The notes below the pieces were generated by a model. It saw nothing but the letters and a program-made list of their open reading frames with translations, searched no databases and was not told where the DNA came from. A stretch of 64,000 nt of DNA from a virus, in IMG/VR virus record IMGVR_UViG_3300025423_000009, positions 53,948 to 117,947 of that record; one strand, 5' to 3'. The position numbers and the translations under genes were made by a program. Numbering within the stretch: position 1 is the first letter of the stretch; every line of letters starts with the position of its first letter. Below are positions 1 to 64,000 of the stretch, in pieces.

Positions 1-221
1 ATCTCGCCATGAACAATATACTTGTATTTGACTTCACGAACATTTAGACGATCTGGATTATCCTCAATTCCACTAGGAAAGCCATTGTAGCCAGTAGACA
101 AAATCTTTCGATCTCGAACAACAACCGCTCCAATACGAGTCGATGGATCTTTGGACCATGATGCGACTTGTCGAGCCATGTCCAAAAATCTTATGTCCCA
201 TTTGTCGACTTCAGTTTGCAT
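1..221 (-). CDS. cd: dCMP deaminase (runs off left edge)
   Basis: Manual translation MQTEVDKWDIRFLDMARQVASWSKDPSTRIGAVVVRDRKILSTGYNGFPSG...HGE; SKDP, GYNG and H[AG]E motifs of ComEB/dCMP deaminases. ATG overlaps the gp42 stop. Confidence 0.85.
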   Translation of the reverse strand, partial: MQTEVDKWDIRFLDMARQVASWSKDPSTRIGAVVVRDRKILSTGYNGFPSGIEDNPDRLNVREVKYKYIVHGE

Positions 222-957
222 AGGGGCGTACTTTAGGATAGAACTTACGATATTCTTCCTTACTTATCGAGTGCTGTCCAGTCAGATCGAAATGATCGAT
301 CAGATAGAACTGACTCGAATAGACATGTAAATTTCCAACGTTCCAGACGATGTGACCCAGATCGACGTTGGATTCCGTCAAACGATTGTAGTCATTCAGA
401 AGCTTCTTCAATACATGAAGCTGCCAGGCGTAGTCGTTACGATATCCAGCCCAGGCATCGTTGCTTCGCATCGAGACGATGGCATGCATGGAATTCTCAC
501 GAATGAAGTACTGAACCGTGTTCGTGCAGATGAAATCCGACATGCCGTCCTTACAGAAGTCTTCATGCATGGAAGGACGCGTGTAGATCATGATCGCACG
601 ACGTGAATTCTTATTGCAGATGAGTTCTCTCAGGCATCCGTCATATTGACTACCATTCTCCTTCGACCAGATGCACCATCCATAGTTCGAGTTGATCAAT
701 CCATTGGGCGTCGCGATCTTCTTCCAGATCTCTGGAACCTTGGCGGGAATGTCATTCACGTTTAGTGACTTTGACTCATACCATTGAAGCTCACGCTTCA
801 CGTAGTCGTCATTCACGGAGCCAAAGATCGTCGGCTCATCGGCCATGAATTGAACTCCGATGATCTCGACGGTCAGAGCTCCGGTCTTGTCGATCGTGAA
901 GTTCTCGTTCCTCAAAAGATCCGAGAACTCTTTGCGAATGTCATTGATGTTCCGCAT
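211..957 (-). CDS. 42: dCMP hydroxymethylase (T4 gp42 orthologue, thymidylate synthase fold)
   Basis: Colinear with T4 gp42 as recalled: INSNYGW, SRR.IMIYTRPSM, DFICTNTVQY (catalytic Cys), MRSND..GYRNDYAWQ (Asp at the cytosine-specificity position), WNVGNLHVY. Confidence 0.92.
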   Translation of the reverse strand: MRNINDIRKEFSDLLRNENFTIDKTGALTVEIIGVQFMADEPTIFGSVNDDYVKRELQWYESKSLNVNDIPAKVPEIWKKIATPNGLINSNYGWCIWSKENGSQYDGCLRELICNKNSRRAIMIYTRPSMHEDFCKDGMSDFICTNTVQYFIRENSMHAIVSMRSNDAWAGYRNDYAWQLHVLKKLLNDYNRLTESNVDLGHIVWNVGNLHVYSSQFYLIDHFDLTGQHSISKEEYRKFYPKVRPYAN

Positions 958-1322
958 TATCCCTTGACCTCCTTCTTGGGACGATTAAAAATGTCATGAT
1001 TTGCTTTTTGACCATCCATCTTGCCTCGACAGTATGAGACGATGAACGAGCAATAGTTAGCCATGTCCTTGGCCGAGTCCTCGATCGATTCGAAGTTGGG
1101 TTGATAGTTTGGATCGTTTAGCATGGCTGAAACCACGGATTCCAAACGAAGCTTCTTGGCATGGACGATGTCCATCAGAGTCAAGATGCCATTTGGATAG
1201 TAATCGGCTTGCTTGATTCGAGACACGGCATTTTGATAGTCCACGCCTTTACGAGTCTGCAATTCAATGCATTCTTGTAAGACGCGAATCGATTCACGAG
1301 ATGTTGATAGAATAGGTGACAT
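957..1322 (-). CDS. Nucleotide-modification-associated alpha-helical protein (DUF1599/Nmad1-like)
   Basis: LQECIELQTRKGVDYQ...ADYYP.G...ESIEDSAKDMANY pattern; adjacent to gp42. Start placed downstream of the promoter at 1336. Confidence 0.55.
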   Translation of the reverse strand: MSPILSTSRESIRVLQECIELQTRKGVDYQNAVSRIKQADYYPNGILTLMDIVHAKKLRLESVVSAMLNDPNYQPNFESIEDSAKDMANYCSFIVSYCRGKMDGQKANHDIFNRPKKEVKG

Positions 1323-1335
1323 AAAATGAAGAGAC

Positions 1336-1364
1336 ATCATACGGCATTGAGCCGCTGAAGTACA
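1336..1364 (-). promoter_or_regulatory. Sigma70-like early promoter
   Basis: TGTACT-17nt-TATGAT on minus; the same motif recurs at several other sites. Confidence 0.65.
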
Positions 1365-1401
1365 GTAAATTGTTTCTCAGAGATAGTCCGGCTTCAGATG
1401 T

Positions 1402-1698
1402 TCATTTGTAGTAGTTTGGGTTGGTGCAGCAGCCGCAGCAGCCGTGCGTCGAGTCTTTTTGGGCGCGTTGGCAGTCGGGGTCGGGGTGGCCGACTCCGCA
1501 GCGGCAGATTCGTTCGGTGATGCCTCGGTCGGTGCGGTAGTTCAGCGGCCAGTAGCGCATCGTGTGGTTGCTCGGGTTGTGGACGGGGCAGTGGTTACCA
1601 GCGCAGGCGTCTGGGTCGTGGGTGACGAATGCCGACCAGTATTCCCGTTCGTGCGGCAATAGTTCGCCTGATCGTCCAAGCTTTTCTTTATTTGTCAT
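1402..1698 (-). CDS. Hypothetical Cys/His-rich protein
   Basis: CxxxxCxxH, RICRCGVGHPDPD and C-terminal HGCCGCC; probably metal-binding. Confidence 0.6.
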   Translation of the reverse strand: MTNKEKLGRSGELLPHEREYWSAFVTHDPDACAGNHCPVHNPSNHTMRYWPLNYRTDRGITERICRCGVGHPDPDCQRAQKDSTHGCCGCCTNPNYYK

Positions 1699-1790
1699 GG
1701 GCGTTTTTGATGGTCGATGAAGTCCTTGATCAGGTATACGATCACGACTAAGTCGATGATGATTCCATTGATCGTGTAGATGTGTTGCAT
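1695..1790 (-). CDS. Small membrane peptide (31 aa)
   Basis: MQHIYTINGIIIDLVVIVYLIKDFIDHQKRP; stop overlaps the next ATG. Confidence 0.45.
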   Translation of the reverse strand: MQHIYTINGIIIDLVVIVYLIKDFIDHQKRP

Positions 1791-1808
1791 TGTATGTTGC
1801 ATTGTAAA

Positions 1809-1883
1809 TGGCGACCCTACCGGGAATCGAACCCGGGCTACCTCCGTGAAAGGGAGGTGTCCTAACCGCTAGACCATAGGGTC
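1809..1883 (-). tRNA. tRNA-Glu(UUC)
   Basis: Cloverleaf; anticodon arm CCTCC-CT-TTC-AC-GGAGG, GGTTCGATT T-loop, encoded CCA. Confidence 0.95.
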
Positions 1884-1889
1884 GATGGA

Positions 1890-2537
1890 TTAGTTATAGT
1901 TCTGAGTCTCGTCGTCTCGACACTCACGACAACGCAGAGCGATCCAGTGATTGGACCTCGACTTCACATCATGATTTGATCCACAGGCCTCGCATGTTCG
2001 TGCGGACCAGGACTCGGCCATGGAGATCAAGCCATCCACATATTCGTCCGAGACATTCTTGTAGATACGCAGAGTTCCGAACTTCTCCTTGACCTGTTCA
2101 AAGGTAACTTGAGGATGAACCTTTCGACCAGAGAGCTCTTGGTAAAATATCCATCTGGCGTCCCATCTGTCTTGAAAAGCCACCAGTTTCTTCCATTGAC
2201 CGTCATATCGAGCATATTCAGGAGAACCATCTACCGGAAAGCTTTGTGGAACTCCGGCCTTCGTGATGAAGTGCCGATAAGCCCAACGTTCGATGAATCG
2301 ATTGTAGAAGCGATGCCACTCACGAAATACCCAGTAAGTGATCGGACTATACTTAGGAACATATTCATCACGATCACAGTGATGTTGAATTTGTGCACAG
2401 AGTGTGTCGAGGATGTCATACCATCCGTCGTCACATTCGATTCCCCAGCACATACACGTCTCCGTCATTGGCTTCGACGCGGAGGCAAAGATCTTTGGAT
2501 ACTTGTCGTAAAGGGATTTTTGTTTTTTAGGTGTCAT
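1890..2537 (-). CDS. Conserved phage hypothetical protein with C-terminal Zn ribbon
   Basis: WGIECDDGWY, QVKEKFGTLRIY and CEACG...CREC motifs, typical of a widespread phage family. Confidence 0.7.
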   Translation of the reverse strand: MTPKKQKSLYDKYPKIFASASKPMTETCMCWGIECDDGWYDILDTLCAQIQHHCDRDEYVPKYSPITYWVFREWHRFYNRFIERWAYRHFITKAGVPQSFPVDGSPEYARYDGQWKKLVAFQDRWDARWIFYQELSGRKVHPQVTFEQVKEKFGTLRIYKNVSDEYVDGLISMAESWSARTCEACGSNHDVKSRSNHWIALRCRECRDDETQNYN

Positions 2538-2551
2538 AATAAAAAAATCGA

Positions 2552-2630
2552 GCCGAATCGGAGTAAGCCGTTGTCGAGTGACTAGTATCTTACCGGACGG
2601 GGCATGGAGCCCCTTGTCCTCCGATTCGGC
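2552..2630 (-). ncRNA. Candidate structured RNA (three-way junction)
   Basis: 12-bp closing stem GCCGAATCGGAG/CTCCGATTCGGC enclosing two hairpins; followed by a U-tract. Confidence 0.5.
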
Positions 2631-2634
2631 AAAT

Positions 2635-2709
2635 TGGGAGCAGGGGACGGAATCGAACCGCCGACCTGGTGGTTATGAGCCACCCGATCTACCACTGATC
2701 TACCCTGCA
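2635..2709 (-). tRNA. tRNA with CAU anticodon (Met, possibly initiator-like)
   Basis: GGTGG-CT-CAT-AA-CCACC anticodon arm, GGTTCGATT T-loop, CCA; U1:U72 mismatch and A11-U24 pair. Confidence 0.9.
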
Positions 2710-2799
2710 GTTAAAATTTATTCTGAGATAATTCTATCATGAAAGGCCGCATCTCAGTCATTCGGCCACTTACTCACTTCCGCTACCGCTCTAAACATA

Positions 2800-2876
2800 T
2801 GGCGCGAGTGACGGGGCTCGAACCCGTAACCTCTGCCGTGACAGGGCAGCGCTCTAACCAATTGAGCTACACCCGC
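2800..2876 (-). tRNA. tRNA-Asp(GUC)
   Basis: Canonical cloverleaf, CTGCC-CT-GTC-AC-GGCAG, encoded CCA. Confidence 0.95.
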
Positions 2877-2885
2877 TAAATTAAA

Positions 2886-3007
2886 TATCCCGCTGCAAGT
2901 GTCCACCGGAATTTTCAGCAGTATTTGCCCACTTGCACTTCGTTCGAGCTTTCCTCAGCGTATCGCCTAGTATATTCCCGAATCTCGTCCGGCAAAGGAA
3001 CGGGATA
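2886..3007 (-). ncRNA. Candidate ~120-nt structured RNA
   Basis: Closing stem TATCCCGTT/AGCGGGATA and internal GCAAGTG/CACTTGC helix, between tRNA-type genes. Confidence 0.4.
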
Positions 3008-3010
3008 AAT

Positions 3011-3081
3011 TGGAGCGTCGCGGGCGGTTTCCCTGATCGATCAGAGAGGACGTCCTGTCCAATCGACTTGACCCGCAACGC
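3011..3081 (-). ncRNA. tRNA-like RNA ending in CCA
   Basis: 7-bp acceptor GCGTTGC/GCGACGC plus U-CCA and a D-arm-like GTC/GAC; no TTCG T-loop. Confidence 0.55.
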
Positions 3082-3089
3082 ATTAAGAT

Positions 3090-3260
3090 TTAGGCCGGAC
3101 GAGGACGATGGCCACAGATGTATGACTGCTCGAGCAAACTCGGACCCGGCTTGCCATATCGACTTGCCGACGCGGCCACCTTGGGCTTCTTGGACTTTCG
3201 CTTGGCACCGATGTCGACTTCGAGGATCGCAGGTTTATTACGTTTGGAGTTGTTGTTCAT
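3090..3260 (-). CDS. Small basic hypothetical protein (56 aa)
   Basis: Manual translation MNNNSKRNKPAILEVDIGAKRKSKKPK...; start overlaps the upstream stop. Confidence 0.55.
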   Translation of the reverse strand: MNNNSKRNKPAILEVDIGAKRKSKKPKVAASASRYGKPGPSLLEQSYICGHRPRPA

Positions 3261-3412
3261 GTATGTTGTGATTTATCTATGACGATGGATTCAGACATGC
3301 ATCGATCACAGTAGCAGTTGCCGTACTCATCTACACGCATCTGAAAGACGTCGTGTAGGTCGTGACAGCACTGGCACTCGATCAGTCCGTATGTCTGATC
3401 ATCTTCGTCCAT
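3257..3412 (-). CDS. Small Cys-rich (Zn-finger-like) protein (51 aa)
   Basis: MDEDDQTYGLIECQCCHD...GNCYCDRC; directly downstream of the promoter at 3422. Confidence 0.5.
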   Translation of the reverse strand: MDEDDQTYGLIECQCCHDLHDVFQMRVDEYGNCYCDRCMSESIVIDKSQHT

Positions 3413-3421
3413 TGCCAGATC

Positions 3422-3450
3422 ATATTACCATGAAAGGTTCAGAAGTACAC
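3422..3450 (-). promoter_or_regulatory. Sigma70-like early promoter
   Basis: GTGTACT-16nt (ending TGG)-TAATAT. Confidence 0.6.
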
Positions 3451-3457
3451 GGCGAAA

Positions 3458-4450
3458 TTACGACAGAATTCGATCGACTCGAATCATCACTTGCTTGACG
3501 GCCATCCACATGTCGAGGTAAGTATAGGTTGCCAATCGTCCCAGGAAGATTGTCTTCCTCTCCGCATCAGCCAGCTTCTTGTATTCCATATAGACCTTCA
3601 GGCCTTCTCCGAATGGGATTGGATAGAACGGAACGTCTTCATTTCCGCAAGTCTGAGGATACTCCTCGGTGATGACAGTCAATCCTTCATGATTTGCAGT
3701 GAAGTAACCGTGATCGTACTTTCGAGTGTAGTCGTTCGTTCTATTGTTCTCGTTCTGAATGCAAAACGGCATGCGCTCACTCGTTACTTTATGAACGAAT
3801 CTGAGAGAACGATAAGGAAGGACACCGAATCGAAAGTTGAAGTACTCGTCGACCTTTCCAGTGTAGACGATCAGGTCTGTCGAGTGCTTCTTCCATTCGT
3901 CTGAGGCGCATCCGAGCTCTACAGGAATGCCTTCGAGCATGGCTTCGAACATTTTCGTGTATCCGTTTCGGGGAATGCACTGATACTTCTGGCCTTCGAA
4001 CCAGGTGGGATCGTCACAATCCTTGGTCTTCGGGATGCGATTCGTGATGCTTGCTGGGATTTGATCGAACGGAACTCCCCATTGCTTTTCGGAGTACTCG
4101 CGAAACATATACTCAATGATCTCTTCCTGAGACAGCTCGCGACCAATCTCGGCGACGGTCTTTCGAGAATATGGAAGCGATACTAGCCCAAGGCGAGTGT
4201 TTCCCTTCGGCTGAAGCTTAAATGGAGTCCACTCTGTGAAACGGGATAGGAATTCAAACACTCGCTCATCGTCCGTGTGAAAGACGTGAGGGCCATAGTT
4301 GTGAACCGTCACTCCACATACATTGGAATCATAGCAGTTACCGCCGATGTGCTTGCGCGAGTCGAAAATGCGGCACTCATGTCCAGCATCGGTCAGGAGT
4401 CGTGCGGCCGTGATACCAGAGAGGCCGCATCCGACGACGTTAACTTTCAT
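3458..4450 (-). CDS. glf: UDP-galactopyranose mutase
   Basis: VVGCGLSG FAD motif, GGNCYD, YGPHVFHT, YRSLRF, YPIP, FLGRLATYTYLDM. Confidence 0.92.
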   Translation of the reverse strand: MKVNVVGCGLSGITAARLLTDAGHECRIFDSRKHIGGNCYDSNVCGVTVHNYGPHVFHTDDERVFEFLSRFTEWTPFKLQPKGNTRLGLVSLPYSRKTVAEIGRELSQEEIIEYMFREYSEKQWGVPFDQIPASITNRIPKTKDCDDPTWFEGQKYQCIPRNGYTKMFEAMLEGIPVELGCASDEWKKHSTDLIVYTGKVDEYFNFRFGVLPYRSLRFVHKVTSERMPFCIQNENNRTNDYTRKYDHGYFTANHEGLTVITEEYPQTCGNEDVPFYPIPFGEGLKVYMEYKKLADAERKTIFLGRLATYTYLDMWMAVKQVMIRVDRILS

Positions 4451-5100
4451 AGCTTTTCAAATTCAGGCAGACGTATGGTCTTCGACAGGATGTCGAGGAG
4501 ATGGTTTCGTTTCTCAAATGTAGCCCGCCAATCTTTGAAGTTCTGCTGAGGAGAAAATTGCTTTTTCACTTGCACGAACGTCATTCCCCATGATTCCGGA
4601 TAATGTTTCGACTCGACAAATTCAGTCTTTTGATCCAGACTCGAGATGCCGAAGAACGCTTTGACCGCTTCTTCTGGCCTTTCCCAGACTATGCCTCCGT
4701 ACATATCGTGCTTGTCTTTCGGCCATGCGGTGTCATGGAATACGACATAGCCACCTTCCCTGATGTGAGGGAACCAGAAGAATAGCTCACAAAGAACCTG
4801 CTCTTTGATGTGGCACGTGTCAATGAAGAGCAGGTCGATGGATCCTTTGTTCCAGTGTTTGCCGATCGTAACTGAGTCTCCGAGTATGAATGCATATCGT
4901 TCATGATTCGTCAGATAAGATGGAACCTGAGCAGAGTCAATGTCGACTCCGTGCACTCTATTATTTCGAGCAGAAGCATCGCGAATCATCATCATCGACG
5001 ACTCTCCGCTTCTAACGCCTAGATCCACAAACATTCTGTCGGATCCAAGCGAATCGACGGTTTGTGCTAGAATCTCTTGATTTGGTCCTAGATCGTTCAT
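4447..5100 (-). CDS. Class I SAM-dependent methyltransferase (Methyltransf_24/CmcI-like)
   Basis: VDLGVRSGES, IDLLFIDTCH, GGYVVFHDT. Confidence 0.85.
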   Translation of the reverse strand: MNDLGPNQEILAQTVDSLGSDRMFVDLGVRSGESSMMMIRDASARNNRVHGVDIDSAQVPSYLTNHERYAFILGDSVTIGKHWNKGSIDLLFIDTCHIKEQVLCELFFWFPHIREGGYVVFHDTAWPKDKHDMYGGIVWERPEEAVKAFFGISSLDQKTEFVESKHYPESWGMTFVQVKKQFSPQQNFKDWRATFEKRNHLLDILSKTIRLPEFEKL

Positions 5101-5981
5101 AATAAGTATTCCTTGATTTGCATGTCCAAGTCAGAACATTGATGTTTAAGAATGTTTTTACTATTAGCAAATTCGTCTATAATCGTCTCATATGAAGTCA
5201 GACATCGTCGAATCACTTCACCTATCATTCGGTGATCGCCGAGTTTATACATGTCTGGAACCGTTACGTCTTCACTAAAAGCCGCTGAACCTTTACGATT
5301 TGTGATAACACAGTTACCGAAAAGCAAAGCTTCACGAGGGATTCGATCCTTTCCAGGATGATTCCCAAAGTCTATATAAATCTTGCTCTTGCACAGGAGA
5401 TCGATGACCTGTTCTCGATTCAGTCCTGAGATCGGTCTGAAGTCGATGTTCGGATTCTCCGTCATGATCTGCATCGTCACTTCGTACCCCTTGGCCGGAT
5501 TATAGCATACGAAGTCTTGCTTCTCTGATAGAGGAATGTCTTGAATCGTATTGGCACCAAAGATGTAATCGTTCAGCATGTGAACATTCTTAGCTCCATT
5601 GCGAGTGACGTAGTCGTAAGCGTACCGCGACTGACAGAAGTGAGTAATTGAGGTGTCGTGAAAGTCCTGAAACTTAGAATGATTGTTGTCAACGCTTAGC
5701 CACCAGATAGCCCGTGATATCGATTTGAATGAAGGAAGCATCGCGGTCCACACTTCAGGAACGATTAGTAGACTTTCAGCTTCGTCTGGAACAGAGAATC
5801 CATACTCTGAAAACTTGTAGTGAGCATAGATGTTTAGGACCGGATTCGAGCAATGACGATCAAAGATCGGTATAGCTTTACCTCCAAGTCGATTGATGCC
5901 GTCGATCAACTGATACAATGATTCGATCCCTCCGGCCTGATACTGAGCCGGAGTCATCACATAAATTGCTTTGAATCTCAT
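5097..5981 (-). CDS. Putative GT-B glycosyltransferase
   Basis: GGIESLYQL, IVPE, WWLSVDN, YNPAKG, DFGNHPGKDRIPREA pattern seen in polysaccharide-locus proteins. Confidence 0.6.
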   Translation of the reverse strand: MRFKAIYVMTPAQYQAGGIESLYQLIDGINRLGGKAIPIFDRHCSNPVLNIYAHYKFSEYGFSVPDEAESLLIVPEVWTAMLPSFKSISRAIWWLSVDNNHSKFQDFHDTSITHFCQSRYAYDYVTRNGAKNVHMLNDYIFGANTIQDIPLSEKQDFVCYNPAKGYEVTMQIMTENPNIDFRPISGLNREQVIDLLCKSKIYIDFGNHPGKDRIPREALLFGNCVITNRKGSAAFSEDVTVPDMYKLGDHRMIGEVIRRCLTSYETIIDEFANSKNILKHQCSDLDMQIKEYLL

Positions 5982-6679
5982 GTGCGCACGTACTTTCTTC
6001 TTACATATTCAAGTTCAGATTGCTTCTTCGCATCGCTAACCAAAGACGAGCTTATCTGATTCGAATGCTCGCGATTTGCCACCGTGATCTGATTGCAGAT
6101 CGCTGGAAGCCCATGCTTATCATACAGCTGCTTATAGTAGTCGACATCCATCAGCCATATCAAATTCTCATCGAATCGCAGGACGTTTTCATTCTTGAAC
6201 ATAATGACACTCGGCGAGCTGATAGTATTTGTGCCATATTGAATCTCATCATGATAGAATGGAAAGTTCGGTCGTTCCAGCCTGACACCGTCCGGAGACT
6301 GGCATGAAGCCGTTGCCAACCAGTAGTTTTGACTTCCCGCGAAATAGAACATCATTGCTTCAAGACTTCGATCGGAAGTTAGGAAGTCATCTTGAAAGAG
6401 TGGCTTTATCACCTTTCCACATGCGTGATGAATCGCATTGTTGGTATTGTGAGAAGAGTTACCTCGATTCATCGCTTTAACATATCGAATGAGTAAACGA
6501 TCATTCCATCGTTCGCATAGTCGATTGATCCCATCGTCGATGCTCTGATCGGACACGATCACTTCGAAAGACTTGAATGTCTGACGAGTTAGTATTGAAA
6601 ATGAATGTTCAAGGTAAGCGACGCCTTGACCGGCCATTTCATAAGTTGGAATGCATATCGATACGATCGGATCGTTCAT
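5978..6679 (-). CDS. GT2 family glycosyltransferase
   Basis: VSICIPTYE, FEVIVSDQS, LFQDD, DVDY. Confidence 0.88.
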   Translation of the reverse strand: MNDPIVSICIPTYEMAGQGVAYLEHSFSILTRQTFKSFEVIVSDQSIDDGINRLCERWNDRLLIRYVKAMNRGNSSHNTNNAIHHACGKVIKPLFQDDFLTSDRSLEAMMFYFAGSQNYWLATASCQSPDGVRLERPNFPFYHDEIQYGTNTISSPSVIMFKNENVLRFDENLIWLMDVDYYKQLYDKHGLPAICNQITVANREHSNQISSSLVSDAKKQSELEYVRRKYVRT

Positions 6680-7506
6680 AGCTTGGGTAGATTTAGATTC
6701 TCAAGTATTTCACTCAGACGATAGAAATAGTCACCCCAGTAGAGAGCCCTCCGGCAGTTATCTTCGATTGCCTGACTCCTCTTATGATAGTCTTCTTCCG
6801 TTAGACCATTGACGATTTGAATGAGTTCGTTCTCGTCATTGAACGTGATGTACCCATCTGGATTGAAGAAGTCTGATAGATTTGGACATCCCCAGTATAT
6901 GGGAACGGTCTTGGTCAGGAAGCTGTCAATCACTTTCTCCGTAAAGTAGTTCTTATTCCTCGAGTTTTCGACCGCGATATGGAACATGCTTTTCCAGCAT
7001 ACTACTTTGTCTTGAGGTTCGCATTGAAAGATCCAGCTGTTTGGAGTTGTCACTGAAGATCGAGAGTTGAAGATGCTGTGTCTAAGCCGATGACCCTCGA
7101 TGGCATTCTTGACACCGCAAAGAAATGAAGTTTCAAACTTCTTTTCTTTGATGCTGATATTCTGATATGTCCGCTTGTTGTCCCAGATGAAAGACGTACC
7201 AAAGGGAAACATCATGGAGTTTGGACACTTTGACAGTATTGAATCTCCCCAAGTCAAAATCAAATTAAAAGCTCGATGATTTGTGATCGCCCAGTCGTGT
7301 AGACCAAACAATTGATTCGGTTCCTGTATGACGAGTATGTTACATGCGCTAAGTTTCAGCTGATCTGTATTCGGAATAAAGTCGGTGAATACGGTAACGT
7401 TCCTATCGGAGAAGTCGACTTTTTTGCTCGGAAGAATGAAGTCTTCTCCAGTCAGAAGAGTCTTCTCATAAAGAGAAGGTGGTATGAAGGTCGAGAAGAA
7501 TTTCAT
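6676..7506 (-). CDS. GT10-like (alpha-1,3/4-fucosyltransferase-like) glycosyltransferase
   Basis: FHIAVEN...NYFTEK.IDSF...VPIYWGCPN. Start reassigned to MKFFSTF, which overlaps the upstream stop. Confidence 0.8.
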   Translation of the reverse strand: MKFFSTFIPPSLYEKTLLTGEDFILPSKKVDFSDRNVTVFTDFIPNTDQLKLSACNILVIQEPNQLFGLHDWAITNHRAFNLILTWGDSILSKCPNSMMFPFGTSFIWDNKRTYQNISIKEKKFETSFLCGVKNAIEGHRLRHSIFNSRSSVTTPNSWIFQCEPQDKVVCWKSMFHIAVENSRNKNYFTEKVIDSFLTKTVPIYWGCPNLSDFFNPDGYITFNDENELIQIVNGLTEEDYHKRSQAIEDNCRRALYWGDYFYRLSEILENLNLPKL

Positions 7507-8318
7507 ATAATGATCCAGTTTTTCTGATACAGGTCGCTGATATTTGCCTCCGCCAGGTGCTGACGAAACCACACAGACGGAGCTATAACTTTCTTATTTG
7601 GATTAGAGTTTAGCCAACTTCCCCACCATGAGAACGTTGAGTTTGCGATGATATTGTGCTGGCACAGGGACATCAGGCATAGCTCGACGAACTGATTGTT
7701 AGCCGTGCAAAGACGGACCGAATCGCTCGGACGAATCTTTTGCCCCAGGAATGCCGGATCGTCCGTGATGTAGATGAAGTCATATGGCTTATCCAAAAAG
7801 TTCTCTTCAATGGCCCTACGGTAATATGTTTCATCGCATAAGCCATGCCATGTATTTTGCACATAGTCACCTCGCCGAACATGAATCGATACCGTCTCAT
7901 GATCAGGACGAAGATATTTCTTGGCTTCTTCGATGATCTCGGGTTTGAAAGTGAATTCACGTCGTACCCGATCTTCAATGTGTTCAAAGTATCGATGAGT
8001 TTGAAAGTATCCACGTAGACATACATTATCACCTGTATGAAAGAATTTCTCTTGAAAATGAAATTCATTTGGACTATTCTCAATGGCAAACTTATACTCG
8101 CCAGGAACACAATCCTTACACGACAGATTAAATGCCTTATCAACCGTCATGGCGTGAAAGGTATTATCAATCGGAAATTCTTTCCACGTAAGAGAATTTC
8201 CATATCGTCGATCGATTCCCCAATCGAGATTCTGTTTAGTCGCGATGCCCATCAGAGCCGCATATTGAAACATTTGATTGCCCAACCTCCCATTAGGTCC
8301 TATGAGTGCCGTAATCAT
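7503..8318 (-). CDS. GT11 alpha-1,2-fucosyltransferase-like protein
   Basis: GRLGNQMFQYA, GYFQ, SIHVRRGDY, IIANSTFSWWGSWLN. Start reassigned to MITALIG. Confidence 0.9.
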   Translation of the reverse strand: MITALIGPNGRLGNQMFQYAALMGIATKQNLDWGIDRRYGNSLTWKEFPIDNTFHAMTVDKAFNLSCKDCVPGEYKFAIENSPNEFHFQEKFFHTGDNVCLRGYFQTHRYFEHIEDRVRREFTFKPEIIEEAKKYLRPDHETVSIHVRRGDYVQNTWHGLCDETYYRRAIEENFLDKPYDFIYITDDPAFLGQKIRPSDSVRLCTANNQFVELCLMSLCQHNIIANSTFSWWGSWLNSNPNKKVIAPSVWFRQHLAEANISDLYQKNWIII

Positions 8319-8322
8319 AATA

Positions 8323-9018
8323 TCATTTATAGTATTTTTCCGCACGAGGTAGTCCATCTGCTCCATTGACGAAGACGATGGCCTCAGGTGGAGGAACTTT
8401 GCCGTGACCGGTATAATGAACGGCAAACTTAGTCGTATAGTTTACCGTAGGCTTGAAAGATCTCGCCACATGTTGCTTAGGCAAATGATGCCAGAAGATA
8501 CGATCTCCGATAATACCGAGTTTCTTCTCCTTAAATGTCCAGAATCCGATGAGATTGAAAGCCGATCGAGCGATCAGATAGCAATTCGTATCACAAAAGT
8601 TAACGCCGTCGGATTCGAGGCACGTGGCAATGACTTCACCTTGCAGATCTCGCAAAGTCCTTCCAGTCGTAACGATCGGAGTCTGATCCGTAACTTTAGA
8701 TATAGCCTCGGCTACGTGATCGGATTCATACCAACAGTCCGCATCGAGGAAGCACACGGCGTCGAATCCTTGATTACAGGCAATGGCCGCACCAATCGCT
8801 CGTGGAGTGTCACCATAGTCTCCGCAGTTTGGAATCGAAAAATGACGATTCTTGCCGAATTTCACGCTCGGTAAATCATCGATCCAGGCTTGAGGATGAC
8901 CATCCGCAACAATGAAGTGAGACACATATGGGTGAGTCTGACTCGTCACGGAACGCATGCATCTGACCAGAGTATCGGGATCTTCCTTATAGTAGGGAGT
9001 AATGACGGCGACATTCAT
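8323..9018 (-). CDS. GT2 family glycosyltransferase
   Basis: VAVITPYY, HFIVADG, FLDAD DxD motif. Start reassigned to MNVAVIT. Confidence 0.82.
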   Translation of the reverse strand: MNVAVITPYYKEDPDTLVRCMRSVTSQTHPYVSHFIVADGHPQAWIDDLPSVKFGKNRHFSIPNCGDYGDTPRAIGAAIACNQGFDAVCFLDADCWYESDHVAEAISKVTDQTPIVTTGRTLRDLQGEVIATCLESDGVNFCDTNCYLIARSAFNLIGFWTFKEKKLGIIGDRIFWHHLPKQHVARSFKPTVNYTTKFAVHYTGHGKVPPPEAIVFVNGADGLPRAEKYYK

Positions 9019-9022
9019 AAAA

Positions 9023-9973
9023 TTATCTAGACGCTCCACGAAGTGCAAAGGAAATGGCTCGCGCGGCCTCGGTCTCCATGCCTCGATTCTTATACCACGA
9101 TCCGGTATCTCGATCGAGCTCACGACATAGATCGGCGATCTCTCTTGCCGTGATTGGATATCCGCGACGAATCGCCGTGGCGGCAATCGAGGACATGACC
9201 TGATACATCTTCAAGTACCAGCCGGTCGACGAGATCGATCGATACTGATTGATGAGCTCGCGCTTTACGAACGGACAGTTACGGTATGATGTCCACGAAT
9301 ACTTATGACCATTGGTCAATTGACTTCTCTGATGCTTCTCGATGGCCTTCTGCACGTGTTCTGGCAGATTGTCGAGGATTCCAGTGGAATGCTTCTCGAC
9401 ATATGGCCATCGGCTCATGAGTTCATATGGATTCAAAGCCGGACCCTTATTCGAGAAGATGAAGTTGTACGCGTTTGGATACTGAGCCGGAACATAGTAC
9501 ATGCGACTGAGATCCTTGGTCTGCGGATCGGCCAGGGACTTAAACTCCTTGTTCAGCGCATACCAGAAGTGCCTGATCTTATCGGCCGAAATCGCACAAG
9601 TTAACTCGAGGACGACTCGAAACTTCGGATGCTCCTTCTTCGAAGAGGCCGACGAGTAGATCACGGAGCGATAGAGCGAAAACGCTTTCACGGCATCGTC
9701 ATAGCCACCGACTGGATACTCATCGACGTCGATGGCCGCCCATTTGGCCCAGCAGTCGACGTTGGCGTTAGATCTAGTGGTACCTGGCTTGAAGATCGCC
9801 GGAGTGATCAGAGGAGACGCATCCTTGCAGAATCTTTCTTCCTTCTTGGGCTTGTATCCGGGGACTCTGGACAGCTCATATAAAAGCGACTCAAGCTCGT
9901 CAAAGGAATCGAATTCCATTCGACGATGAGTCTTGTTATCGAAGATCGACTTGAATATAGTCAAAGCTATCAT
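9023..9973 (-). CDS. Putative AEP-superfamily primase/PrimPol-like protein
   Basis: AAIDVD (DxD), YSSAS...PKFRVVL, DPQTKDLSRMYYVP, and a helical C-terminal domain. Confidence 0.6.
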   Translation of the reverse strand: MIALTIFKSIFDNKTHRRMEFDSFDELESLLYELSRVPGYKPKKEERFCKDASPLITPAIFKPGTTRSNANVDCWAKWAAIDVDEYPVGGYDDAVKAFSLYRSVIYSSASSKKEHPKFRVVLELTCAISADKIRHFWYALNKEFKSLADPQTKDLSRMYYVPAQYPNAYNFIFSNKGPALNPYELMSRWPYVEKHSTGILDNLPEHVQKAIEKHQRSQLTNGHKYSWTSYRNCPFVKRELINQYRSISSTGWYLKMYQVMSSIAATAIRRGYPITAREIADLCRELDRDTGSWYKNRGMETEAARAISFALRGASR

Positions 9974-9987
9974 GATGAAGTATGAGC

Positions 9988-10017
9988 ATCATACCATGAA
10001 GCTCGGCAAACGTAAAC
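9988..10017 (-). promoter_or_regulatory. Sigma70-like early promoter
   Basis: GTTTACG-17nt (ending TGG)-TATGAT. Confidence 0.7.
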
Positions 10018-10019
10018 GT

Positions 10020-10433
10020 TTATTTTTCGTATGCCTTCGAAATGATTCCATGATTGTTGGAATGATCAGGCGCTTTCCATCCCGGCTCTTTTATCAAATC
10101 CGGAAGTCCCCAAGGATTCGGACGAGACGCCTTAATGCCAACCTTCTTGTTCATGTTGGCGCGCAGAACTTCTTCCCAAGCTTCCTGAGCGTCGACGTCG
10201 TATGCATCCAGAGTGCCGATGGCTACGACGCAGAGATCGATCAGCGCATCAACGATTTCTTCGGCATCACCGGCCTCAACGGCCTTCATTCCCTCATTGA
10301 GTTCCTCTTGCAAAAAGCGAAAGCGAAAGCTGAGGTACTCGCGCAGATGTTCCTTCGATAGCGTGAGAGTCTTGGTCTTCACGCCGTAATGCTTATGCAT
10401 ATCCTTGATGTCTTGATTCCAGTTTAAGCTCAT
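10020..10433 (-). CDS. All-alpha (MazG/PRA-PH-like) NTP pyrophosphohydrolase, candidate dCTPase/dUTPase
   Basis: LQEELNE...EEIVDALIDL...EVLRANMNK. Confidence 0.8.
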   Translation of the reverse strand: MSLNWNQDIKDMHKHYGVKTKTLTLSKEHLREYLSFRFRFLQEELNEGMKAVEAGDAEEIVDALIDLCVVAIGTLDAYDVDAQEAWEEVLRANMNKKVGIKASRPNPWGLPDLIKEPGWKAPDHSNNHGIISKAYEK

Positions 10434-10438
10434 AATGA

Positions 10439-10654
10439 TTATTGATTGATGATTAAGTTTCGAGAATTTAGAATGTTGTGAAGTTCCGTGCGAATCGCAT
10501 TGACTTCATCATAGTTGGAAAGTTTCTCATACTTGAGTCGACGCCGTAGGTATTCATCAAGCTCCTGAATCGCGAACTTGTACTGTGTACCATTGATGGC
10601 ATCAGCGTGTTGTTCCTCTTCTTCGGGCAGATTGAATTCTAGTATTGCTTTCAT
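10439..10654 (-). CDS. Conserved phage hypothetical protein
   Basis: MKAILEFNLPEE...A.NG...LRRRLKY; start overlaps the upstream stop. Confidence 0.65.
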   Translation of the reverse strand: MKAILEFNLPEEEEQHADAINGTQYKFAIQELDEYLRRRLKYEKLSNYDEVNAIRTELHNILNSRNLIINQ

Positions 10655-10878
10655 GCTATGTCCTTGAAGATATGTTCGGCCCATTCGGAAATATGTCGGC
10701 ACGACCATCCTTGCTCGATGAGTACCTCGGAGATCGCCGCGCTCAGATTTGAAAACACTCCAATCGATCGATTGTTGAATGCCACGACGAATGTCTCATT
10801 TGCGGTCGTCGATGACCTGTGAATGGTGTATTGACCGATGTACCAGTATTGACCGTTGTTATCTGTTGCTTTCGTCAT
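10651..10878 (-). CDS. Hypothetical protein
   Basis: ORF tightly packed between neighbouring genes. Confidence 0.5.
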   Translation of the reverse strand: MTKATDNNGQYWYIGQYTIHRSSTTANETFVVAFNNRSIGVFSNLSAAISEVLIEQGWSCRHISEWAEHIFKDIA

Positions 10879-10882
10879 AATC

Positions 10883-11956
10883 TTAAAAGAAGCTTTCAAG
10901 GCTACCGACATCTTCGGACGTCCAGTCGATCGACTTTAGAATCAGATCGAGAGGTTCCAAGAACGTCTTCTCGAATTGAGTGTCATAGTCGACAGAATTA
11001 TGTAGGCCGAGTTCCTTCGGCAGATCTCCTGCGGCCGGAAAGGCGATCACGTTCTCCTGAATCTCATTTGGAATCTTCAGATACACGAAGCGAATCTTGT
11101 CGCCAGACTGAATGCCTCGATAGGTGGATGTCAGGCCCTTGGCCTCGATCCAGTGATTGTACAGAAGTGCTCCACGAACGTGAATCGGTGTTCCCTTCTG
11201 ATAGATGGTTCCATTACTCTGCCAACCATCAACATCTGAAGTTCCTCGAGGAAAGGCGACTTCTCGAGGACTCATGGAAGAAAACTGCTTGCGAAATTCC
11301 GCGATGGCTTCCTGAGTAGCCGCCTTATTGCCAGTCATAATGATCTTGAACATGCGCTTCATGGCCGAACGACAGACGGCCGGAGTCGACGACTTGATCG
11401 CTTCAATCCCCATGATCTTTAGCTTAGGTTCCGTGTACCGCACTCCCTCATTGTCCAGAACGTTTAGAATGTAACGCTTCTTGGCCGTCCATACGGCACG
11501 ATCCGCGATGGCCTCACGCTTCATGATCATGCGATTCACATAAGCATTGGTAGCCTTGGCGAACTTATTGAATGCGACCTCGAGTTCCAGACCAATACCC
11601 TTCTCATAGAACTCATCGAGAAACTTGATAGGATCTTTTGGCTTGAACTTGTCGATCACGTCCTTCAGAGTCACATACACGGAGTCGGTATCGACGGCCA
11701 ACACTCGATCCTTCTCGATGCCAATCATCTTAGACACGTAACGATTCACGGTAGCTTCGGCCAAACGAATGGCCGTCTGACCGGACAGAGTCACGGCCTC
11801 GGCCACCTTAATGTTGAAGTAGCGGAAAAAACGATTTCCGAGTGCTCCGTACAAACTATTGAGAAGCACCTTCAGTGACTGTTGTTCGATTTCCAAGTTA
11901 GAAATCTGGGTATCGAGTTCTTTCAATTCCTTTTGCAATAATAAAAATTCACTCAT
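10883..11956 (-). CDS. 43B: DNA polymerase gp43, C-terminal subunit (gp43B)
   Basis: Motif B KVLLNSLYGALGN, motif C VDTDSVY, KKRYILNV, KIMGIEAIKSSTP. Confidence 0.95.
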   Translation of the reverse strand: MSEFLLLQKELKELDTQISNLEIEQQSLKVLLNSLYGALGNRFFRYFNIKVAEAVTLSGQTAIRLAEATVNRYVSKMIGIEKDRVLAVDTDSVYVTLKDVIDKFKPKDPIKFLDEFYEKGIGLELEVAFNKFAKATNAYVNRMIMKREAIADRAVWTAKKRYILNVLDNEGVRYTEPKLKIMGIEAIKSSTPAVCRSAMKRMFKIIMTGNKAATQEAIAEFRKQFSSMSPREVAFPRGTSDVDGWQSNGTIYQKGTPIHVRGALLYNHWIEAKGLTSTYRGIQSGDKIRFVYLKIPNEIQENVIAFPAAGDLPKELGLHNSVDYDTQFEKTFLEPLDLILKSIDWTSEDVGSLESFF

Positions 11957-11977
11957 AAATTCACATCATTTATACTC

Positions 11978-13510
11978 TCAAAGCACTCCATTTTGCTTCA
12001 ATTGTTCAATCTTTTTTACAATAATTTCACGTTTTCTTTTTAATGAAAGGGTTTCATTTTTTGCGAGTTTTCTTTTAGTATACAGCTCCTCAACCAGAGT
12101 CGGAATGATGCCCTTCACGTCCTTTCGAAAGCACGCTCCGTTGGCCGCAACACAGACTCCAGGATCCTCGTCGAAGAGCGGCTTACCGGTCAACACGGCA
12201 TCGATGATCTGATTCGGATCGACCTTCATCGTCACGTGCGAGATGTAGGTTTCCGGAGACATGTTGTACTGCACGATGAGATTGGGATACTCCGAGTTGA
12301 TGTCACATGAGAGCACCCACTCATGCATTCCTTGCTGAACGTCCTTGACGTATCCACCAGCAAACTGAGGCACATGAGATGGAGGCTCGGATTGAAAGGG
12401 AACGACGACATTCCTATTGGCCAGCTTTCGAAAGATGATGGAATCCCAGATCGCCGTGGTTCCCAAAGTGTCCGCGTAATTCACACCACCCATGTATGAC
12501 ATCATCATCACAAGTTGAATCAGACCGAGCTTCTCTTCGAGGCGATCTACGAGCTCCACGTCTTTTATGTTGTACTCCAAAAATTTTTGATGATCCGCAT
12601 GATAGAGGTCATCGAGAGTGCCTTCATATTCCAACTTGCTTTCGTCAAGAACAACCTTGGCGATGTGATCGAGCGTGTATTGTTCCTGAGCACCATACGT
12701 GTAGCCAAACTTCTGAAAGAGATCCATGTAGTCAAGCTGTTGAATGCCGACGAGCTCATACATCAGCTGCATGCGACCTTTGAGCTTTACTTCCTTGGAT
12801 TCAATGATGTTCCAGGGACTTAGCATCTTCGAAGCCTCTTCTCCACCAAGCTTGGAGATTCGAGTGGCCAGATACGGCACGTCGAATGCACGGGTGTTCC
12901 ATCCGGTGATGATGTCTGGCGAGTTATCCGGATGAATCCACCAGCGAAGAAAGTCCTCGAGCATCTGACCCTCGGTTTGAAACTGACGATAGTCGATCAT
13001 ATATCGAGACGTCTTGCAGAGTGAAGGATCAAAGGCCTTGAGTCCCCAAGTGTGGCACGTATTATCCGTCGAACACTTGACCGTGATCGCGACGATGGGA
13101 TTCTTGGCTTCCGATGCCTCCGAGTAACCCCAAGCTTCCTTACCAACCTCGATGTCCAACGTGCACGTACGAATCAGCGACTGCTGATAATGAATGCTCA
13201 GAGGAAACTGAGCTTGAATAAATGCCGGAACGTGACGATCATTGCCATAGATCTTGAAGGATGGCACGTGCTTATACGTCTCCACGAACTTACGGCATTC
13301 CGACATAGAGTCAAATTGCATAGGTTCGACTGGAGTTCCGTCGAGTCCTTTGAATTTCGTCTTTGATGGATCCTTGGCTTCAAGGTACATGGTCGGACGA
13401 AAACGAACCTTCTCCTGAACTCTCTGACCGTTACGATCATACCCACGAATCAGGAGCGAGTTTATAGAACGGGCGATCGATGTGTAGAATGCGAGGTCTA
13501 GTTTGGCCAT
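11978..13510 (-). CDS. 43A: DNA polymerase gp43, N-terminal subunit (exonuclease plus motif A; gp43A)
   Basis: TLDIE, TGWN...FDVPY, YNIKDVELV, FAGGYVK, CDINSEYP. Confidence 0.95.
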   Translation of the reverse strand: MAKLDLAFYTSIARSINSLLIRGYDRNGQRVQEKVRFRPTMYLEAKDPSKTKFKGLDGTPVEPMQFDSMSECRKFVETYKHVPSFKIYGNDRHVPAFIQAQFPLSIHYQQSLIRTCTLDIEVGKEAWGYSEASEAKNPIVAITVKCSTDNTCHTWGLKAFDPSLCKTSRYMIDYRQFQTEGQMLEDFLRWWIHPDNSPDIITGWNTRAFDVPYLATRISKLGGEEASKMLSPWNIIESKEVKLKGRMQLMYELVGIQQLDYMDLFQKFGYTYGAQEQYTLDHIAKVVLDESKLEYEGTLDDLYHADHQKFLEYNIKDVELVDRLEEKLGLIQLVMMMSYMGGVNYADTLGTTAIWDSIIFRKLANRNVVVPFQSEPPSHVPQFAGGYVKDVQQGMHEWVLSCDINSEYPNLIVQYNMSPETYISHVTMKVDPNQIIDAVLTGKPLFDEDPGVCVAANGACFRKDVKGIIPTLVEELYTKRKLAKNETLSLKRKREIIVKKIEQLKQNGVL

Positions 13511-13519
13511 TGAACGGAT

Positions 13520-13549
13520 ATCTTAACGCAAGACGGGGACGAAGTACAC
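13520..13549 (-). promoter_or_regulatory. Early promoter for gp43A
   Basis: GTGTACT-17nt-TAAGAT, 9 nt upstream of the ATG. Confidence 0.6.
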
Positions 13550-13572
13550 ATAAAAGTTTCCTTCGTCCCCGT
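13533..13572 (-). terminator. 12-bp hairpin overlapping the gp43A promoter
   Basis: ACGGGGACGAAG/CTTCGTCCCCGT perfect inverted repeat with a 16-nt loop; only a weak U-tract. Confidence 0.45.
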
Positions 13573-13665
13573 TTGATTTACGATTCAAGAAGCTTTCGTT
13601 TTAGGAAAACCGTTCGTTTTAATGGCTCACTAAAACATAGGCTTTTCCTAAAATCAAGGTTTCCT

Positions 13666-14094
13666 TCAACCCTTCAGACACTGTTTATCAGCATTGATGG
13701 AGATCTTCTTGGGCTTGAGTTCATCCGGAATATTATGAATCAGCGTGATCGACAAGACACCGTCAATGAAGTCCGCGGACTTGACCTCCACGTGTTCGGC
13801 CAGCGTGAACTTCTTCGTAAAGTCTCGACGAGAGATTCCCTGATGAAGAGTCGCGGACTTGAGAGAGCTTTCGTTGAGGCCCTTGGTGCCGGAGATCGAT
13901 AGTTCTCCATTATGAACTTCAATTGAGATCTCTTTCTGCTTCCATCCGGCCAAAGCCAGATCAACACGATACTCATGATCCGAGATCTTCAGCACGTCGT
14001 GTGGAGGATAGGTTTGAATGTTGGACCAGTTTTCCGTCTCGAGGAGATCGAAGAGACGATTGAACCCGATGAAGTAATGACGAGGATACTGCAT
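13666..14094 (-). CDS. hsp20: Small heat-shock protein (Hsp20/IbpA-like)
   Basis: IGFNRLFD, YPPHDV, LALAGW, LHQGISRRDFTKKF, DGVLSITL. Confidence 0.92.
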   Translation of the reverse strand: MQYPRHYFIGFNRLFDLLETENWSNIQTYPPHDVLKISDHEYRVDLALAGWKQKEISIEVHNGELSISGTKGLNESSLKSATLHQGISRRDFTKKFTLAEHVEVKSADFIDGVLSITLIHNIPDELKPKKISINADKQCLKG

Positions 14095-14202
14095 AATGAC
14101 TTTCCTTTCCCGCTTCCAATTAAGCGAAGCGATTGTTGTTGTGTTTCTCGACCATCCGATAGGCATGATCGAAGATCGTCCAACCTTGGACCGATCAGAG
14201 TT

Positions 14203-14210
14203 TATTTATA
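14203..14210 (-). promoter_or_regulatory. T4-type late promoter
   Basis: TATAAATA on minus. Confidence 0.55.
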
Positions 14211-14216
14211 TACGAA

Positions 14217-16721
14217 CTAGGCGGCCCGTGAAACTTTTGTCTGAGCGTACTGCTGCGCATAGGTCGAGAAGGCATCCGCATTGTCTTGCATGCGCTTCTT
14301 CACACCTGAAAGTCCGCTTCGAAAGTCCTTTGAATTCAGGTACTCATTGGCCACATGAGACCAGTTTCCAGAGGTGATCAGTGCCCAGGTCTTTGGCGTC
14401 GCCCTCGGTCCCAGATCTCCACGATACCAAGCCGAGAGGATCGCGTTCTTCACGTACTGAGGAAGCGTGTCATAACTCGGTAGATTCATGCGAATCGAGG
14501 CTTCACGAATCGCGATATCCTTCTTCAGAAGATTCAGCGCCTCAGAGTCCGTGAGTCCTGCTGAGAAGTCTTCATCGGGTTGAATCTTGTGACCGTAAGC
14601 GATCGTGTCGGATCCGCCTTCCAGACTTCGCGCGGGAAACCACTTTCCGGAAGCTTTGTCATATCCGCCGTTAGGATTGTCTTTGGAGTTCTCGTAGCCC
14701 ATCAGGAGCTGTTCTGGAGTGGTGGCCGTCAGAGGTGTCATCTTATTGGAAATCGTATGAGTGATGTGTGCCTTGTTATGAGGCACGGAATGATGCTTGG
14801 CCGATGCGCCATGAGCTCCGGTCAGAGAAGCCGCACCGATCAATCCAGCCGCGGCCAGCGATCTCCAGTCCTCTTCCAGCGCATCGGGATCATCGGACCA
14901 TGATAGCAAGTGGTCCTTGAGCTCCGCGATCGTCTGAGTGGCATTCCGATGAAGGATGCCGATGCCTCCTCGAGATCTCCAGGCGCGAATGTTTTCTTCC
15001 AGATCATCGATGAGAATGTGATTCGGCGCGGCCCAATACTTCTTATCCTTTCCATGATCGGCCACAATGACTTCAAAGGAATTACCTAATTCTCGTGCGC
15101 ACCAGATCTTCTTTCCTCTCTCAGCACGATCTCCAGTCATAGAAGTCGCACCGGCCGTAAGAATGATGGGATTCTTATCCTTGATGAAGTTCCAGAGCTG
15201 ATGGCCGTCCTGTGCCCAGGAAAGGTCGCTCCACCACTCCACACCGCCAGCATTGATTCGACGCCAGAGTTCCTCGAGACCATATTCCTTGACCGCGTCA
15301 TTCCACAGAAGGCCTCCGGTAAGCTTCTTTAGAGGCGTGTCGAAGTCGATCAGAACACCATCCATGTCGCAGTAGATCTGAAGCTTCTTGAAGTTCTTCT
15401 GATCGGTGCCTTCATCCATTCCGGGTTGCCACAGCACGCGATATTTCGAGTTGACATCGTCGATCAGTATAAGTTGATTCTCGATAGCCAAGTTCTTGAG
15501 CTCACGAATCTGAGACGGACTGGCCTTCCATGAAAACACCAGGCTTTCACCGTCACAGATCACTCGCACCCATCCAGCCTCGGCCAACTGAGCGCTCCAA
15601 CGATCCATCCATGAATCGTCCGAATCGTACTTACCACCAAGGATCTCGGCCGCAGCGGGTTCATGATCCTGCACGGAGATGAGTCGAAGATCCGGAGTCA
15701 TGAAGAACTTGCCTTCCTGAAACGGATCCTTCAGAGTGCCTTTATCAACTTTTCTAAAAAGCTTGCCAGAAGCGGAGACGGAAGAGGCATTCAGACTCTC
15801 ATACATCTTGAGAAGGGATCGATCCGAGATGATCTCGAAGAAAGTCTTGGCCTTCTCGCCGCCATTAAGCTTATGATAGTCGAATTCGATCGAGGAATGA
15901 ATCGGACGATAGTGAAGAGTACGATCTCCCGAGACGATCAGGATCTGTCCCGTAGTAACCATCTCACCCTTGGCCGGATCGCCTTTGCGAATCGGATTCA
16001 TGAACTGATCGTCCTTGTTCGGACACCGAGCCAGAGCCGTCATGAGATCTCGTGGATTCACGGCATCTGGAACGCTTTCCGCGGCGATGGCCAAGCGTGA
16101 CTCGGAAGACTTACGAGCGCGAATGAACTTCTCGTCCGTGGCCGTGGACGAGTAGCCTAGTGTAGGAACGTTGATGCCGTGATTGGTACGAGCCGACCAT
16201 CCAACCTCCTTGGAGATCTCCGTGACCGTGGAAGTGTATTTACGAGGATTGTCTTTGGTCTCCTCTTCTTTGGAAACGTTCCATCCGCCCTCGAGAAGGT
16301 AGCAGTGTTCCGTGTCGAAGGCATAGGTAGCACCGGCCAGTTCCTCTTCTTGAAGGAGCATGATGGCGTCCTTGGCCGTCGTCTGTAGAAGAGCCTTGCG
16401 AATCTTCTTGCCGTCTGGTGAGTAGTAGTCCGTAGACTTCTTGTACTTGTCGCCGGGTTTGGGCATCCCCTTACTTTTGCCTTTACTTGCCAGTTCTCCC
16501 TCTTTCTCATCTCGCTTGACGGAGAATGAGGCCGAGATGATTCCAACGCCGAACTCATTGACTCCCTCGGTCCATCGTGAAAGAGTGTCGTCGATGTAGA
16601 TGCGTTGAATGCCGTCTTTATTGGACTGAACGATCTCGATCTTGGTTGGATACCCACGATCGCGATTTTTTGCTCCTACCCACCCGTATTTTTCGAAGTA
16701 TTTGACAGCGCAAGTACACAT
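14217..16721 (-). CDS. Multidomain polyprotein: Ntn-hydrolase-like, unknown domain, HAD 5'(3')-nucleotidase, lysozyme-like
   Basis: N-terminal MCT...KNRD...GVNEFG...RTNHG; IYCDMDGVL...ILIDD; C-terminal E...EGGSDTIAYGHK...LLKKDI. Confidence 0.75.
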   Translation of the reverse strand: MCTCAVKYFEKYGWVGAKNRDRGYPTKIEIVQSNKDGIQRIYIDDTLSRWTEGVNEFGVGIISASFSVKRDEKEGELASKGKSKGMPKPGDKYKKSTDYYSPDGKKIRKALLQTTAKDAIMLLQEEELAGATYAFDTEHCYLLEGGWNVSKEEETKDNPRKYTSTVTEISKEVGWSARTNHGINVPTLGYSSTATDEKFIRARKSSESRLAIAAESVPDAVNPRDLMTALARCPNKDDQFMNPIRKGDPAKGEMVTTGQILIVSGDRTLHYRPIHSSIEFDYHKLNGGEKAKTFFEIISDRSLLKMYESLNASSVSASGKLFRKVDKGTLKDPFQEGKFFMTPDLRLISVQDHEPAAAEILGGKYDSDDSWMDRWSAQLAEAGWVRVICDGESLVFSWKASPSQIRELKNLAIENQLILIDDVNSKYRVLWQPGMDEGTDQKNFKKLQIYCDMDGVLIDFDTPLKKLTGGLLWNDAVKEYGLEELWRRINAGGVEWWSDLSWAQDGHQLWNFIKDKNPIILTAGATSMTGDRAERGKKIWCARELGNSFEVIVADHGKDKKYWAAPNHILIDDLEENIRAWRSRGGIGILHRNATQTIAELKDHLLSWSDDPDALEEDWRSLAAAGLIGAASLTGAHGASAKHHSVPHNKAHITHTISNKMTPLTATTPEQLLMGYENSKDNPNGGYDKASGKWFPARSLEGGSDTIAYGHKIQPDEDFSAGLTDSEALNLLKKDIAIREASIRMNLPSYDTLPQYVKNAILSAWYRGDLGPRATPKTWALITSGNWSHVANEYLNSKDFRSGLSGVKKRMQDNADAFSTYAQQYAQTKVSRAA

Positions 16722-16728
16722 TTGTTCC

Positions 16729-16736
16729 TATTTATA
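16729..16736 (-). promoter_or_regulatory. T4-type late promoter
   Basis: TATAAATA 7 nt upstream of the polyprotein ATG. Confidence 0.75.
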
Positions 16737-16743
16737 TCGAAAT

Positions 16744-17187
16744 CTACTTCGTTTTCTTAACGTTGCCGATCTGATACTTGGCTACCAGATTCCAAGTTGG
16801 CTTGTCTTTGAACGGAATGATCTTGATCTGCTTGAGATCCAACTTCTGTGGCTGTGCTTTTTCGGAGTGTCGAATCTTCACCAGACCCCAGTCGTCCAGA
16901 AGCTGAGCGATCGTGTTTCGACGAGATAGATCATCGATTGAGAAGTCCGATGGCTTTCCGTCTAGCATGAAGAGCTCCTTGAAGTGAACTATGAAGTAGT
17001 ATCCGCGCTTATGGAGCAGATGACAAGACTGATAGAGCGTGTTGACTTCCTTCTTGGAAGCGATGCCGATTCGAGTCAGCGTTTCACGTACCTTGAGAAA
17101 GTCGTCGGGCTCGTTGAGAGTTACCTCGAGCATCTCCTGAGGAGACCAAGGAGCAAGTGTGTCTTGAGATTCTTGTTGTGGAGTCAT
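16744..17187 (-). CDS. regA: RegA translational repressor
   Basis: DDFLKVRETLTRIGIAS...LYQSCHLLHK.G.Y.IVHFKELF.LDG...RRNTIA.LL.DWGLV. Confidence 0.96.
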   Translation of the reverse strand: MTPQQESQDTLAPWSPQEMLEVTLNEPDDFLKVRETLTRIGIASKKEVNTLYQSCHLLHKRGYYFIVHFKELFMLDGKPSDFSIDDLSRRNTIAQLLDDWGLVKIRHSEKAQPQKLDLKQIKIIPFKDKPTWNLVAKYQIGNVKKTK

Positions 17188-17225
17188 AGCAAAATTCGAT
17201 CACTATGACTCTATTTATTCGAAAG

Positions 17226-17639
17226 CTACTTTCCACCTGTATCGAGTGAACGAGCGATAGCTTTGAGCTGATCATCGGAGAGAAGATCAGCGACCTGACG
17301 AGCCTTCTCAGAAGAGTATCCATAAGCTTTCTTGATTAGATCTATGGAATCGGACGGCTCGTTCTTGAGCCACTTGGAGAAGCGTTTACGAGGACGAATC
17401 GAGTTGCGTAGGAATTCATACTGAGCTCGAGTCGGAATCGTTGGTCGTTGATTCATCTCATTGGCAAGCAGAATCGTATCAGAGAACCATGAGAGGCTGC
17501 GATTACACATGAAGGGAACATATGCCTTCTCCTCCGTCGTCGGATCGGCAAAGAGATCCTTTCCGCGGCTTCCTTCATTGATCGAGTTGAGGAAGTCGAA
17601 GAATGATAGTTTTTTGGATTTGGATTCAGTCACATTCAT
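17226..17639 (-). CDS. 62: Clamp loader small subunit gp62
   Basis: FDFLNSIN, YVPFMCNRSLS, ANEMN, RPRKRFSKW; position between gp44 and regA. Confidence 0.9.
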   Translation of the reverse strand: MNVTESKSKKLSFFDFLNSINEGSRGKDLFADPTTEEKAYVPFMCNRSLSWFSDTILLANEMNQRPTIPTRAQYEFLRNSIRPRKRFSKWLKNEPSDSIDLIKKAYGYSSEKARQVADLLSDDQLKAIARSLDTGGK

Positions 17640-17788
17640 CCGATCAACATTTGATCATTATTCCAGTATTTCATCATGTTTCGAATCAGAAGGTAAAGGG
17701 TATCACCCGTATACATGTAGCAACCATGAAAGCATATCCAAATTGCCTTCTCGGATATTACTCCGGCTTTTTCTCGATATATTTTCAT
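17636..17788 (-). CDS. Small hypothetical protein
   Basis: MKIYREKAG... with ATGA overlaps at both ends. Confidence 0.5.
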   Translation of the reverse strand: MKIYREKAGVISEKAIWICFHGCYMYTGDTLYLLIRNMMKYWNNDQMLIG

Positions 17789-18738
17789 TTCCATTGAACG
17801 TTGGCCATGAGTTCGGTCAGGCACGCGACCGTGTTTAGCTCTTTATCGGCCACAAAGACGTTTTTATATTGATAGTCTGCCAAGATGATGACGGCCTGTG
17901 GAACCGCCGTGGGTTCCGCCGTGTCCGTGATGGAGTCGTAGATCGAACGATACACCTGTGCTGAATCGACGTCGTTGTTGGCGACGACCCAGGCTCGCAT
18001 GGTACGAAAGTCTTTTTCCTTCAGAGACTTGATGAGTTCCTGAATGCTCGAGTTCGAGAGTCCAACGATCGCATTAGCCGCAATCTCACCAGAGGCCGCA
18101 TGGCGCTGGCACTCATTGAGAACTCGACGCCAGTCCGGAGCGTGCTTGATGATGAGCTCGGCCAGCACGGCATCCGTAGCCTTGATTTTCTCGAGCTCGA
18201 GGATCTTCTTCAATCGCGTCATGAACTGACCGGCCAGACCGGCCAACTCCTTCTTGGTCGTGTTGAATTCAATGACGGCCAATCGTGAATGGAGAGGCTC
18301 AATGATACGATTCTTGAAGTTACAGGTCAGAATGAATCGACAGTTGGCCGAGAATTCCTCGATGAAGGCACGAAGTGCTGGCTGTGTCGACTGAGCATTC
18401 AGATAGTCCGCTTCGTCGAGAATGACGACCTTGGGCCGATTCGAGCCGCCCAGAGAAAAGGTGGAAGCAAAATGCTTGATCTTGTTACGAAGCACATCGA
18501 TGCCTGACTCTTCGGATCCGTTGATGAGAATGTAGTCACAGCCAAGTGCGTTACAGAGAGCTCGAGCCACCGTGGTCTTACCTAGGCCGGCCGTGCCGGT
18601 CAGCAGCATATTCTGAAGTTGACCGCTCTTGACGATCTCATTGAACGTCTTTTTCAGTGAGGTCGGCAGGATGCATTCGTCGATCGTGCGTGGTCGATAC
18701 TTTTCGACGAAGAGGAATTCATTTGAATTAGATGTCAT
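17785..18738 (-). CDS. 44: Clamp loader large subunit gp44
   Basis: FVEKYRP, GTAGLGKTT, ILDEAD, QPALR, SRL. Confidence 0.96.
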   Translation of the reverse strand: MTSNSNEFLFVEKYRPRTIDECILPTSLKKTFNEIVKSGQLQNMLLTGTAGLGKTTVARALCNALGCDYILINGSEESGIDVLRNKIKHFASTFSLGGSNRPKVVILDEADYLNAQSTQPALRAFIEEFSANCRFILTCNFKNRIIEPLHSRLAVIEFNTTKKELAGLAGQFMTRLKKILELEKIKATDAVLAELIIKHAPDWRRVLNECQRHAASGEIAANAIVGLSNSSIQELIKSLKEKDFRTMRAWVVANNDVDSAQVYRSIYDSITDTAEPTAVPQAVIILADYQYKNVFVADKELNTVACLTELMANVQWK

Positions 18739-18971
18739 ATAAAATTGGTCGAGATGGCCGGCTTCACACCGGCGTTGAATCGAATTCGTCAAACTCGACG
18801 TTCCTAAGAATTCTCATCATCAGGCGTTCCTTCCCGCAGTCGCTTTCTACGACGATGCATCTCGATAGAAAGCAAGGGTTTATTGATTCTACTTTAGGAG
18901 TTCTGCGCGCCTTGCAATCACGCTTTCCATAGGTACGCTCTTGATACGGTGGCAACCTACACCGTCGATTG

Positions 18972-19214
18972 TTATGCCGTATACACGGCCAAGATGGACT
19001 CGATTGGAACACGATAGGTGTCTTTGGAGACCTCAATCTGCTTGCCTCCGGCCACCTGCACACGATCACCAACCTTGATCGGCTCTTCGACTTTTGAACC
19101 TACTGACTGAACGATCCACTTCCATTCAGGCTCGATCGTCACGAGTAAGTTACTCTGCTGTGAAGCATAAGACGCCTCACGCTTGACGATGACATTCTTT
19201 CCGATAGCTTTCAT
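18972..19214 (-). CDS. GroES-like co-chaperonin (80 aa)
   Basis: MKAIGKNVIVK...VQSVG...IKVGDRV...ILAV. Confidence 0.65.
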   Translation of the reverse strand: MKAIGKNVIVKREASYASQQSNLLVTIEPEWKWIVQSVGSKVEEPIKVGDRVQVAGGKQIEVSKDTYRVPIESILAVYTA

Positions 19215-19225
19215 GATATTATGTA

Positions 19226-19897
19226 TCAGATCGTTGAGGTCTTCTCGAGTGCCACGAAGTATTCGAGCTTGAAGTCCTGATGAGTCCACTTGGAGATCAA
19301 TTTGGACGAGACTTCAACGGAGTAGTCGCCACTCATCACCTTGAGATTGTCGATCAGGAACTCCAGAGAGAACTCCTTGCCCAGCTGATGTTTCTCGATC
19401 AGCTCGATCGAGAACGTGTTGGCCGATGTGTCCTTGGGATCCAGAACGACCAGGCTCAACGAGCCGGATACTGTACCCTTCAGAGCGACGATGGAATGCC
19501 CAAGGACCGATGCGGCGCGGCGAATCTTGGAGAGCAGAGCATTCGTGACTTTCACTTGAATGTCGGCCACTGGCATCTTGATCTCCTTCTGAGGAGTCGT
19601 GAGGACCGATGGATTGGCAAATCGATACTTCAAAGTCGTCACGTCTTTGGAAAGGATCGCGGAGTCTTCTTGCAGATCGATTGTCGGATCATCGATCAGA
19701 TTTAATGCGGAGATGAACTCATTTAGATCGTAGACTCCAAAGGAACGATCGAACGTTTCCGGAACCGTGACCGTGGCCATGATGTTCTTGGCCTCCGCGA
19801 TCGTCGAGAAGGTATTGCCCTCCTTGATTACGAGATTGGGATTGATGGATGCGAAGTTCTTTAGAACGTCGAGTGTGAACTTGGATAGTTTAAGCAT
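19226..19897 (-). CDS. 45: Sliding clamp gp45
   Basis: MLKLSKFTL.VLKNFASINPNL...FGVYDLNEFISAL...YFVALE. Confidence 0.95.
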   Translation of the reverse strand: MLKLSKFTLDVLKNFASINPNLVIKEGNTFSTIAEAKNIMATVTVPETFDRSFGVYDLNEFISALNLIDDPTIDLQEDSAILSKDVTTLKYRFANPSVLTTPQKEIKMPVADIQVKVTNALLSKIRRAASVLGHSIVALKGTVSGSLSLVVLDPKDTSANTFSIELIEKHQLGKEFSLEFLIDNLKVMSGDYSVEVSSKLISKWTHQDFKLEYFVALEKTSTI

Positions 19898-20234
19898 GTG
19901 ATTTATTATTATTTGATTGCGGTTGTTGATCTTTTTCGGCAAATTGAAGATAAGCTCGTGCGTCGACGTAGTTGTCGGCATGAAACACACGTGCGGCACG
20001 TTGAACCTTGAAGGACACCATCATGAGCTCGACGAGCCATGATGGCATCGCATGATCCAGGCGAATCTGATAGTGCTGCTGAATCAGAGCGGTCCATGCC
20101 AGACCGATGTTCTCGTGGGACAGAGTCGCGTCGCCATATACCTTGCCGCGTTCGGCAATGGTCGCTTGAACGACGTCATTCGTGGATTGGGTGTCTTTCA
20201 TCGCTGAGTATGGGATCTTGGACATAAAATTCAT
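19890..20234 (-). CDS. DUF6378-like alpha-helical protein
   Basis: ERGKVYGD...IGLAW...MMVSFKVQR...H.DNYVDA.AY. Confidence 0.65.
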   Translation of the reverse strand: MNFMSKIPYSAMKDTQSTNDVVQATIAERGKVYGDATLSHENIGLAWTALIQQHYQIRLDHAMPSWLVELMMVSFKVQRAARVFHADNYVDARAYLQFAEKDQQPQSNNNKSHA

Positions 20235-20306
20235 TGATCGATCTGAAGATAAGCGGCCGACCTGGGATCGAACATCCAGATCGGCCGCCATTGATCATTC
20301 GAGCGA

Positions 20307-20606
20307 TTAGTTGCTCAAACGATAACGATTCTCGATGCCGGCCGGAGTGCGACCATAGTTGCACGCGTGTGGACGACGCCCGGTGGCGGACTTGCCAGTC
20401 TTCGCGTTGTGGGGATTCGAGTAGATGATGAAGCCATCATCGCGAAGCTTGGTCACGACGGAAGTCGGATTGGTGATGCCGGCCGCACGAGCTTCAGCGT
20501 TCGTGAACGGCATACCTTGAGAGAGGGTTTCGAGGATCGCACCCTTCTGTGTGCCGGTGGCTTTGTAGTTCTTGATGAGCTGTTTGATTGCAGTCTTATT
20601 GTTCAT
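20307..20606 (-). CDS. Winged-helix DNA-binding protein
   Basis: ILETLSQG..FT.AEAR...NPTSVV..LR..GF.IY, a pattern common in T4-like phages. Confidence 0.65.
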   Translation of the reverse strand: MNNKTAIKQLIKNYKATGTQKGAILETLSQGMPFTNAEARAAGITNPTSVVTKLRDDGFIIYSNPHNAKTGKSATGRRPHACNYGRTPAGIENRYRLSN

Positions 20607-20676
20607 GTTATGTTGTTTTCAATTGCCGATTTATTGTTTTCTCAGTGGTACTCGGCTAACATACCGTTGAGAGATC

Positions 20677-20705
20677 ATAATAAACTGAGTGAGTCGACTT
20701 GTACA
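20677..20705 (-). promoter_or_regulatory. Sigma70-like early promoter
   Basis: TGTACA-17nt-TATTAT. Confidence 0.55.
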
Positions 20706-20723
20706 GCCAATTGTTTCCCAGCG

Positions 20724-21689
20724 TCACGCCTCAATGAGCTTATACTTCTTGCCATCAATCTCGATAAGCTTGCCAACACATGAGGATTCAGGCTTCGATT
20801 CTTTCTTTGGAGCGGGAACGATGACAAGCTTACCGTAACCCACATCACCAATAAATGTAGCGCATTGAATCTCATACTTGTCGATCGCGCATTTTTCATA
20901 TACGTTAATTCCAGCGAAAACCGTCAGGCCAGCATTGATGCCCTCGCCAGCCTTGATGCCCTCGCCAGCATTGATGCCACAGCCAGCCTCGATGCCCGTG
21001 CCAGCCTTGATGCCCCAGCCAGCCTTGATGCCACAGCCAGCCTCGATGCCACAGCCAACATCGATGCCCCAGCCAGCCTCGATGCCACAGCCAACATCGA
21101 TGCCCCAGCCAGCATTGATGCCCGTGCCAGCCTTGATGCCCCAGCCAGCATTGATGCCACAGCCAGCCTTGATGCCATAGCCAGCCTTGATGCCCCCGCC
21201 AGCATTGATGCCCCAGCCAGCATTGATGCCCTCGCCAGCCTCGATGCCCCAGCCAGCCGTGATGCCCTCGCCGGCATTGATGCCATGGCCAGCATTGATG
21301 CCCTCGCCAGCCTTGATGCCCCCGCCAGCATTGATGCCCTCGCCAGCCTTGATGCCCTCGCCAGCATTGATGCCATGGCCAGCATTGATGCCCTCGCCAG
21401 CCTTGATGCCCCCGCCAGCATTGATGCCCCAGCCAGCATTGATGCCCTCGCCAGCCTCGATGCCACAGCCAGCCTTGATGCCACAGCCAGCATTGATGCC
21501 CCAGCCAGCATTGATGCCACAGCCAGCGCCAAAAACTATGCTTCCGGTACAGCTTATGCCTTTATGGAAACGAATGACTCCTAGATCATCATCAGACGTA
21601 ATATGCCCATCGAAGTTTTCAAGATTCTGAGCACCGACATAGAAGTTGTTCTCGTCAAGGTGACTTTTAGCAATAGCGAATGTTTTCAT
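20724..21689 (-). CDS. Hexapeptide-repeat (xGIxAG) beta-solenoid protein
   Basis: 33 tandem [WECGHYT]GI[NKEDT][AV]G units between unique ends; C-terminal CVGKLIEIDGKKYKL. Confidence 0.8.
   Translation of the reverse strand: MKTFAIAKSHLDENNFYVGAQNLENFDGHITSDDDLGVIRFHKGISCTGSIVFGAGCGINAGWGINAGCGIKAGCGIEAGEGINAGWGINAGGGIKAGEGINAGHGINAGEGIKAGEGINAGGGIKAGEGINAGHGINAGEGITAGWGIEAGEGINAGWGINAGGGIKAGYGIKAGCGINAGWGIKAGTGINAGWGIDVGCGIEAGWGIDVGCGIEAGCGIKAGWGIKAGTGIEAGCGINAGEGIKAGEGINAGLTVFAGINVYEKCAIDKYEIQCATFIGDVGYGKLVIVPAPKKESKPESSCVGKLIEIDGKKYKLIEA
20929..21526. repeat. 18-bp coding tandem repeat, about 33 units
   Basis: ccagc(a/c)t(t/c)gatgccnnn repeated without spacers. Confidence 0.95.
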
Positions 21690-21739
21690 AATTAGTTGGT
21701 GATTGAATTGGTTGTGATTAGAATGACACGTTTGCTAAA

Positions 21740-22951
21740 TCACCGCTCAGCGTTCGATTCAGTGACTGGTGGTGGAACGGGCGTGGACGAAGGAATGATC
21801 GACGGATCGATCTTCGTGTAGAGATCCATGAAAGCCGCCTTGGTGTCAGAGTCGAATCGTGAGATGCACAGCTGAATCGATTCCATGCGCTCACCAAAGA
21901 TCGCAAACGACTTGACGATGTGACAAAGACGGCGAGTCGAAATGACTTCTTCGATGGCGTCCTGCTCGAAAGTCTTGCGAATGACTTCCGACCAGTCACA
22001 GAGCTTGGTGGCGAAATCCTCGTCGATGCGACCGAACTTCTCCATGTGCTTGAGAACGATCTTCTTCTCCGTATACTTCGGAGCGTATGGCTGCTCGATT
22101 GTGGCCACGAAGCGTTCGAGGAAAGCCTCATCGATGATCGTTGCGGCCGCGAATCGGCCGTCGTCGGAGCCGCGACCCTTGGTGTTGGCCGTCGCGATGA
22201 CGTTGAAACCTTTGGCCGGATGAATCACCTGACCGGTCTTCTTGATGAGCACCGGATTGCCTTCGAGGACGCCTTGCAGGCACATAATTTTGTTCGAACC
22301 ACGATCGATCTCGTCGATGAGCAGAAGGCATCCACGTTCCATGGCCTTGATGACCGGACCTTTGCAGAAGACGGTCTCACCGTTGAGAAGACGAAAACCG
22401 CCGATCAGATCGTCCTCGTCCGTCTCAGGCGAGATCTGCACGCGAATATATTCGCGCTTGAGCTTGGCACAGCATTGCTCGACCATCTTGGTCTTGCCAT
22501 TGCCGGACAGGCCGGAGATGAAGAGCGGAAAGAAGAGCTCCGAAGCGACCGCACGAAGCACCGTGTCGTAAGCGCCCCAGCGCACGTAGGTTGGATCGAT
22601 CTCGGGCACATATGCGTCCGCGGACATAATTGATTGAACTCCGGCCGACATTTGAAAGGCGAGTGACGGCACCGTGGGAGCCATCGGAGCGGGCGACGAA
22701 GTGGCCGCTGCCGGAGCCGGTGAGTGAGTTGGAGGGATCACGGTGCCGTCAAGACGAGCGAAGAGCTGAGCAAGATCATACTTGCCACGGCCGATGTTGA
22801 ACTCGGACCGCATGAGCACTTCGTAAATTTGATTCCAAGTGAAGCCGTTGGCTCGCGCCACCTGCTTGATGTGTTCGGAGGTGTGAATTGTGCCGGCGCT
22901 CGAGCCCTTGAGCTGAGCCAGCGTTTGATTGATTTTAGCTTGTTCGATCAT
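21740..22951 (-). CDS. MoxR/CobS-like AAA+ ATPase
   Basis: GLSGNGKT, TDEDDLIGG, LLIDEID, ATANTKGRG, AFLERF, ISTRRL. Confidence 0.9.
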   Translation of the reverse strand: MIEQAKINQTLAQLKGSSAGTIHTSEHIKQVARANGFTWNQIYEVLMRSEFNIGRGKYDLAQLFARLDGTVIPPTHSPAPAAATSSPAPMAPTVPSLAFQMSAGVQSIMSADAYVPEIDPTYVRWGAYDTVLRAVASELFFPLFISGLSGNGKTKMVEQCCAKLKREYIRVQISPETDEDDLIGGFRLLNGETVFCKGPVIKAMERGCLLLIDEIDRGSNKIMCLQGVLEGNPVLIKKTGQVIHPAKGFNVIATANTKGRGSDDGRFAAATIIDEAFLERFVATIEQPYAPKYTEKKIVLKHMEKFGRIDEDFATKLCDWSEVIRKTFEQDAIEEVISTRRLCHIVKSFAIFGERMESIQLCISRFDSDTKAAFMDLYTKIDPSIIPSSTPVPPPVTESNAER

Positions 22952-23030
22952 GATATAATTCTATCAAGTATTGTCGGTTTGTAAATAAAAAAGTGATGGA
23001 GTATTTGATTGCAAATCAGCTACTTGCACA
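22941..23030 (-). promoter_or_regulatory. Duplicated early promoter module, copy 1
   Basis: TTTACA-16-TAGAAT-6nt-ATG with the upstream 22-mer ttgcaaatcagctacttgcaca at 23009-23030. Confidence 0.75.
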
Positions 23031-23033
23031 AGC

Positions 23034-25304
23034 TTAGGCAATTTGAGCCGCGAACTTGTTGAGGAGAATGCGAGAATTGCGCTTGTCGGAATTGAATTTC
23101 GTGAAGGCTCGTGACATTTTGGACGTCGTCATCTTGGCATCAGAATCGGATTCCGGATCGAATGATTCATCGTCCGTGATGACGAGGTCGCTCGGAGTGC
23201 CGAGGACGTAGTAGGCATCGAAGCCAAAGCCACCACGAATCTCGACGAAATGTTGCTTGCGATAGGCTTTCTTGAGATTCTCCAGAAGTTCCTGTGTCTC
23301 GGAGCTCGAGTTGCGTTTGAGACCACGCAAAGCACCATTCACTTTCGTCATGGCCAGTTTCTCACTTCCAGGAACGAAGAAGCAAGTGACCGTGCAGTTG
23401 CAGGTCTCACGAAGAGATTCGATGAGCTTATCGTAGTTGCCGGAAAAGCCATAAGTCAGATCGATTCGACGGCCATTGATGATTCCGGTATATTTGCTAT
23501 TGATGGACGGCTTCTGACCAAGCTTTTCGGCAACATCGGAGTTGTAAACGTAATTGAGGCCACTGCCGTCACCGTCCGTAAGAAAGAGCACACTGACCTT
23601 CTGAACCGGATTGACCTGACGAAACTGACGAACCAGAACGTGAGCCGCAACGATCGCCTCGAGGAGAGGAGTGCCACTAAGCTCTTCAAGCTTACTCGTA
23701 ACCGGACAATTGTAGTTGCTCAATGGATTGTATACAATCGCGTCGACGCGGTAGCCTTTACGCCAGGCCACATGTGTCAGAGTCTCGGAGACGGCCAATT
23801 CGAACTCGGCCTTGCTCATCTTGCTCGAGAAGATCTCGATCATTTGAAGGTCTTCGATTCGAATCTCATCGTGAGCCTGAGCGGCGAGAATGGCCGGCTT
23901 GGAGACACTTGGATTCGTGAAGCCAAGGACTCGAAAGGGAATGTTTAGAGAGCGGCAGAACATCACCAGATTGACCGTGTGTTCGAGGACCGTGCCGAGC
24001 ACAGTATTCATTGAAGATGAGTAGTCGACAAAGAACACCATGCCATGATTCTTGGCATCGGCCAAGCGTGTCGCGGACTTGAATATATCGTCCGCATACT
24101 TGTAGCTGTGCAAACGATTGACATTGATGATGCCGGTCGAGGACACCGTAGCACGAGAATATTGATAAGCCGCCTTGCGCATGTTGAACTCGGTGGCCAG
24201 AGTGGCCACGTACTTCTTGGCCTTGGCACGGAGTTTAGTCACCTCGGTCTGCACACCAGCATCGGCCATGTAGCACGCATAGCCCGGGCACTTGGCACGT
24301 TCGGCCATCACTTCGGAGAATGGAATGATCAGGCTCTCGATCGTCTTTGTCGAAGGCATCGAGAAGTGACGATTGCCGTCGTTAACCGCCATGTCTTTGA
24401 CGGCCTGCTGAAGCGCTTGCTCGGTCTGAGAAGTGAGCTCGGAGATGAGATCACTATAGTCCTGCTGATCGTCACTTTGACTGGACGTTGAATTGTTGCC
24501 GTCGACTTCTTCGGATTGATCGCTTTCGGTCTGAGCGGATGAGGTGGTGCGTTTTGCCTCGGCTTCGTCACCAGAATCGGCTTCGTCGGCCTTGTCGTCG
24601 GATGAATCGGCTTCGTCACCAGAATCGGCTTCGTCACCAGAATCGGCTTCGGAAGGCTGATCGGCCGTAGGATGCTGAGGAGCATCGGCATCCGGCTTAC
24701 TGGAAGGTGTCGGCTGCTTGGATTGTTGAGATTGCTTGCCGACGAGTTCGGCCAGTTCCTTGCAGACGGACAGGACGTCGTCAAAAGTCTGAGCGGCCAT
24801 TGCCTTGTCGTAAATCACCAACTCCGAAGCCGTCAGAGGAACCTGAACGGCGCCGCGAGTCTTGGCATGGATGTTGAGGCGATCGGCCACGTTGAGGGAC
24901 GCCAGATCTTTGCCTTTGATGCCAAAGAAGTCATCGGCCACGAACTGAGCGTATGCGGCACGAAAGGTGGAAGACAAGCCAGGATATGTGTCTTGAATCA
25001 TTCGCTCGATGCGAATGTCCTCGACGATGTTGCAGATCGAGAACGGAACGCCGGGAAGGGCATCATGAAAGCGAGTGTGACCATTGGCCGGCGTATAGAG
25101 AGCATGGCCGACTTCGTGGCCACAAAGCAAATCATATACGTTCTTGCCTTTATTCTGCCAGAGGGGAAGGCCAAGCACACGATGCTTGACATCGAAATAT
25201 GCCGTCGTGTAGTTGCCGTGCTGAATCCGGACGTTTTCCTTGGCCAGCAGCTTGGCGAGCATGCCTTGCTGTTCCAGATTTACGGCTTGATGTTGTTCGA
25301 TCAT
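23034..25304 (-). CDS. HExxH metallopeptidase-like plus vWA (CobT-like) protein, partner of the MoxR ATPase
   Basis: HEVGHALYT, NIVEDIRIE, acidic EADSGD-repeat linker, MIDAS VDYSSSM, GTP, FLTDG. Confidence 0.85.
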   Translation of the reverse strand: MIEQHQAVNLEQQGMLAKLLAKENVRIQHGNYTTAYFDVKHRVLGLPLWQNKGKNVYDLLCGHEVGHALYTPANGHTRFHDALPGVPFSICNIVEDIRIERMIQDTYPGLSSTFRAAYAQFVADDFFGIKGKDLASLNVADRLNIHAKTRGAVQVPLTASELVIYDKAMAAQTFDDVLSVCKELAELVGKQSQQSKQPTPSSKPDADAPQHPTADQPSEADSGDEADSGDEADSSDDKADEADSGDEAEAKRTTSSAQTESDQSEEVDGNNSTSSQSDDQQDYSDLISELTSQTEQALQQAVKDMAVNDGNRHFSMPSTKTIESLIIPFSEVMAERAKCPGYACYMADAGVQTEVTKLRAKAKKYVATLATEFNMRKAAYQYSRATVSSTGIINVNRLHSYKYADDIFKSATRLADAKNHGMVFFVDYSSSMNTVLGTVLEHTVNLVMFCRSLNIPFRVLGFTNPSVSKPAILAAQAHDEIRIEDLQMIEIFSSKMSKAEFELAVSETLTHVAWRKGYRVDAIVYNPLSNYNCPVTSKLEELSGTPLLEAIVAAHVLVRQFRQVNPVQKVSVLFLTDGDGSGLNYVYNSDVAEKLGQKPSINSKYTGIINGRRIDLTYGFSGNYDKLIESLRETCNCTVTCFFVPGSEKLAMTKVNGALRGLKRNSSSETQELLENLKKAYRKQHFVEIRGGFGFDAYYVLGTPSDLVITDDESFDPESDSDAKMTTSKMSRAFTKFNSDKRNSRILLNKFAAQIA

Positions 25305-25383
25305 GTATACATTCTACAGCAGAATGCCGGAATGTAAACAAAAAAGTGCTAAAATATCTCGTTGCAAATCAGCTACTTGCACA
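25294..25383 (-). promoter_or_regulatory. Duplicated early promoter module, copy 2
   Basis: TTTACA-16-TAGAAT-6nt-ATG; identical 22-mer at 25362-25383 at the same spacing as copy 1. Confidence 0.75.
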
Positions 25384-25390
25384 CGGACCG

Positions 25391-27103
25391 TCACTTGAGC
25401 TGAGAAAACAGCCCATTCTTCTCAAATTCGAGCTTTCCAACCATTCGATCGGCCATCGCATCCGGTTTATGAGTGATGACGAAAACGTTGGTGGCCGTCA
25501 TCGTATTCAGGATCTTCAGAAGGCAATCCACACCATCGGAGTCCAGAGATGAATCGAAAGTCTCATCAAGGATCAGCAGATTGGTCGAATTGTGATTCTT
25601 GAGCTTGGCGATCTGACGCCACGTGAAAAGAATCGCCAAATTGATTCGGGACTTTTCTCCTTCCGAGAATGAAGCATACGAAAAGTCGTCTCGATGCCGA
25701 GAGCGAATCGTTTCCTCAAACGATTCATTGAGAGTGAACGAAACAAAGAAGTCGAGGATCTGCAGGTACTGATTGATGCACTTGTTCATCAGAGGCACGT
25801 ATTGCTTAATGACTTTGGTCTTGATTCCGGTGTCACGGAGCATCTCCTGCGCAACGTCTTGATACGTCCTCTCTTCATTCAGATCTCCCTTTCGAACGAT
25901 CAGAGCTTCCCGTTCCGAGCGAGAAGCCTCAAGCTCCTGAACGATCGGCGTCGTATCGGCCTTAATTGCCGATGATTTGATTTTGTTTCGAAGATCCTCG
26001 AGACGGCGTTCGAGTCCGCGAAGTGAAGCCAGTGTCGTCATCGAGGCGATGTGAACCTTTTTGAGACGCGACCATTCTTCCTGAGTGGTCATCAGAATCA
26101 GATGATGATTCTCACGATGCTCGTCAAGGTGCTTCAGGCCATCGATCAGTTCCTGCAGTTTCTTCTTTCCAGCCTGAAGCTTCTCTTGACGAAACTCCTC
26201 GGCGATGTACTGATCACAGGTCTGGCAGTGACGATTCTTCTCGTAGTAGTCGACTTCCTTTTGCTGACGATCTTGATTGTTGGAGATCTGAGAGCGAAAG
26301 CCGTCAAAGCGGCTCATCTTGATTCGAGCATTCTCGACTTCTTCGTCGACTCGCTTCTGATTAGCCTCATATTCATCATCGAGTTTTTTTAGTTCGGCCT
26401 TCTTCTCATTGATCTGAGATTCCAGTGTCTGGCATTCGGATGCAAGCTCGAGCTTACTCTGAGCGTTCAGATCGTGGAGTTCATGAAGGTGCTTCTCCTG
26501 AAGCTTGATTCGCTCATTGATCATCGTGATCTTCTCGGTCACGTCACGAATCTCTTCCTTCAATTTGGCCATTCGTTCCTTCAGGCCGTCGTTCATCTGC
26601 GAGAAGATCGCAATGTCCAAAAGATCCTCGATCATATCTCGACGATCCCAGATCGGCATCTGCATGAACGGAACAAAGTTGCCAGCACCAAGGACAACGA
26701 TCTGATCAAATGAACGTTTGTTCATCTTCAGAATGTTGTTCTCGAGAAGTTTCTGATAGTCGCGAGAGTGTGACTCCTGATTCAACATCTGACCATTCTT
26801 CCAGATCTCGAAGATCGAGGGCTTGTATCCACGAATGACACGATAGGTATCGGATCCGATCGAAAACTCAATCTGAACCTCGCAGTTCTTTCCATTCACG
26901 GAGTTGATCAGCTGTGGATTCTTGATGTCGCGATGTGGCTTGCCAAACAGAGCGAAAGACAAAGCATCGATCATCGTCGACTTTCCAGCACCGTTGGTTC
27001 CCACGACCAGAGTCGTTGAATGTCGATTCAGCTGAATTCGAACCGGATTGTCTCCAGACGAAAGGAAGTTCTTGTACTGTAGTGATTGAAACGTGATGGC
27101 CAT
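25391..27103 (-). CDS. 46: Recombination ATPase gp46 (SbcC/Rad50-like)
   Basis: YKNFLSSG, GTNGAGKST, coiled coil with CQTC hook, FSEGEK, LILDE. Confidence 0.96.
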   Translation of the reverse strand: MAITFQSLQYKNFLSSGDNPVRIQLNRHSTTLVVGTNGAGKSTMIDALSFALFGKPHRDIKNPQLINSVNGKNCEVQIEFSIGSDTYRVIRGYKPSIFEIWKNGQMLNQESHSRDYQKLLENNILKMNKRSFDQIVVLGAGNFVPFMQMPIWDRRDMIEDLLDIAIFSQMNDGLKERMAKLKEEIRDVTEKITMINERIKLQEKHLHELHDLNAQSKLELASECQTLESQINEKKAELKKLDDEYEANQKRVDEEVENARIKMSRFDGFRSQISNNQDRQQKEVDYYEKNRHCQTCDQYIAEEFRQEKLQAGKKKLQELIDGLKHLDEHRENHHLILMTTQEEWSRLKKVHIASMTTLASLRGLERRLEDLRNKIKSSAIKADTTPIVQELEASRSEREALIVRKGDLNEERTYQDVAQEMLRDTGIKTKVIKQYVPLMNKCINQYLQILDFFVSFTLNESFEETIRSRHRDDFSYASFSEGEKSRINLAILFTWRQIAKLKNHNSTNLLILDETFDSSLDSDGVDCLLKILNTMTATNVFVITHKPDAMADRMVGKLEFEKNGLFSQLK

Positions 27104-27106
27104 GAT

Positions 27107-28201
27107 CTATTGAGTTTCTCCGGACTGTGCCTCAACGTAGAGCTCGCGAATCATGGACTTCATGCGTTCCTTGTCCAGATCGGTCTCCACGGAATCTATG
27201 TAGGTGTTCAGGAGCTTGGATGTATCCTCCAAGTCAATCGCATCATCTTCGACCTGAGTTCCAGCAAACTCATCGAAGGATTCAACGATCTTGGGTTGCT
27301 CCAGTGGTCCCATGTCCTGAATTCGCTGAATGAACTTCTCGAACTGTTTGATGTTGGATCGCTTGACGACCACGACCTTGACGAACTTGTCACGAACCAT
27401 TTCCGTGTCCAGTGTTTCATTTGGATCAGACTTCGAGTCATCATAGATCAATCGACTGTACAAAGTCAGAGGATTTCTGATCTGTGAAAGCTCGCGAGTG
27501 GCCGTGTCGAGGACATGAAAATACTTAGGATCATTGCAGTCGGCCCAGGTTTGTTCCACCTGTGTACCCAAGTAGTAGATGTTGCCACGAGTCGACTTGG
27601 TGTGATAGTGACCAGAGAGGACCATCTCAAATCGCTTAAAAAGATCCGGATTCATGCCATGTGAGGCACCAGATTGACCTTTGGCCATCTCGAATCCAGC
27701 AAGCTCCAGATGTGACATTAGAATCGGAGCCGTGCACTTGGAAAGGAATTCGAGAAACTCATCACAATTGGATTCGGAGATCCATGGAAGGAAAGCAATG
27801 GGAAGGCCGTCAAATTCTTGAATTGTCGGCTTCTCGATGATCTTCACGTTCTCGATGTAATAGCCAAACATCTCACGAAGGGAGGATACGGCATTCGAGT
27901 TCTTGTAGTAAACATCATGATTGCCTGGAATGATCGTCATCGTCATTCCTCGCTCGGTCAATGGTTCAAGAAAACTCTTACGTGCATTATGCAAAGCCCG
28001 TATATTGATGCCACGGCGATTGTCGAAGTAGTCACCCAGATGAATCACGTGCTTGATTCCATGCCGATCACAGAATGGAAAGAATACTTTCGAAAAGAAT
28101 TGATTCAGATGATCCATGTACGGCTCAGAGCCGTTACGCAGATCGACGTGAGTGTCATTGATGATGGCGATTCGCATGATCTCAAACTTAATGTTTTGCA
28201 A
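27107..28201 (-). CDS. 47: Recombination nuclease gp47 (Mre11-like)
   Basis: INDTH, HLGDYFDNR, PGNHD, SHLE, SGHYH. The start may be the ATG at 28177. Confidence 0.96.
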   Translation of the reverse strand: MQNIKFEIMRIAIINDTHVDLRNGSEPYMDHLNQFFSKVFFPFCDRHGIKHVIHLGDYFDNRRGINIRALHNARKSFLEPLTERGMTMTIIPGNHDVYYKNSNAVSSLREMFGYYIENVKIIEKPTIQEFDGLPIAFLPWISESNCDEFLEFLSKCTAPILMSHLELAGFEMAKGQSGASHGMNPDLFKRFEMVLSGHYHTKSTRGNIYYLGTQVEQTWADCNDPKYFHVLDTATRELSQIRNPLTLYSRLIYDDSKSDPNETLDTEMVRDKFVKVVVVKRSNIKQFEKFIQRIQDMGPLEQPKIVESFDEFAGTQVEDDAIDLEDTSKLLNTYIDSVETDLDKERMKSMIRELYVEAQSGETQ

Positions 28202-28808
28202 GAAACATTTCGAGGGAGGACTTATCTTTCACGGCTTTCTTCTTGGCATTCTTCACCTTCTTGCTAAAGTCCTTGATTACCTTGTCACGAACATGTATCT
28301 GTTCGGCTCTATTGCGAATCCTTTCCACGATGCCTTCGCCGACCGCAGGACTTCCAGAGTCTCCATCACCCCAGTCGGCAAAGTTCTCGATTCCTGCATG
28401 TTCCATGTAGAGAGCCTTGATGTCCTGAACTCGCTTCTCCTTCTGAATGCGACGAATGAAAGCAAAGTAGCAGATCTGTGTGAAGTAGGCAAAAGCGTTG
28501 GGTAAGCCGGTACGAGTTCCGATGCTGACGTCGAAGTTGTTGATCGCACGAATACAGTTCTCGACCGCATCCATGACCATGTCTTCACGGTACGTGTATC
28601 GAATGAAATTGGGTTTATGTGAGAGCCCCTCGGAGATCTTCAGTAAGCACGATCCGATGTATTCCGTGATCGTAGGTTCCGGCTTACCGGCCTTCTTGGC
28701 TTTTGTGACCGACACGACGTAATCGACCACGGCCTTGGAAAACTCCGCGTTGTTGACGTAATGTGGTTTCTCTGAAGGCTTAAGCTTTCGAGGTGCGATA
28801 TCGTTCAT
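28188..28808 (-). CDS. 55: Late transcription sigma factor gp55
   Basis: HYVNN.EF, LSHKPNFIRYTYREDMV.DA.ENC, NAFAYFTQI...AF.RRI.KEK. Confidence 0.96.
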   Translation of the reverse strand: MNDIAPRKLKPSEKPHYVNNAEFSKAVVDYVVSVTKAKKAGKPEPTITEYIGSCLLKISEGLSHKPNFIRYTYREDMVMDAVENCIRAINNFDVSIGTRTGLPNAFAYFTQICYFAFIRRIQKEKRVQDIKALYMEHAGIENFADWGDGDSGSPAVGEGIVERIRNRAEQIHVRDKVIKDFSKKVKNAKKKAVKDKSSLEMFLAKH

Positions 28809-28815
28809 GTGAGAT

Positions 28816-28844
28816 AATGTATCATACCACTTTCATAAGTACAC
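28816..28844 (-). promoter_or_regulatory. Early promoter for gp55
   Basis: GTGTACT-16-TACATT (an alternative GTGGTATGAT is also present), 7 nt before the ATG. Confidence 0.55.
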
Positions 28845-28988
28845 AAAACTTTTACAATCAGCCATTGTAACTTAGAGTGACTCCGTCGTAACTATGTTGT
28901 GTACACACCAGTGTGGTACATGTACAATTGATCCAGACCTCAGCAGCAGTCAGGGAATAATCAAGGCAAGCTGGAACAGACTAAGGCT

Positions 28989-29426
28989 TCAGTTGAGATC
29001 AAATCTCTTCTGCTTGTTTAACTGATGCTTGAGCGAGGGACTGAGCGAAGGCATCTGTTGATTATTCGTGGAAGAGGAATCCTTGATGGCCTCCTGAAGC
29101 TCAGAGGGACTCAGATACTTCTGCAGATGAGTAAGAAGAAAGTACCGTGAGTAAGCGAACTTCTGATCAAATGTAGAATCAGACTCCGCAATGATGGAAT
29201 CCAGATTGACCTTAATCTGAGTTTGACTTCCAGGAATCCAGGGAACATACACGGTCTTCAGGCTCGATTCTACGACCATCTGACAGATCTGCAATGGTCT
29301 ATGGAGTATCACGTACGACTCAACCGAGTCTCGATGATTCTCCTCGGCCAGAATGACGGATCCATCGATCATGCGATAGACCTGAACGTTCAGGGAATCG
29401 ATGTACTGCTTAAGGTCCGCGGTCAT
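28989..29426 (-). CDS. Conserved T4-like hypothetical protein (Sm-like fold possible)
   Basis: Typical position between uvsW and gp55; beta-rich N-terminal half. Confidence 0.55.
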   Translation of the reverse strand: MTADLKQYIDSLNVQVYRMIDGSVILAEENHRDSVESYVILHRPLQICQMVVESSLKTVYVPWIPGSQTQIKVNLDSIIAESDSTFDQKFAYSRYFLLTHLQKYLSPSELQEAIKDSSSTNNQQMPSLSPSLKHQLNKQKRFDLN

Positions 29427-29434
29427 GAAAGTAT

Positions 29435-30355
29435 TTATGAGATCGGCACTTCATGCACCTCAAAGTCAAATTTCTCTTTCGTATAGATCTTGGCGCGCTC
29501 GATGCCGTGAGTCAGCGTGTAGTTCTTCTGGCCCTTTCTCGAGAGATCGTCGGCGATGTCGTATACGGTCGTTGAACGTTCATCCTTGGTCTTTCTGAGA
29601 CCACGGCCGATCGACTGAAGGACTCGCACCTGTGACTTGGTCGGAGAAGCAAAGACGATGTTGTGCAAATTCTTGATGTTGATTCCGGTCGAGAATGTAC
29701 CAAACGAGGCGATGATGACGGAGCCTTCCTCCTTCTCCACCAGGCCGCGGATCCGTTCACGCTCGTCGGCATCTACCTCTCCGGAGACGAAGTAGACTTT
29801 TCGCTTGGTGTCCTTCAGCTTCTTCTTGACGGCCTCGAAGAGAGGCTCTCCATGCTTCTCGACAAACTGATACAGAATCAGACTATTGCCCTTGAGATCC
29901 GCGACCAGGTTCGTGATGAAGCGATTGCGTGGCTCATATGACGTCAGAAAGTCGAGCTCGTCCTGATAATCGAGGGAATCGTGCTCCTTGCGAATTGCCT
30001 CGGGATACTTCAGCACGAGCATGTGAATCTTCAACTGAGCCAGAACATCCGCGTCGATGAGCTCATGTGTTGTCGTCACCTGATAGGTCGGACCGAAGCA
30101 TCCTTCGAGCACCAGCTTATTGACCTTGGCATCCTCACCTCCCGGAAGCGTACCGGTCGTTCCGATGCGGAACCAAGCGTTCTTGAGCCAGCTCATGATC
30201 TTGGTCAGTGAAACGGCCTTGAACAGATGTGCCTCATCGCCAAAGACACCACCGAACTGCTCGAACCACTTGGGCCCCATGGTAACGGCCGACTGCCAGG
30301 TCGTGATGATCACCGGTGGATCTACTTCTACTTTTTCAATCTTTCGAATTTTCAT
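29435..30355 (-). CDS. uvsW: UvsW helicase, C-terminal fragment
   Basis: TTWQS, GDEAH, GTTGT, FSTGINIKNLH, QSIGRGLR. Confidence 0.93.
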   Translation of the reverse strand: MKIRKIEKVEVDPPVIITTWQSAVTMGPKWFEQFGGVFGDEAHLFKAVSLTKIMSWLKNAWFRIGTTGTLPGGEDAKVNKLVLEGCFGPTYQVTTTHELIDADVLAQLKIHMLVLKYPEAIRKEHDSLDYQDELDFLTSYEPRNRFITNLVADLKGNSLILYQFVEKHGEPLFEAVKKKLKDTKRKVYFVSGEVDADERERIRGLVEKEEGSVIIASFGTFSTGINIKNLHNIVFASPTKSQVRVLQSIGRGLRKTKDERSTTVYDIADDLSRKGQKNYTLTHGIERAKIYTKEKFDFEVHEVPIS

Positions 30356-30550
30356 AGAATACTCTACCTAATTTCCAGATCGAAACATCAATTGTTTCAG
30401 GTTTCATAAGTTTTGAAATTATATCAAATCATCTTTTAACGTAAGGTCTTTCGCTTTCTTCTCACCAAAACGTGTTGATACTATATCATTCGGTGATAGT
30501 ATTCTAATTGAACCATCTTCCAAAAAAACCTTTACTTTTTCTTTTTTAGG
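30320..30550 (-). mobile_element. Degenerate split-intein remnant
   Basis: KVKVFLEDGSIRILSPNDIVSTRFGEKKAKDL..DDL resembles the Hint block-B region; MKIRKIEKVEVD resembles the first strand of IntC; AT-rich. Confidence 0.65.
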
Positions 30551-31177
30551 ATCTTTATCTTCTCCACCCATCAAAATGCTTATTGAAGAGTCAGCGTCGA
30601 AAGATGCATCTTCAGATGAATAATTTGAAAAATCATTTTGCATTTGAAGAACTAAACTTCGGGTAGGAACGATGACGATTGCCTTCTTCGAAGAACCTTT
30701 GAGATGATTCAGATACCATCGTAGAAGCTGATAGATGATCAGAGACTTACCAGAACCGGTCGGGGAAACCAGAAGGATCTTCTGAAGCTTGATCGCACGA
30801 TCTATGGCATCTTTCTGGTAATCCCTTAGCTCGAGCGGCTTATCGTCCGCCCCGGTGGCCGCATAAAGGCCTTCAGACGCTTCGGATTCAGCTTCTGAGA
30901 GGTCGGGAAGCCACAGCCCTGGTGCCAGTTCAAGTTCGTGTTTCCGTGAGTCCGCGTACTTCTGAAGGTGATGGAGCAGACCGGCCGGAAGAGTCTGATT
31001 ACGAAGATTGAACAAATGTATACGCCCATCCCATTGCCGACGCTTGAAGGCCGGAGAGAACTGATATCCGGCCGCAAAGAACGAGAAGAACTCAGATAGC
31101 TCCTGAAGGACTCCGGAATCCTCACAGGTCACGCGAAGGTGTGCCTGATCGATCGAATTGACGTGTATGATGGCCAT
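30419..31177 (-). CDS. uvsW: UvsW helicase, N-terminal fragment with an intein-like tail
   Basis: WDGRIHLF, LRDYQ, SPTGSGKS, IVPTRSLV.Q; the last 43 aa are non-helicase sequence. Confidence 0.93.
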   Translation of the reverse strand: MAIIHVNSIDQAHLRVTCEDSGVLQELSEFFSFFAAGYQFSPAFKRRQWDGRIHLFNLRNQTLPAGLLHHLQKYADSRKHELELAPGLWLPDLSEAESEASEGLYAATGADDKPLELRDYQKDAIDRAIKLQKILLVSPTGSGKSLIIYQLLRWYLNHLKGSSKKAIVIVPTRSLVLQMQNDFSNYSSEDASFDADSSISILMGGEDKDPKKEKVKVFLEDGSIRILSPNDIVSTRFGEKKAKDLTLKDDLI

Positions 31178-31187
31178 GTAGTATTTA

Positions 31188-31637
31188 TTAGCACCCGGCC
31201 GTAAACTTTCGAAAGTCCAGAACGTTCTTGATGTGCTGATGCCTCCAGCGAAGTGTATCGAGAATCTCCGTCAGAACGTCCACGCCGGTCTGAAAGTATG
31301 TTTTCTTGTCGAGCGCCACACGTAAATCCGAATCCGCGTCGACGTAGGTTTCCAGATCCGAGCGAAGAGGCTTCGAGGCACCTTTGAATGGATCGTACGG
31401 CCACTTGCGCTCGTCCATCTCCTCCTGTGTCATCTTGCCGGTGTAGTATAGCCACTTGGCATGACGAAGCTCGGACAGCTTGGATTCTGTGGTACGAAGC
31501 TTGAGCTTAAACTCCGTGAGGTATGCCAGGTACTTGGCATGAATCTTGGCGAACTTGAGGGTCGAGTCGTCCAATGCCAGAGAGTCAAGTTGACAATCGG
31601 ATTCCCATTCCTTGATGATGTCTTCAACGGTAATCAT
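31188..31637 (-). CDS. uvsY: UvsY recombination mediator
   Basis: WESD...HAKYL...KWLYYTGK...PYDP...D.D; adjacent to uvsW. Confidence 0.92.
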   Translation of the reverse strand: MITVEDIIKEWESDCQLDSLALDDSTLKFAKIHAKYLAYLTEFKLKLRTTESKLSELRHAKWLYYTGKMTQEEMDERKWPYDPFKGASKPLRSDLETYVDADSDLRVALDKKTYFQTGVDVLTEILDTLRWRHQHIKNVLDFRKFTAGC

Positions 31638-31673
31638 AATGTAATCTGAAATTATTTATACCTGTACAGGGTG

Positions 31674-32144
31674 CTACACGAGCACATTGAAGTAGTTGAA
31701 TCGCAGAGTCAGATCACAGGGCAGATATTGAATCGTCTGTGCCTGTGTGTCAAACTGAAGCTCACCGATCGTGGTCGGAAAGGCGTCATGAAACTGAAAC
31801 TGGCGATTTATCGTATTCTTCGAAGAAAGAACCGACAGAATCACATCCGTACGAAGAGGCTGACCAGATGTGGTCGCATTTGTTTGAAGCCAATTGAGCG
31901 CTTCCACATAATTGCTCATGTTCTCATCGACCATGAACTTTACACGAAGAGTCTCATATGTGATTGTTTCTCCAGGAAAATAAGCCGATTGATTGTGATA
32001 GTTTTCCTTGACTTCTCCCATGCTCAATGAAGGAATATTCACGGATGTGCAAAAATACTCAATGTTTGTAAATTTGGGATTCTGAATTGTCAGCTTAAAG
32101 TTAACCTGCTGCAGGAAATTCAGATTGGTCGTCAGCGAATTCAT
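31674..32144 (-). CDS. 3: Tail tube terminator gp3
   Basis: NFL....FKL...EYFC.SVNIP...PG....YE.L.VKF.VDENM.NY. Confidence 0.85.
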   Translation of the reverse strand: MNSLTTNLNFLQQVNFKLTIQNPKFTNIEYFCTSVNIPSLSMGEVKENYHNQSAYFPGETITYETLRVKFMVDENMSNYVEALNWLQTNATTSGQPLRTDVILSVLSSKNTINRQFQFHDAFPTTIGELQFDTQAQTIQYLPCDLTLRFNYFNVLV

Positions 32145-32220
32145 TGATGTTTATTTATGGACAAGAAAAAACCGCAGTCCCCTTTCGAGGACTGCGGTCA
32201 TGATAGCGAAGCTAATCAGC

Positions 32221-33816
32221 TTAGCTTGTAGCAGCCTGAACGCCGCGGAGACTGATATTACGCACATTAAATGTTCTGTAATAAAAGTTGCCACGATCGT
32301 TGCCGTTCTGAGCACCAGCCGCCGCCGGATTGATCTGCTGAACGAACGGATTCGCGACCACGCCGTAACGCGTTTTGAAGGCGATACGAGGTTGGAAGGA
32401 AGCCGGATCGATCGCGCGGACCATGGTGAGCGGAACGTAAGGCGCATAGAAGATACCAGCGTCGTACGGATTCGTGCCACGATAGCCGACCGTGATGTAG
32501 TCCGTGAAGGTATACGGATCGATGTACACCTTGATGCGACCATTCAACACACCAGCAAAGGTGTTACCCGTGTCGTCGACTTCGAGCTTCGAGCTCAGAG
32601 CCGGCGCGTAGTCCAGAGAGCCAGCCGCGGCCAGAGCCGAGGCTACGTTGGACGAGCAGAGGATGAAGTTACCCTTGCCACGGCGAGTTTCCTTGGCGAT
32701 CTGATTCGCTTCGAGCTCAATCGCCATGTGAAGGCTCTTGTACCGTTCCGCGGCCCAGCGACCATCCGCGTCCGTGCGGACGTCGTAAACACCAGGCGTG
32801 GTGTAGTTGAAGCGAGCGCCGAGGACGGCTTTCGCATTGATCGTTTCAATGATTTCACGATTGATTTCGAACAGGATCTCCGAGGAGAGGATGTTCGCCA
32901 GCTCGGATTCCGCATCGAGACCATGAACGGCCTTGAGATCCTGAGCGAGTTCCATCGTGTAGCTCGCCTTGAGCGCGCGAGTATTCGCGGTCACGACGGT
33001 CTTTTCGATGTCAAAGCCCATCGTAGCGAAGTCTTGATTACCGCTGGTACCAAGCAATTCGCCGGTCGCCGTAGGCAAAGCCTGACCGACCTGATACGGA
33101 GCCGTACCAGCATAGGCTTGATTACCCGAGAACGCCGAGGTGATCGGAGCCAGGTTCGCAAACAACACGGTTGAAGCCGAACTCAAGGTCGAGACCAATG
33201 CCGTGTCAATCGTAACCACACCAGAGTTAGTGGTAACGGATGCAACACGAGTGCCAGGAACGACGCCCTGAGCGATCACCAAATCGCCGACCGCAAGGCC
33301 CGCGAGAGGAGTCGCCGTCAACGTGATGGTCGTAGAACCGGCCGTTGAGGTCGCATTGCTGATCGTACCATTGTAGTACGAGGACTGAGAGGCCGTCGAA
33401 GAGCCAGCCACGGAAGGCTGATTCGAAGTCGTGCCTTGAACGCCGCCATAGAGCGAGTCGTCACCGGCCGCAACGGTCTGACCGGAGGTCGTGCTCAACG
33501 CGGAGGTGTATTTCGGCTTGAGCGCGAAGATCAGACCGGTAGGTCCGCTCATCGGCTGAACGCCGGCGATATCGTAGGCGATCAAGTTCGGCATCGCGCG
33601 GCGCACGAGGGAGATCAAGATCGGATCGAAGTTTTGAATCGCACCGGTGCCCATGTCGGCTTCGGCGAGCATCGAGCGCTCTTCTTTGAGAGCCTTCTGC
33701 TGGTTTTCGAGCAATGCGGCCGTGACGGACCGGCGATAGTTATCCTTAAATGCAGGAGCTTCCGCGTGATCCAACACCGCTGCCCATTTTTGTTCGGACT
33801 GTTCGGTATTAAACAT
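32221..33816 (-). CDS. 23: Major capsid protein gp23 with a Ser/Thr-rich inserted domain
   Basis: DPILISLVRRAMPNLIAYD..GVQPM.GPTGLIFA, ELAQDLKAVHGLDAE.EL, FQPRIAFKTRYG. Confidence 0.98.
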   Translation of the reverse strand: MFNTEQSEQKWAAVLDHAEAPAFKDNYRRSVTAALLENQQKALKEERSMLAEADMGTGAIQNFDPILISLVRRAMPNLIAYDIAGVQPMSGPTGLIFALKPKYTSALSTTSGQTVAAGDDSLYGGVQGTTSNQPSVAGSSTASQSSYYNGTISNATSTAGSTTITLTATPLAGLAVGDLVIAQGVVPGTRVASVTTNSGVVTIDTALVSTLSSASTVLFANLAPITSAFSGNQAYAGTAPYQVGQALPTATGELLGTSGNQDFATMGFDIEKTVVTANTRALKASYTMELAQDLKAVHGLDAESELANILSSEILFEINREIIETINAKAVLGARFNYTTPGVYDVRTDADGRWAAERYKSLHMAIELEANQIAKETRRGKGNFILCSSNVASALAAAGSLDYAPALSSKLEVDDTGNTFAGVLNGRIKVYIDPYTFTDYITVGYRGTNPYDAGIFYAPYVPLTMVRAIDPASFQPRIAFKTRYGVVANPFVQQINPAAAGAQNGNDRGNFYYRTFNVRNISLRGVQAATS

Positions 33817-33849
33817 ACTTTCTTTTTGTTATGGTTGGGGGTTATTCTC

Positions 33850-34965
33850 TCACCGACGATTCGGATTATTGCGTTCAGCACGAGAGATAGCACTGACGTA
33901 ACGTTTCATGTCATCTGGCAATGTAGCCATGGAATCTTCTTGACCCTCGATGATTATCGTACCCGAATTAACTACTTTCTGTGGTTTCACGTTCGCCTTC
34001 ACGATGGAAGACGGCGCTGACTGAGGAGCCTTGCCAGAGAAGTACGACTCCTTGATCGTGGTCACCTTCTTCGAGAAGGCTTCCGCGGATTCAAAGATGA
34101 CGTCCTTGGTGAGCTCCGTTAAACGAGAGGCCTGAGTGGTCGCCAATCCCTTCGACGCTTCCGCGAGAATGGACTTGCGCATCAACTTCTCGTTCTGAAC
34201 TTTCACGGATTCAACGAGCTGATCATTCTGCTTCACTTGCTCCTGAAGCTCGACAATGCGAGAGTTCAATGATTCCACCAAGTCCTTGTCGGCCTTGGGA
34301 ACCTCGATGTAGCTCTCGGCAAACACGTTCTTCAGAGAGGTGATGAAGCCTTCGGCGATCTCCGTGCGAAGGGTCGAGTCGACGGCGACTTGATTCTCCT
34401 TCATCCAGGATTCGACGACGTACATGAGGTACGAGTCGACCTGTTCGGTGACCGTGTTCATGATCTGCTCGGCTTTCTCGGACAACTTGATCTGATATCC
34501 TTCATGGAGCTGCTTACGAGCCAAGCGAACTTTGCTCTTAACGGCCGCTTCGAAGATCGTCTTGGCCTTGGACTTGAAACCTTCCGTGAGGTTGGCTTCA
34601 CCGTTCATCAGTGCCGTGACGTCCTCTTCCATGTCGACTTGATCCACGTCGACTTCAGCTTCTTCAGCTTCGTCTCCCTCTTCATGCTCTTCCGTGCTTC
34701 CACAGGTGCATTCGCCGTCACAGGTACAGGTACATTCTTTGTCCTCTTCTCCGTGAGTTTCCGAGTTGGAATCACCGTTCTCGTCATCGAGCTTCTCAGC
34801 TTCGTCTTTCGAGACGGGTTCCTCTTCCGTGATTGGACCAGGAGCGTGTGCGATCGGAGCTTTAGCATGCGGCGCGGCCGCAATTGCCTTCTCCATATCT
34901 TTAACGCTCTGATCCATGCTCTCGATCGATTCCTCGATCTTCTTTTGGTTTTTCTTCGTGGCCAT
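33850..34965 (-). CDS. 22: Prohead core scaffold gp22
   Basis: Acidic N-terminus, FKSKAKTIFEAAV, VDSYL.YV.E.W..EN. Confidence 0.93.
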   Translation of the reverse strand: MATKKNQKKIEESIESMDQSVKDMEKAIAAAPHAKAPIAHAPGPITEEEPVSKDEAEKLDDENGDSNSETHGEEDKECTCTCDGECTCGSTEEHEEGDEAEEAEVDVDQVDMEEDVTALMNGEANLTEGFKSKAKTIFEAAVKSKVRLARKQLHEGYQIKLSEKAEQIMNTVTEQVDSYLMYVVESWMKENQVAVDSTLRTEIAEGFITSLKNVFAESYIEVPKADKDLVESLNSRIVELQEQVKQNDQLVESVKVQNEKLMRKSILAEASKGLATTQASRLTELTKDVIFESAEAFSKKVTTIKESYFSGKAPQSAPSSIVKANVKPQKVVNSGTIIIEGQEDSMATLPDDMKRYVSAISRAERNNPNRR

Positions 34966-35096
34966 CTTCTTCAATGTTTGTTGGAGAGGAAGCCCCGAAG
35001 GGACCTCAGTCTCATACTATTCAATCTCGATCGAGCAAACAGGCTCGCTTCGAGTACCCATACCAATAACTCCCTGACGTATCAGGAGAGATTCTG

Positions 35097-35759
35097 TTAG
35101 CTGATATCCCGAAGGAATTGCTCAAATGATTTGATCTGAGCTTCAGCGTAAAATTCTTTGCTTCGTGTCTGACGGATTTTCTTCAACGACTCGTTCATTC
35201 GATCGACTTTGTTGGCAACGTACTGTTTTCCATCAAACACCCAGTCAACCGATTCCATGATTCCCTCGACGAAGGCCGAGGGAGCCGAGGGATCCTGAAC
35301 AATGTCGACCGTGGCCAGACTATAATCTGGCTTCACGTAGGTCTTACCTGCGCGGGATTCAACTGAACCCATGCCGCGAGAGGACACTCCAAGTTTCACT
35401 CCACCATCCAATAGGCCCTTGACGATCTGTCCCATCGGAGTGTTGAGAATCAGTGCCTTGCCATACACATCATCTCCGTTCCAGTTCAATTCCGTGATGC
35501 GATGTGACACTTTATCCAGATTGATCGTGGGACCGTCCGGGTGATTTAGTTCACCTACCGCACGGCCAGTCGACACCTGCTCGGCGACGAAACGACTGAC
35601 GGCCTCACGGAGTACGGAACGAGGATAGATTCGATTATTTCGATTCTGCTTCTCGGCCTGCATGAAAACGCCTTCCAAGAAGTACTTCTTCTCGGTGCCG
35701 GCACTTTCAATGAGAGGCTTGATGCCGTTCTCGTTATACTCCGTGATGAGTAAAGCCAT
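35097..35759 (-). CDS. 21: Prohead protease gp21
   Basis: GVFMQAE..NRN.RIYP, GELNHP, HRI, GVSSRG.GS, DIV.DPSAP.A.V. Confidence 0.97.
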   Translation of the reverse strand: MALLITEYNENGIKPLIESAGTEKKYFLEGVFMQAEKQNRNNRIYPRSVLREAVSRFVAEQVSTGRAVGELNHPDGPTINLDKVSHRITELNWNGDDVYGKALILNTPMGQIVKGLLDGGVKLGVSSRGMGSVESRAGKTYVKPDYSLATVDIVQDPSAPSAFVEGIMESVDWVFDGKQYVANKVDRMNESLKKIRQTRSKEFYAEAQIKSFEQFLRDIS

Positions 35760-35765
35760 AATTTC

Positions 35766-36275
35766 TTATTCCAATTTCCGCTGTTTTCTCTTTTCCCAGG
35801 CCAATCGCATTTTTGCTCTAGACTCTTCTGATCTTTTAGATCCAATATGTGCGACTCTCGTTTTCTCTATAGACTCAGGAGAAAGTTTATAACGTTGTCG
35901 AGCCATGCTCATTTTAGCTCTAGTTTCTCGTGAATGCTTTCTTCCAATTGCTTTAGCCCTAATTTTTTCTTTAGTTTTAGCAGAATGAGTATAATTCCAT
36001 CCTCGGGCTCCTGCATTATTATTATGCTGATTATAAAAATCCATACTGCCAGCAGCATCAACTGCTAATAAAATTTTAGTCTCAAGAGCAGCCATTTTTT
36101 CTTTACTGCCTGTGGCAATTATGTATCTTTCGAAATTATCAGGATTATTATAATAATCTTTCAAAAAAACTTTGCTTGAACAAATATATCCATCATTTAA
36201 TGCCCCAGTATGATACCCCACGTATAGTCTATTATCTATTTTATTCCTCCAAGAATAGACGAAAGATTGGTTCAT
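35766..36275 (-). mobile_element. Free-standing GIY-YIG homing endonuclease with NUMOD3-like repeats
   Basis: VYSWRN.....YVGYH..., Y.CSS, E...YN; HS.ETR.KMS repeats; AT-rich. Confidence 0.85.
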
Positions 36276-36277
36276 TG

Positions 36278-36448
36278 TTACTTAGATTCGACCGTAGGGT
36301 TATTGAAAACCTGATCGACCAGAGCCAGCTTGCGAACTTCCAACGCCGCGATTGCCTTCTCGGCCAATCCACGTTGAAAAGCTTGCTCGGCCTGTTCGGT
36401 ATTGCCGGCAATGACCGCATGAACAAAAGTTTCGGCGTGTTTATTCAT
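36278..36448 (-). CDS. 67: Prohead core protein gp67-like (56 aa)
   Basis: Manual translation MNKHAETFVHAVIAGNTEQAEQAFQRGLAEKAIAALEVRKLALVDQVF; lies immediately after the portal gene. Confidence 0.75.
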   Translation of the reverse strand: MNKHAETFVHAVIAGNTEQAEQAFQRGLAEKAIAALEVRKLALVDQVFNNPTVESK

Positions 36449-36458
36449 CTTAAAGGTT

Positions 36459-36466
36459 TATTTATA
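36459..36466 (-). promoter_or_regulatory. T4-type late promoter
   Basis: TATAAATA. Confidence 0.7.
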
Positions 36467-36479
36467 CGATTTGTGATTT

Positions 36480-38240
36480 TCAAGCCACCGGAGTCTCTTC
36501 GGGTGCAGGTATCTCTTCAGTAGGAACTTCTTCAGCAGGAGCTTCAGCTTCGATTGGGGCTTCCGGAGCGCCTAATCCTTCAGCACCGGCTGGCATACCA
36601 CCCATGGCTTCTTCTCCGCCTGGAATTCCTTCTGCTGGAGTTCCACCCTGTGGAACGTTCTCTCCGGCGTCCGGAGCGATATCTCCCTTGGCTTTTTCCT
36701 CGGCAATCTCGAGATCCATCTTCTCGATGTCATCATCGGACTGACGAAGAACATTACGCCGCACCCACTTCTCGGAGTAGTATCGACCAATGAATTCGCC
36801 AACCTTACCAAGCATATCCATGCGAGCCGAAAGGACTTCGAAGTCCTTGAGTTCCGCGAAGTAGTTGTCTCGCTTGAAATCGATCGAGATCTTCTCCTTG
36901 ATCAGTCTCCAGTCATCCTCGACGATGATACCTTTGAGAAGGAGCTGAGTCTTCAGAAGATTGAGGAACAGAGAAGAGAAGCGTCTCCGCAGACGATCCA
37001 CGAAGCGTTGAAAGGCTACTTCCTCGCGATTGATCTCCGTGGACTTTCCGGCCGTCCAGAGTGATTCCTTGGCCTCGAAGCGAGACAAAGGAACATTCAT
37101 GCAACGGTACAGATTCTTCTTGAAGAAGACGATGTCGTCGATCTGTCCCAGATTCTGTCCACCAGCCAAAGTCGAGATCTCGGTTCCGCGACCACCTTCA
37201 CGACGAGGAAGCCAGTAGTCCTCGAGCATCGACATGTGTCGACGATCATCTCGCATGGCACCTGTATTGGCGTCATACACCATCTTATTGCGATACTTCG
37301 ACATCAACTCCTGCATGTACTGTTCGGCCTTGGCCTTGGGCAGATTGCCAACGTCGACATAGAAGATGCGTCGTTCCGGAGCACGAGAGATGCGATAGAT
37401 GACCAGAGAGTCCTCCATCATACGCAGCTGATTCACCGGCTTCAGAGCCTTATGAATGTGAGAGACGATGCGCTTATGAGTTGAGTCAAGAAGACCAGAG
37501 GGAATGTAGCAGATTGCCGAGGGATCGATTCGAAGGCCCGTAACGGAGTCACCGGTATTGACCGTCTGAACCAGCTGACCAGCGATCTGATTCTCGTTGT
37601 ATACGAAATACTCAGCCTTGGTCGTGATGAGCTTGACACCGGTCTCCGCATCGATTCGTGTGTCGACCTCACGGATCTTACGAATCTTGATGGAGTCGAT
37701 GAATCGAAGTTCCTGAATGCCCTTCGATGGATCGTGATCATCGACGATGATGTGATAGTATAGGCGGCCGTCGACGTACCAACGACGAAAGATGTCCGAG
37801 CATTGGCGAGAGAAGTCGAGCAGGCGAAGCACCTCATCAAATTCTTTTTGAATCGCGTCCTTCACGTCGTCACCATATTCAAGGTCATTCATGACCAGCG
37901 AGACCGGTGCACCGTCTTCGCCAGAGACAATGGCCTCGTCCATGATGTAGTTCACGGCCATGTCACACTCGGGCTGCTCGGCCGCGTTGCGATACTTGAG
38001 AATCAGATCCTGATCTGAAGCTACGGTCGTACCGTCGATGTCGATATATTGACCAAAGTATCCACCAGCCGAGATGACGGTCGAACCATCCTCGCCTTCT
38101 TTGGGAACAAAAGATTTTTTCTCCGCAGGTTGTTCGGACGCAATAGGCAAAAGGCCGCGATCGAATTCAGGAGCCGTTGGTTGCAGAAGCTCCTGATTCT
38201 TTTTAATCTCACGAGTGATATTCAGACCGAACAATTTCAT
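36480..38240 (-). CDS. 20: Portal protein gp20
   Basis: FRRWYVDGR.YYH, LRMMEDSLVIYR..RAPERR.FY.DVGNLP, EDYWLPRR.GG.GTEI. Confidence 0.98.
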   Translation of the reverse strand: MKLFGLNITREIKKNQELLQPTAPEFDRGLLPIASEQPAEKKSFVPKEGEDGSTVISAGGYFGQYIDIDGTTVASDQDLILKYRNAAEQPECDMAVNYIMDEAIVSGEDGAPVSLVMNDLEYGDDVKDAIQKEFDEVLRLLDFSRQCSDIFRRWYVDGRLYYHIIVDDHDPSKGIQELRFIDSIKIRKIREVDTRIDAETGVKLITTKAEYFVYNENQIAGQLVQTVNTGDSVTGLRIDPSAICYIPSGLLDSTHKRIVSHIHKALKPVNQLRMMEDSLVIYRISRAPERRIFYVDVGNLPKAKAEQYMQELMSKYRNKMVYDANTGAMRDDRRHMSMLEDYWLPRREGGRGTEISTLAGGQNLGQIDDIVFFKKNLYRCMNVPLSRFEAKESLWTAGKSTEINREEVAFQRFVDRLRRRFSSLFLNLLKTQLLLKGIIVEDDWRLIKEKISIDFKRDNYFAELKDFEVLSARMDMLGKVGEFIGRYYSEKWVRRNVLRQSDDDIEKMDLEIAEEKAKGDIAPDAGENVPQGGTPAEGIPGGEEAMGGMPAGAEGLGAPEAPIEAEAPAEEVPTEEIPAPEETPVA

Positions 38241-38248
38241 GGTGAATC

Positions 38249-38256
38249 TATTTATA
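38249..38256 (-). promoter_or_regulatory. T4-type late promoter
   Basis: TATAAATA upstream of gp20. Confidence 0.7.
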
Positions 38257-38270
38257 CCGTTTCAAAAGCT

Positions 38271-38303
38271 AAAAAGGGCGGCTCGATGTTACTCGAACCG
38301 CCC
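38271..38303 (-). terminator. Rho-independent terminator after gp19
   Basis: GGGCGGTTCGA...TCGAGCCGCCC-TTTTT. Confidence 0.85.
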
Positions 38304-38321
38304 ATGAGTTGCTTCTGAAGA

Positions 38322-38945
38322 TTAGGTTCCGATACCACCGCTAATGGTTACACCGCCCACGTTGACGGAAGCGGAGACACCGGCCGAGATACCAAAGCTT
38401 CCGCCAGATCCACCCGAGCTCGGAGTCGAGCTGGCTTCCCAGTATTGATACTGAACCGTCACGTCGAATTCCTCGATAGTATCATTGGAGTCATAGGCCA
38501 GATCGATAGCACCGACCGTCGAAGGAAATACACCGCGAAAGATGTAAGTCTTCACAACGGCTCCAGACTTATCGAGCTGAGCAACGGACCAGTCGGTCAT
38601 GTAGTCCTTGGGATTCGTGCGACCGATATTGGATTGATGCTGATTGATTCCGTTCATCCAACGCTCGAACGCGTCACGAAGCTTCATCGGCACGTCATTG
38701 ATGACCTTAATGGTCCATTCGGGGAACGTGCGATCACCGGCGATCTTGAGCTTACGACCACGGAATGGAACCTCGATGAGGCCCTGAGTTGAGGTTGGAA
38801 GACTCGCGCCCTTGATCATGAAGGAAGCGAGTTCCGAACTACCACCGGCAAAGCCGGGGAAGTTACACGTGACCTGAAACAGATTAGCGCGAGCACCTCC
38901 GCCGGTCAGCTTGGACTTGAATTGATCTACACCTAGAGTTGGCAT
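38322..38945 (-). CDS. 19: Tail tube protein gp19
   Basis: GGGARANLF, PFRGR.LKIAGDRTF..WT..V.ND, IEEF.VT.QYQYW. Confidence 0.97.
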   Translation of the reverse strand: MPTLGVDQFKSKLTGGGARANLFQVTCNFPGFAGGSSELASFMIKGASLPTSTQGLIEVPFRGRKLKIAGDRTFPEWTIKVINDVPMKLRDAFERWMNGINQHQSNIGRTNPKDYMTDWSVAQLDKSGAVVKTYIFRGVFPSTVGAIDLAYDSNDTIEEFDVTVQYQYWEASSTPSSGGSGGSFGISAGVSASVNVGGVTISGGIGT

Positions 38946-38961
38946 AAGTTTTTCTTTCTTT

Positions 38962-38969
38962 TATTTATA
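38962..38969 (-). promoter_or_regulatory. T4-type late promoter
   Basis: TATAAATA. Confidence 0.7.
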
Positions 38970-38984
38970 TGTCGGTTTCCAGGT

Positions 38985-41012
38985 TTACGCGTTCGAGGCG
39001 CCAGCGATCTCCGAGAAGGAGACACCTGTACGAGTGGCAATGAAGTTCAGAGTGATGAAGTTAATCGATCGCGCAGGCTTGATGTAGATGTCCGCCACGA
39101 ACTGATTGGCATCTACCACTCCCGGAGTGTTATTGGTCGAGTCGCACACCACAAGGAAGTCCGTGATGCCACGACGACCTTGAATGTCCCGCAAGAACGG
39201 TTCCGTCATGTTACGGAACATTGCCTGTGTGAACTGATCGTTGAGCTCGAAAAGCTGATACTTAGCGGCCGTCGAGATCGCTTTCTCGAGGATGATGAAG
39301 AGGCGACGAACGTTGATGCGATCGAAGGCACTCGGCTTGGACTGAGCGGTCTTGTCACCAAAGAGCAGAATGCCCTGACCGGGGAACGAGACGATCGGAT
39401 TGATCGAGGCCTGATAGAGAGCGTCACGACCGGCCTGATCGGCGTTGTAGGCCAGCTTGGTCACACCCTTCAGATTGCCGCGATTGTAACCGGCCGGAGA
39501 GAACCAGGCATCAGCAACCGTATCGGTATTGGCACAGAGACCAGCCATGTGACCACACGCCGGAATCCAGACGTAGTTGTCTTGATACTTATTATAGACG
39601 TACAGCGGAGTCGAGTCGAACACGGAGTATGAATCGTGCGTGGCCGTCTGATCATTGAACTTGGCCAGAATGGCCGCTTGCTTGGCCGAATTGGAGGTCT
39701 GCTGCCAAATGTTCAATGGAGCCGAGATGAAACCAACGACATCCTTACGAGTGTTTGCGATCAATTGAACGGTTTGCTCCGCAAAACTGAGACCGGTCAA
39801 ACCAGTAGTGTCGCCACTGAAGAGCAGATTGATGTCGATCGTTGCCGCGTCGAGGAACACGGTATTCAATGCATTACCGATGTCACCAGAAGCACCGATC
39901 ACGGAACCGTCCGAACCATTACCACCAAGAGTACCAGTGATTCCCAATGTGTTGAGGTTGCCAAGCACGTGCGCCAGTGCCGTCGTGGTGATCGGCAGAT
40001 TGATGAATGCCGTGTTGTTCAAAGATATGTCCGCATTGGGAATCTCGGCGACGAGAGTGTTGCCATAGATCCACGAGGAATTACGATTGATGTAATCACG
40101 ATAGTAATTGTTCGTGCCATCCGGACGCTTACCATCCGTGTAGAGTGACAAATTCTGCCACTTCTCGATCAAAGTGCCAGGAGTACCGGAGATACCACCA
40201 TCAATATCAACCACGGCCACGTGAACTTCATCGGGTTCGAAGAACGTCAACTTGGCCGACGTCGTTGAGGTGATGAAGGAACTCGACAGCGTGATGAGAT
40301 AGTTTGAACCGGTCGTGGAGATCGATTGCACACGAGCCGCGGAACCAGTGGAGATTCCGGTGCCGATGACGTACATTGAGGTAGAGATGCCGGTGTTCAC
40401 AAAGGAAGCACTGGAAACCAGAACCGTGCTCTGAGAAGCCGTGATAGTATTGCTAGACACAGTGACGACCGTCGTATTGTTCGAGTTGTAGGTCGGCACG
40501 TAGTCGAACAGCTTGCCATATGAGTCCGTCGGGCTCGTAGCCGCCGTGACGACGTAGACGCCCAGAGAGTTGCCCGTAGTGCCAGGATATCGAGCGATGA
40601 AAGTGTACGATGAGGATCCAACCGGAGAAGCCGCGGAGCTCGAGAGGTTGTTGAACTGATCGATGTTACCGATCAAAACGCTCGTCGAAGCAGAAACATA
40701 CGATCCGGAACCGGAGTTCGTGATGTAGGTCGCGATCGCATTTGCCGCGGAAGAATTGATCGAGCGGGAAACCTTGAGTGTGTTGCCGTACTTAAGAAAG
40801 CTTGCGGCGGTCAAGAACGGAACCGCATGAGCCGCATCGGGCTTACCGAAGTTGGTGACGAGGTCTACTTCCGAGGAGACCGTGACGGGAATGCCGATTG
40901 GACCCCACTTAAACGGACCGGCATAAGCGCCGATCGAAGTGGCGACGGCTGGTACGACGTTTGACAGGTCTTTTTCTTGAACCTGAACGCCTGGAGAGAC
41001 GAGGAATGCCAT
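38985..41012 (-). CDS. 18: Tail sheath protein gp18
   Basis: SPGVQVQEKDLS, F.WGP, WFSPAG.NRG, FDRINVRRLF, IKPARSINFITLNF. Confidence 0.97.
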   Translation of the reverse strand: MAFLVSPGVQVQEKDLSNVVPAVATSIGAYAGPFKWGPIGIPVTVSSEVDLVTNFGKPDAAHAVPFLTAASFLKYGNTLKVSRSINSSAANAIATYITNSGSGSYVSASTSVLIGNIDQFNNLSSSAASPVGSSSYTFIARYPGTTGNSLGVYVVTAATSPTDSYGKLFDYVPTYNSNNTTVVTVSSNTITASQSTVLVSSASFVNTGISTSMYVIGTGISTGSAARVQSISTTGSNYLITLSSSFITSTTSAKLTFFEPDEVHVAVVDIDGGISGTPGTLIEKWQNLSLYTDGKRPDGTNNYYRDYINRNSSWIYGNTLVAEIPNADISLNNTAFINLPITTTALAHVLGNLNTLGITGTLGGNGSDGSVIGASGDIGNALNTVFLDAATIDINLLFSGDTTGLTGLSFAEQTVQLIANTRKDVVGFISAPLNIWQQTSNSAKQAAILAKFNDQTATHDSYSVFDSTPLYVYNKYQDNYVWIPACGHMAGLCANTDTVADAWFSPAGYNRGNLKGVTKLAYNADQAGRDALYQASINPIVSFPGQGILLFGDKTAQSKPSAFDRINVRRLFIILEKAISTAAKYQLFELNDQFTQAMFRNMTEPFLRDIQGRRGITDFLVVCDSTNNTPGVVDANQFVADIYIKPARSINFITLNFIATRTGVSFSEIAGASNA

Positions 41013-41115
41013 ATTAGTTGTTACCTTTCAGTTATTGGTTTGATAAGTTGAATGACAAGAGGATTAACTCACTTAACCGTATTTATTATATTTCACTTTT
41101 CAACTATTCATGATG

Positions 41116-41165
41116 CATAAATAGAAATGCTGGTCGCGATACGCCAATATCCACCAGCTCTACAA
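41116..41165 (+). promoter_or_regulatory. Late promoter plus hairpin element (HEG-associated), copy 1
   Basis: CATAAATA...GCTGGT-CGC-GATA..TATC-C-ACCAGC-TCTACA. Confidence 0.6.
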
Positions 41166-41184
41166 CAACCCGATTAAAGGAATT

Positions 41185-41313
41185 ATGCAGCACAATCATA
41201 TCTATCGCCCCTACAGGGATGGCCATCAGGTCGATCCTTCACGCTCTATTGCTATACGTAAAGCAAAAGCGGAATTCAAAAATGAGAATCTTTTACAATA
41301 TATTCAACTGTAG
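41185..41313 (+). pseudogene. Probable truncated homing-endonuclease remnant (42 aa)
   Basis: MQHNHIYRP... shares HIYR and the upstream element with the HEG at 42919-43680; only plus-strand ORF supported. Confidence 0.45.
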
Positions 41314-41321
41314 TTCGAGTT

Positions 41322-42947
41322 TCACAGAGAATCCCATGCGCGCTGCTGCTCGAGCATCTCGCTGTACACTTCCATTGATCGAGTCGCCTCTCCTTGAGTT
41401 GCTCCTCCCAGGAAACCAGCTGGCACCAGCTCGTCCTCCATCGCCTTCACGGATTCCGCAAAGAGCATCTCCTTGAGCTCTCCGTCCTTTAGCTCCGCAA
41501 ATGGAGTGGTCAGAAACCAAGCCAACATCACGAGGTTCATCACGAGGTCATCATGATTGTTTCCCTCGGCCTGATAGCTGTCTCCATGAGCAGCAAACGT
41601 AGATAGTTCGAGTATCGCGTCGGAGTCATGAATCGTCAGCTTCTTTCCCTCGATCAGATCTTTCAGGAACGAGCATCCAACCTTCTTGACTCTCTTGGTC
41701 ATCGTAACGCCGATGCCTCCCTTGACTCCAGATCGTTCCACGAAGGTGTTCTCGTATTCCATGTCATAATATACTCCGTTGCAGACCACCTGTCCGACGT
41801 CATTGTTCTCAATGACGATCAGAGCCTCGTTGAATCGCTTGGCCACGCCAACAATGAGATCCGGAAAGATTAGCGGAGAGATCAGATTGTCTCGAAAGGT
41901 AGCCACCTGCTCGAACGGACGAACCGAGAGATCCGTGACCGTCAGAGTGGAATAGTCCTGTCCTCGTCCCTTACATACGTCGACCGTGACGACATATCGA
42001 TGCCCTTCAATCGGCTTCTGATAGATCTTCACGTTGCGAATCGTCTCGATTGGTATCGAAGCCTTCAGAGCCAGCAGATGTTCGGCCGCAATAAGAGTGT
42101 CCGTAGATCCAATCGCGTGATTGTTATACTCTTGATCAAATTGTGCCTGAGACGTATTGGCGATAGTTTCCTGCTTCCACTTCTCGTCTCGTCCTGGAAC
42201 ATCCCACCAGTCCACACGAAAGGGTTTATACTCATTGGCTCCTTGAACCGCTCCTTGCCAGAGCCGATAGAAGAGATTACCAACTCCGTTCATGGTCGAT
42301 GTGATGATGACCTGCGACTTCTTGCCAGAAGAGATCACCGGATAAGTTGACGTGTAGAAGGTATCCGCATCGTTTACGAATGAAAACTCGTCAATGTAAA
42401 GCAATGAAATCGATTGACCGCGAATGGAGTTGCCCGATGTGGCGGCCGCGATGATTCGCGAGTTATTGGAGAATGAGATCGATCCTTTATTCAGAGCACG
42501 ACATCCCGGTTGCAGAAAGAACGGCAGATTTTCCAGAGCCAGAGTAATGCGCGCCAGCATCTCGCGAGCCGTCATGCCCTTATTGGCCAGGATAGCTATA
42601 GTCTTATCGGCGTGAAAAAGAGCATACCATAGAAGATATATCGATACGGACACAGACTTTCCCGATTGACGGCATGCCAATACAATGTTGAATCGATTCT
42701 CATTGAACTGCTTGAACATCTTCTCCTGATATGGATAGAGATTGAAAGGAACCAATCCCTTGTCGATGTTGATGATCTTGCAATATGTTCGAGCGAAGTA
42801 GGCCGGATCGACCATGCACTTCTTATACTCCTCAATCTCCTTAGCCGTGAAATTCTGCTGAATGCCATCACGCTTGACATTAGCATTGCCAAGATATGAA
42901 AGGCCGATCTTCGACTTGTCAATTACACGTTGCATATTTTGGAGCAT
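41322..42947 (-). CDS. 17: Terminase large subunit gp17
   Basis: RQSGKS, ILANK...AREML, YIDEFSF, ITST.NG..N.FY, VDVCKG.G.DYS, HDDLVM. Confidence 0.97.
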   Translation of the reverse strand: MLQNMQRVIDKSKIGLSYLGNANVKRDGIQQNFTAKEIEEYKKCMVDPAYFARTYCKIINIDKGLVPFNLYPYQEKMFKQFNENRFNIVLACRQSGKSVSVSIYLLWYALFHADKTIAILANKGMTAREMLARITLALENLPFFLQPGCRALNKGSISFSNNSRIIAAATSGNSIRGQSISLLYIDEFSFVNDADTFYTSTYPVISSGKKSQVIITSTMNGVGNLFYRLWQGAVQGANEYKPFRVDWWDVPGRDEKWKQETIANTSQAQFDQEYNNHAIGSTDTLIAAEHLLALKASIPIETIRNVKIYQKPIEGHRYVVTVDVCKGRGQDYSTLTVTDLSVRPFEQVATFRDNLISPLIFPDLIVGVAKRFNEALIVIENNDVGQVVCNGVYYDMEYENTFVERSGVKGGIGVTMTKRVKKVGCSFLKDLIEGKKLTIHDSDAILELSTFAAHGDSYQAEGNNHDDLVMNLVMLAWFLTTPFAELKDGELKEMLFAESVKAMEDELVPAGFLGGATQGEATRSMEVYSEMLEQQRAWDSL

Positions 42948-43680
42948 ATACTATTAGCATAGAATATATGTATCCTAGCGATTGAATCGTCGCATTATAT
43001 GCAAGGCGTCTATTCTGTTTTACCGTATCTAATCCTTTCAATACCGATTCTCGTGATCTTTTTTTACCTAACAAAGATTGTGCTATTTTTAATCTTTTTT
43101 CAATCGTCATATTCGCAGCACACGTGTTAGACATTTTTTTGCAATATTCTATAGATCTTGGTTTTTTAAGTTTTTTACCTTTATTGAGTTTAGACAATTT
43201 ATCTTTATGTTCCCGAGATAGCGGTTTAAGTTTTCTACCGATAGCTTTTTCTGATATTCTACGTTTAGTTTCTTCAGTATGCGGTTTTCCTTTTATGCCT
43301 TTTTTTCGAATATAAGAGCCATTGCCTCCACTGTTACTTTTATTCAACCATGATTTATTTGCGGCCGCATTTACTCTTTGCAAAAATTTAGCTTCATATG
43401 CTCTAGTTTGTTCAATAGAATTAAACAAGATAATTTTCTTAATCATAAAACTATCATGTCCTTCATGTTTTATGATTTGCTGCACTAATTTTGAAGATGT
43501 GATATAGCCATCATTTGTCATAAATGTAGCAGGATTTGTTTCTCTCTTAAATGATTGGGCTCTTGCATATTTAGAACCAGCATAATATAGTTTACTAGTT
43601 TTATGTTGAATAATATAGAAAAATGGAAGTTTAGGAAGTGAACACAATAGTTCATGCGAAGGATGTCGATAAATATGCAT
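42919..43680 (-). mobile_element. Free-standing GIY-YIG (Seg-like) homing endonuclease with NUMOD3 repeats
   Basis: FFYII......YYAGS, YITSS, E.KFL...WLN; HTEETKRRIS; AT-rich. Confidence 0.85.
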
Positions 43681-43709
43681 AGCTGCGGTTCTCTCGTTAA
43701 TTGTTGAAC

Positions 43710-43759
43710 TGTAGAGCTGGCGGATGTTGATAGCATCGTGGCCAGCATTCCTATTTATA
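43710..43759 (-). promoter_or_regulatory. Late promoter plus hairpin element, copy 2
   Basis: TATAAATA...GCTGGC-CAC-GATG..CATC-C-GCCAGC-TCTACA. Confidence 0.65.
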
Positions 43760-43761
43760 CT

Positions 43762-44220
43762 TTAGGATGTTTCAACAATAATATCAGAACCACTGGCTAA
43801 TTTTTGCTGCAGATCCGCCGTTGTGCCGACGAACACGGCGACATTCGTCGCAGGTTGCTGAGATGTAGGTGCATCCTCGGCTTTCTTGCCAATGATGAGC
43901 TCCTTGCGTTTCTTCTGCAGATCCATGAGTTTGTCCGTCATGTCGGACGTGGCCTGAAGCATTCCGGTCAAGACTTCAAACGCTCGTGGATGCTCGGCCT
44001 CGTCGGCCACGACGATGAGTCTGTCCAAAGACTCCTCGGCCTTCTGAATCAGAGTCTTTAGCTTCTTACGTGCAAACTTATAGTCTTCCTCGGAATCTGA
44101 AACGAGTTCTTCCTTCTCGGGAGCTGGAGTCATGACTGCCGGTGCAGATGGCAAAGCCGGCTTCACTGGAAGATTATTCTCCAGCGCCGTCAGAATGCTC
44201 AGATGTTTATCATGACTCAT
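43762..44220 (-). CDS. 16: Terminase small subunit gp16
   Basis: EDYKFAR, EHPRAFEV, VFVGTTADLQ. Confidence 0.92.
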   Translation of the reverse strand: MSHDKHLSILTALENNLPVKPALPSAPAVMTPAPEKEELVSDSEEDYKFARKKLKTLIQKAEESLDRLIVVADEAEHPRAFEVLTGMLQATSDMTDKLMDLQKKRKELIIGKKAEDAPTSQQPATNVAVFVGTTADLQQKLASGSDIIVETS

Positions 44221-44646
44221 AATATATCAGTAATTAACTATAATGCGATTGACCGTCGAGTATTCGGCCGTTGCCACTTGCTCGCAATCTTATTTGAAGC
44301 CGGTATTATTGACATCACCGACGATGTGGATTCTGAATTCTTGTTCGGCCATAAATTGAGGTGCCGCCAGTTATTTCGCCAAGCCCAGCCGATAACGATT
44401 CGTGTCGCCCGCAATTTGCACCGAAATCCACACCACTAAATTCGTGCTGACTGGTGGCGTGTTTGTGCCGTTAGACTATTGTTCCCTTTAAGCATTTTTT
44501 CCATGTTACCTCCTAATACTTTTTCGAAGATTAGAGCAATGAATGGCAGCATAAATTCACGTTGGCACGGTTATTGTTGCTTTTGCTAACATCATTTCGT
44601 GCATTTTGTTTTCCCTTCTCCCTTGCTCATAAAACTTAAAGAGCTT

Positions 44647-45084
44647 TCACTGACTAACCGATGGCGAGTTTGTGACAGCGTTGTCCGCATTGGATTCCAC
44701 GTTTGTGGTCGGTGCTGAATCAGAAGCTACCGACCTCACCAACTTGGCGCGAACCACCACCCCATTGCTTGTCGTGGAAAAGGTTGCTGACGCAAGATTT
44801 GTGATGTCATAACCAGCAGGCAAATTTGTCACCAACTGGCCGAGCGTCGTCAGCGGCACGATGATAACTGCCTTTCCACCGATGATGGCGTTCGTCCCTT
44901 TGATGGAAATAAATCCATTCGGAACTGCCGCTTGAGACATTAGGCTCTCGCCAACTCCAACTGGCAAAGTGGTGGATATAGTCACAGCTTCCGTCTGGAC
45001 ATTCACCGAGCTTTGAGCGCGAACAGCTTGAGAAGTTATTCCCGCTAGAATAGCGAGGCCGATAGTAATTAGAGTTTTTTTCAT
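44647..45084 (-). CDS. Secreted hypothetical protein
   Basis: Signal peptide MKKTLITIGLAILAGITSQAVRA/Q. Confidence 0.7.
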   Translation of the reverse strand: MKKTLITIGLAILAGITSQAVRAQSSVNVQTEAVTISTTLPVGVGESLMSQAAVPNGFISIKGTNAIIGGKAVIIVPLTTLGQLVTNLPAGYDITNLASATFSTTSNGVVVRAKLVRSVASDSAPTTNVESNADNAVTNSPSVSQ

Positions 45085-45088
45085 GGTT

Positions 45089-46507
45089 TTATTGGATGCG
45101 GATGTATGCGCCAGACGTGCTTTGCGCCTGATACGCGATTGTTTGCCCTGCGGTTAAAGCGACTACTGCTGTGTCAGCAAAAGAGCCGCCTGTCACGCTC
45201 AAGGTAGTCACGATTGACTTGGTGTGAATGCGATAAATCTGGCCTACCAGCGTGCCGGTGGAAGGCAGGGCAATGGTAATACTGGCGATGGTTGAGCCAC
45301 TGGAAAGATAAACAGTCTCATTCCAGTATGACGTGGAAGCCGTCACTGTCCCGCTGGTCGCCGCCGAGGTCGTTAAGTGTGGCGCAAGGTCTTTGCCTGC
45401 CTCGTTGACAGAGCCAGCTACATAGATATTTGAAGCATTCGTGTAGTAGCCTGATTGCGTCATAGTTCCGGTAATGTCTACTTTAGCTTGTGGTGCGTTG
45501 TTTCCAACGCCTATGCTGCCTTGAACTATGAGGCCGTTATCGGGCATCTGGAATGTTCCAGACGTATAGCTTTCACCAATAGCCATGCCTGACGTGTATG
45601 AGCCGTTTATTTTGCCGCCACCTGTATCGCCGTTAGAACCGATAGCAACCATTGGGCGGAGTGCAGCACTTCCAGAGCCACCAGAGCATACAGAAAAAAT
45701 TGACTGACCAGTATAGCCAAGACGGTCGCCAAACGTCCACTGCGCGGCTGCGGGCTCTCCCGAAATGCCAAAAGTATAAAAACCTAAAGAGCAAACACCA
45801 CCACCACTATTGCTCCTGAGCCTTAAGGAAGGAGAGCCGCCGTTAATGTAAAAGTTATTAGTGCCAGACTGGAAAATAATGTCGCCAGAGCTATTACCTA
45901 TGCTGCCGTTTACATCGAGCTTGTAGATGGGGTTATTTAAACCAACTCCTACATTTCCATAAAAGGTCGCATAGCCGGAATCAGCGTCCATAGAGATTGT
46001 TTGATAGCCTGCTTGTGCGTTCATCATCAACCCATTGTTCGGCGAACCTTCGTCGTCTATGTTGCCGATGGCGACGCTGCCGGCGCTGCCATCGCCATAG
46101 TCGTGACTTGCTATCTCCAACGTTGCCGAATCGCTATAAAACTGTTGCGCAGTCATGTAATTATTCCAATAAACGCCGCTGTAGCCGGGCTCGCCGCCGG
46201 TGGAGCAGAGGACAGCTCCTTGAATTCCAGTAGATTGACTTCCATCATAAAGTCCGGCAGGGACATAAAGATTGCTGGCTGTTACGTTAGTGCCGCTCGC
46301 GTTGTTGATGTTGGTGGCCGTCCCGATATTATTCATTGAATATTGTACATTCAAAAAATTCGTATTGATCTTCTGAAATGCAACTCGAAGAGGATCACCG
46401 GTGTGATCATTGGCATTCGTTCCAACATTGACAAGATTGATATTCTGAGCATGACTACAGAACATCAACAAAAACATGGCAATGAATGATAGTAGTATTT
46501 TTTTCAT
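45089..46507 (-). CDS. Fibre-like protein with a signal peptide
   Basis: Signal peptide, then NVGTNANDHTGDPLRVAFQKINTNF (T4-like attachment motif) and GNVGVG..NP..KLDVNG repeats. Confidence 0.7.
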   Translation of the reverse strand: MKKILLSFIAMFLLMFCSHAQNINLVNVGTNANDHTGDPLRVAFQKINTNFLNVQYSMNNIGTATNINNASGTNVTASNLYVPAGLYDGSQSTGIQGAVLCSTGGEPGYSGVYWNNYMTAQQFYSDSATLEIASHDYGDGSAGSVAIGNIDDEGSPNNGLMMNAQAGYQTISMDADSGYATFYGNVGVGLNNPIYKLDVNGSIGNSSGDIIFQSGTNNFYINGGSPSLRLRSNSGGGVCSLGFYTFGISGEPAAAQWTFGDRLGYTGQSIFSVCSGGSGSAALRPMVAIGSNGDTGGGKINGSYTSGMAIGESYTSGTFQMPDNGLIVQGSIGVGNNAPQAKVDITGTMTQSGYYTNASNIYVAGSVNEAGKDLAPHLTTSAATSGTVTASTSYWNETVYLSSGSTIASITIALPSTGTLVGQIYRIHTKSIVTTLSVTGGSFADTAVVALTAGQTIAYQAQSTSGAYIRIQ

Positions 46508-46523
46508 TTCTAATCTTATTTAT

Positions 46524-47381
46524 CTATTTCATGTCCGCCGTGACGTCTATGGAATCTGCCGTCACACTGGTATTGCTCGCATCCGCATTGGTGACACCTG
46601 GCGGAACGAATCCCTCATTGAATCCAAAGGTATCAATTGATGTTATGATGACGTAGCTGTTTGGAGTATCTTGCATCGATGATACTCCGGTATGAACATA
46701 TTCTCCAGCCGTGACGGAAGTGTCAAGCTTAGGAATCAGACCGACCTCGACGAAGCGAATCATACCCTTAGATGACTGAGGACCACCAAAGCGTACGCGA
46801 ATCGTGAAGTCGAGTGAGTACACGATCACACGGCGACGATCGATCGCTCCATCATAGTCATCCGTCATATTCACGGAATTCAGAATGATCGGAACATCCG
46901 TGATCGATCCAGGATACTCCATATCCTTGACGCGAACCGTATACTCTGGTTGAAACTCCGGAAGGATCTGCTCAACGATCTGTAACACGTCGTCCTGATT
47001 ACGTCCATACACATTGAGCTGCATTCCCAGAAGATATGGAACTGACTGCCAGGTTGAGCTGTAGTTATTGGTATCTCCTGCAATCGGTTGTAGACTGCGA
47101 TTCAGACGATTGAGCTTGATCTCGGGATCGTACTGAATCGACGTGATCTCGAAAGACATGCGTGGAACCTTGACGGCCACCTTGTCGGTCGCCAGATCCG
47201 GTTGCTGAGTGATGCGATCCAGGAACTTCTGCTTAGGACCATATGAGATTGGACAACGCTCGACGTTCGATACCACTCCATTCTCGGCAACACGTCCGAC
47301 CGTGATCGAGTTGAAGAGCGAACCAAAGATAGTCACGATCTTCTTGATCGTTGCGTTGTAATGGTAGGTCTGAGTAAGCAT
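46524..47381 (-). CDS. 15: Tail sheath stabiliser gp15
   Basis: YNATIKKIV..FG.LFN, PI.YGPKQKFL, PRMSFE, DDLQI.EQILP.FQP. Confidence 0.95.
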   Translation of the reverse strand: MLTQTYHYNATIKKIVTIFGSLFNSITVGRVAENGVVSNVERCPISYGPKQKFLDRITQQPDLATDKVAVKVPRMSFEITSIQYDPEIKLNRLNRSLQPIAGDTNNYSSTWQSVPYLLGMQLNVYGRNQDDVLQIVEQILPEFQPEYTVRVKDMEYPGSITDVPIILNSVNMTDDYDGAIDRRRVIVYSLDFTIRVRFGGPQSSKGMIRFVEVGLIPKLDTSVTAGEYVHTGVSSMQDTPNSYVIITSIDTFGFNEGFVPPGVTNADASNTSVTADSIDVTADMK

Positions 47382-47383
47382 GA

Positions 47384-48322
47384 TCAGGAGTCGTTCGATT
47401 CCCCAAAGGGATTTACTTCCGTGAAGTCAATGATGGAGTTGGCACGTGTCTCGAGTGCGTTGTTCTGAATCGAGATGTCTCCATCATTCAGAGCCTCATC
47501 TCCATCCGTCAAAGTCACGACGTGTGTGATCGTCGCCACGGCACCGGTGATCATACCGGTAGCGATCACTCCGGATGCCAGGGGATGAATGGTTGAATCC
47601 ATGAATCGCAGCGCCGAGAAAGTGATCGTCGTCGTCGAATTGGAGTTCAATGGATCAGACAATTGAATGTTCGTTACCTTGGCCGTGCCAATAGCACCGG
47701 AGGCGTAGGCTAGAGTGATCGGCTCTTCGATGTTGAACTTGACCGTCTGATTCGAATACGTTACAACGGCACGGTATGAGGAGTCCAGGGACTTCTCGGC
47801 CTGCAGGGCATCTACTTGATCGATTCCGGTGTTCATGTCTTCTCCGCGGTATTCGAAGAGTTCCAGAGTCATTCGATATACCGGCAGATTGTTGAGCTGA
47901 TGAAAGGGAGTTTCCAGATCCACATACTTAATCTCGAAGAGACCCTTGATCCCTGGAATGTAGATCAGATCGCCTTCGGACGGGCGATAGTTGTTGTAGC
48001 CCGAATTCCAAGTTCCGACCGTACTATTCCAGCGTCGACGCGAAACGATGACCTTGAGCTGATTGCGAAGCTCGAGGCCAAACTTAGACATGAGCACTCC
48101 GTCGCCTTCATATCCCTCAACCGTCTCAATGTACATCTCGATCTCATAGGCGGAATTGAACTGAGTCTCCGTATCTTCATTCAGAACCTTATCCTGAGAC
48201 ACAATCGTGCGAGGCAGATAGAACATATCAAATCCATACACCTTTATGGATTCGATGATCAGATCTTCATACAGATTCTTTTCACTCTGTACATTTTGAC
48301 CGAAGTAGACGCTACGTGCCAT
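47384..48322 (-). CDS. 14: Neck protein gp14
   Basis: EDLIIESIK.YG.D..YLPR, EGDG.LMSKFG, P.EGDLIY, FEY.GE...TG. Confidence 0.95.
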   Translation of the reverse strand: MARSVYFGQNVQSEKNLYEDLIIESIKVYGFDMFYLPRTIVSQDKVLNEDTETQFNSAYEIEMYIETVEGYEGDGVLMSKFGLELRNQLKVIVSRRRWNSTVGTWNSGYNNYRPSEGDLIYIPGIKGLFEIKYVDLETPFHQLNNLPVYRMTLELFEYRGEDMNTGIDQVDALQAEKSLDSSYRAVVTYSNQTVKFNIEEPITLAYASGAIGTAKVTNIQLSDPLNSNSTTTITFSALRFMDSTIHPLASGVIATGMITGAVATITHVVTLTDGDEALNDGDISIQNNALETRANSIIDFTEVNPFGESNDS

Positions 48323-48384
48323 GATTCTATTTATGGAGAGATCTCAATGACGTATATCATGTAGATTACCCTACATAGACGTCT

Positions 48385-49134
48385 TCAGCCTACGTACATG
48401 TCGACGGGGGCTTCCCACACACTGCGTACCTCAGCCTCGAGCTCCTTGATCTCTTCCTTGGCCTGAGACATGATTTCCGCGCCGTCGATCTGAACTCCAC
48501 CCGGAAGAGTCATGTTCTTGAACTTCGAAAGGTTCTGTGCCCATTGAAGCTTGATCAATGCCGTGGCATACCTCTTCAGGTACTGATCATTGTACACGGT
48601 CGGATAATCATCTGGATTCAAAGTCTGATAGCACTCGACGACGATCCAGGTTCCTACCGGAATTCGTTGATCCCAGTCGGTCTCGATATGAAGCTTCTGC
48701 TCATGACGCGAGAAGATGATTCCTTGATCCATGCCATTGAGTACCATGTCGATCAGCGACATATACTGACGCGTCATCTCATAGTTGATCAGATTGCCCG
48801 GTCGACGAAGATCATATAGATCATTCAGATGAAGCTGATAGTCAACCGAGAAGATGCCCTGAGTCGAGTTGGCCACGCCTATGGGAAGAACGCGAAGCAC
48901 ATAGATCAGCTGTTCAGGAAGTGGAATGTACTGATTGTTGAAATCAGTTTGTGTGACCTGATACTTGTAGAAGTTACGAACGACTCCATCCGTATGATAG
49001 TTTTGATACAGCTGTATGGCTTCGTCGATGCGATCGTCGATCTGATCATCATCGACGTTGATCTCGAGTACCGGTGCGCCGAGGCGACGTAGGCAGTAGT
49101 CAATCAGTCCCTGACGTGAGGATGGTTTGGCCAT
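48385..49134 (-). CDS. 13: Neck protein gp13
   Basis: YCLRRLGAPVLEINV.DDQ, YATALIK.QW..NL.KF....LPGGV. Confidence 0.96.
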   Translation of the reverse strand: MAKPSSRQGLIDYCLRRLGAPVLEINVDDDQIDDRIDEAIQLYQNYHTDGVVRNFYKYQVTQTDFNNQYIPLPEQLIYVLRVLPIGVANSTQGIFSVDYQLHLNDLYDLRRPGNLINYEMTRQYMSLIDMVLNGMDQGIIFSRHEQKLHIETDWDQRIPVGTWIVVECYQTLNPDDYPTVYNDQYLKRYATALIKLQWAQNLSKFKNMTLPGGVQIDGAEIMSQAKEEIKELEAEVRSVWEAPVDMYVG

Positions 49135-49143
49135 AAGCTTTAT

Positions 49144-49620
49144 TTATTCGCCATTCAATGTCAAGCGCGGAGAGAGCCGCAGATCGCGCGGAGACGCGTA
49201 GTCTTCATAGGGCAGACGAGCCAGAGGTTGCTTACGATGGCCGACGTTTAGCCGAATTCCTTTCAAAACGAACATCGAGCAGAAGCAGCGATTACCTTTC
49301 AGAGGAGGCCAATTTAAGGCATATCGAAATAGATCACGAATCGAGTAGGCTTCTGGATGTGCAATCTGCTCGTCGAGCCAGGATTCCAGACGCTTGGACT
49401 CCTGAGCCGTGAGGCCATCAATCGTGTAGATCTCAACCTGCTCGAGCTCTCCTGGCTTGAAGTCACGTTCACGCACATGTGGATAGAAGTTCTCGACGAT
49501 GCGCCCATTCGAACGTACGAAGGCCGCGTGCGTACCGGTTCCATGTGTAAGGAATCGAATGGCACGACCCATGATGTCATGATTGCTGATCCAGATCGCG
49601 ACTCTGACTTGATTCTTCAT
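49144..49620 (-). CDS. Permuted papain-like NlpC/P60 (YiiX/YebB-like) enzyme
   Basis: IRFLT....THA, Y, late FCS, SP.DL; His-before-Cys order. Confidence 0.7.
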   Translation of the reverse strand: MKNQVRVAIWISNHDIMGRAIRFLTHGTGTHAAFVRSNGRIVENFYPHVRERDFKPGELEQVEIYTIDGLTAQESKRLESWLDEQIAHPEAYSIRDLFRYALNWPPLKGNRCFCSMFVLKGIRLNVGHRKQPLARLPYEDYASPRDLRLSPRLTLNGE

Positions 49621-49636
49621 GGAATCTATTTATATG

Positions 49637-49672
49637 GAAAAGAAAAGGGGCTTCTCCTTTCGAAGAAGCCCC
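49637..49672 (-). terminator. Rho-independent terminator
   Basis: GGGGCTTCT...AGAAGCCCC-TTTTCTTTT; a late promoter TATAAATA follows at 49627-49634. Confidence 0.85.
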
Positions 49673-49694
49673 TGATGATCGATGTGATTAAGGA

Positions 49695-50384
49695 TTAAAA
49701 TCCGTGAGACCAGCCAAAGAATACGTGATAGCGCTTACCCGAGTAGTCGCCGGCATTGTTCCATTGACCATAGCAGATACCTGTATTCAGCTTTCCACCC
49801 CAGAAGTTGCCGTACTGAATGTAACCACCAACGTCTTCGATCGTCGAGACCGTGGTCGATGAGCCGGAGCAGGGAGTACCGATGCCACCCAGAGCGAACG
49901 GAACCACCGTGATTTGATTGAGCGTAGGCTTCAGACCGGCCAACGGTCCAAGAAGGAATGAATCCACCTTGGAGCCGACGTTGATCGGATATCGAATGGT
50001 AACGTTACCAGACACGAGTGAGAACTGACCAAGGTAGTCGACGCCTAGGCCACCAGCACAGTACTGATTGAAGTTATACACGGCCAACACACCACCGCCA
50101 GTAGTATGTCCGGCTTTGAGATGAGGTGCGTAAGTCAGATAGGGTTCAATGGCATAGTTTGTAGCCGTAAGAAGACCACCGGACTGAGCCTGTGCGTACA
50201 ACTTGTTGGCCGCATCGCCAAGATTGAGTGTGCCAAGTAGATTCGAGACCGTCGTCGACTGCGCTTGAGCCGAGACGGACGCGATGATTGCTAGAGTGAT
50301 CGTGAGGAATAATGCTTTGATGTTTTTCATGTTGGTGTTGTTAATGTTGAGGTAACGGTTTAATTTATCATCGTGACGAGCCAA
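49695..50384 (-). CDS. Putative outer-membrane beta-barrel protein
   Basis: Signal peptide (SAQA/Q), Gly/aromatic alternating strands, C-terminal YHVFFGWSHGF. Confidence 0.55.
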   Translation of the reverse strand: MARHDDKLNRYLNINNTNMKNIKALFLTITLAIIASVSAQAQSTTVSNLLGTLNLGDAANKLYAQAQSGGLLTATNYAIEPYLTYAPHLKAGHTTGGGVLAVYNFNQYCAGGLGVDYLGQFSLVSGNVTIRYPINVGSKVDSFLLGPLAGLKPTLNQITVVPFALGGIGTPCSGSSTTVSTIEDVGGYIQYGNFWGGKLNTGICYGQWNNAGDYSGKRYHVFFGWSHGF

Positions 50385-50390
50385 AGTAAA

Positions 50391-50645
50391 TCACTTATTT
50401 TCGACGACTGGTGTTTTAGGTTTTGAATCACCGATGATTGCGGACTTGAAGATGCCCCAGAGGGCGCCCTCATGTTTATACCAAGTCCAGGCGGCCAGAA
50501 CGTTGTTCCAGTTGGCATGAGTTACCCAGCCGGCAATCACCACAAGCAAAGCATGGATTGCCGTGAGGCCGTGCCAAGTGGATTGAGAGACGAGGCCTGA
50601 GGCCTGAAGCTGTTGAACTATCTGAATGAGGTTCGTGTCGTTCAT
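50391..50645 (-). CDS. Small membrane protein (holin-like)
   Basis: Hydrophobic segment and a charged C-terminus. Confidence 0.45.
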   Translation of the reverse strand: MNDTNLIQIVQQLQASGLVSQSTWHGLTAIHALLVVIAGWVTHANWNNVLAAWTWYKHEGALWGIFKSAIIGDSKPKTPVVENK

Positions 50646-50648
50646 AGA

Positions 50649-50942
50649 TTATTTAAGACGAATGTTGACCACAAAGCCGTCGCGAATTTTAGCCACGCTT
50701 AAATCCGCAAGGTTTGTGGATGTGATTGGCACATTGGCCGAAATACCGGACGCCTGAATCATTTGAATGATTCCATCCAATTGAGCCGCAGTGAGTTTCA
50801 ACGGAGCGATTCGAACCGTCGTGATCGTATTGGTCACGAACACCAGACCAGTCGAGGGAGTGGAGTTGGTGTTGTTATCCTGGGATAGAGCAGAGCTCAG
50901 AGTGACCAGGCCGATAGCAGCGATGAGGATTAGTTTCTTCAT
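50649..50942 (-). CDS. Secreted hypothetical protein
   Basis: Signal peptide MKKLILIAAIGLVTLSSALS/Q. Confidence 0.65.
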   Translation of the reverse strand: MKKLILIAAIGLVTLSSALSQDNNTNSTPSTGLVFVTNTITTVRIAPLKLTAAQLDGIIQMIQASGISANVPITSTNLADLSVAKIRDGFVVNIRLK

Positions 50943-50980
50943 GGTGGTTTATTTATTATGAGTTGGAGTTAGAAGCAAAG

Positions 50981-51655
50981 TTAATAAGACCACAAAACGG
51001 TGTTGGTCATATATCCAACTAAGGCAGTGCAGTTGAATGTTGCATTTGGCGAAAGTGGAACAGAAAATGGTATATTCACAGCAGCACTTGCCGCCACAGC
51101 TATTGGAAGTCGATATCCAATCCCACCGTTAGTGTAATTGATAATCAATGATGCGCTAGCTCCAGTTTGCACAAATGAACCAATCAACAATGCTTTTTTG
51201 CCAGTAAGATTGGTATAAAGAGTTCCTGCGACATAGGCATTAGTAGGATTGCTCGTGGTTGCAAAATTAGTGCTTACACCCGTGATATTTGTAAGTCCAA
51301 CACCATTGCCATAATACGTCGTATTTGTAATTAGATTGAAATGTGCAGTGCCGTTTACATCCAACATGTAAGCTGGAGTAATGGTACCAATGCCAATCTT
51401 GCCAGTCTTATCCAATGTCAATGAACCTGTAAGACCGCCAGAGAAATCTTTGGCAGAACTATATCCCGCTTGATCGATTGAAGGCATTTGAGAGAAGCGA
51501 AAGTTACCATTGTCATCTGTGCCTAGGTAGTATCCATAATCAGAGGTGTTTGCTTGGTCCCAAGCAGCGAGTACCAATGACGCAGCATTTCCAACTCCTG
51601 CTGTTGCATCAATGAACACATTTGCTGCCGAGGTTGTGGCCGGTGCCATCCACAT
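50981..51655 (-). CDS. Tail-fibre-like distal fragment
   Basis: GKIGIGTITPAYMLDVNG motif and beta-sandwich C-terminus; begins abruptly; AT-rich. Confidence 0.6.
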   Translation of the reverse strand: MWMAPATTSAANVFIDATAGVGNAASLVLAAWDQANTSDYGYYLGTDDNGNFRFSQMPSIDQAGYSSAKDFSGGLTGSLTLDKTGKIGIGTITPAYMLDVNGTAHFNLITNTTYYGNGVGLTNITGVSTNFATTSNPTNAYVAGTLYTNLTGKKALLIGSFVQTGASASLIINYTNGGIGYRLPIAVAASAAVNIPFSVPLSPNATFNCTALVGYMTNTVLWSY

Positions 51656-51754
51656 AATACCAGGTAGGCGTAACCGTTTAAACGGTGGAACACAAGGTAA
51701 CTAGCAGTTTTAGGAAGAAACATCGCATCATCAACCATCGAAAGTCAAATGCGG

Positions 51755-54733
51755 CTAATTGGTATTCACATTCGGCGGACGCGGACGAATTGTGCCAAAA
51801 CCGTTGGGGCGATTGGTGCACGGGGTGAAAGCGCGGGAAATAATGTTGGTGGCGATGACTTCGCCGTTTAGGTCGTAAAACGCATCTTCGCTGGCAACGT
51901 AAATCTCTAGCCGGTGCGTGGCGGCATTAAAAAATACTGCCGCGCCAGTCTGCTTGTTGGTCGGCACTTCAAACAAAACCTCACCTTTAATGGCGGCGCG
52001 GGTTTGCGCGTCAAGCAGCATATATGGCGGGTCAATGCCGCCGTTGGCGGTAAGTTTGCCGCCGACAGTAACATTGCCGGAGGTATCCAGAACAAAATTC
52101 CAATCACCGCCAAAGAAAAAACCGGCGTGAGAGTCATCTTTCATTCCAAAAAACGCAGCGGGTGCAAGGGTGGAATCCGACAGAAAAATTCCTGCCGATT
52201 GCGAAGTATTGGCGTCGTAATAACTTTCCGCGCGGCCGATGATTTGAAAATTTGCGCCGCTTGATCCGTCATAACTAAAATCAGCGCGGATGGCCCCACT
52301 GATGTCGTAAAACGCGGCGTTAGTGAGGTTCACGAAACCGCTATCGTTGCCGATGTTGGTGAGGCTGAATGTCGCGGCATTCACATAATTGGTTGTCGCC
52401 AATCCATTCGTAATGCTCGATGTTACAAAACCATTTGTAGCGGCTTTTACATAGTTCGTAGTGGCTAAACCGTTTGTAATGCTCGATGTTACAAAACCAT
52501 TTGTAGCGGCTTTTACATAGTTCGTAGTGGCTAAACCGTTTGTAATCGAGTTGACGTAATTCGTGGTAGCTAAACCATTTGTCAATCCTTGAGTCGCCGA
52601 GTTGACATAATTAGTCGTAGCCAGACCATTCGTGACGGATGCCGTGACAAAGCCATTGGTCAGGCCAGGCAGAGCATTCGTATAGAGGATCGTAGAAGGA
52701 TTCGTGTAGACCAACGTAGTGAATCCGTTGGTTGCAGTAATGTTTGTCAATCCCGAACCGTCGCCAATATATGTGCCGGTAAACGTGCCAGAGTAGTTGG
52801 CATTGAGCGTGACCGGTGTATTGAAAGTCAGCGATGTCGGATAGTTTGTTCCGCCAAACACATTCAGCACATAGGTTCCGCTTGAAGTGACGGCATCGCA
52901 AAACACACGACGAACCACATAGAATCCCGCCACGTTGGTCGAGGTGTATTGCTGACCGCCTGAAATCCACGAATAGGCGTTGGTGGTTCCCGGCGTGATG
53001 GTTTGTGCTGCGCCGTAACCAATCTGCAACAGATTGGTCTTATCATAGGTGATGTAGATGTCAGGGTCAATCTGAATGCTTGGATTTGGCCCATTGCCTG
53101 TGAAGTTCAGATAAAATGTTGAAACGAATGGACCAGACACGGACTGATAGGTATTGGTCGTTATGATGGTCGCAAAGATTTGACCAGCCGTAAGATTGGT
53201 AAATGACTTGATGTAGTTGGTCGGAGCCGTTGAGCCGAACAAAAGAGCAACCGTGTTGGTGGTCGTTCCCACGCGATTCGTGATTCCGACGTTGGTGGTG
53301 TTCAAAGAGCCGTAAAGGATTTGACCGGATTTGAGAATCGAGGCGACGTAGTTTGCCGTGACTAGTTGATTGGCCGATGGACTGGCCGTATTGGTCGAGA
53401 TGTCAAACGCACTATTGGTGATGTAGAGTGGACCTTGAACGTAGCCTTGCACTTGCAGTGTGTTCGTGACGTAGATGGAGGGGAAGTTGGTATTGTTTGC
53501 GATGGATGTGTTGACGAAATTCGTGGAAGCTAATCCATTCGTGACGGATGCCGTGACAAAGCCATTGGTCAGAGTCGGCAACGAGTTCGTATAGAGGACG
53601 GCCGATGGATTCGTGTAGACCAAAGTGGTAAATCCATTAGTCGAATTCTTCGAGTAGAAAGCAGCGGCTCCATTCGTGTCAGAATATGATTGAACGTAAT
53701 TAGTCGTAGCCAGACCATTTGTGATTGCGGATGTTACTAGTCCATTGGTCACAGAATTGACATAGTTGGTCGTAGCCAGACCATTTGTTACGGATGCCGT
53801 GACAAAGCCATTGGTCAGAGTCGGCAACGAGTTCGTGTAGAGGAATACGACCGGATTAGAATACACTACGGTCGTAAAGTTATTCGTTGCCGCCACTACG
53901 AGGTTAGTCGTGGTCGTGAGGTTAGCTGAGTTGGTAGCCGAGATCTGCGTCAGTACGAAGTTAGTAGTGGCTAATCCGTTAGTGATGGAACTCGTCACGA
54001 AGCCATTAGTTAATCCGGGCAACGAGTTCGTGTAGAGGAATACGACCGGATTAGAGTACACGACGGTCGTAAAGTTATTCGTTGCCGCGACCACCAAGTT
54101 AGTCGTAGTAGTTAGATTAGCGCTATTGGTAGCCGAGATCTGCGTCAGTACGAAGTTCGTCGTAGCCAAGCCATTGGTGATCGAAGATGTGACCAATCCA
54201 TTCGTAGCATTGTTGACGTAGTTCGTAGTGGCTAAACCATTGGTGATCGAAGATGTGACCAATCCATTCGTAGCATTATTGACGTAGTTCGTAGTGGCTA
54301 ATCCATTCGTGATCGAAGACGTAACGAAGCCATTAGTAGCGGCATTTACATAGTTCGTAGTAGCCAAGCCGTTCGTAATGCTTGAGGTAACGAAGCCATT
54401 CGTAGCATTATTGACGTAGTTCGTAGTGGCTAAGCCGTTAGTCACGGAAGCCGTTACATAGTTCGAAGGATTCGAATTTGGATAGAAAGCCGTCGCGTTC
54501 GAGTAAGCGGCCGTACCAAGGCCAAGAAGATTCGCCGCCGAGATGTTTGTTAGTCCTGCGCCGTTTCCATAGAACGTACCATTCGTGTACACGGACGAGT
54601 AGTTCGTCGTATTGTAGATTGCCGAGTTGGTGATGGTCACTCCATCGAAGTATGTCTGTATGCCGAGTGCCGTAAAGCACATCAGAAATGAGAGAAAAAC
54701 CGCCGCGATGATTGAATGCTTTTTCATGATCAT
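51755..54733 (-). CDS. Long Thr/Asn-rich repeat fibre/adhesin with a signal peptide
   Basis: Signal peptide; many (TNG)LATTNYVN repeats of about 22 aa, a duplicated ~53-aa block, and a distinct C-terminal head. Confidence 0.75.
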   Translation of the reverse strand: MIMKKHSIIAAVFLSFLMCFTALGIQTYFDGVTITNSAIYNTTNYSSVYTNGTFYGNGAGLTNISAANLLGLGTAAYSNATAFYPNSNPSNYVTASVTNGLATTNYVNNATNGFVTSSITNGLATTNYVNAATNGFVTSSITNGLATTNYVNNATNGLVTSSITNGLATTNYVNNATNGLVTSSITNGLATTNFVLTQISATNSANLTTTTNLVVAATNNFTTVVYSNPVVFLYTNSLPGLTNGFVTSSITNGLATTNFVLTQISATNSANLTTTTNLVVAATNNFTTVVYSNPVVFLYTNSLPTLTNGFVTASVTNGLATTNYVNSVTNGLVTSAITNGLATTNYVQSYSDTNGAAAFYSKNSTNGFTTLVYTNPSAVLYTNSLPTLTNGFVTASVTNGLASTNFVNTSIANNTNFPSIYVTNTLQVQGYVQGPLYITNSAFDISTNTASPSANQLVTANYVASILKSGQILYGSLNTTNVGITNRVGTTTNTVALLFGSTAPTNYIKSFTNLTAGQIFATIITTNTYQSVSGPFVSTFYLNFTGNGPNPSIQIDPDIYITYDKTNLLQIGYGAAQTITPGTTNAYSWISGGQQYTSTNVAGFYVVRRVFCDAVTSSGTYVLNVFGGTNYPTSLTFNTPVTLNANYSGTFTGTYIGDGSGLTNITATNGFTTLVYTNPSTILYTNALPGLTNGFVTASVTNGLATTNYVNSATQGLTNGLATTNYVNSITNGLATTNYVKAATNGFVTSSITNGLATTNYVKAATNGFVTSSITNGLATTNYVNAATFSLTNIGNDSGFVNLTNAAFYDISGAIRADFSYDGSSGANFQIIGRAESYYDANTSQSAGIFLSDSTLAPAAFFGMKDDSHAGFFFGGDWNFVLDTSGNVTVGGKLTANGGIDPPYMLLDAQTRAAIKGEVLFEVPTNKQTGAAVFFNAATHRLEIYVASEDAFYDLNGEVIATNIISRAFTPCTNRPNGFGTIRPRPPNVNTN

Positions 54734-54737
54734 GAAC

Positions 54738-54745
54738 TATTTATA
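54738..54745 (-). promoter_or_regulatory. T4-type late promoter
   Basis: TATAAATA 4 nt before the ATG. Confidence 0.7.
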
Positions 54746-54751
54746 GCGAAC

Positions 54752-55342
54752 TTACATGACGTTCCAGAACGAACCATCACAAGTCAGAATGTAACCTTCA
54801 CCCGGTCGAATCAGATAGCTTGAAATTGGAGACGTGTAGTATAGAAAATCAGATCCTGAAGGAGTCAGAGTGGCGTTTCCAGATCCACGATTCTTGACGA
54901 AATACATGGCTCCAAGTGAAGATGCCACGGATGGAAGAGTCCACGTGACGTTTCCTCCGGTATTGACGTAGAAAGCCTTTCCGCTCAGAGTGACGGATCC
55001 GGAGGTAATCGACGGAGAAGCGTTGAGCGAGCCGTTGACGTTCAGAGTGCCATTTACGGACTCTGGACCATTGATCGTGATTCCGGCAAAGGTCGGAGAC
55101 GAAGACGACGAGATGGACTGAGGATAGTTGATCGTGACGACGCCGGTGTTCGTGATGGTCGCTCCACCACTCAGAATCCGATTCTCCCACTTCGACGCGG
55201 CCGAGTTGTATACGAGGAGTGAAGCGTCCTGAAGAGGATTCGCCAGAAGCACGTCCGAGAGACTCGCGATGGATACTCCACCGATCTGAACCGTGGAAAC
55301 TCGAACCGTGCTGTTGTTCTTGACTCGTGCGGAGATACTCAT
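54752..55342 (-). CDS. Virion structural/fibre-associated protein
   Basis: LSDV...P...SLLVYN....KWEN motif; C-terminal TLP......G..YFVKN. Confidence 0.7.
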   Translation of the reverse strand: MSISARVKNNSTVRVSTVQIGGVSIASLSDVLLANPLQDASLLVYNSAASKWENRILSGGATITNTGVVTINYPQSISSSSSPTFAGITINGPESVNGTLNVNGSLNASPSITSGSVTLSGKAFYVNTGGNVTWTLPSVASSLGAMYFVKNRGSGNATLTPSGSDFLYYTSPISSYLIRPGEGYILTCDGSFWNVM

Positions 55343-55364
55343 CTTTCTTATCTATGGAAAAGGA

Positions 55365-55703
55365 TTACGAGAGAAGCGTGACGGCCGGAGTCAATTCGAC
55401 TTGTCCCTCGAGCACTCGAGACTGAGAAGTTGAACTTGTAACCGTGATGACGTCGAAGACATACCGACCAGGCTTGATAGTCAAAGAAGTAGAGGCTGGC
55501 ATCGAGATCGTGATGACACCAGAAGACGAATTGACGACACCGGTCATAAACGAGTACGATGTGGTTGAGACGTAGCTCTTTCGCATCTGAGAATACACGG
55601 CCTGATTGCCGATATTCAGAGGCAGGCCGTTAGCATCCGTCAAACTGATGGTTGCCGTGAAGTCCGAACCCTGATCGATCGTGAGTGTCGTATAGATGGC
55701 CAT
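55365..55703 (-). CDS. Conserved T4-like virion structural protein (BppU-N-like)
   Basis: LTIDQGSDF, QMRKSY, PGRYVFDV, RVLEG...TP. Confidence 0.75.
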   Translation of the reverse strand: MAIYTTLTIDQGSDFTATISLTDANGLPLNIGNQAVYSQMRKSYVSTTSYSFMTGVVNSSSGVITISMPASTSLTIKPGRYVFDVITVTSSTSQSRVLEGQVELTPAVTLLS

Positions 55704-55709
55704 AAACGA

Positions 55710-55856
55710 TTAGTAGTAATAGCCAACTATTTTAACTATGCAGCCTTGCATAGGCCCGGCACCAGTCGTAGAAGTGAGGCTCATCCAGAAAGAGCTGCTC
55801 GTTGAATCGATCGGTATAGTCGCCTGAACGGTCGTTAAGTTAGCTACGATTGCCAT
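55710..55856 (-). CDS. Small ORF resembling an orphan fibre C-terminus (48 aa)
   Basis: MAIVANLTTVQATIPID...CIVKIVGYYY. Confidence 0.45.
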   Translation of the reverse strand: MAIVANLTTVQATIPIDSTSSSFWMSLTSTTGAGPMQGCIVKIVGYYY

Positions 55857-55862
55857 AAGAGG

Positions 55863-56411
55863 TTAAGCAATTTTAGTTAGAATTGCACTTGCACCCATAA
55901 AATAAAATCCTGCATTCGCAAGAGCGCCGGTAGTGGTAACAGGAGCATTTAGTGTCAATGTTGTGGAAGTTGCTCCAGTGACTGTTATAGTGGCTACACC
56001 ATAAGCAGTATTAGCACAATCACGACCATATCCAGAGCCACCACCACGATGAAGTTGTATTCCGCAATACGCTGTAGTTGCAGGACTTGCGACTGTTGCT
56101 TTTTGATATACATAATATGAAAAATTTCCGCCCGCATCATTATTTCCAGCGCGAGTTTCAACAACTAGTTGCCATGTACCAGAAGCAAGATATACGCTCA
56201 TTGATATTGGAGAACTAGGAATCGTATACGATGTTGCCTGCCCATATGTAGGACTACCAACTATTCCAGACGAATCGATTATCAAATTGGCATTATAGCC
56301 TTGGGGCATGTATAACCTATATTGAGTTTGATATGAAAATGCATTGTTAATCTTCTGCCTTTGAATTTCAAAGGTGTCTGATTGTAATACTGGTGGAATA
56401 ATATCTGCCAT
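55863..56411 (-). CDS. Baseplate-attached fibre/connector protein (gp9/10-like N-terminus)
   Basis: SDTFEIQRQKIN motif; follows gp8; AT-rich. Confidence 0.6.
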   Translation of the reverse strand: MADIIPPVLQSDTFEIQRQKINNAFSYQTQYRLYMPQGYNANLIIDSSGIVGSPTYGQATSYTIPSSPISMSVYLASGTWQLVVETRAGNNDAGGNFSYYVYQKATVASPATTAYCGIQLHRGGGSGYGRDCANTAYGVATITVTGATSTTLTLNAPVTTTGALANAGFYFMGASAILTKIA

Positions 56412-56453
56412 AAAATTAGAATTGTGTTACGATGGTGAGTGACATATATTAAA

Positions 56454-58265
56454 TTAGAATTGAGTGATGACCGTGACGTTGACGTTTTGACCGGAAGCTT
56501 GATAGATCGGCGTGCGGTTTTGAATGTAGATGACTTCACCGGTTCCGGCCGAGTACTCATCTGAACCAGCCGTACCAATCGGACATGCCGACACCGAAGT
56601 GATCGTATATGCCATCGTACTGACCATGTAATTCGGAGACTTATAGACTTTGTAAGTGCTTCCGGAGGTGAATGGGATCGGCGTGATGTTCAAAGGAGAA
56701 CCAGACGCTTGAAATGTTGACGTGTTCTGATGATAGTACACGGTCGTGGTCGATCCGGTCGAAACCACGTAATCCACGTAGCCACGAGAGTTGCCTGACT
56801 CGATGATATCACCGGCCGCAACATTTGATGATCCAGTATTGAGAGTCAGATACTTCAGGCACCGATAAGTGTACGTTGAGCCGGTCGATGAAGTGAAGAC
56901 CACTGGATTACGAAGTAAAGTGACCTGACGGATATTGTCCGTAAATGGAACATCCGAGTTGCCAGGATATACGGACGAGTAGTTGAATGAGCCAAAGAAT
57001 CCGGCAAACCATGACGGAAGGTCCGTGACCACGTTGTAGCCAAAGCCGTTCCTCGGCGCGATACGAGGAATCAAAACAGCTCCCGATCCGGTATTGGCCG
57101 TGAATCGAACCGCTCCGATCGTGTAGCCTAGGCCAGAGGAGGTGATCGACACTGACGTGATGCCTCCGGCCGCATTTACGGCCGTTACGATTCCCGATGC
57201 GGTCGATGTTCCATCTCCGTCTATGACGAAGGTTGAAGCCGTTGTATAGTTTGTTCCGGCCGTAACGATACGCATCGAGTACACGGCGCCGGCCGAGGAA
57301 GTTGCCGTGGTGATGGCCGAAGCCGTTCCGACCGTCGTAGCGTTACGATAGATTTGAACGAACTGATTCGAATCCAGAGATCCAGGAGTGCAAATCCCCG
57401 TGGAAGACAACGAAGTCGTCGTGCCGACCGCGTATGTGGCCGCGGAAGTTGAAGCCGTATCTAGACCGAGGTCAGACACATACACCCATTGATATCCAGT
57501 GATTCCCTTGTTGCCAACCGTACCCATCGATCCGGTCGTAAGCGATGAGGGTTCCGACGTGGAAGGAAGCTGAGTGGCCGAATCGTATCCTGAGGCAACA
57601 CAGACATAGACTCGCGCCGGATTTCCAGATACTACGAAGCATGGAAACACGGTCTGTTGAGTCGATCCGATCGTGACGGTGGTCGGATAGAAGCACGTCG
57701 GATCGGATGGATCCCATGCTTTATAGTAGTTTCCATTACCCCACTGATATCGTGGAAGCAGATAACCAGCATTGCCAAAGATGGCCGGAACTCCGGAAAG
57801 GGATCCGACGATTACCTTCTGCATCGCGATCAGATTGGCTCGTGCATCGATCGAGGTCTTATCGGCCGGAACCGGAACTCCAGGATAGAGATCAGTTCCT
57901 TCCAAGCCACCAGAATAGGTATCGGACTTTCCGATGCCGATGTAATACTGCGTATAGAACGACAGAAGAGCGCCAGACAGAGAAGTTACCGGTGCTGGAG
58001 AGATCGTAAAGGAGTTGCTTCCCGTGGAGATTCCCGTGACGATCGTGGTCGTCGAGGATGTCAGCGATCCGGAACCGGTAGTGATTAGGACCATCATTCC
58101 GGTCTGCAGATTCGATGGAATAGCGCCGATCGTCGTGATCGACGCGGTCGTTGTGTTGATCGTCGAACATGAGCAGTTCGCGATCATGACTCGAGGATAC
58201 AGCATCTCGTCAAAGATGCTCTGTAAATTGTTGCGCCGAAAGCGTTGTGTGATGATAGCTGACAT
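56454..58265 (-). CDS. 8: Baseplate wedge gp8
   Basis: MSAIIT..FR, YYIGIG, W..G.YY..WD, GY.W.Y, GEVIYI.NR.PI. Confidence 0.88.
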   Translation of the reverse strand: MSAIITQRFRRNNLQSIFDEMLYPRVMIANCSCSTINTTTASITTIGAIPSNLQTGMMVLITTGSGSLTSSTTTIVTGISTGSNSFTISPAPVTSLSGALLSFYTQYYIGIGKSDTYSGGLEGTDLYPGVPVPADKTSIDARANLIAMQKVIVGSLSGVPAIFGNAGYLLPRYQWGNGNYYKAWDPSDPTCFYPTTVTIGSTQQTVFPCFVVSGNPARVYVCVASGYDSATQLPSTSEPSSLTTGSMGTVGNKGITGYQWVYVSDLGLDTASTSAATYAVGTTTSLSSTGICTPGSLDSNQFVQIYRNATTVGTASAITTATSSAGAVYSMRIVTAGTNYTTASTFVIDGDGTSTASGIVTAVNAAGGITSVSITSSGLGYTIGAVRFTANTGSGAVLIPRIAPRNGFGYNVVTDLPSWFAGFFGSFNYSSVYPGNSDVPFTDNIRQVTLLRNPVVFTSSTGSTYTYRCLKYLTLNTGSSNVAAGDIIESGNSRGYVDYVVSTGSTTTVYYHQNTSTFQASGSPLNITPIPFTSGSTYKVYKSPNYMVSTMAYTITSVSACPIGTAGSDEYSAGTGEVIYIQNRTPIYQASGQNVNVTVITQF

Positions 58266-58283
58266 GTGCTCGTGTTGAATTAT

Positions 58284-59759
58284 TTATACCAGCGATCTGG
58301 GCGGAGGAGTGATTGTGATCGCGGTTCCGATCGAGGCCGTCGAAGACAGAGAAGTCAGCAGAGTGACGGCTCCGGATGTCGTACTACAAGCCGTCACGAT
58401 CGCTCCTGAAGTCGAAGAGAACGTGCTGGATGTGGTAACATTGATGCCATACACGCTCATTCCGCTCGTGACATTCAGAGCCGAGATAGTGGAGATTGAG
58501 ATCGTATATGAACCAATCGAGGCCGTAGAAGATAAAGTCGTCGAGAAGACGACACTCGAGCCTACATTTGACCATTCCGCATATGAGTAACCAGACGCGG
58601 TTGCCGTTGATCCAGATCCAATAACGGTGATCGAAGTATTGGGAATCGTTGGATTATAGCCTCCAATCGCGTCGGCGATGACCATCGTACCATACTCTCC
58701 AATCGTTGTCGTATCCAGATCCCAGGCAAAGGATTGATAGTCGAGTTTCGCATCGTCCATTCGACTGTCCGAGATCTCCAAGATTCCAGTCAGAACGCCC
58801 GAGAACAGAGCGTAATACTTGAATCCGACCGGATGAACCATGGCTCGATACGATGCGTCGAATTGAGACTGAAGGATATTGACCGTGACCGTGTATGTGT
58901 ATGGAATCCAGGACGTCACGGCCGCGGAAGCTGATCCGATCGTGATTGGCTGACTGGACGTGGTGGTTAGTTCATTGAGCCAAGTCTGAACGTATCCAGC
59001 AATCGTGGATGATGGAGTATTGCTCAAATCACCGGTCAGAGCCGCGACGGTATTGAAGAACAGCTGAAAGAACGTATAGACCGAATCGCGTGAGCCTCGA
59101 GAATTATAGTAGTATTTGACGATCTTCTTGTAGAGCTGCGCACGAGTGTTGACCGACTGAGGAGAGGTATCACCGGACTGAATCGTCGTCGGGATCGGAG
59201 CATATGGAGCGATTAGCTTCTGCAGATGAGTCAGATATCCATAAGAGCTAATCTGATCCAGATCAAACTCACTCGTCAGCGTATTCAGGACGTTGGTCGG
59301 CATCTGATATGACTGAATCGCGTATGGCTGCTCATTATATGTTGGAGGAATGATGACGATGTAAGCCGAGGTTGAATCCGGAGTGACATTCAGCGTTCCA
59401 CTCGAGACGATGAATGTCGAGCCGACATCATTGTGAACGATCGTCGCGTATTGACCGGCTCCGGTACCGGATGAGATGTAGAACGTTGCATTGACGAGCT
59501 GATTGTATTGCAGGCTTAATGTGGTGTCCGTAATCGTATATTGACTTCCAGTACTATACGAGCTCGTTGAGGCGTAAGTGGCCGACGTAACGGTTGAGTT
59601 CTGAAAGAGGTATCCCGTGTTCAGGAACTTGTAATACTCCTCGAGGAAGGCGACGAAGGTCTGAGCCGTCGAAGCTACCTGTTCAGGAAGTAGATTCTGA
59701 ACGCGCGGCGATTCCAGGTTTCTGGGCTGCAGATCATTGATGCCAAGTGTGGACGTCAT
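58284..59759 (-). CDS. 7: Baseplate wedge initiator gp7-like
   Basis: FVAFLEEYY.FL, RGS.DS...FF..FF, HPVGF; position between gp6 and gp8. Confidence 0.75.
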   Translation of the reverse strand: MTSTLGINDLQPRNLESPRVQNLLPEQVASTAQTFVAFLEEYYKFLNTGYLFQNSTVTSATYASTSSYSTGSQYTITDTTLSLQYNQLVNATFYISSGTGAGQYATIVHNDVGSTFIVSSGTLNVTPDSTSAYIVIIPPTYNEQPYAIQSYQMPTNVLNTLTSEFDLDQISSYGYLTHLQKLIAPYAPIPTTIQSGDTSPQSVNTRAQLYKKIVKYYYNSRGSRDSVYTFFQLFFNTVAALTGDLSNTPSSTIAGYVQTWLNELTTTSSQPITIGSASAAVTSWIPYTYTVTVNILQSQFDASYRAMVHPVGFKYYALFSGVLTGILEISDSRMDDAKLDYQSFAWDLDTTTIGEYGTMVIADAIGGYNPTIPNTSITVIGSGSTATASGYSYAEWSNVGSSVVFSTTLSSTASIGSYTISISTISALNVTSGMSVYGINVTTSSTFSSTSGAIVTACSTTSGAVTLLTSLSSTASIGTAITITPPPRSLV

Positions 59760-59768
59760 GGAGTATCG

Positions 59769-62249
59769 TTATTGAATCGAGAATGTTTGGTATCCATTCG
59801 TTCCCGTGATTCCCGAGATGGCGATTGAATCAATTGATGCGGATACGGTCGAGGTAGGATCGATCTGCAGGATCTGATGACGACTCGGAGCGATGTCGAG
59901 TGACGCTGGACGAGAATAGATGTTTATGCTCGACGTTGTGTTTGCATCGATCACGGACGTGATCAGGACATACTGAGACGAAGCGTCAAGAGTGGTGTTT
60001 AAGGCCTGACTGATCGGCAATCCGGAAGACGAGACATAGATCACGTTCGAGCTGTTCGAGGACACGACGGCGGCCTGATACTGACCGGTGCCGGTCGCGA
60101 CGTAAAAGATCGATCCAACAAGCTGATTGGTATTGTACGACGCCGAGGAAACACTGATCGTCTGAATCGTTGTTCCGTTCGAAGATACTACGTTACCACG
60201 AGTGTACGTGTAGAGTTCCACACGCCCACTTGATGGATATACCGTTCCGATGTAGATGTCCGTACCTGAAGTCACGTACTTGGGATCCGATGCGGCCACT
60301 TGGCTCGAAGAGTTCGTAGACAGGAATAGACGTCGTGAGATACTCGAACTCGGATCATCACCGTCCTTGAGGTAGTAAGTTCCAGTCGGAGGCCGAATCG
60401 TGATCGTTGATCCGGACTGAGTCGACGTGGATACCGTGTTCATCGTTATGATCGTGTATGTTCCAGCATTGTTGATCGAGGAGATCGACACGGTCGTCGA
60501 ACTCGATATGCCGGTTCCGGAAAGAGTTGCACCGACAATCAGGTATGGATTCGGATTTGAGCCCGGGCTCGACGTGACGATCATGGAAGTCGAGTTGGTT
60601 GAGAACGAACCAATCACGATCATGCTACTACTTTGATTCGGAGCCGTCGGAGTGAGTGTGAATCCAGACGAAGAGATCATCGGAAGCGTTTGATTGATGG
60701 TGCCTGCCAAAGCGTTACCGTAAGTCGTCACCAGACCATTCGGAATCGAAGAGTACGCCGTGATTACGTCCGAAGAGATCGTGAAATTCGAGAGTGAGTA
60801 TACCTTGTAGAAAGTCACTTTGGCATCCGTATTGATGATTGATGGATCCGTCTGATCGATCAGCGTGGTCAGATTCGAGTAGCGAAAGACTCCAGTAAAG
60901 CTTTGTAGAGACGAGCCGTTATAGGACATCATCGTGTTATAGACGTTGGTATTCAGCGTCGCGCCCGGAAGGCTCGTCAAGTTTGGATTGTACTTGAATC
61001 CAACATTCAGAACGATCCACACGTAGTCCGGATCATAGAAATTGGTCTGCACGGTCATCACACGCTTAGTATCGAGGAATTGCTGAATTGCCAACTTATT
61101 GGAAGAAGAAAGAGTCGACGATCCTCCGATCGGCATAATGCAGATGTAGACCTGACCGGCATACTTGGAGGCATTTTGAGGATCGTAAGCCGCCTCGTCC
61201 TCTCCACCCCATACGTTGATCGCATTGATCAGAGGACCGTAAGTATTTGAGTTCAGCAGCAAGGCCACGTAGTCATTGGCCGTCACGGCGCGATTTTGCG
61301 TGGTCAGTGAGTTCGGAGCGTTGAAGCGAATCGAGTCGATCGATTCGGCTTCTGAGCCTCCGATCGAGGTCATCGCTCCGGTAACGGTCACGCTCGTGGC
61401 GGCGGACGGCGTCGAGTCCGCAAATGAGAATGACGAGCATCCATTGCCTTGAGATCCCTGAGTTGAGATGAATGACAACTGAACAACCTGCAAGTTATTC
61501 AGTTTGGCACCGATGTTTCCATCACCGAATGACACTTCGTAGTAGCCCTGAGTGTTCTGAGAGATGAAGTAGACGTTGCCATTATTCGTGCCATTAACCC
61601 CACTGATGCCAAGTGAGCTGCTCGGAGTGGATCCGAACTGAAAATATGGAGTCGATGTGGTCGTGTTCTGATGATCGAGCACATTGACGGTCAGAGTTGT
61701 GATGTCTACGCTCGAATCATCGATCGTGAACTTTTGATTCGGCACCGAAGAGTCAACCAGATAGCTGATGGTCTTCAGAGTGCCCTGCACGACATTGACA
61801 TTCGAAAAAGTGAAAGTTCCGTCGACGACCTGTGTTGTCACGTCGTTCAGAGTCACGAACGTAAATGAACCATAGCCGTTTGTCGAGACGAATTTAGTTC
61901 CTTGAGGAATCGTCAGGGACTGAGCCGTGCCGGTGGCCGGACATGAAAGAGATAGCGTAGCCTGAGCGCCATGAGCCGAACCCGGTAGATAGCCGATCAA
62001 CTTGGCCTGTGAGACTACGGATGAGCGAAGTTGAGCCGTATCAATGAACGACTCATTGACGTTCATGTGTGCCAAAATGGCATTATAGTGAGTGTTGTAA
62101 GCCAGGACGTCAAGCAGCATCGAGAGGCCAGATCCCTGATAGTTCCAGTCACGGAAAGGTGATGCTGACTGTGTCTTAAAGTAGGCGATTAGATTCTGTT
62201 TAATCTGATCGAAGTCGAGGTCCGTGACATTGAGTAGGTTCTGTGCCAT
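59769..62249 (-). CDS. 6: Baseplate wedge gp6
   Basis: LDFDQIK.NL, G..MLLDVLAYNTHY, A.LRSSVVS, FGDG.IG, QNRAVTA.DY, WGGED. Confidence 0.95.
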   Translation of the reverse strand: MAQNLLNVTDLDFDQIKQNLIAYFKTQSASPFRDWNYQGSGLSMLLDVLAYNTHYNAILAHMNVNESFIDTAQLRSSVVSQAKLIGYLPGSAHGAQATLSLSCPATGTAQSLTIPQGTKFVSTNGYGSFTFVTLNDVTTQVVDGTFTFSNVNVVQGTLKTISYLVDSSVPNQKFTIDDSSVDITTLTVNVLDHQNTTTSTPYFQFGSTPSSSLGISGVNGTNNGNVYFISQNTQGYYEVSFGDGNIGAKLNNLQVVQLSFISTQGSQGNGCSSFSFADSTPSAATSVTVTGAMTSIGGSEAESIDSIRFNAPNSLTTQNRAVTANDYVALLLNSNTYGPLINAINVWGGEDEAAYDPQNASKYAGQVYICIMPIGGSSTLSSSNKLAIQQFLDTKRVMTVQTNFYDPDYVWIVLNVGFKYNPNLTSLPGATLNTNVYNTMMSYNGSSLQSFTGVFRYSNLTTLIDQTDPSIINTDAKVTFYKVYSLSNFTISSDVITAYSSIPNGLVTTYGNALAGTINQTLPMISSSGFTLTPTAPNQSSSMIVIGSFSTNSTSMIVTSSPGSNPNPYLIVGATLSGTGISSSTTVSISSINNAGTYTIITMNTVSTSTQSGSTITIRPPTGTYYLKDGDDPSSSISRRLFLSTNSSSQVAASDPKYVTSGTDIYIGTVYPSSGRVELYTYTRGNVVSSNGTTIQTISVSSASYNTNQLVGSIFYVATGTGQYQAAVVSSNSSNVIYVSSSGLPISQALNTTLDASSQYVLITSVIDANTTSSINIYSRPASLDIAPSRHQILQIDPTSTVSASIDSIAISGITGTNGYQTFSIQ

Positions 62250-62252
62250 AGC

Positions 62253-62723
62253 TTATCTTAAGCGTTCTAGGTAAAAGTTGACTGCCGTAGTGGTATTTAG
62301 CACCACGATGTTGAAGTTGATGGTGATTGAGTACGAGTTGATGTCCGACTGATCGATGACGGCTACGGCGACGCGATTGACTCGAGGTTCATATTCCGTG
62401 ATGACTCGAGTGATCTCTCGCTGTAAAGCCATGGCCGTGTAGGTATCCGCGTTCTCGAAGAGGAGTGCTCGAGCGTTTGAGCCACGAAATGGTTGAAACG
62501 GCGCCTCATAGAAATTCGTCAGAACCAGATTTCGAACCGCGTTCTTGACCGCGTCAATGTCCGTTAAGGGGACCACGTCATTCTGCCTCGGATGAACAAA
62601 AGAGGTGGAAGATCCTGAGCTCGTGATGACCGTAATGTCACGAATATCGATGTCAGCATAGATCTGGCTCGACGCCACTTTGAATGGTGCCGACGAGTTG
62701 TAGTCAGAGGTTGCCGAGCTCAT
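62253..62723 (-). CDS. 25: Baseplate wedge gp25
   Basis: AVKNAVRNLVLTN..E.PF, LLFE, YEPRV, FYLERLR. Confidence 0.93.
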   Translation of the reverse strand: MSSATSDYNSSAPFKVASSQIYADIDIRDITVITSSGSSTSFVHPRQNDVVPLTDIDAVKNAVRNLVLTNFYEAPFQPFRGSNARALLFENADTYTAMALQREITRVITEYEPRVNRVAVAVIDQSDINSYSITINFNIVVLNTTTAVNFYLERLR

Positions 62724-62741
62724 TGCTTCTATTTATCGTGC

Positions 62742-63653
62742 TTACGTGATTTGTATAGCGGCCCAATAGAAAGTTCCATTTTGTCCGCTACCGTTAATAT
62801 TGGCATTGAAGCCATTCGGAGATAAGTCTACAAAGCGTGGAAGGGTCGCATCGACTTGAGTTAAAGATCCGGCCACGACAACATAGTTAGCAGATGGCAT
62901 CGGAGTTGTAAATACCACGGTTCCGGCGATTCCACTCGTTGAACCAGGATAGGTCAATACAACGGTTCCAGATCGAATGTTTTGATTGATCGTCGTAGCC
63001 GCCAGATTGATCTTAGATCCGGCTATATTGATGACTCCATTTGGTGCCAATTCAACGAATCCACCATCCTTATGAAACAATGAGATTCGTTCATGGTTTT
63101 TAGTGTCATCATATTCGATCACATGGCCCGAGCGAGTCTTGATGACCTGATTGTTCGGATACGATGGAGCAATATATGAAAGATCGATGAATGATCCGGC
63201 GAAGGCGCTCTTGGCCGCAACGGTCAGAGAGCTTGAAGTCGCCTCGCTCGGAATGTCGAATCCTAGAGCTTGAGGATTGACTCCAGAAGGATCCGAGAAT
63301 CCTTTGGTCGAATCAGCCTTGCTGCTTGACTTGGAAGCGATGGTTCCTAGAACGATCGGATCCTGAGCCGATGGCCCATCACGAAAAAAGCCAATAACCC
63401 AAGATCCTTGTTGAATTCCGGTGGCCGACTGTCCGATTCCAGCCATGGAAGGAGACGTGATCGGAAGTAGGCATAGGGCCCAGGGAAGTCCAGAAGTCGG
63501 AAGCGCCGCAAGGTTATCGGTATGATATCCTACACAGCGAACTCGTACGCGTCCCATCTGAAGAGGATCGCTGACGTCCTCGACGACTCCGTGAAACCAG
63601 TAGAAGTTTCCTCCATACGACGCGAAGTCGTCTTTATGATGAATCGAGAGCAT
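62742..63653 (-). CDS. 5: Baseplate spike gp5 (OB-fold plus short beta-helix, no lysozyme)
   Basis: GVVEDV.DP..MGRVRVRC.G.H, LPWA, WV.GFF.DG..AQ.P.V.G, TRSGH..EYDDT. Confidence 0.92.
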   Translation of the reverse strand: MLSIHHKDDFASYGGNFYWFHGVVEDVSDPLQMGRVRVRCVGYHTDNLAALPTSGLPWALCLLPITSPSMAGIGQSATGIQQGSWVIGFFRDGPSAQDPIVLGTIASKSSSKADSTKGFSDPSGVNPQALGFDIPSEATSSSLTVAAKSAFAGSFIDLSYIAPSYPNNQVIKTRSGHVIEYDDTKNHERISLFHKDGGFVELAPNGVINIAGSKINLAATTINQNIRSGTVVLTYPGSTSGIAGTVVFTTPMPSANYVVVAGSLTQVDATLPRFVDLSPNGFNANINGSGQNGTFYWAAIQIT

Positions 63654-63654
63654 G

Positions 63655-64000
63655 TCAGGATTTATTTAAGTCGTAGGTCAGGGAGTCGCGCTTGACTCGC
63701 ATCTTACAATGATACTGATCGGAGAAGTGATGAACCAGTGAAGTGATCAGATAGGTGCCAGACACGGTTCGATCGTATAGATCATCGAACTTACCCTTCA
63801 TGGTACTCTGATCGAACTGTCGAGGATCGATCGACTTAGGAATCTGCACGATCACTTTCTTGCCAACCGACAGATTGAAGTCTCCGGCCACCATCAGATC
63901 ATGAACGATTGTGTCCATTGTTTCGATGCGTGAGTTGATCTTTCCGGCACGATTCGTGAGGAGAGTGTGATAATTGAATACGGATCCGTCAGTCGAATAG
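63655..64000 (-). CDS. Baseplate hub-like protein (5' end beyond the window)
   Basis: Frame open to the edge; V.GD.....G...SG.YLIT.L.H.F motif. Confidence 0.65.
   Translation of the reverse strand, partial: YSTDGSVFNYHTLLTNRAGKINSRIETMDTIVHDLMVAGDFNLSVGKKVIVQIPKSIDPRQFDQSTMKGKFDDLYDRTVSGTYLITSLVHHFSDQYHCKMRVKRDSLTYDLNKS

Follow-up and report, generated by a model that had tools for sequence, protein, structure and literature searches.

In the window, the 64,000-nucleotide stretch of viral DNA analysed here, the uvsW gene of a freshwater T4-like phage consists of two open reading frames (ORFs) on the minus strand. The N-half (30419..31177, stop codon included) encodes 252 amino acids and the C-half (29435..30355, stop codon included) encodes 306; the features of both, and of the sequence between them, are collected in Table 1. 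Pfam finds UvsW_N (3.5e-18), ResIII (8e-16), and DEAD (1e-13) in the N-half and Helicase_C in the C-half, and UvsW_N, ResIII/DEAD, and Helicase_C are all present when the two ORFs are taken together, as expected of a UvsW protein. An AlphaFold2 model of UvsW read through the gap has a mean pLDDT of 79.6. The break lies in a surface loop flanked by the strand that ends in GG and by the one that leads to motif II; the first RecA-like domain is thereby divided over two chains. The N-half ends with 43 residues that are missing from unsplit UvsW proteins, and the C-half begins with MKIRKIEKVEVD, 12 residues more than unsplit UvsW proteins have at this place. An earlier note, made from the sequence of the window, had described uvsW as two ORFs broken in the loop before PPVIITTWQS, with TGA and TAG codons in a 63-nucleotide in-frame gap. 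The ORFs agree with this description; the in-frame stops across the gap are TAA at codon 253, TGA at codon 258, and TAG at codon 270.

Table 1. Features of the split uvsW gene and of the inserted cassette (positions in the window)
Feature	Position	Strand	Description
UvsW N-half, coding	30422..31177	-	UvsW_N and helicase motifs I to Ib, tail at end; stop 30419-30421
Whole inserted cassette	30317..30661		345 bases, in place of 120 native bases (40 codons)
Foreign AT-rich extein stretch	30551..30661	-	Codons 173-209; came in with the cassette (co-conversion tract)
N-half tail	30422..30550	-	43 residues; homologous to the intein part that starts shortly ahead of block B and ends where natural split inteins are split; SPND in place of TxxH
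Spacer between the ORFs	30356..30418	-	63 bases, in frame; stops TAA, TGA, TAG
HNH endonuclease remnant	30336..30419	-	Last 27 codons and stop, in another frame; overlaps N-half stop and C-half start
C-half start	30317..30355	-	12 IntC-strand-like residues and one Pro; foreign portion of the C-half
Native UvsW C-extein	29438..30316	-	Motifs II and III and second RecA-like domain; stop 29435-29437

The same split, with homologous tails, recurs in independent assemblies (L001, L081, L082, P0003, P0006, P0007, and others), so the break in uvsW is not an assembly artefact. A contig from run X1, which may be the source sample, also crosses the uvsW junction without any difference. An assembly error, which the earlier note had named as a possible source of the broken gene, is thus not the explanation, and the split is real. 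Protein searches with the N-half find relatives (42-63% identity) that stop at this very position and carry a homologous tail, and three of the split relatives were read as DNA (L081, L082, and L001). Most other T4-like uvsW genes retrieved are in one piece of about 490-505 residues. P0001, the cluster representative of the same split N-half, differs from the window at codon 81 (30935-30937; Lys in P0001, Glu in the window).

The cassette, its empty site, and its endonuclease gene

Between about 30300 and 30700 the GC content drops from about 0.52-0.58 to 0.28-0.35. Two empty-site sisters, the viral contigs L083 and L084, were retrieved by a pattern built from the two cassette flanks. Over 11-14 kb they share 98.3-99.7% identity with the window, and their alignments to the window end exactly at 30316 and 30662, which defines the inserted block given in Table 1. 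The cassette is made up of 37 foreign extein codons, the tail, a stop codon, an endonuclease remnant, and the 13-codon start of the C-half. In place of codons 173-209, L083 and L084 have other, GC-richer sequence. L083 encodes UvsW as a single 505-residue protein. It has exactly the residues that codons 1-172 of the window encode, it differs by one residue from the second ORF of the window taken from its codon 14 to its end, and 40 native codons lie between these shared parts. Near-identical sister genomes with an uninterrupted uvsW exist, and contigs from runs X16 and X9 likewise join 30316 to 30662, skipping the 345 bases of the cassette, with 120 other bases between. An inserted block of this kind is the expected product of homing accompanied by one-sided co-conversion, and it coincides with the AT-rich tract. 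The earlier note had likened that tract to a homing co-conversion tract, a reading supported by the sisters with intact uvsW, which break exactly at the tract edges. Searches for the cassette in 50,697 phage records, with blastn and tblastn, found none.

The window and L084 also differ outside uvsW. An ORF of 169 residues at 35766-36275 (-) in the window matches the homing endonuclease family phrog_314 (8.6e-24), and 35871-36277 is missing from L084; this is a second endonuclease insertion, polymorphic between near-identical phages. The stretches 41106-41302 and 44356-44627 of the window are also missing from L084, and the sequence on either side is 99.3-99.7% identical.

In relatives an ORF lies between the halves. 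L081 and L082, which are syntenic relatives of the window phage, have an ORF of 279 residues between the two halves that overlaps the start of the second half and matches the homing endonuclease family phrog_655 (9e-28) as well as an HNH family. In the more distant L001 the same tails surround a different ORF of 249 residues, with no match in Pfam, PHROGs, or PDB sequences; it may represent an undescribed endonuclease family. This ORF (L001:1502-2251) begins with a GIY...YIG-like pattern. The gap with a whole gene between the same tails is about 830-840 bases in the relatives.

In the window, what remains of the endonuclease is collinear with the 3' end of the L081 and L082 endonuclease ORF and is in the frame of that ORF. 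The loss of the endonuclease that the earlier note had proposed is seen here in the form of a remnant, since only the last 27 codons of an HNH gene are left. A reading of the gap in which the two ends of the endonuclease gene, its first and its last codons, are joined was ruled out by contigs from run X9 and by re-alignment, which identify the remnant as simply the last 27 codons. The rest of the 117,947-base virus record has no further copy of the HNH gene. Two short contigs from run X9 diverge from the window at 30419/30420: one has the start of an L081-like ORF directly after the N-half stop, and the other has the end of an ORF that continues into the remnant. These two short contigs, on which the full allele rests, suggest that an allele with the full endonuclease coexists with the window form and that the window form is a deletion with a few bases of microhomology. 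No longer contig with an endonuclease-bearing sister allele was found in viral contigs or metagenome contigs. A TTAGG stretch lies inside the remnant, upstream of the ATG of the C-half, and is common to L081 and L001. The remnant may have been retained because it holds the bases upstream of the ATG of the second half.

Descent of the tails and loss of splicing

The ancestry of the tails shows only in the more sensitive of the profile searches. Pfam scans of each tail alone find no intein, and a profile of six tail sequences compared with PDB sequences also finds no intein, the best match being a superantigen-like protein (E 0.17). A region search with the tail recovers only the tail itself. 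The decisive profile (A5) is built from three sequences, those of the window, L081, and L001, and has 93 matches at E<=0.001 among 1.84 billion representative proteins. At least 52 of the 93 matches are genuine inteins, the best of them at 6e-11 and 6e-10, and a few are repeat proteins that look spurious. The matches are near full length in 71 cases, and 52 of these 71 have TxxH in the block-B column; most of the 52 have a block-A-like motif about 49-58 residues upstream. All ten of the intein matches that were scanned have a Pfam Intein_splicing or Hint match across the matched stretch. The tail is therefore a homologue of the part of an intein that begins shortly ahead of block B and ends at the natural split site. 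The earlier note had suggested a Hint ancestry for the tails and profile searches as a way to examine it; Pfam and PDB profiles are silent, but the three-sequence profile recovers genuine inteins at library-wide significance, and it is on this second search that the ancestry stands.

Pairwise comparisons agree with the profile. The tail is collinear with the ends of genuine IntN pieces found at other sites of other uvsW genes, and 14 of 32 residues are identical between the window tail and the IntN end of P0011, the similarity ending at the split point. In contiguous intein matches the tail-like segment leads into a K-I-x-K-I-E-type strand, after which come a block F of the VYDI type and a His-Asn end with Cys or Ser next to it. 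The 12-residue start of the C-half in the window corresponds to this strand and ends at the point at which an intein would continue with block F, a match that is too short for statistics; L001, L081, and L082 have the same C-half start.

Two of the A5 matches are unusual in other ways. P0096 has Gly-Ser linkers and a His6 run between its intein parts and looks like an engineered construct in public data. P0121 is IntN-like and has Gln for the block-B His and a Cys-containing stretch upstream; on the tree it groups with catalytic inteins, so that its block-B His may have been lost independently.

The window peptides have none of the features needed for splicing. The block-B column, TxxH in inteins, reads SPND in the window tail, which begins about 8 residues before block B; the roughly 50-60 residues holding block A in the intein matches are missing. 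The junction of N-extein and tail reads KD-PKK and has no Cys or Ser nucleophile. Blocks F and G are missing from the C-half, in which 12 residues precede the extein and Pro-Pro follows. About 55 intein-derived residues are left in the window, which is too few for a Hint fold. With no block A, F, or G, no TxxH, and no nucleophile, the peptides cannot splice, and the absence of all splicing residues reported in the earlier note holds at each point: SPND stands for TxxH, there is no block A upstream, and only 12 IntC residues remain.

The window tail is not alone in this state. Among the A5 matches, 19 (including the window) have no His in block B and no block A at the expected distance, and nearly all of these lie at a protein C-terminus; most of them have x-P-N-[DEQ] in the block-B column. 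Besides UvsW, the dead tails are found on proteins with a DNA polymerase III finger domain, an ATP-dependent ligase domain, or a DnaB-like ATPase, and on other helicases. In a tree of the 71 near-full-length segments, a branch supported at 96% has 18 of the 19 dead tails on the same side, and in a tree made without the TxxH columns 16 dead tails are together with 97% support. Holding the 18 dead tails together is not rejected by the AU test (p 0.87). Because the tree has only about 45 columns, it is compatible with a single origin of the dead tails rather than proof of one.

Comparison with known split genes

The closest precedent for the split uvsW is nrdA-a/mobE/nrdA-b of Aeromonas phage Aeh1, described as 'genes in pieces' (Friedrich 2007; Crona 2011, PMC3045599). 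In both cases an HNH (Mob-type) homing endonuclease has broken up a gene of a T4-like phage, both fragments have AT-rich in-frame tails, and there is no splicing; in uvsW, the foreign and AT-rich nature of the tails and their frame on both fragments are known from the DNA alone. The Aeh1 tails are essential for activity but not for heterodimer formation, and they have been speculated to be degenerate descendants of a split intein (Crona 2011, PMC3045599). While the Aeh1 tails have no detectable sequence relatives, the window tails descend from a Hint domain and have clade members on several other enzymes. The gene that is split also differs (uvsW rather than nrdA), the endonuclease gene has been deleted in the window, and empty-site sisters exist; a role of the window tails in assembly or activity is putative.

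The 'fractured genes' with the split inteins gp41-1, NrdJ-1, and IMPDH-1 (Dassa 2009, PMC2677866) are similar in that a phage DNA-metabolism gene is broken and Hint peptides are present on both ends. They have an endonuclease gene between the halves, as do L081 and L082, and the window has the last 27 codons of one. The split inteins of the fractured genes are complete and trans-splicing, whereas the window keeps about 55 of some 125-140 intein residues. UvsW is absent from the enzyme types listed for fractured genes (PMC2677866).

Genuine split inteins do occur in uvsW, at sites other than that of the window: after motif III in P0011 and after motif II (after its DE) in P0020. Unlike the window peptides, both have Cys1, block A, TxxH, and matches to Pfam Hint and Intein_splicing. 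With the site in the window, uvsW has been invaded at three or more positions. Free-standing homing endonucleases, including T4 SegE, also target uvsW, and flanking markers are co-inherited (PMC2988022); SegE adjoins uvsW without splitting it and, unlike the window cassette, brings no intein-like peptides. The collection of papers searched has no description of Hint-derived, splicing-dead tails on a split uvsW. What is new for the uvsW locus is that the endonuclease has been deleted while the tails stay, and that there are exact empty-site sisters.

Proposed assembly of the two halves

The explanation that is considered likely is that uvsW has been split by a cassette, that splicing-dead Hint peptides dock the two resulting chains, and that the endonuclease has been deleted. 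A homing-endonuclease cassette of the 'fractured gene' type invaded uvsW and delivered the foreign extein, the 43-residue tail, an HNH gene, and the 12 residues with which the second half begins; in the window the endonuclease gene was later deleted save for its last 27 codons. The two halves may be co-transcribed, because no minus-strand promoter-like or terminator-like site is found in the gap between them, and they would be separately translated, with the 27-codon remnant surviving as the translation start region of the second half. They would then assemble non-covalently into a working helicase in which the first RecA-like domain comes from both chains, and the half-intein peptides would dock on each other as in split inteins, making the fracture tolerable.

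That the tails dock the halves as a clasp is probable from their conservation, from the role of the corresponding strands in split inteins, and from Aeh1 NrdA. In split inteins these strands carry a charge network and start the 'capture' step of association (10.1101/546465; PMC11766414). The window peptides were placed on a split-intein structure by alignment position rather than by computation. A complex prediction for the tail piece and the C-half start has a score of 0.31 against a mark of 0.32 and counts neither for nor against docking. By direct count the tail has a net charge of +2 and the C-half start of +1, so both are slightly basic, and simple charge complementarity as in Aeh1 or in split inteins is not evident for the window peptides.

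Both halves are under purifying selection in the split lineages, between which dN/dS is 0.13-0.23 for either half; for the native C-extein compared with that of L082 it is 0.13. In the tail there are 0.80 synonymous differences per site, which is saturated, and 0.38 non-synonymous differences. The 13-codon start of the C-half has 0.85 synonymous and 0.18 non-synonymous differences per site, although this stretch overlaps the endonuclease ORF in the relatives. Between L081 and L082 there are 0.58 synonymous differences per site in the gene core and 0.06 in the cassette flank and tail, the latter without any amino-acid change. The low divergence of the L081 and L082 cassettes is a sign of recent lateral spread.

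Three other explanations deserve attention. The tails could be inert leftovers of the cassette, persisting only since precise deletion is unlikely, and pairing of the fragments could depend on nothing more than the first RecA-like domain, whose two parts complement each other. Inert peptides would fit the weaker constraint on the tail (0.38 non-synonymous differences per site, compared with 0.19-0.22 in the helicase core), the moderate to low confidence of AlphaFold2 in this region (pLDDT of 63-73 for the tail strands and below 50 for residues 232-249, where the best-conserved motif of the tail lies), and the finding that the Aeh1 tails are dispensable for heterodimer formation (PMC3045599). 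However, the tail has kept an open frame and a conserved pattern despite saturated synonymous sites, and the residues G29, A33, D35, L36, and D40 are invariant in the aligned tails of relatives. Host proteins of five or more kinds have also kept tails of one dead clade, and the tails have outlasted the deletion of the endonuclease in the window, so that inert tails are considered unlikely.

The second explanation, that the split uvsW of the window is a non-functional casualty of a recent invasion, tolerated as UvsW is dispensable, has very little probability. In T4, uvsW is not essential and its mutants are viable, so that a copy split only a short time ago could last for some time even if inactive. 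The invasion is recent, with flanks 98-99.7% identical to those of the empty-site sisters, and intact alleles coexist in the same runs. Against a casualty, both ORFs are intact, the sequence ahead of the C-half start has been kept, and the two-piece layout is under the selection described above (dN/dS 0.13-0.23) in lineages with cassettes that have diverged to saturation. Production of a single polypeptide, either by bypass or readthrough of the gap in the style of T4 gene 60 or by unconventional splicing, is hardly credible. The 63 bases of the gap are in frame, and the bypass in T4 gene 60 is itself tied to a mobile endonuclease cassette; yet the gap has three stop codons, and the same tails are separated in relatives by about 830-840 bases with a whole gene. 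By direct reading, the take-off codon for bypass would be the ATA before TAA, and there is no ATA landing codon in the gap or in the C-half start. Unconventional splicing would have to proceed with no nucleophile at either junction and with blocks A, F, and G missing.

Docking of the two chains by Hint-derived peptides remains the preferred explanation for the window, and the other dead tails raise a wider one. The chances are about even that a single splicing-dead lineage of half-inteins moves with homing endonucleases as a portable two-peptide clasp, which allows phage replication and repair genes (for UvsW, DnaE-like and ligase-like proteins, and other helicases) to be broken by the endonucleases and still function, and which outlives the endonuclease, as in the window. 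The phages described here form a natural isogenic set, with the empty site in L083 and L084, the cassette without endonuclease in the window, and a form with the endonuclease that may exist in run X9; such a set is suited to the study of homing, fitness cost, and tail function. The non-covalent intein-derived pair of 43 and 12 residues could serve as a protein-assembly tag.

The speculation of Crona et al. (2011) on a degenerate intein is supported by the window tails, which are recognisably Hint-derived, and if the proposal is true, the tails of Aeh1 NrdA would gain the evolutionary origin that they have been missing. Docking, and not splicing, would then be the repair mechanism for a whole class of fractured genes. 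Besides RNA splicing and protein splicing, selfish endonucleases would have a third route by which to neutralise the damage that they cause, namely a recycled intein docking module.
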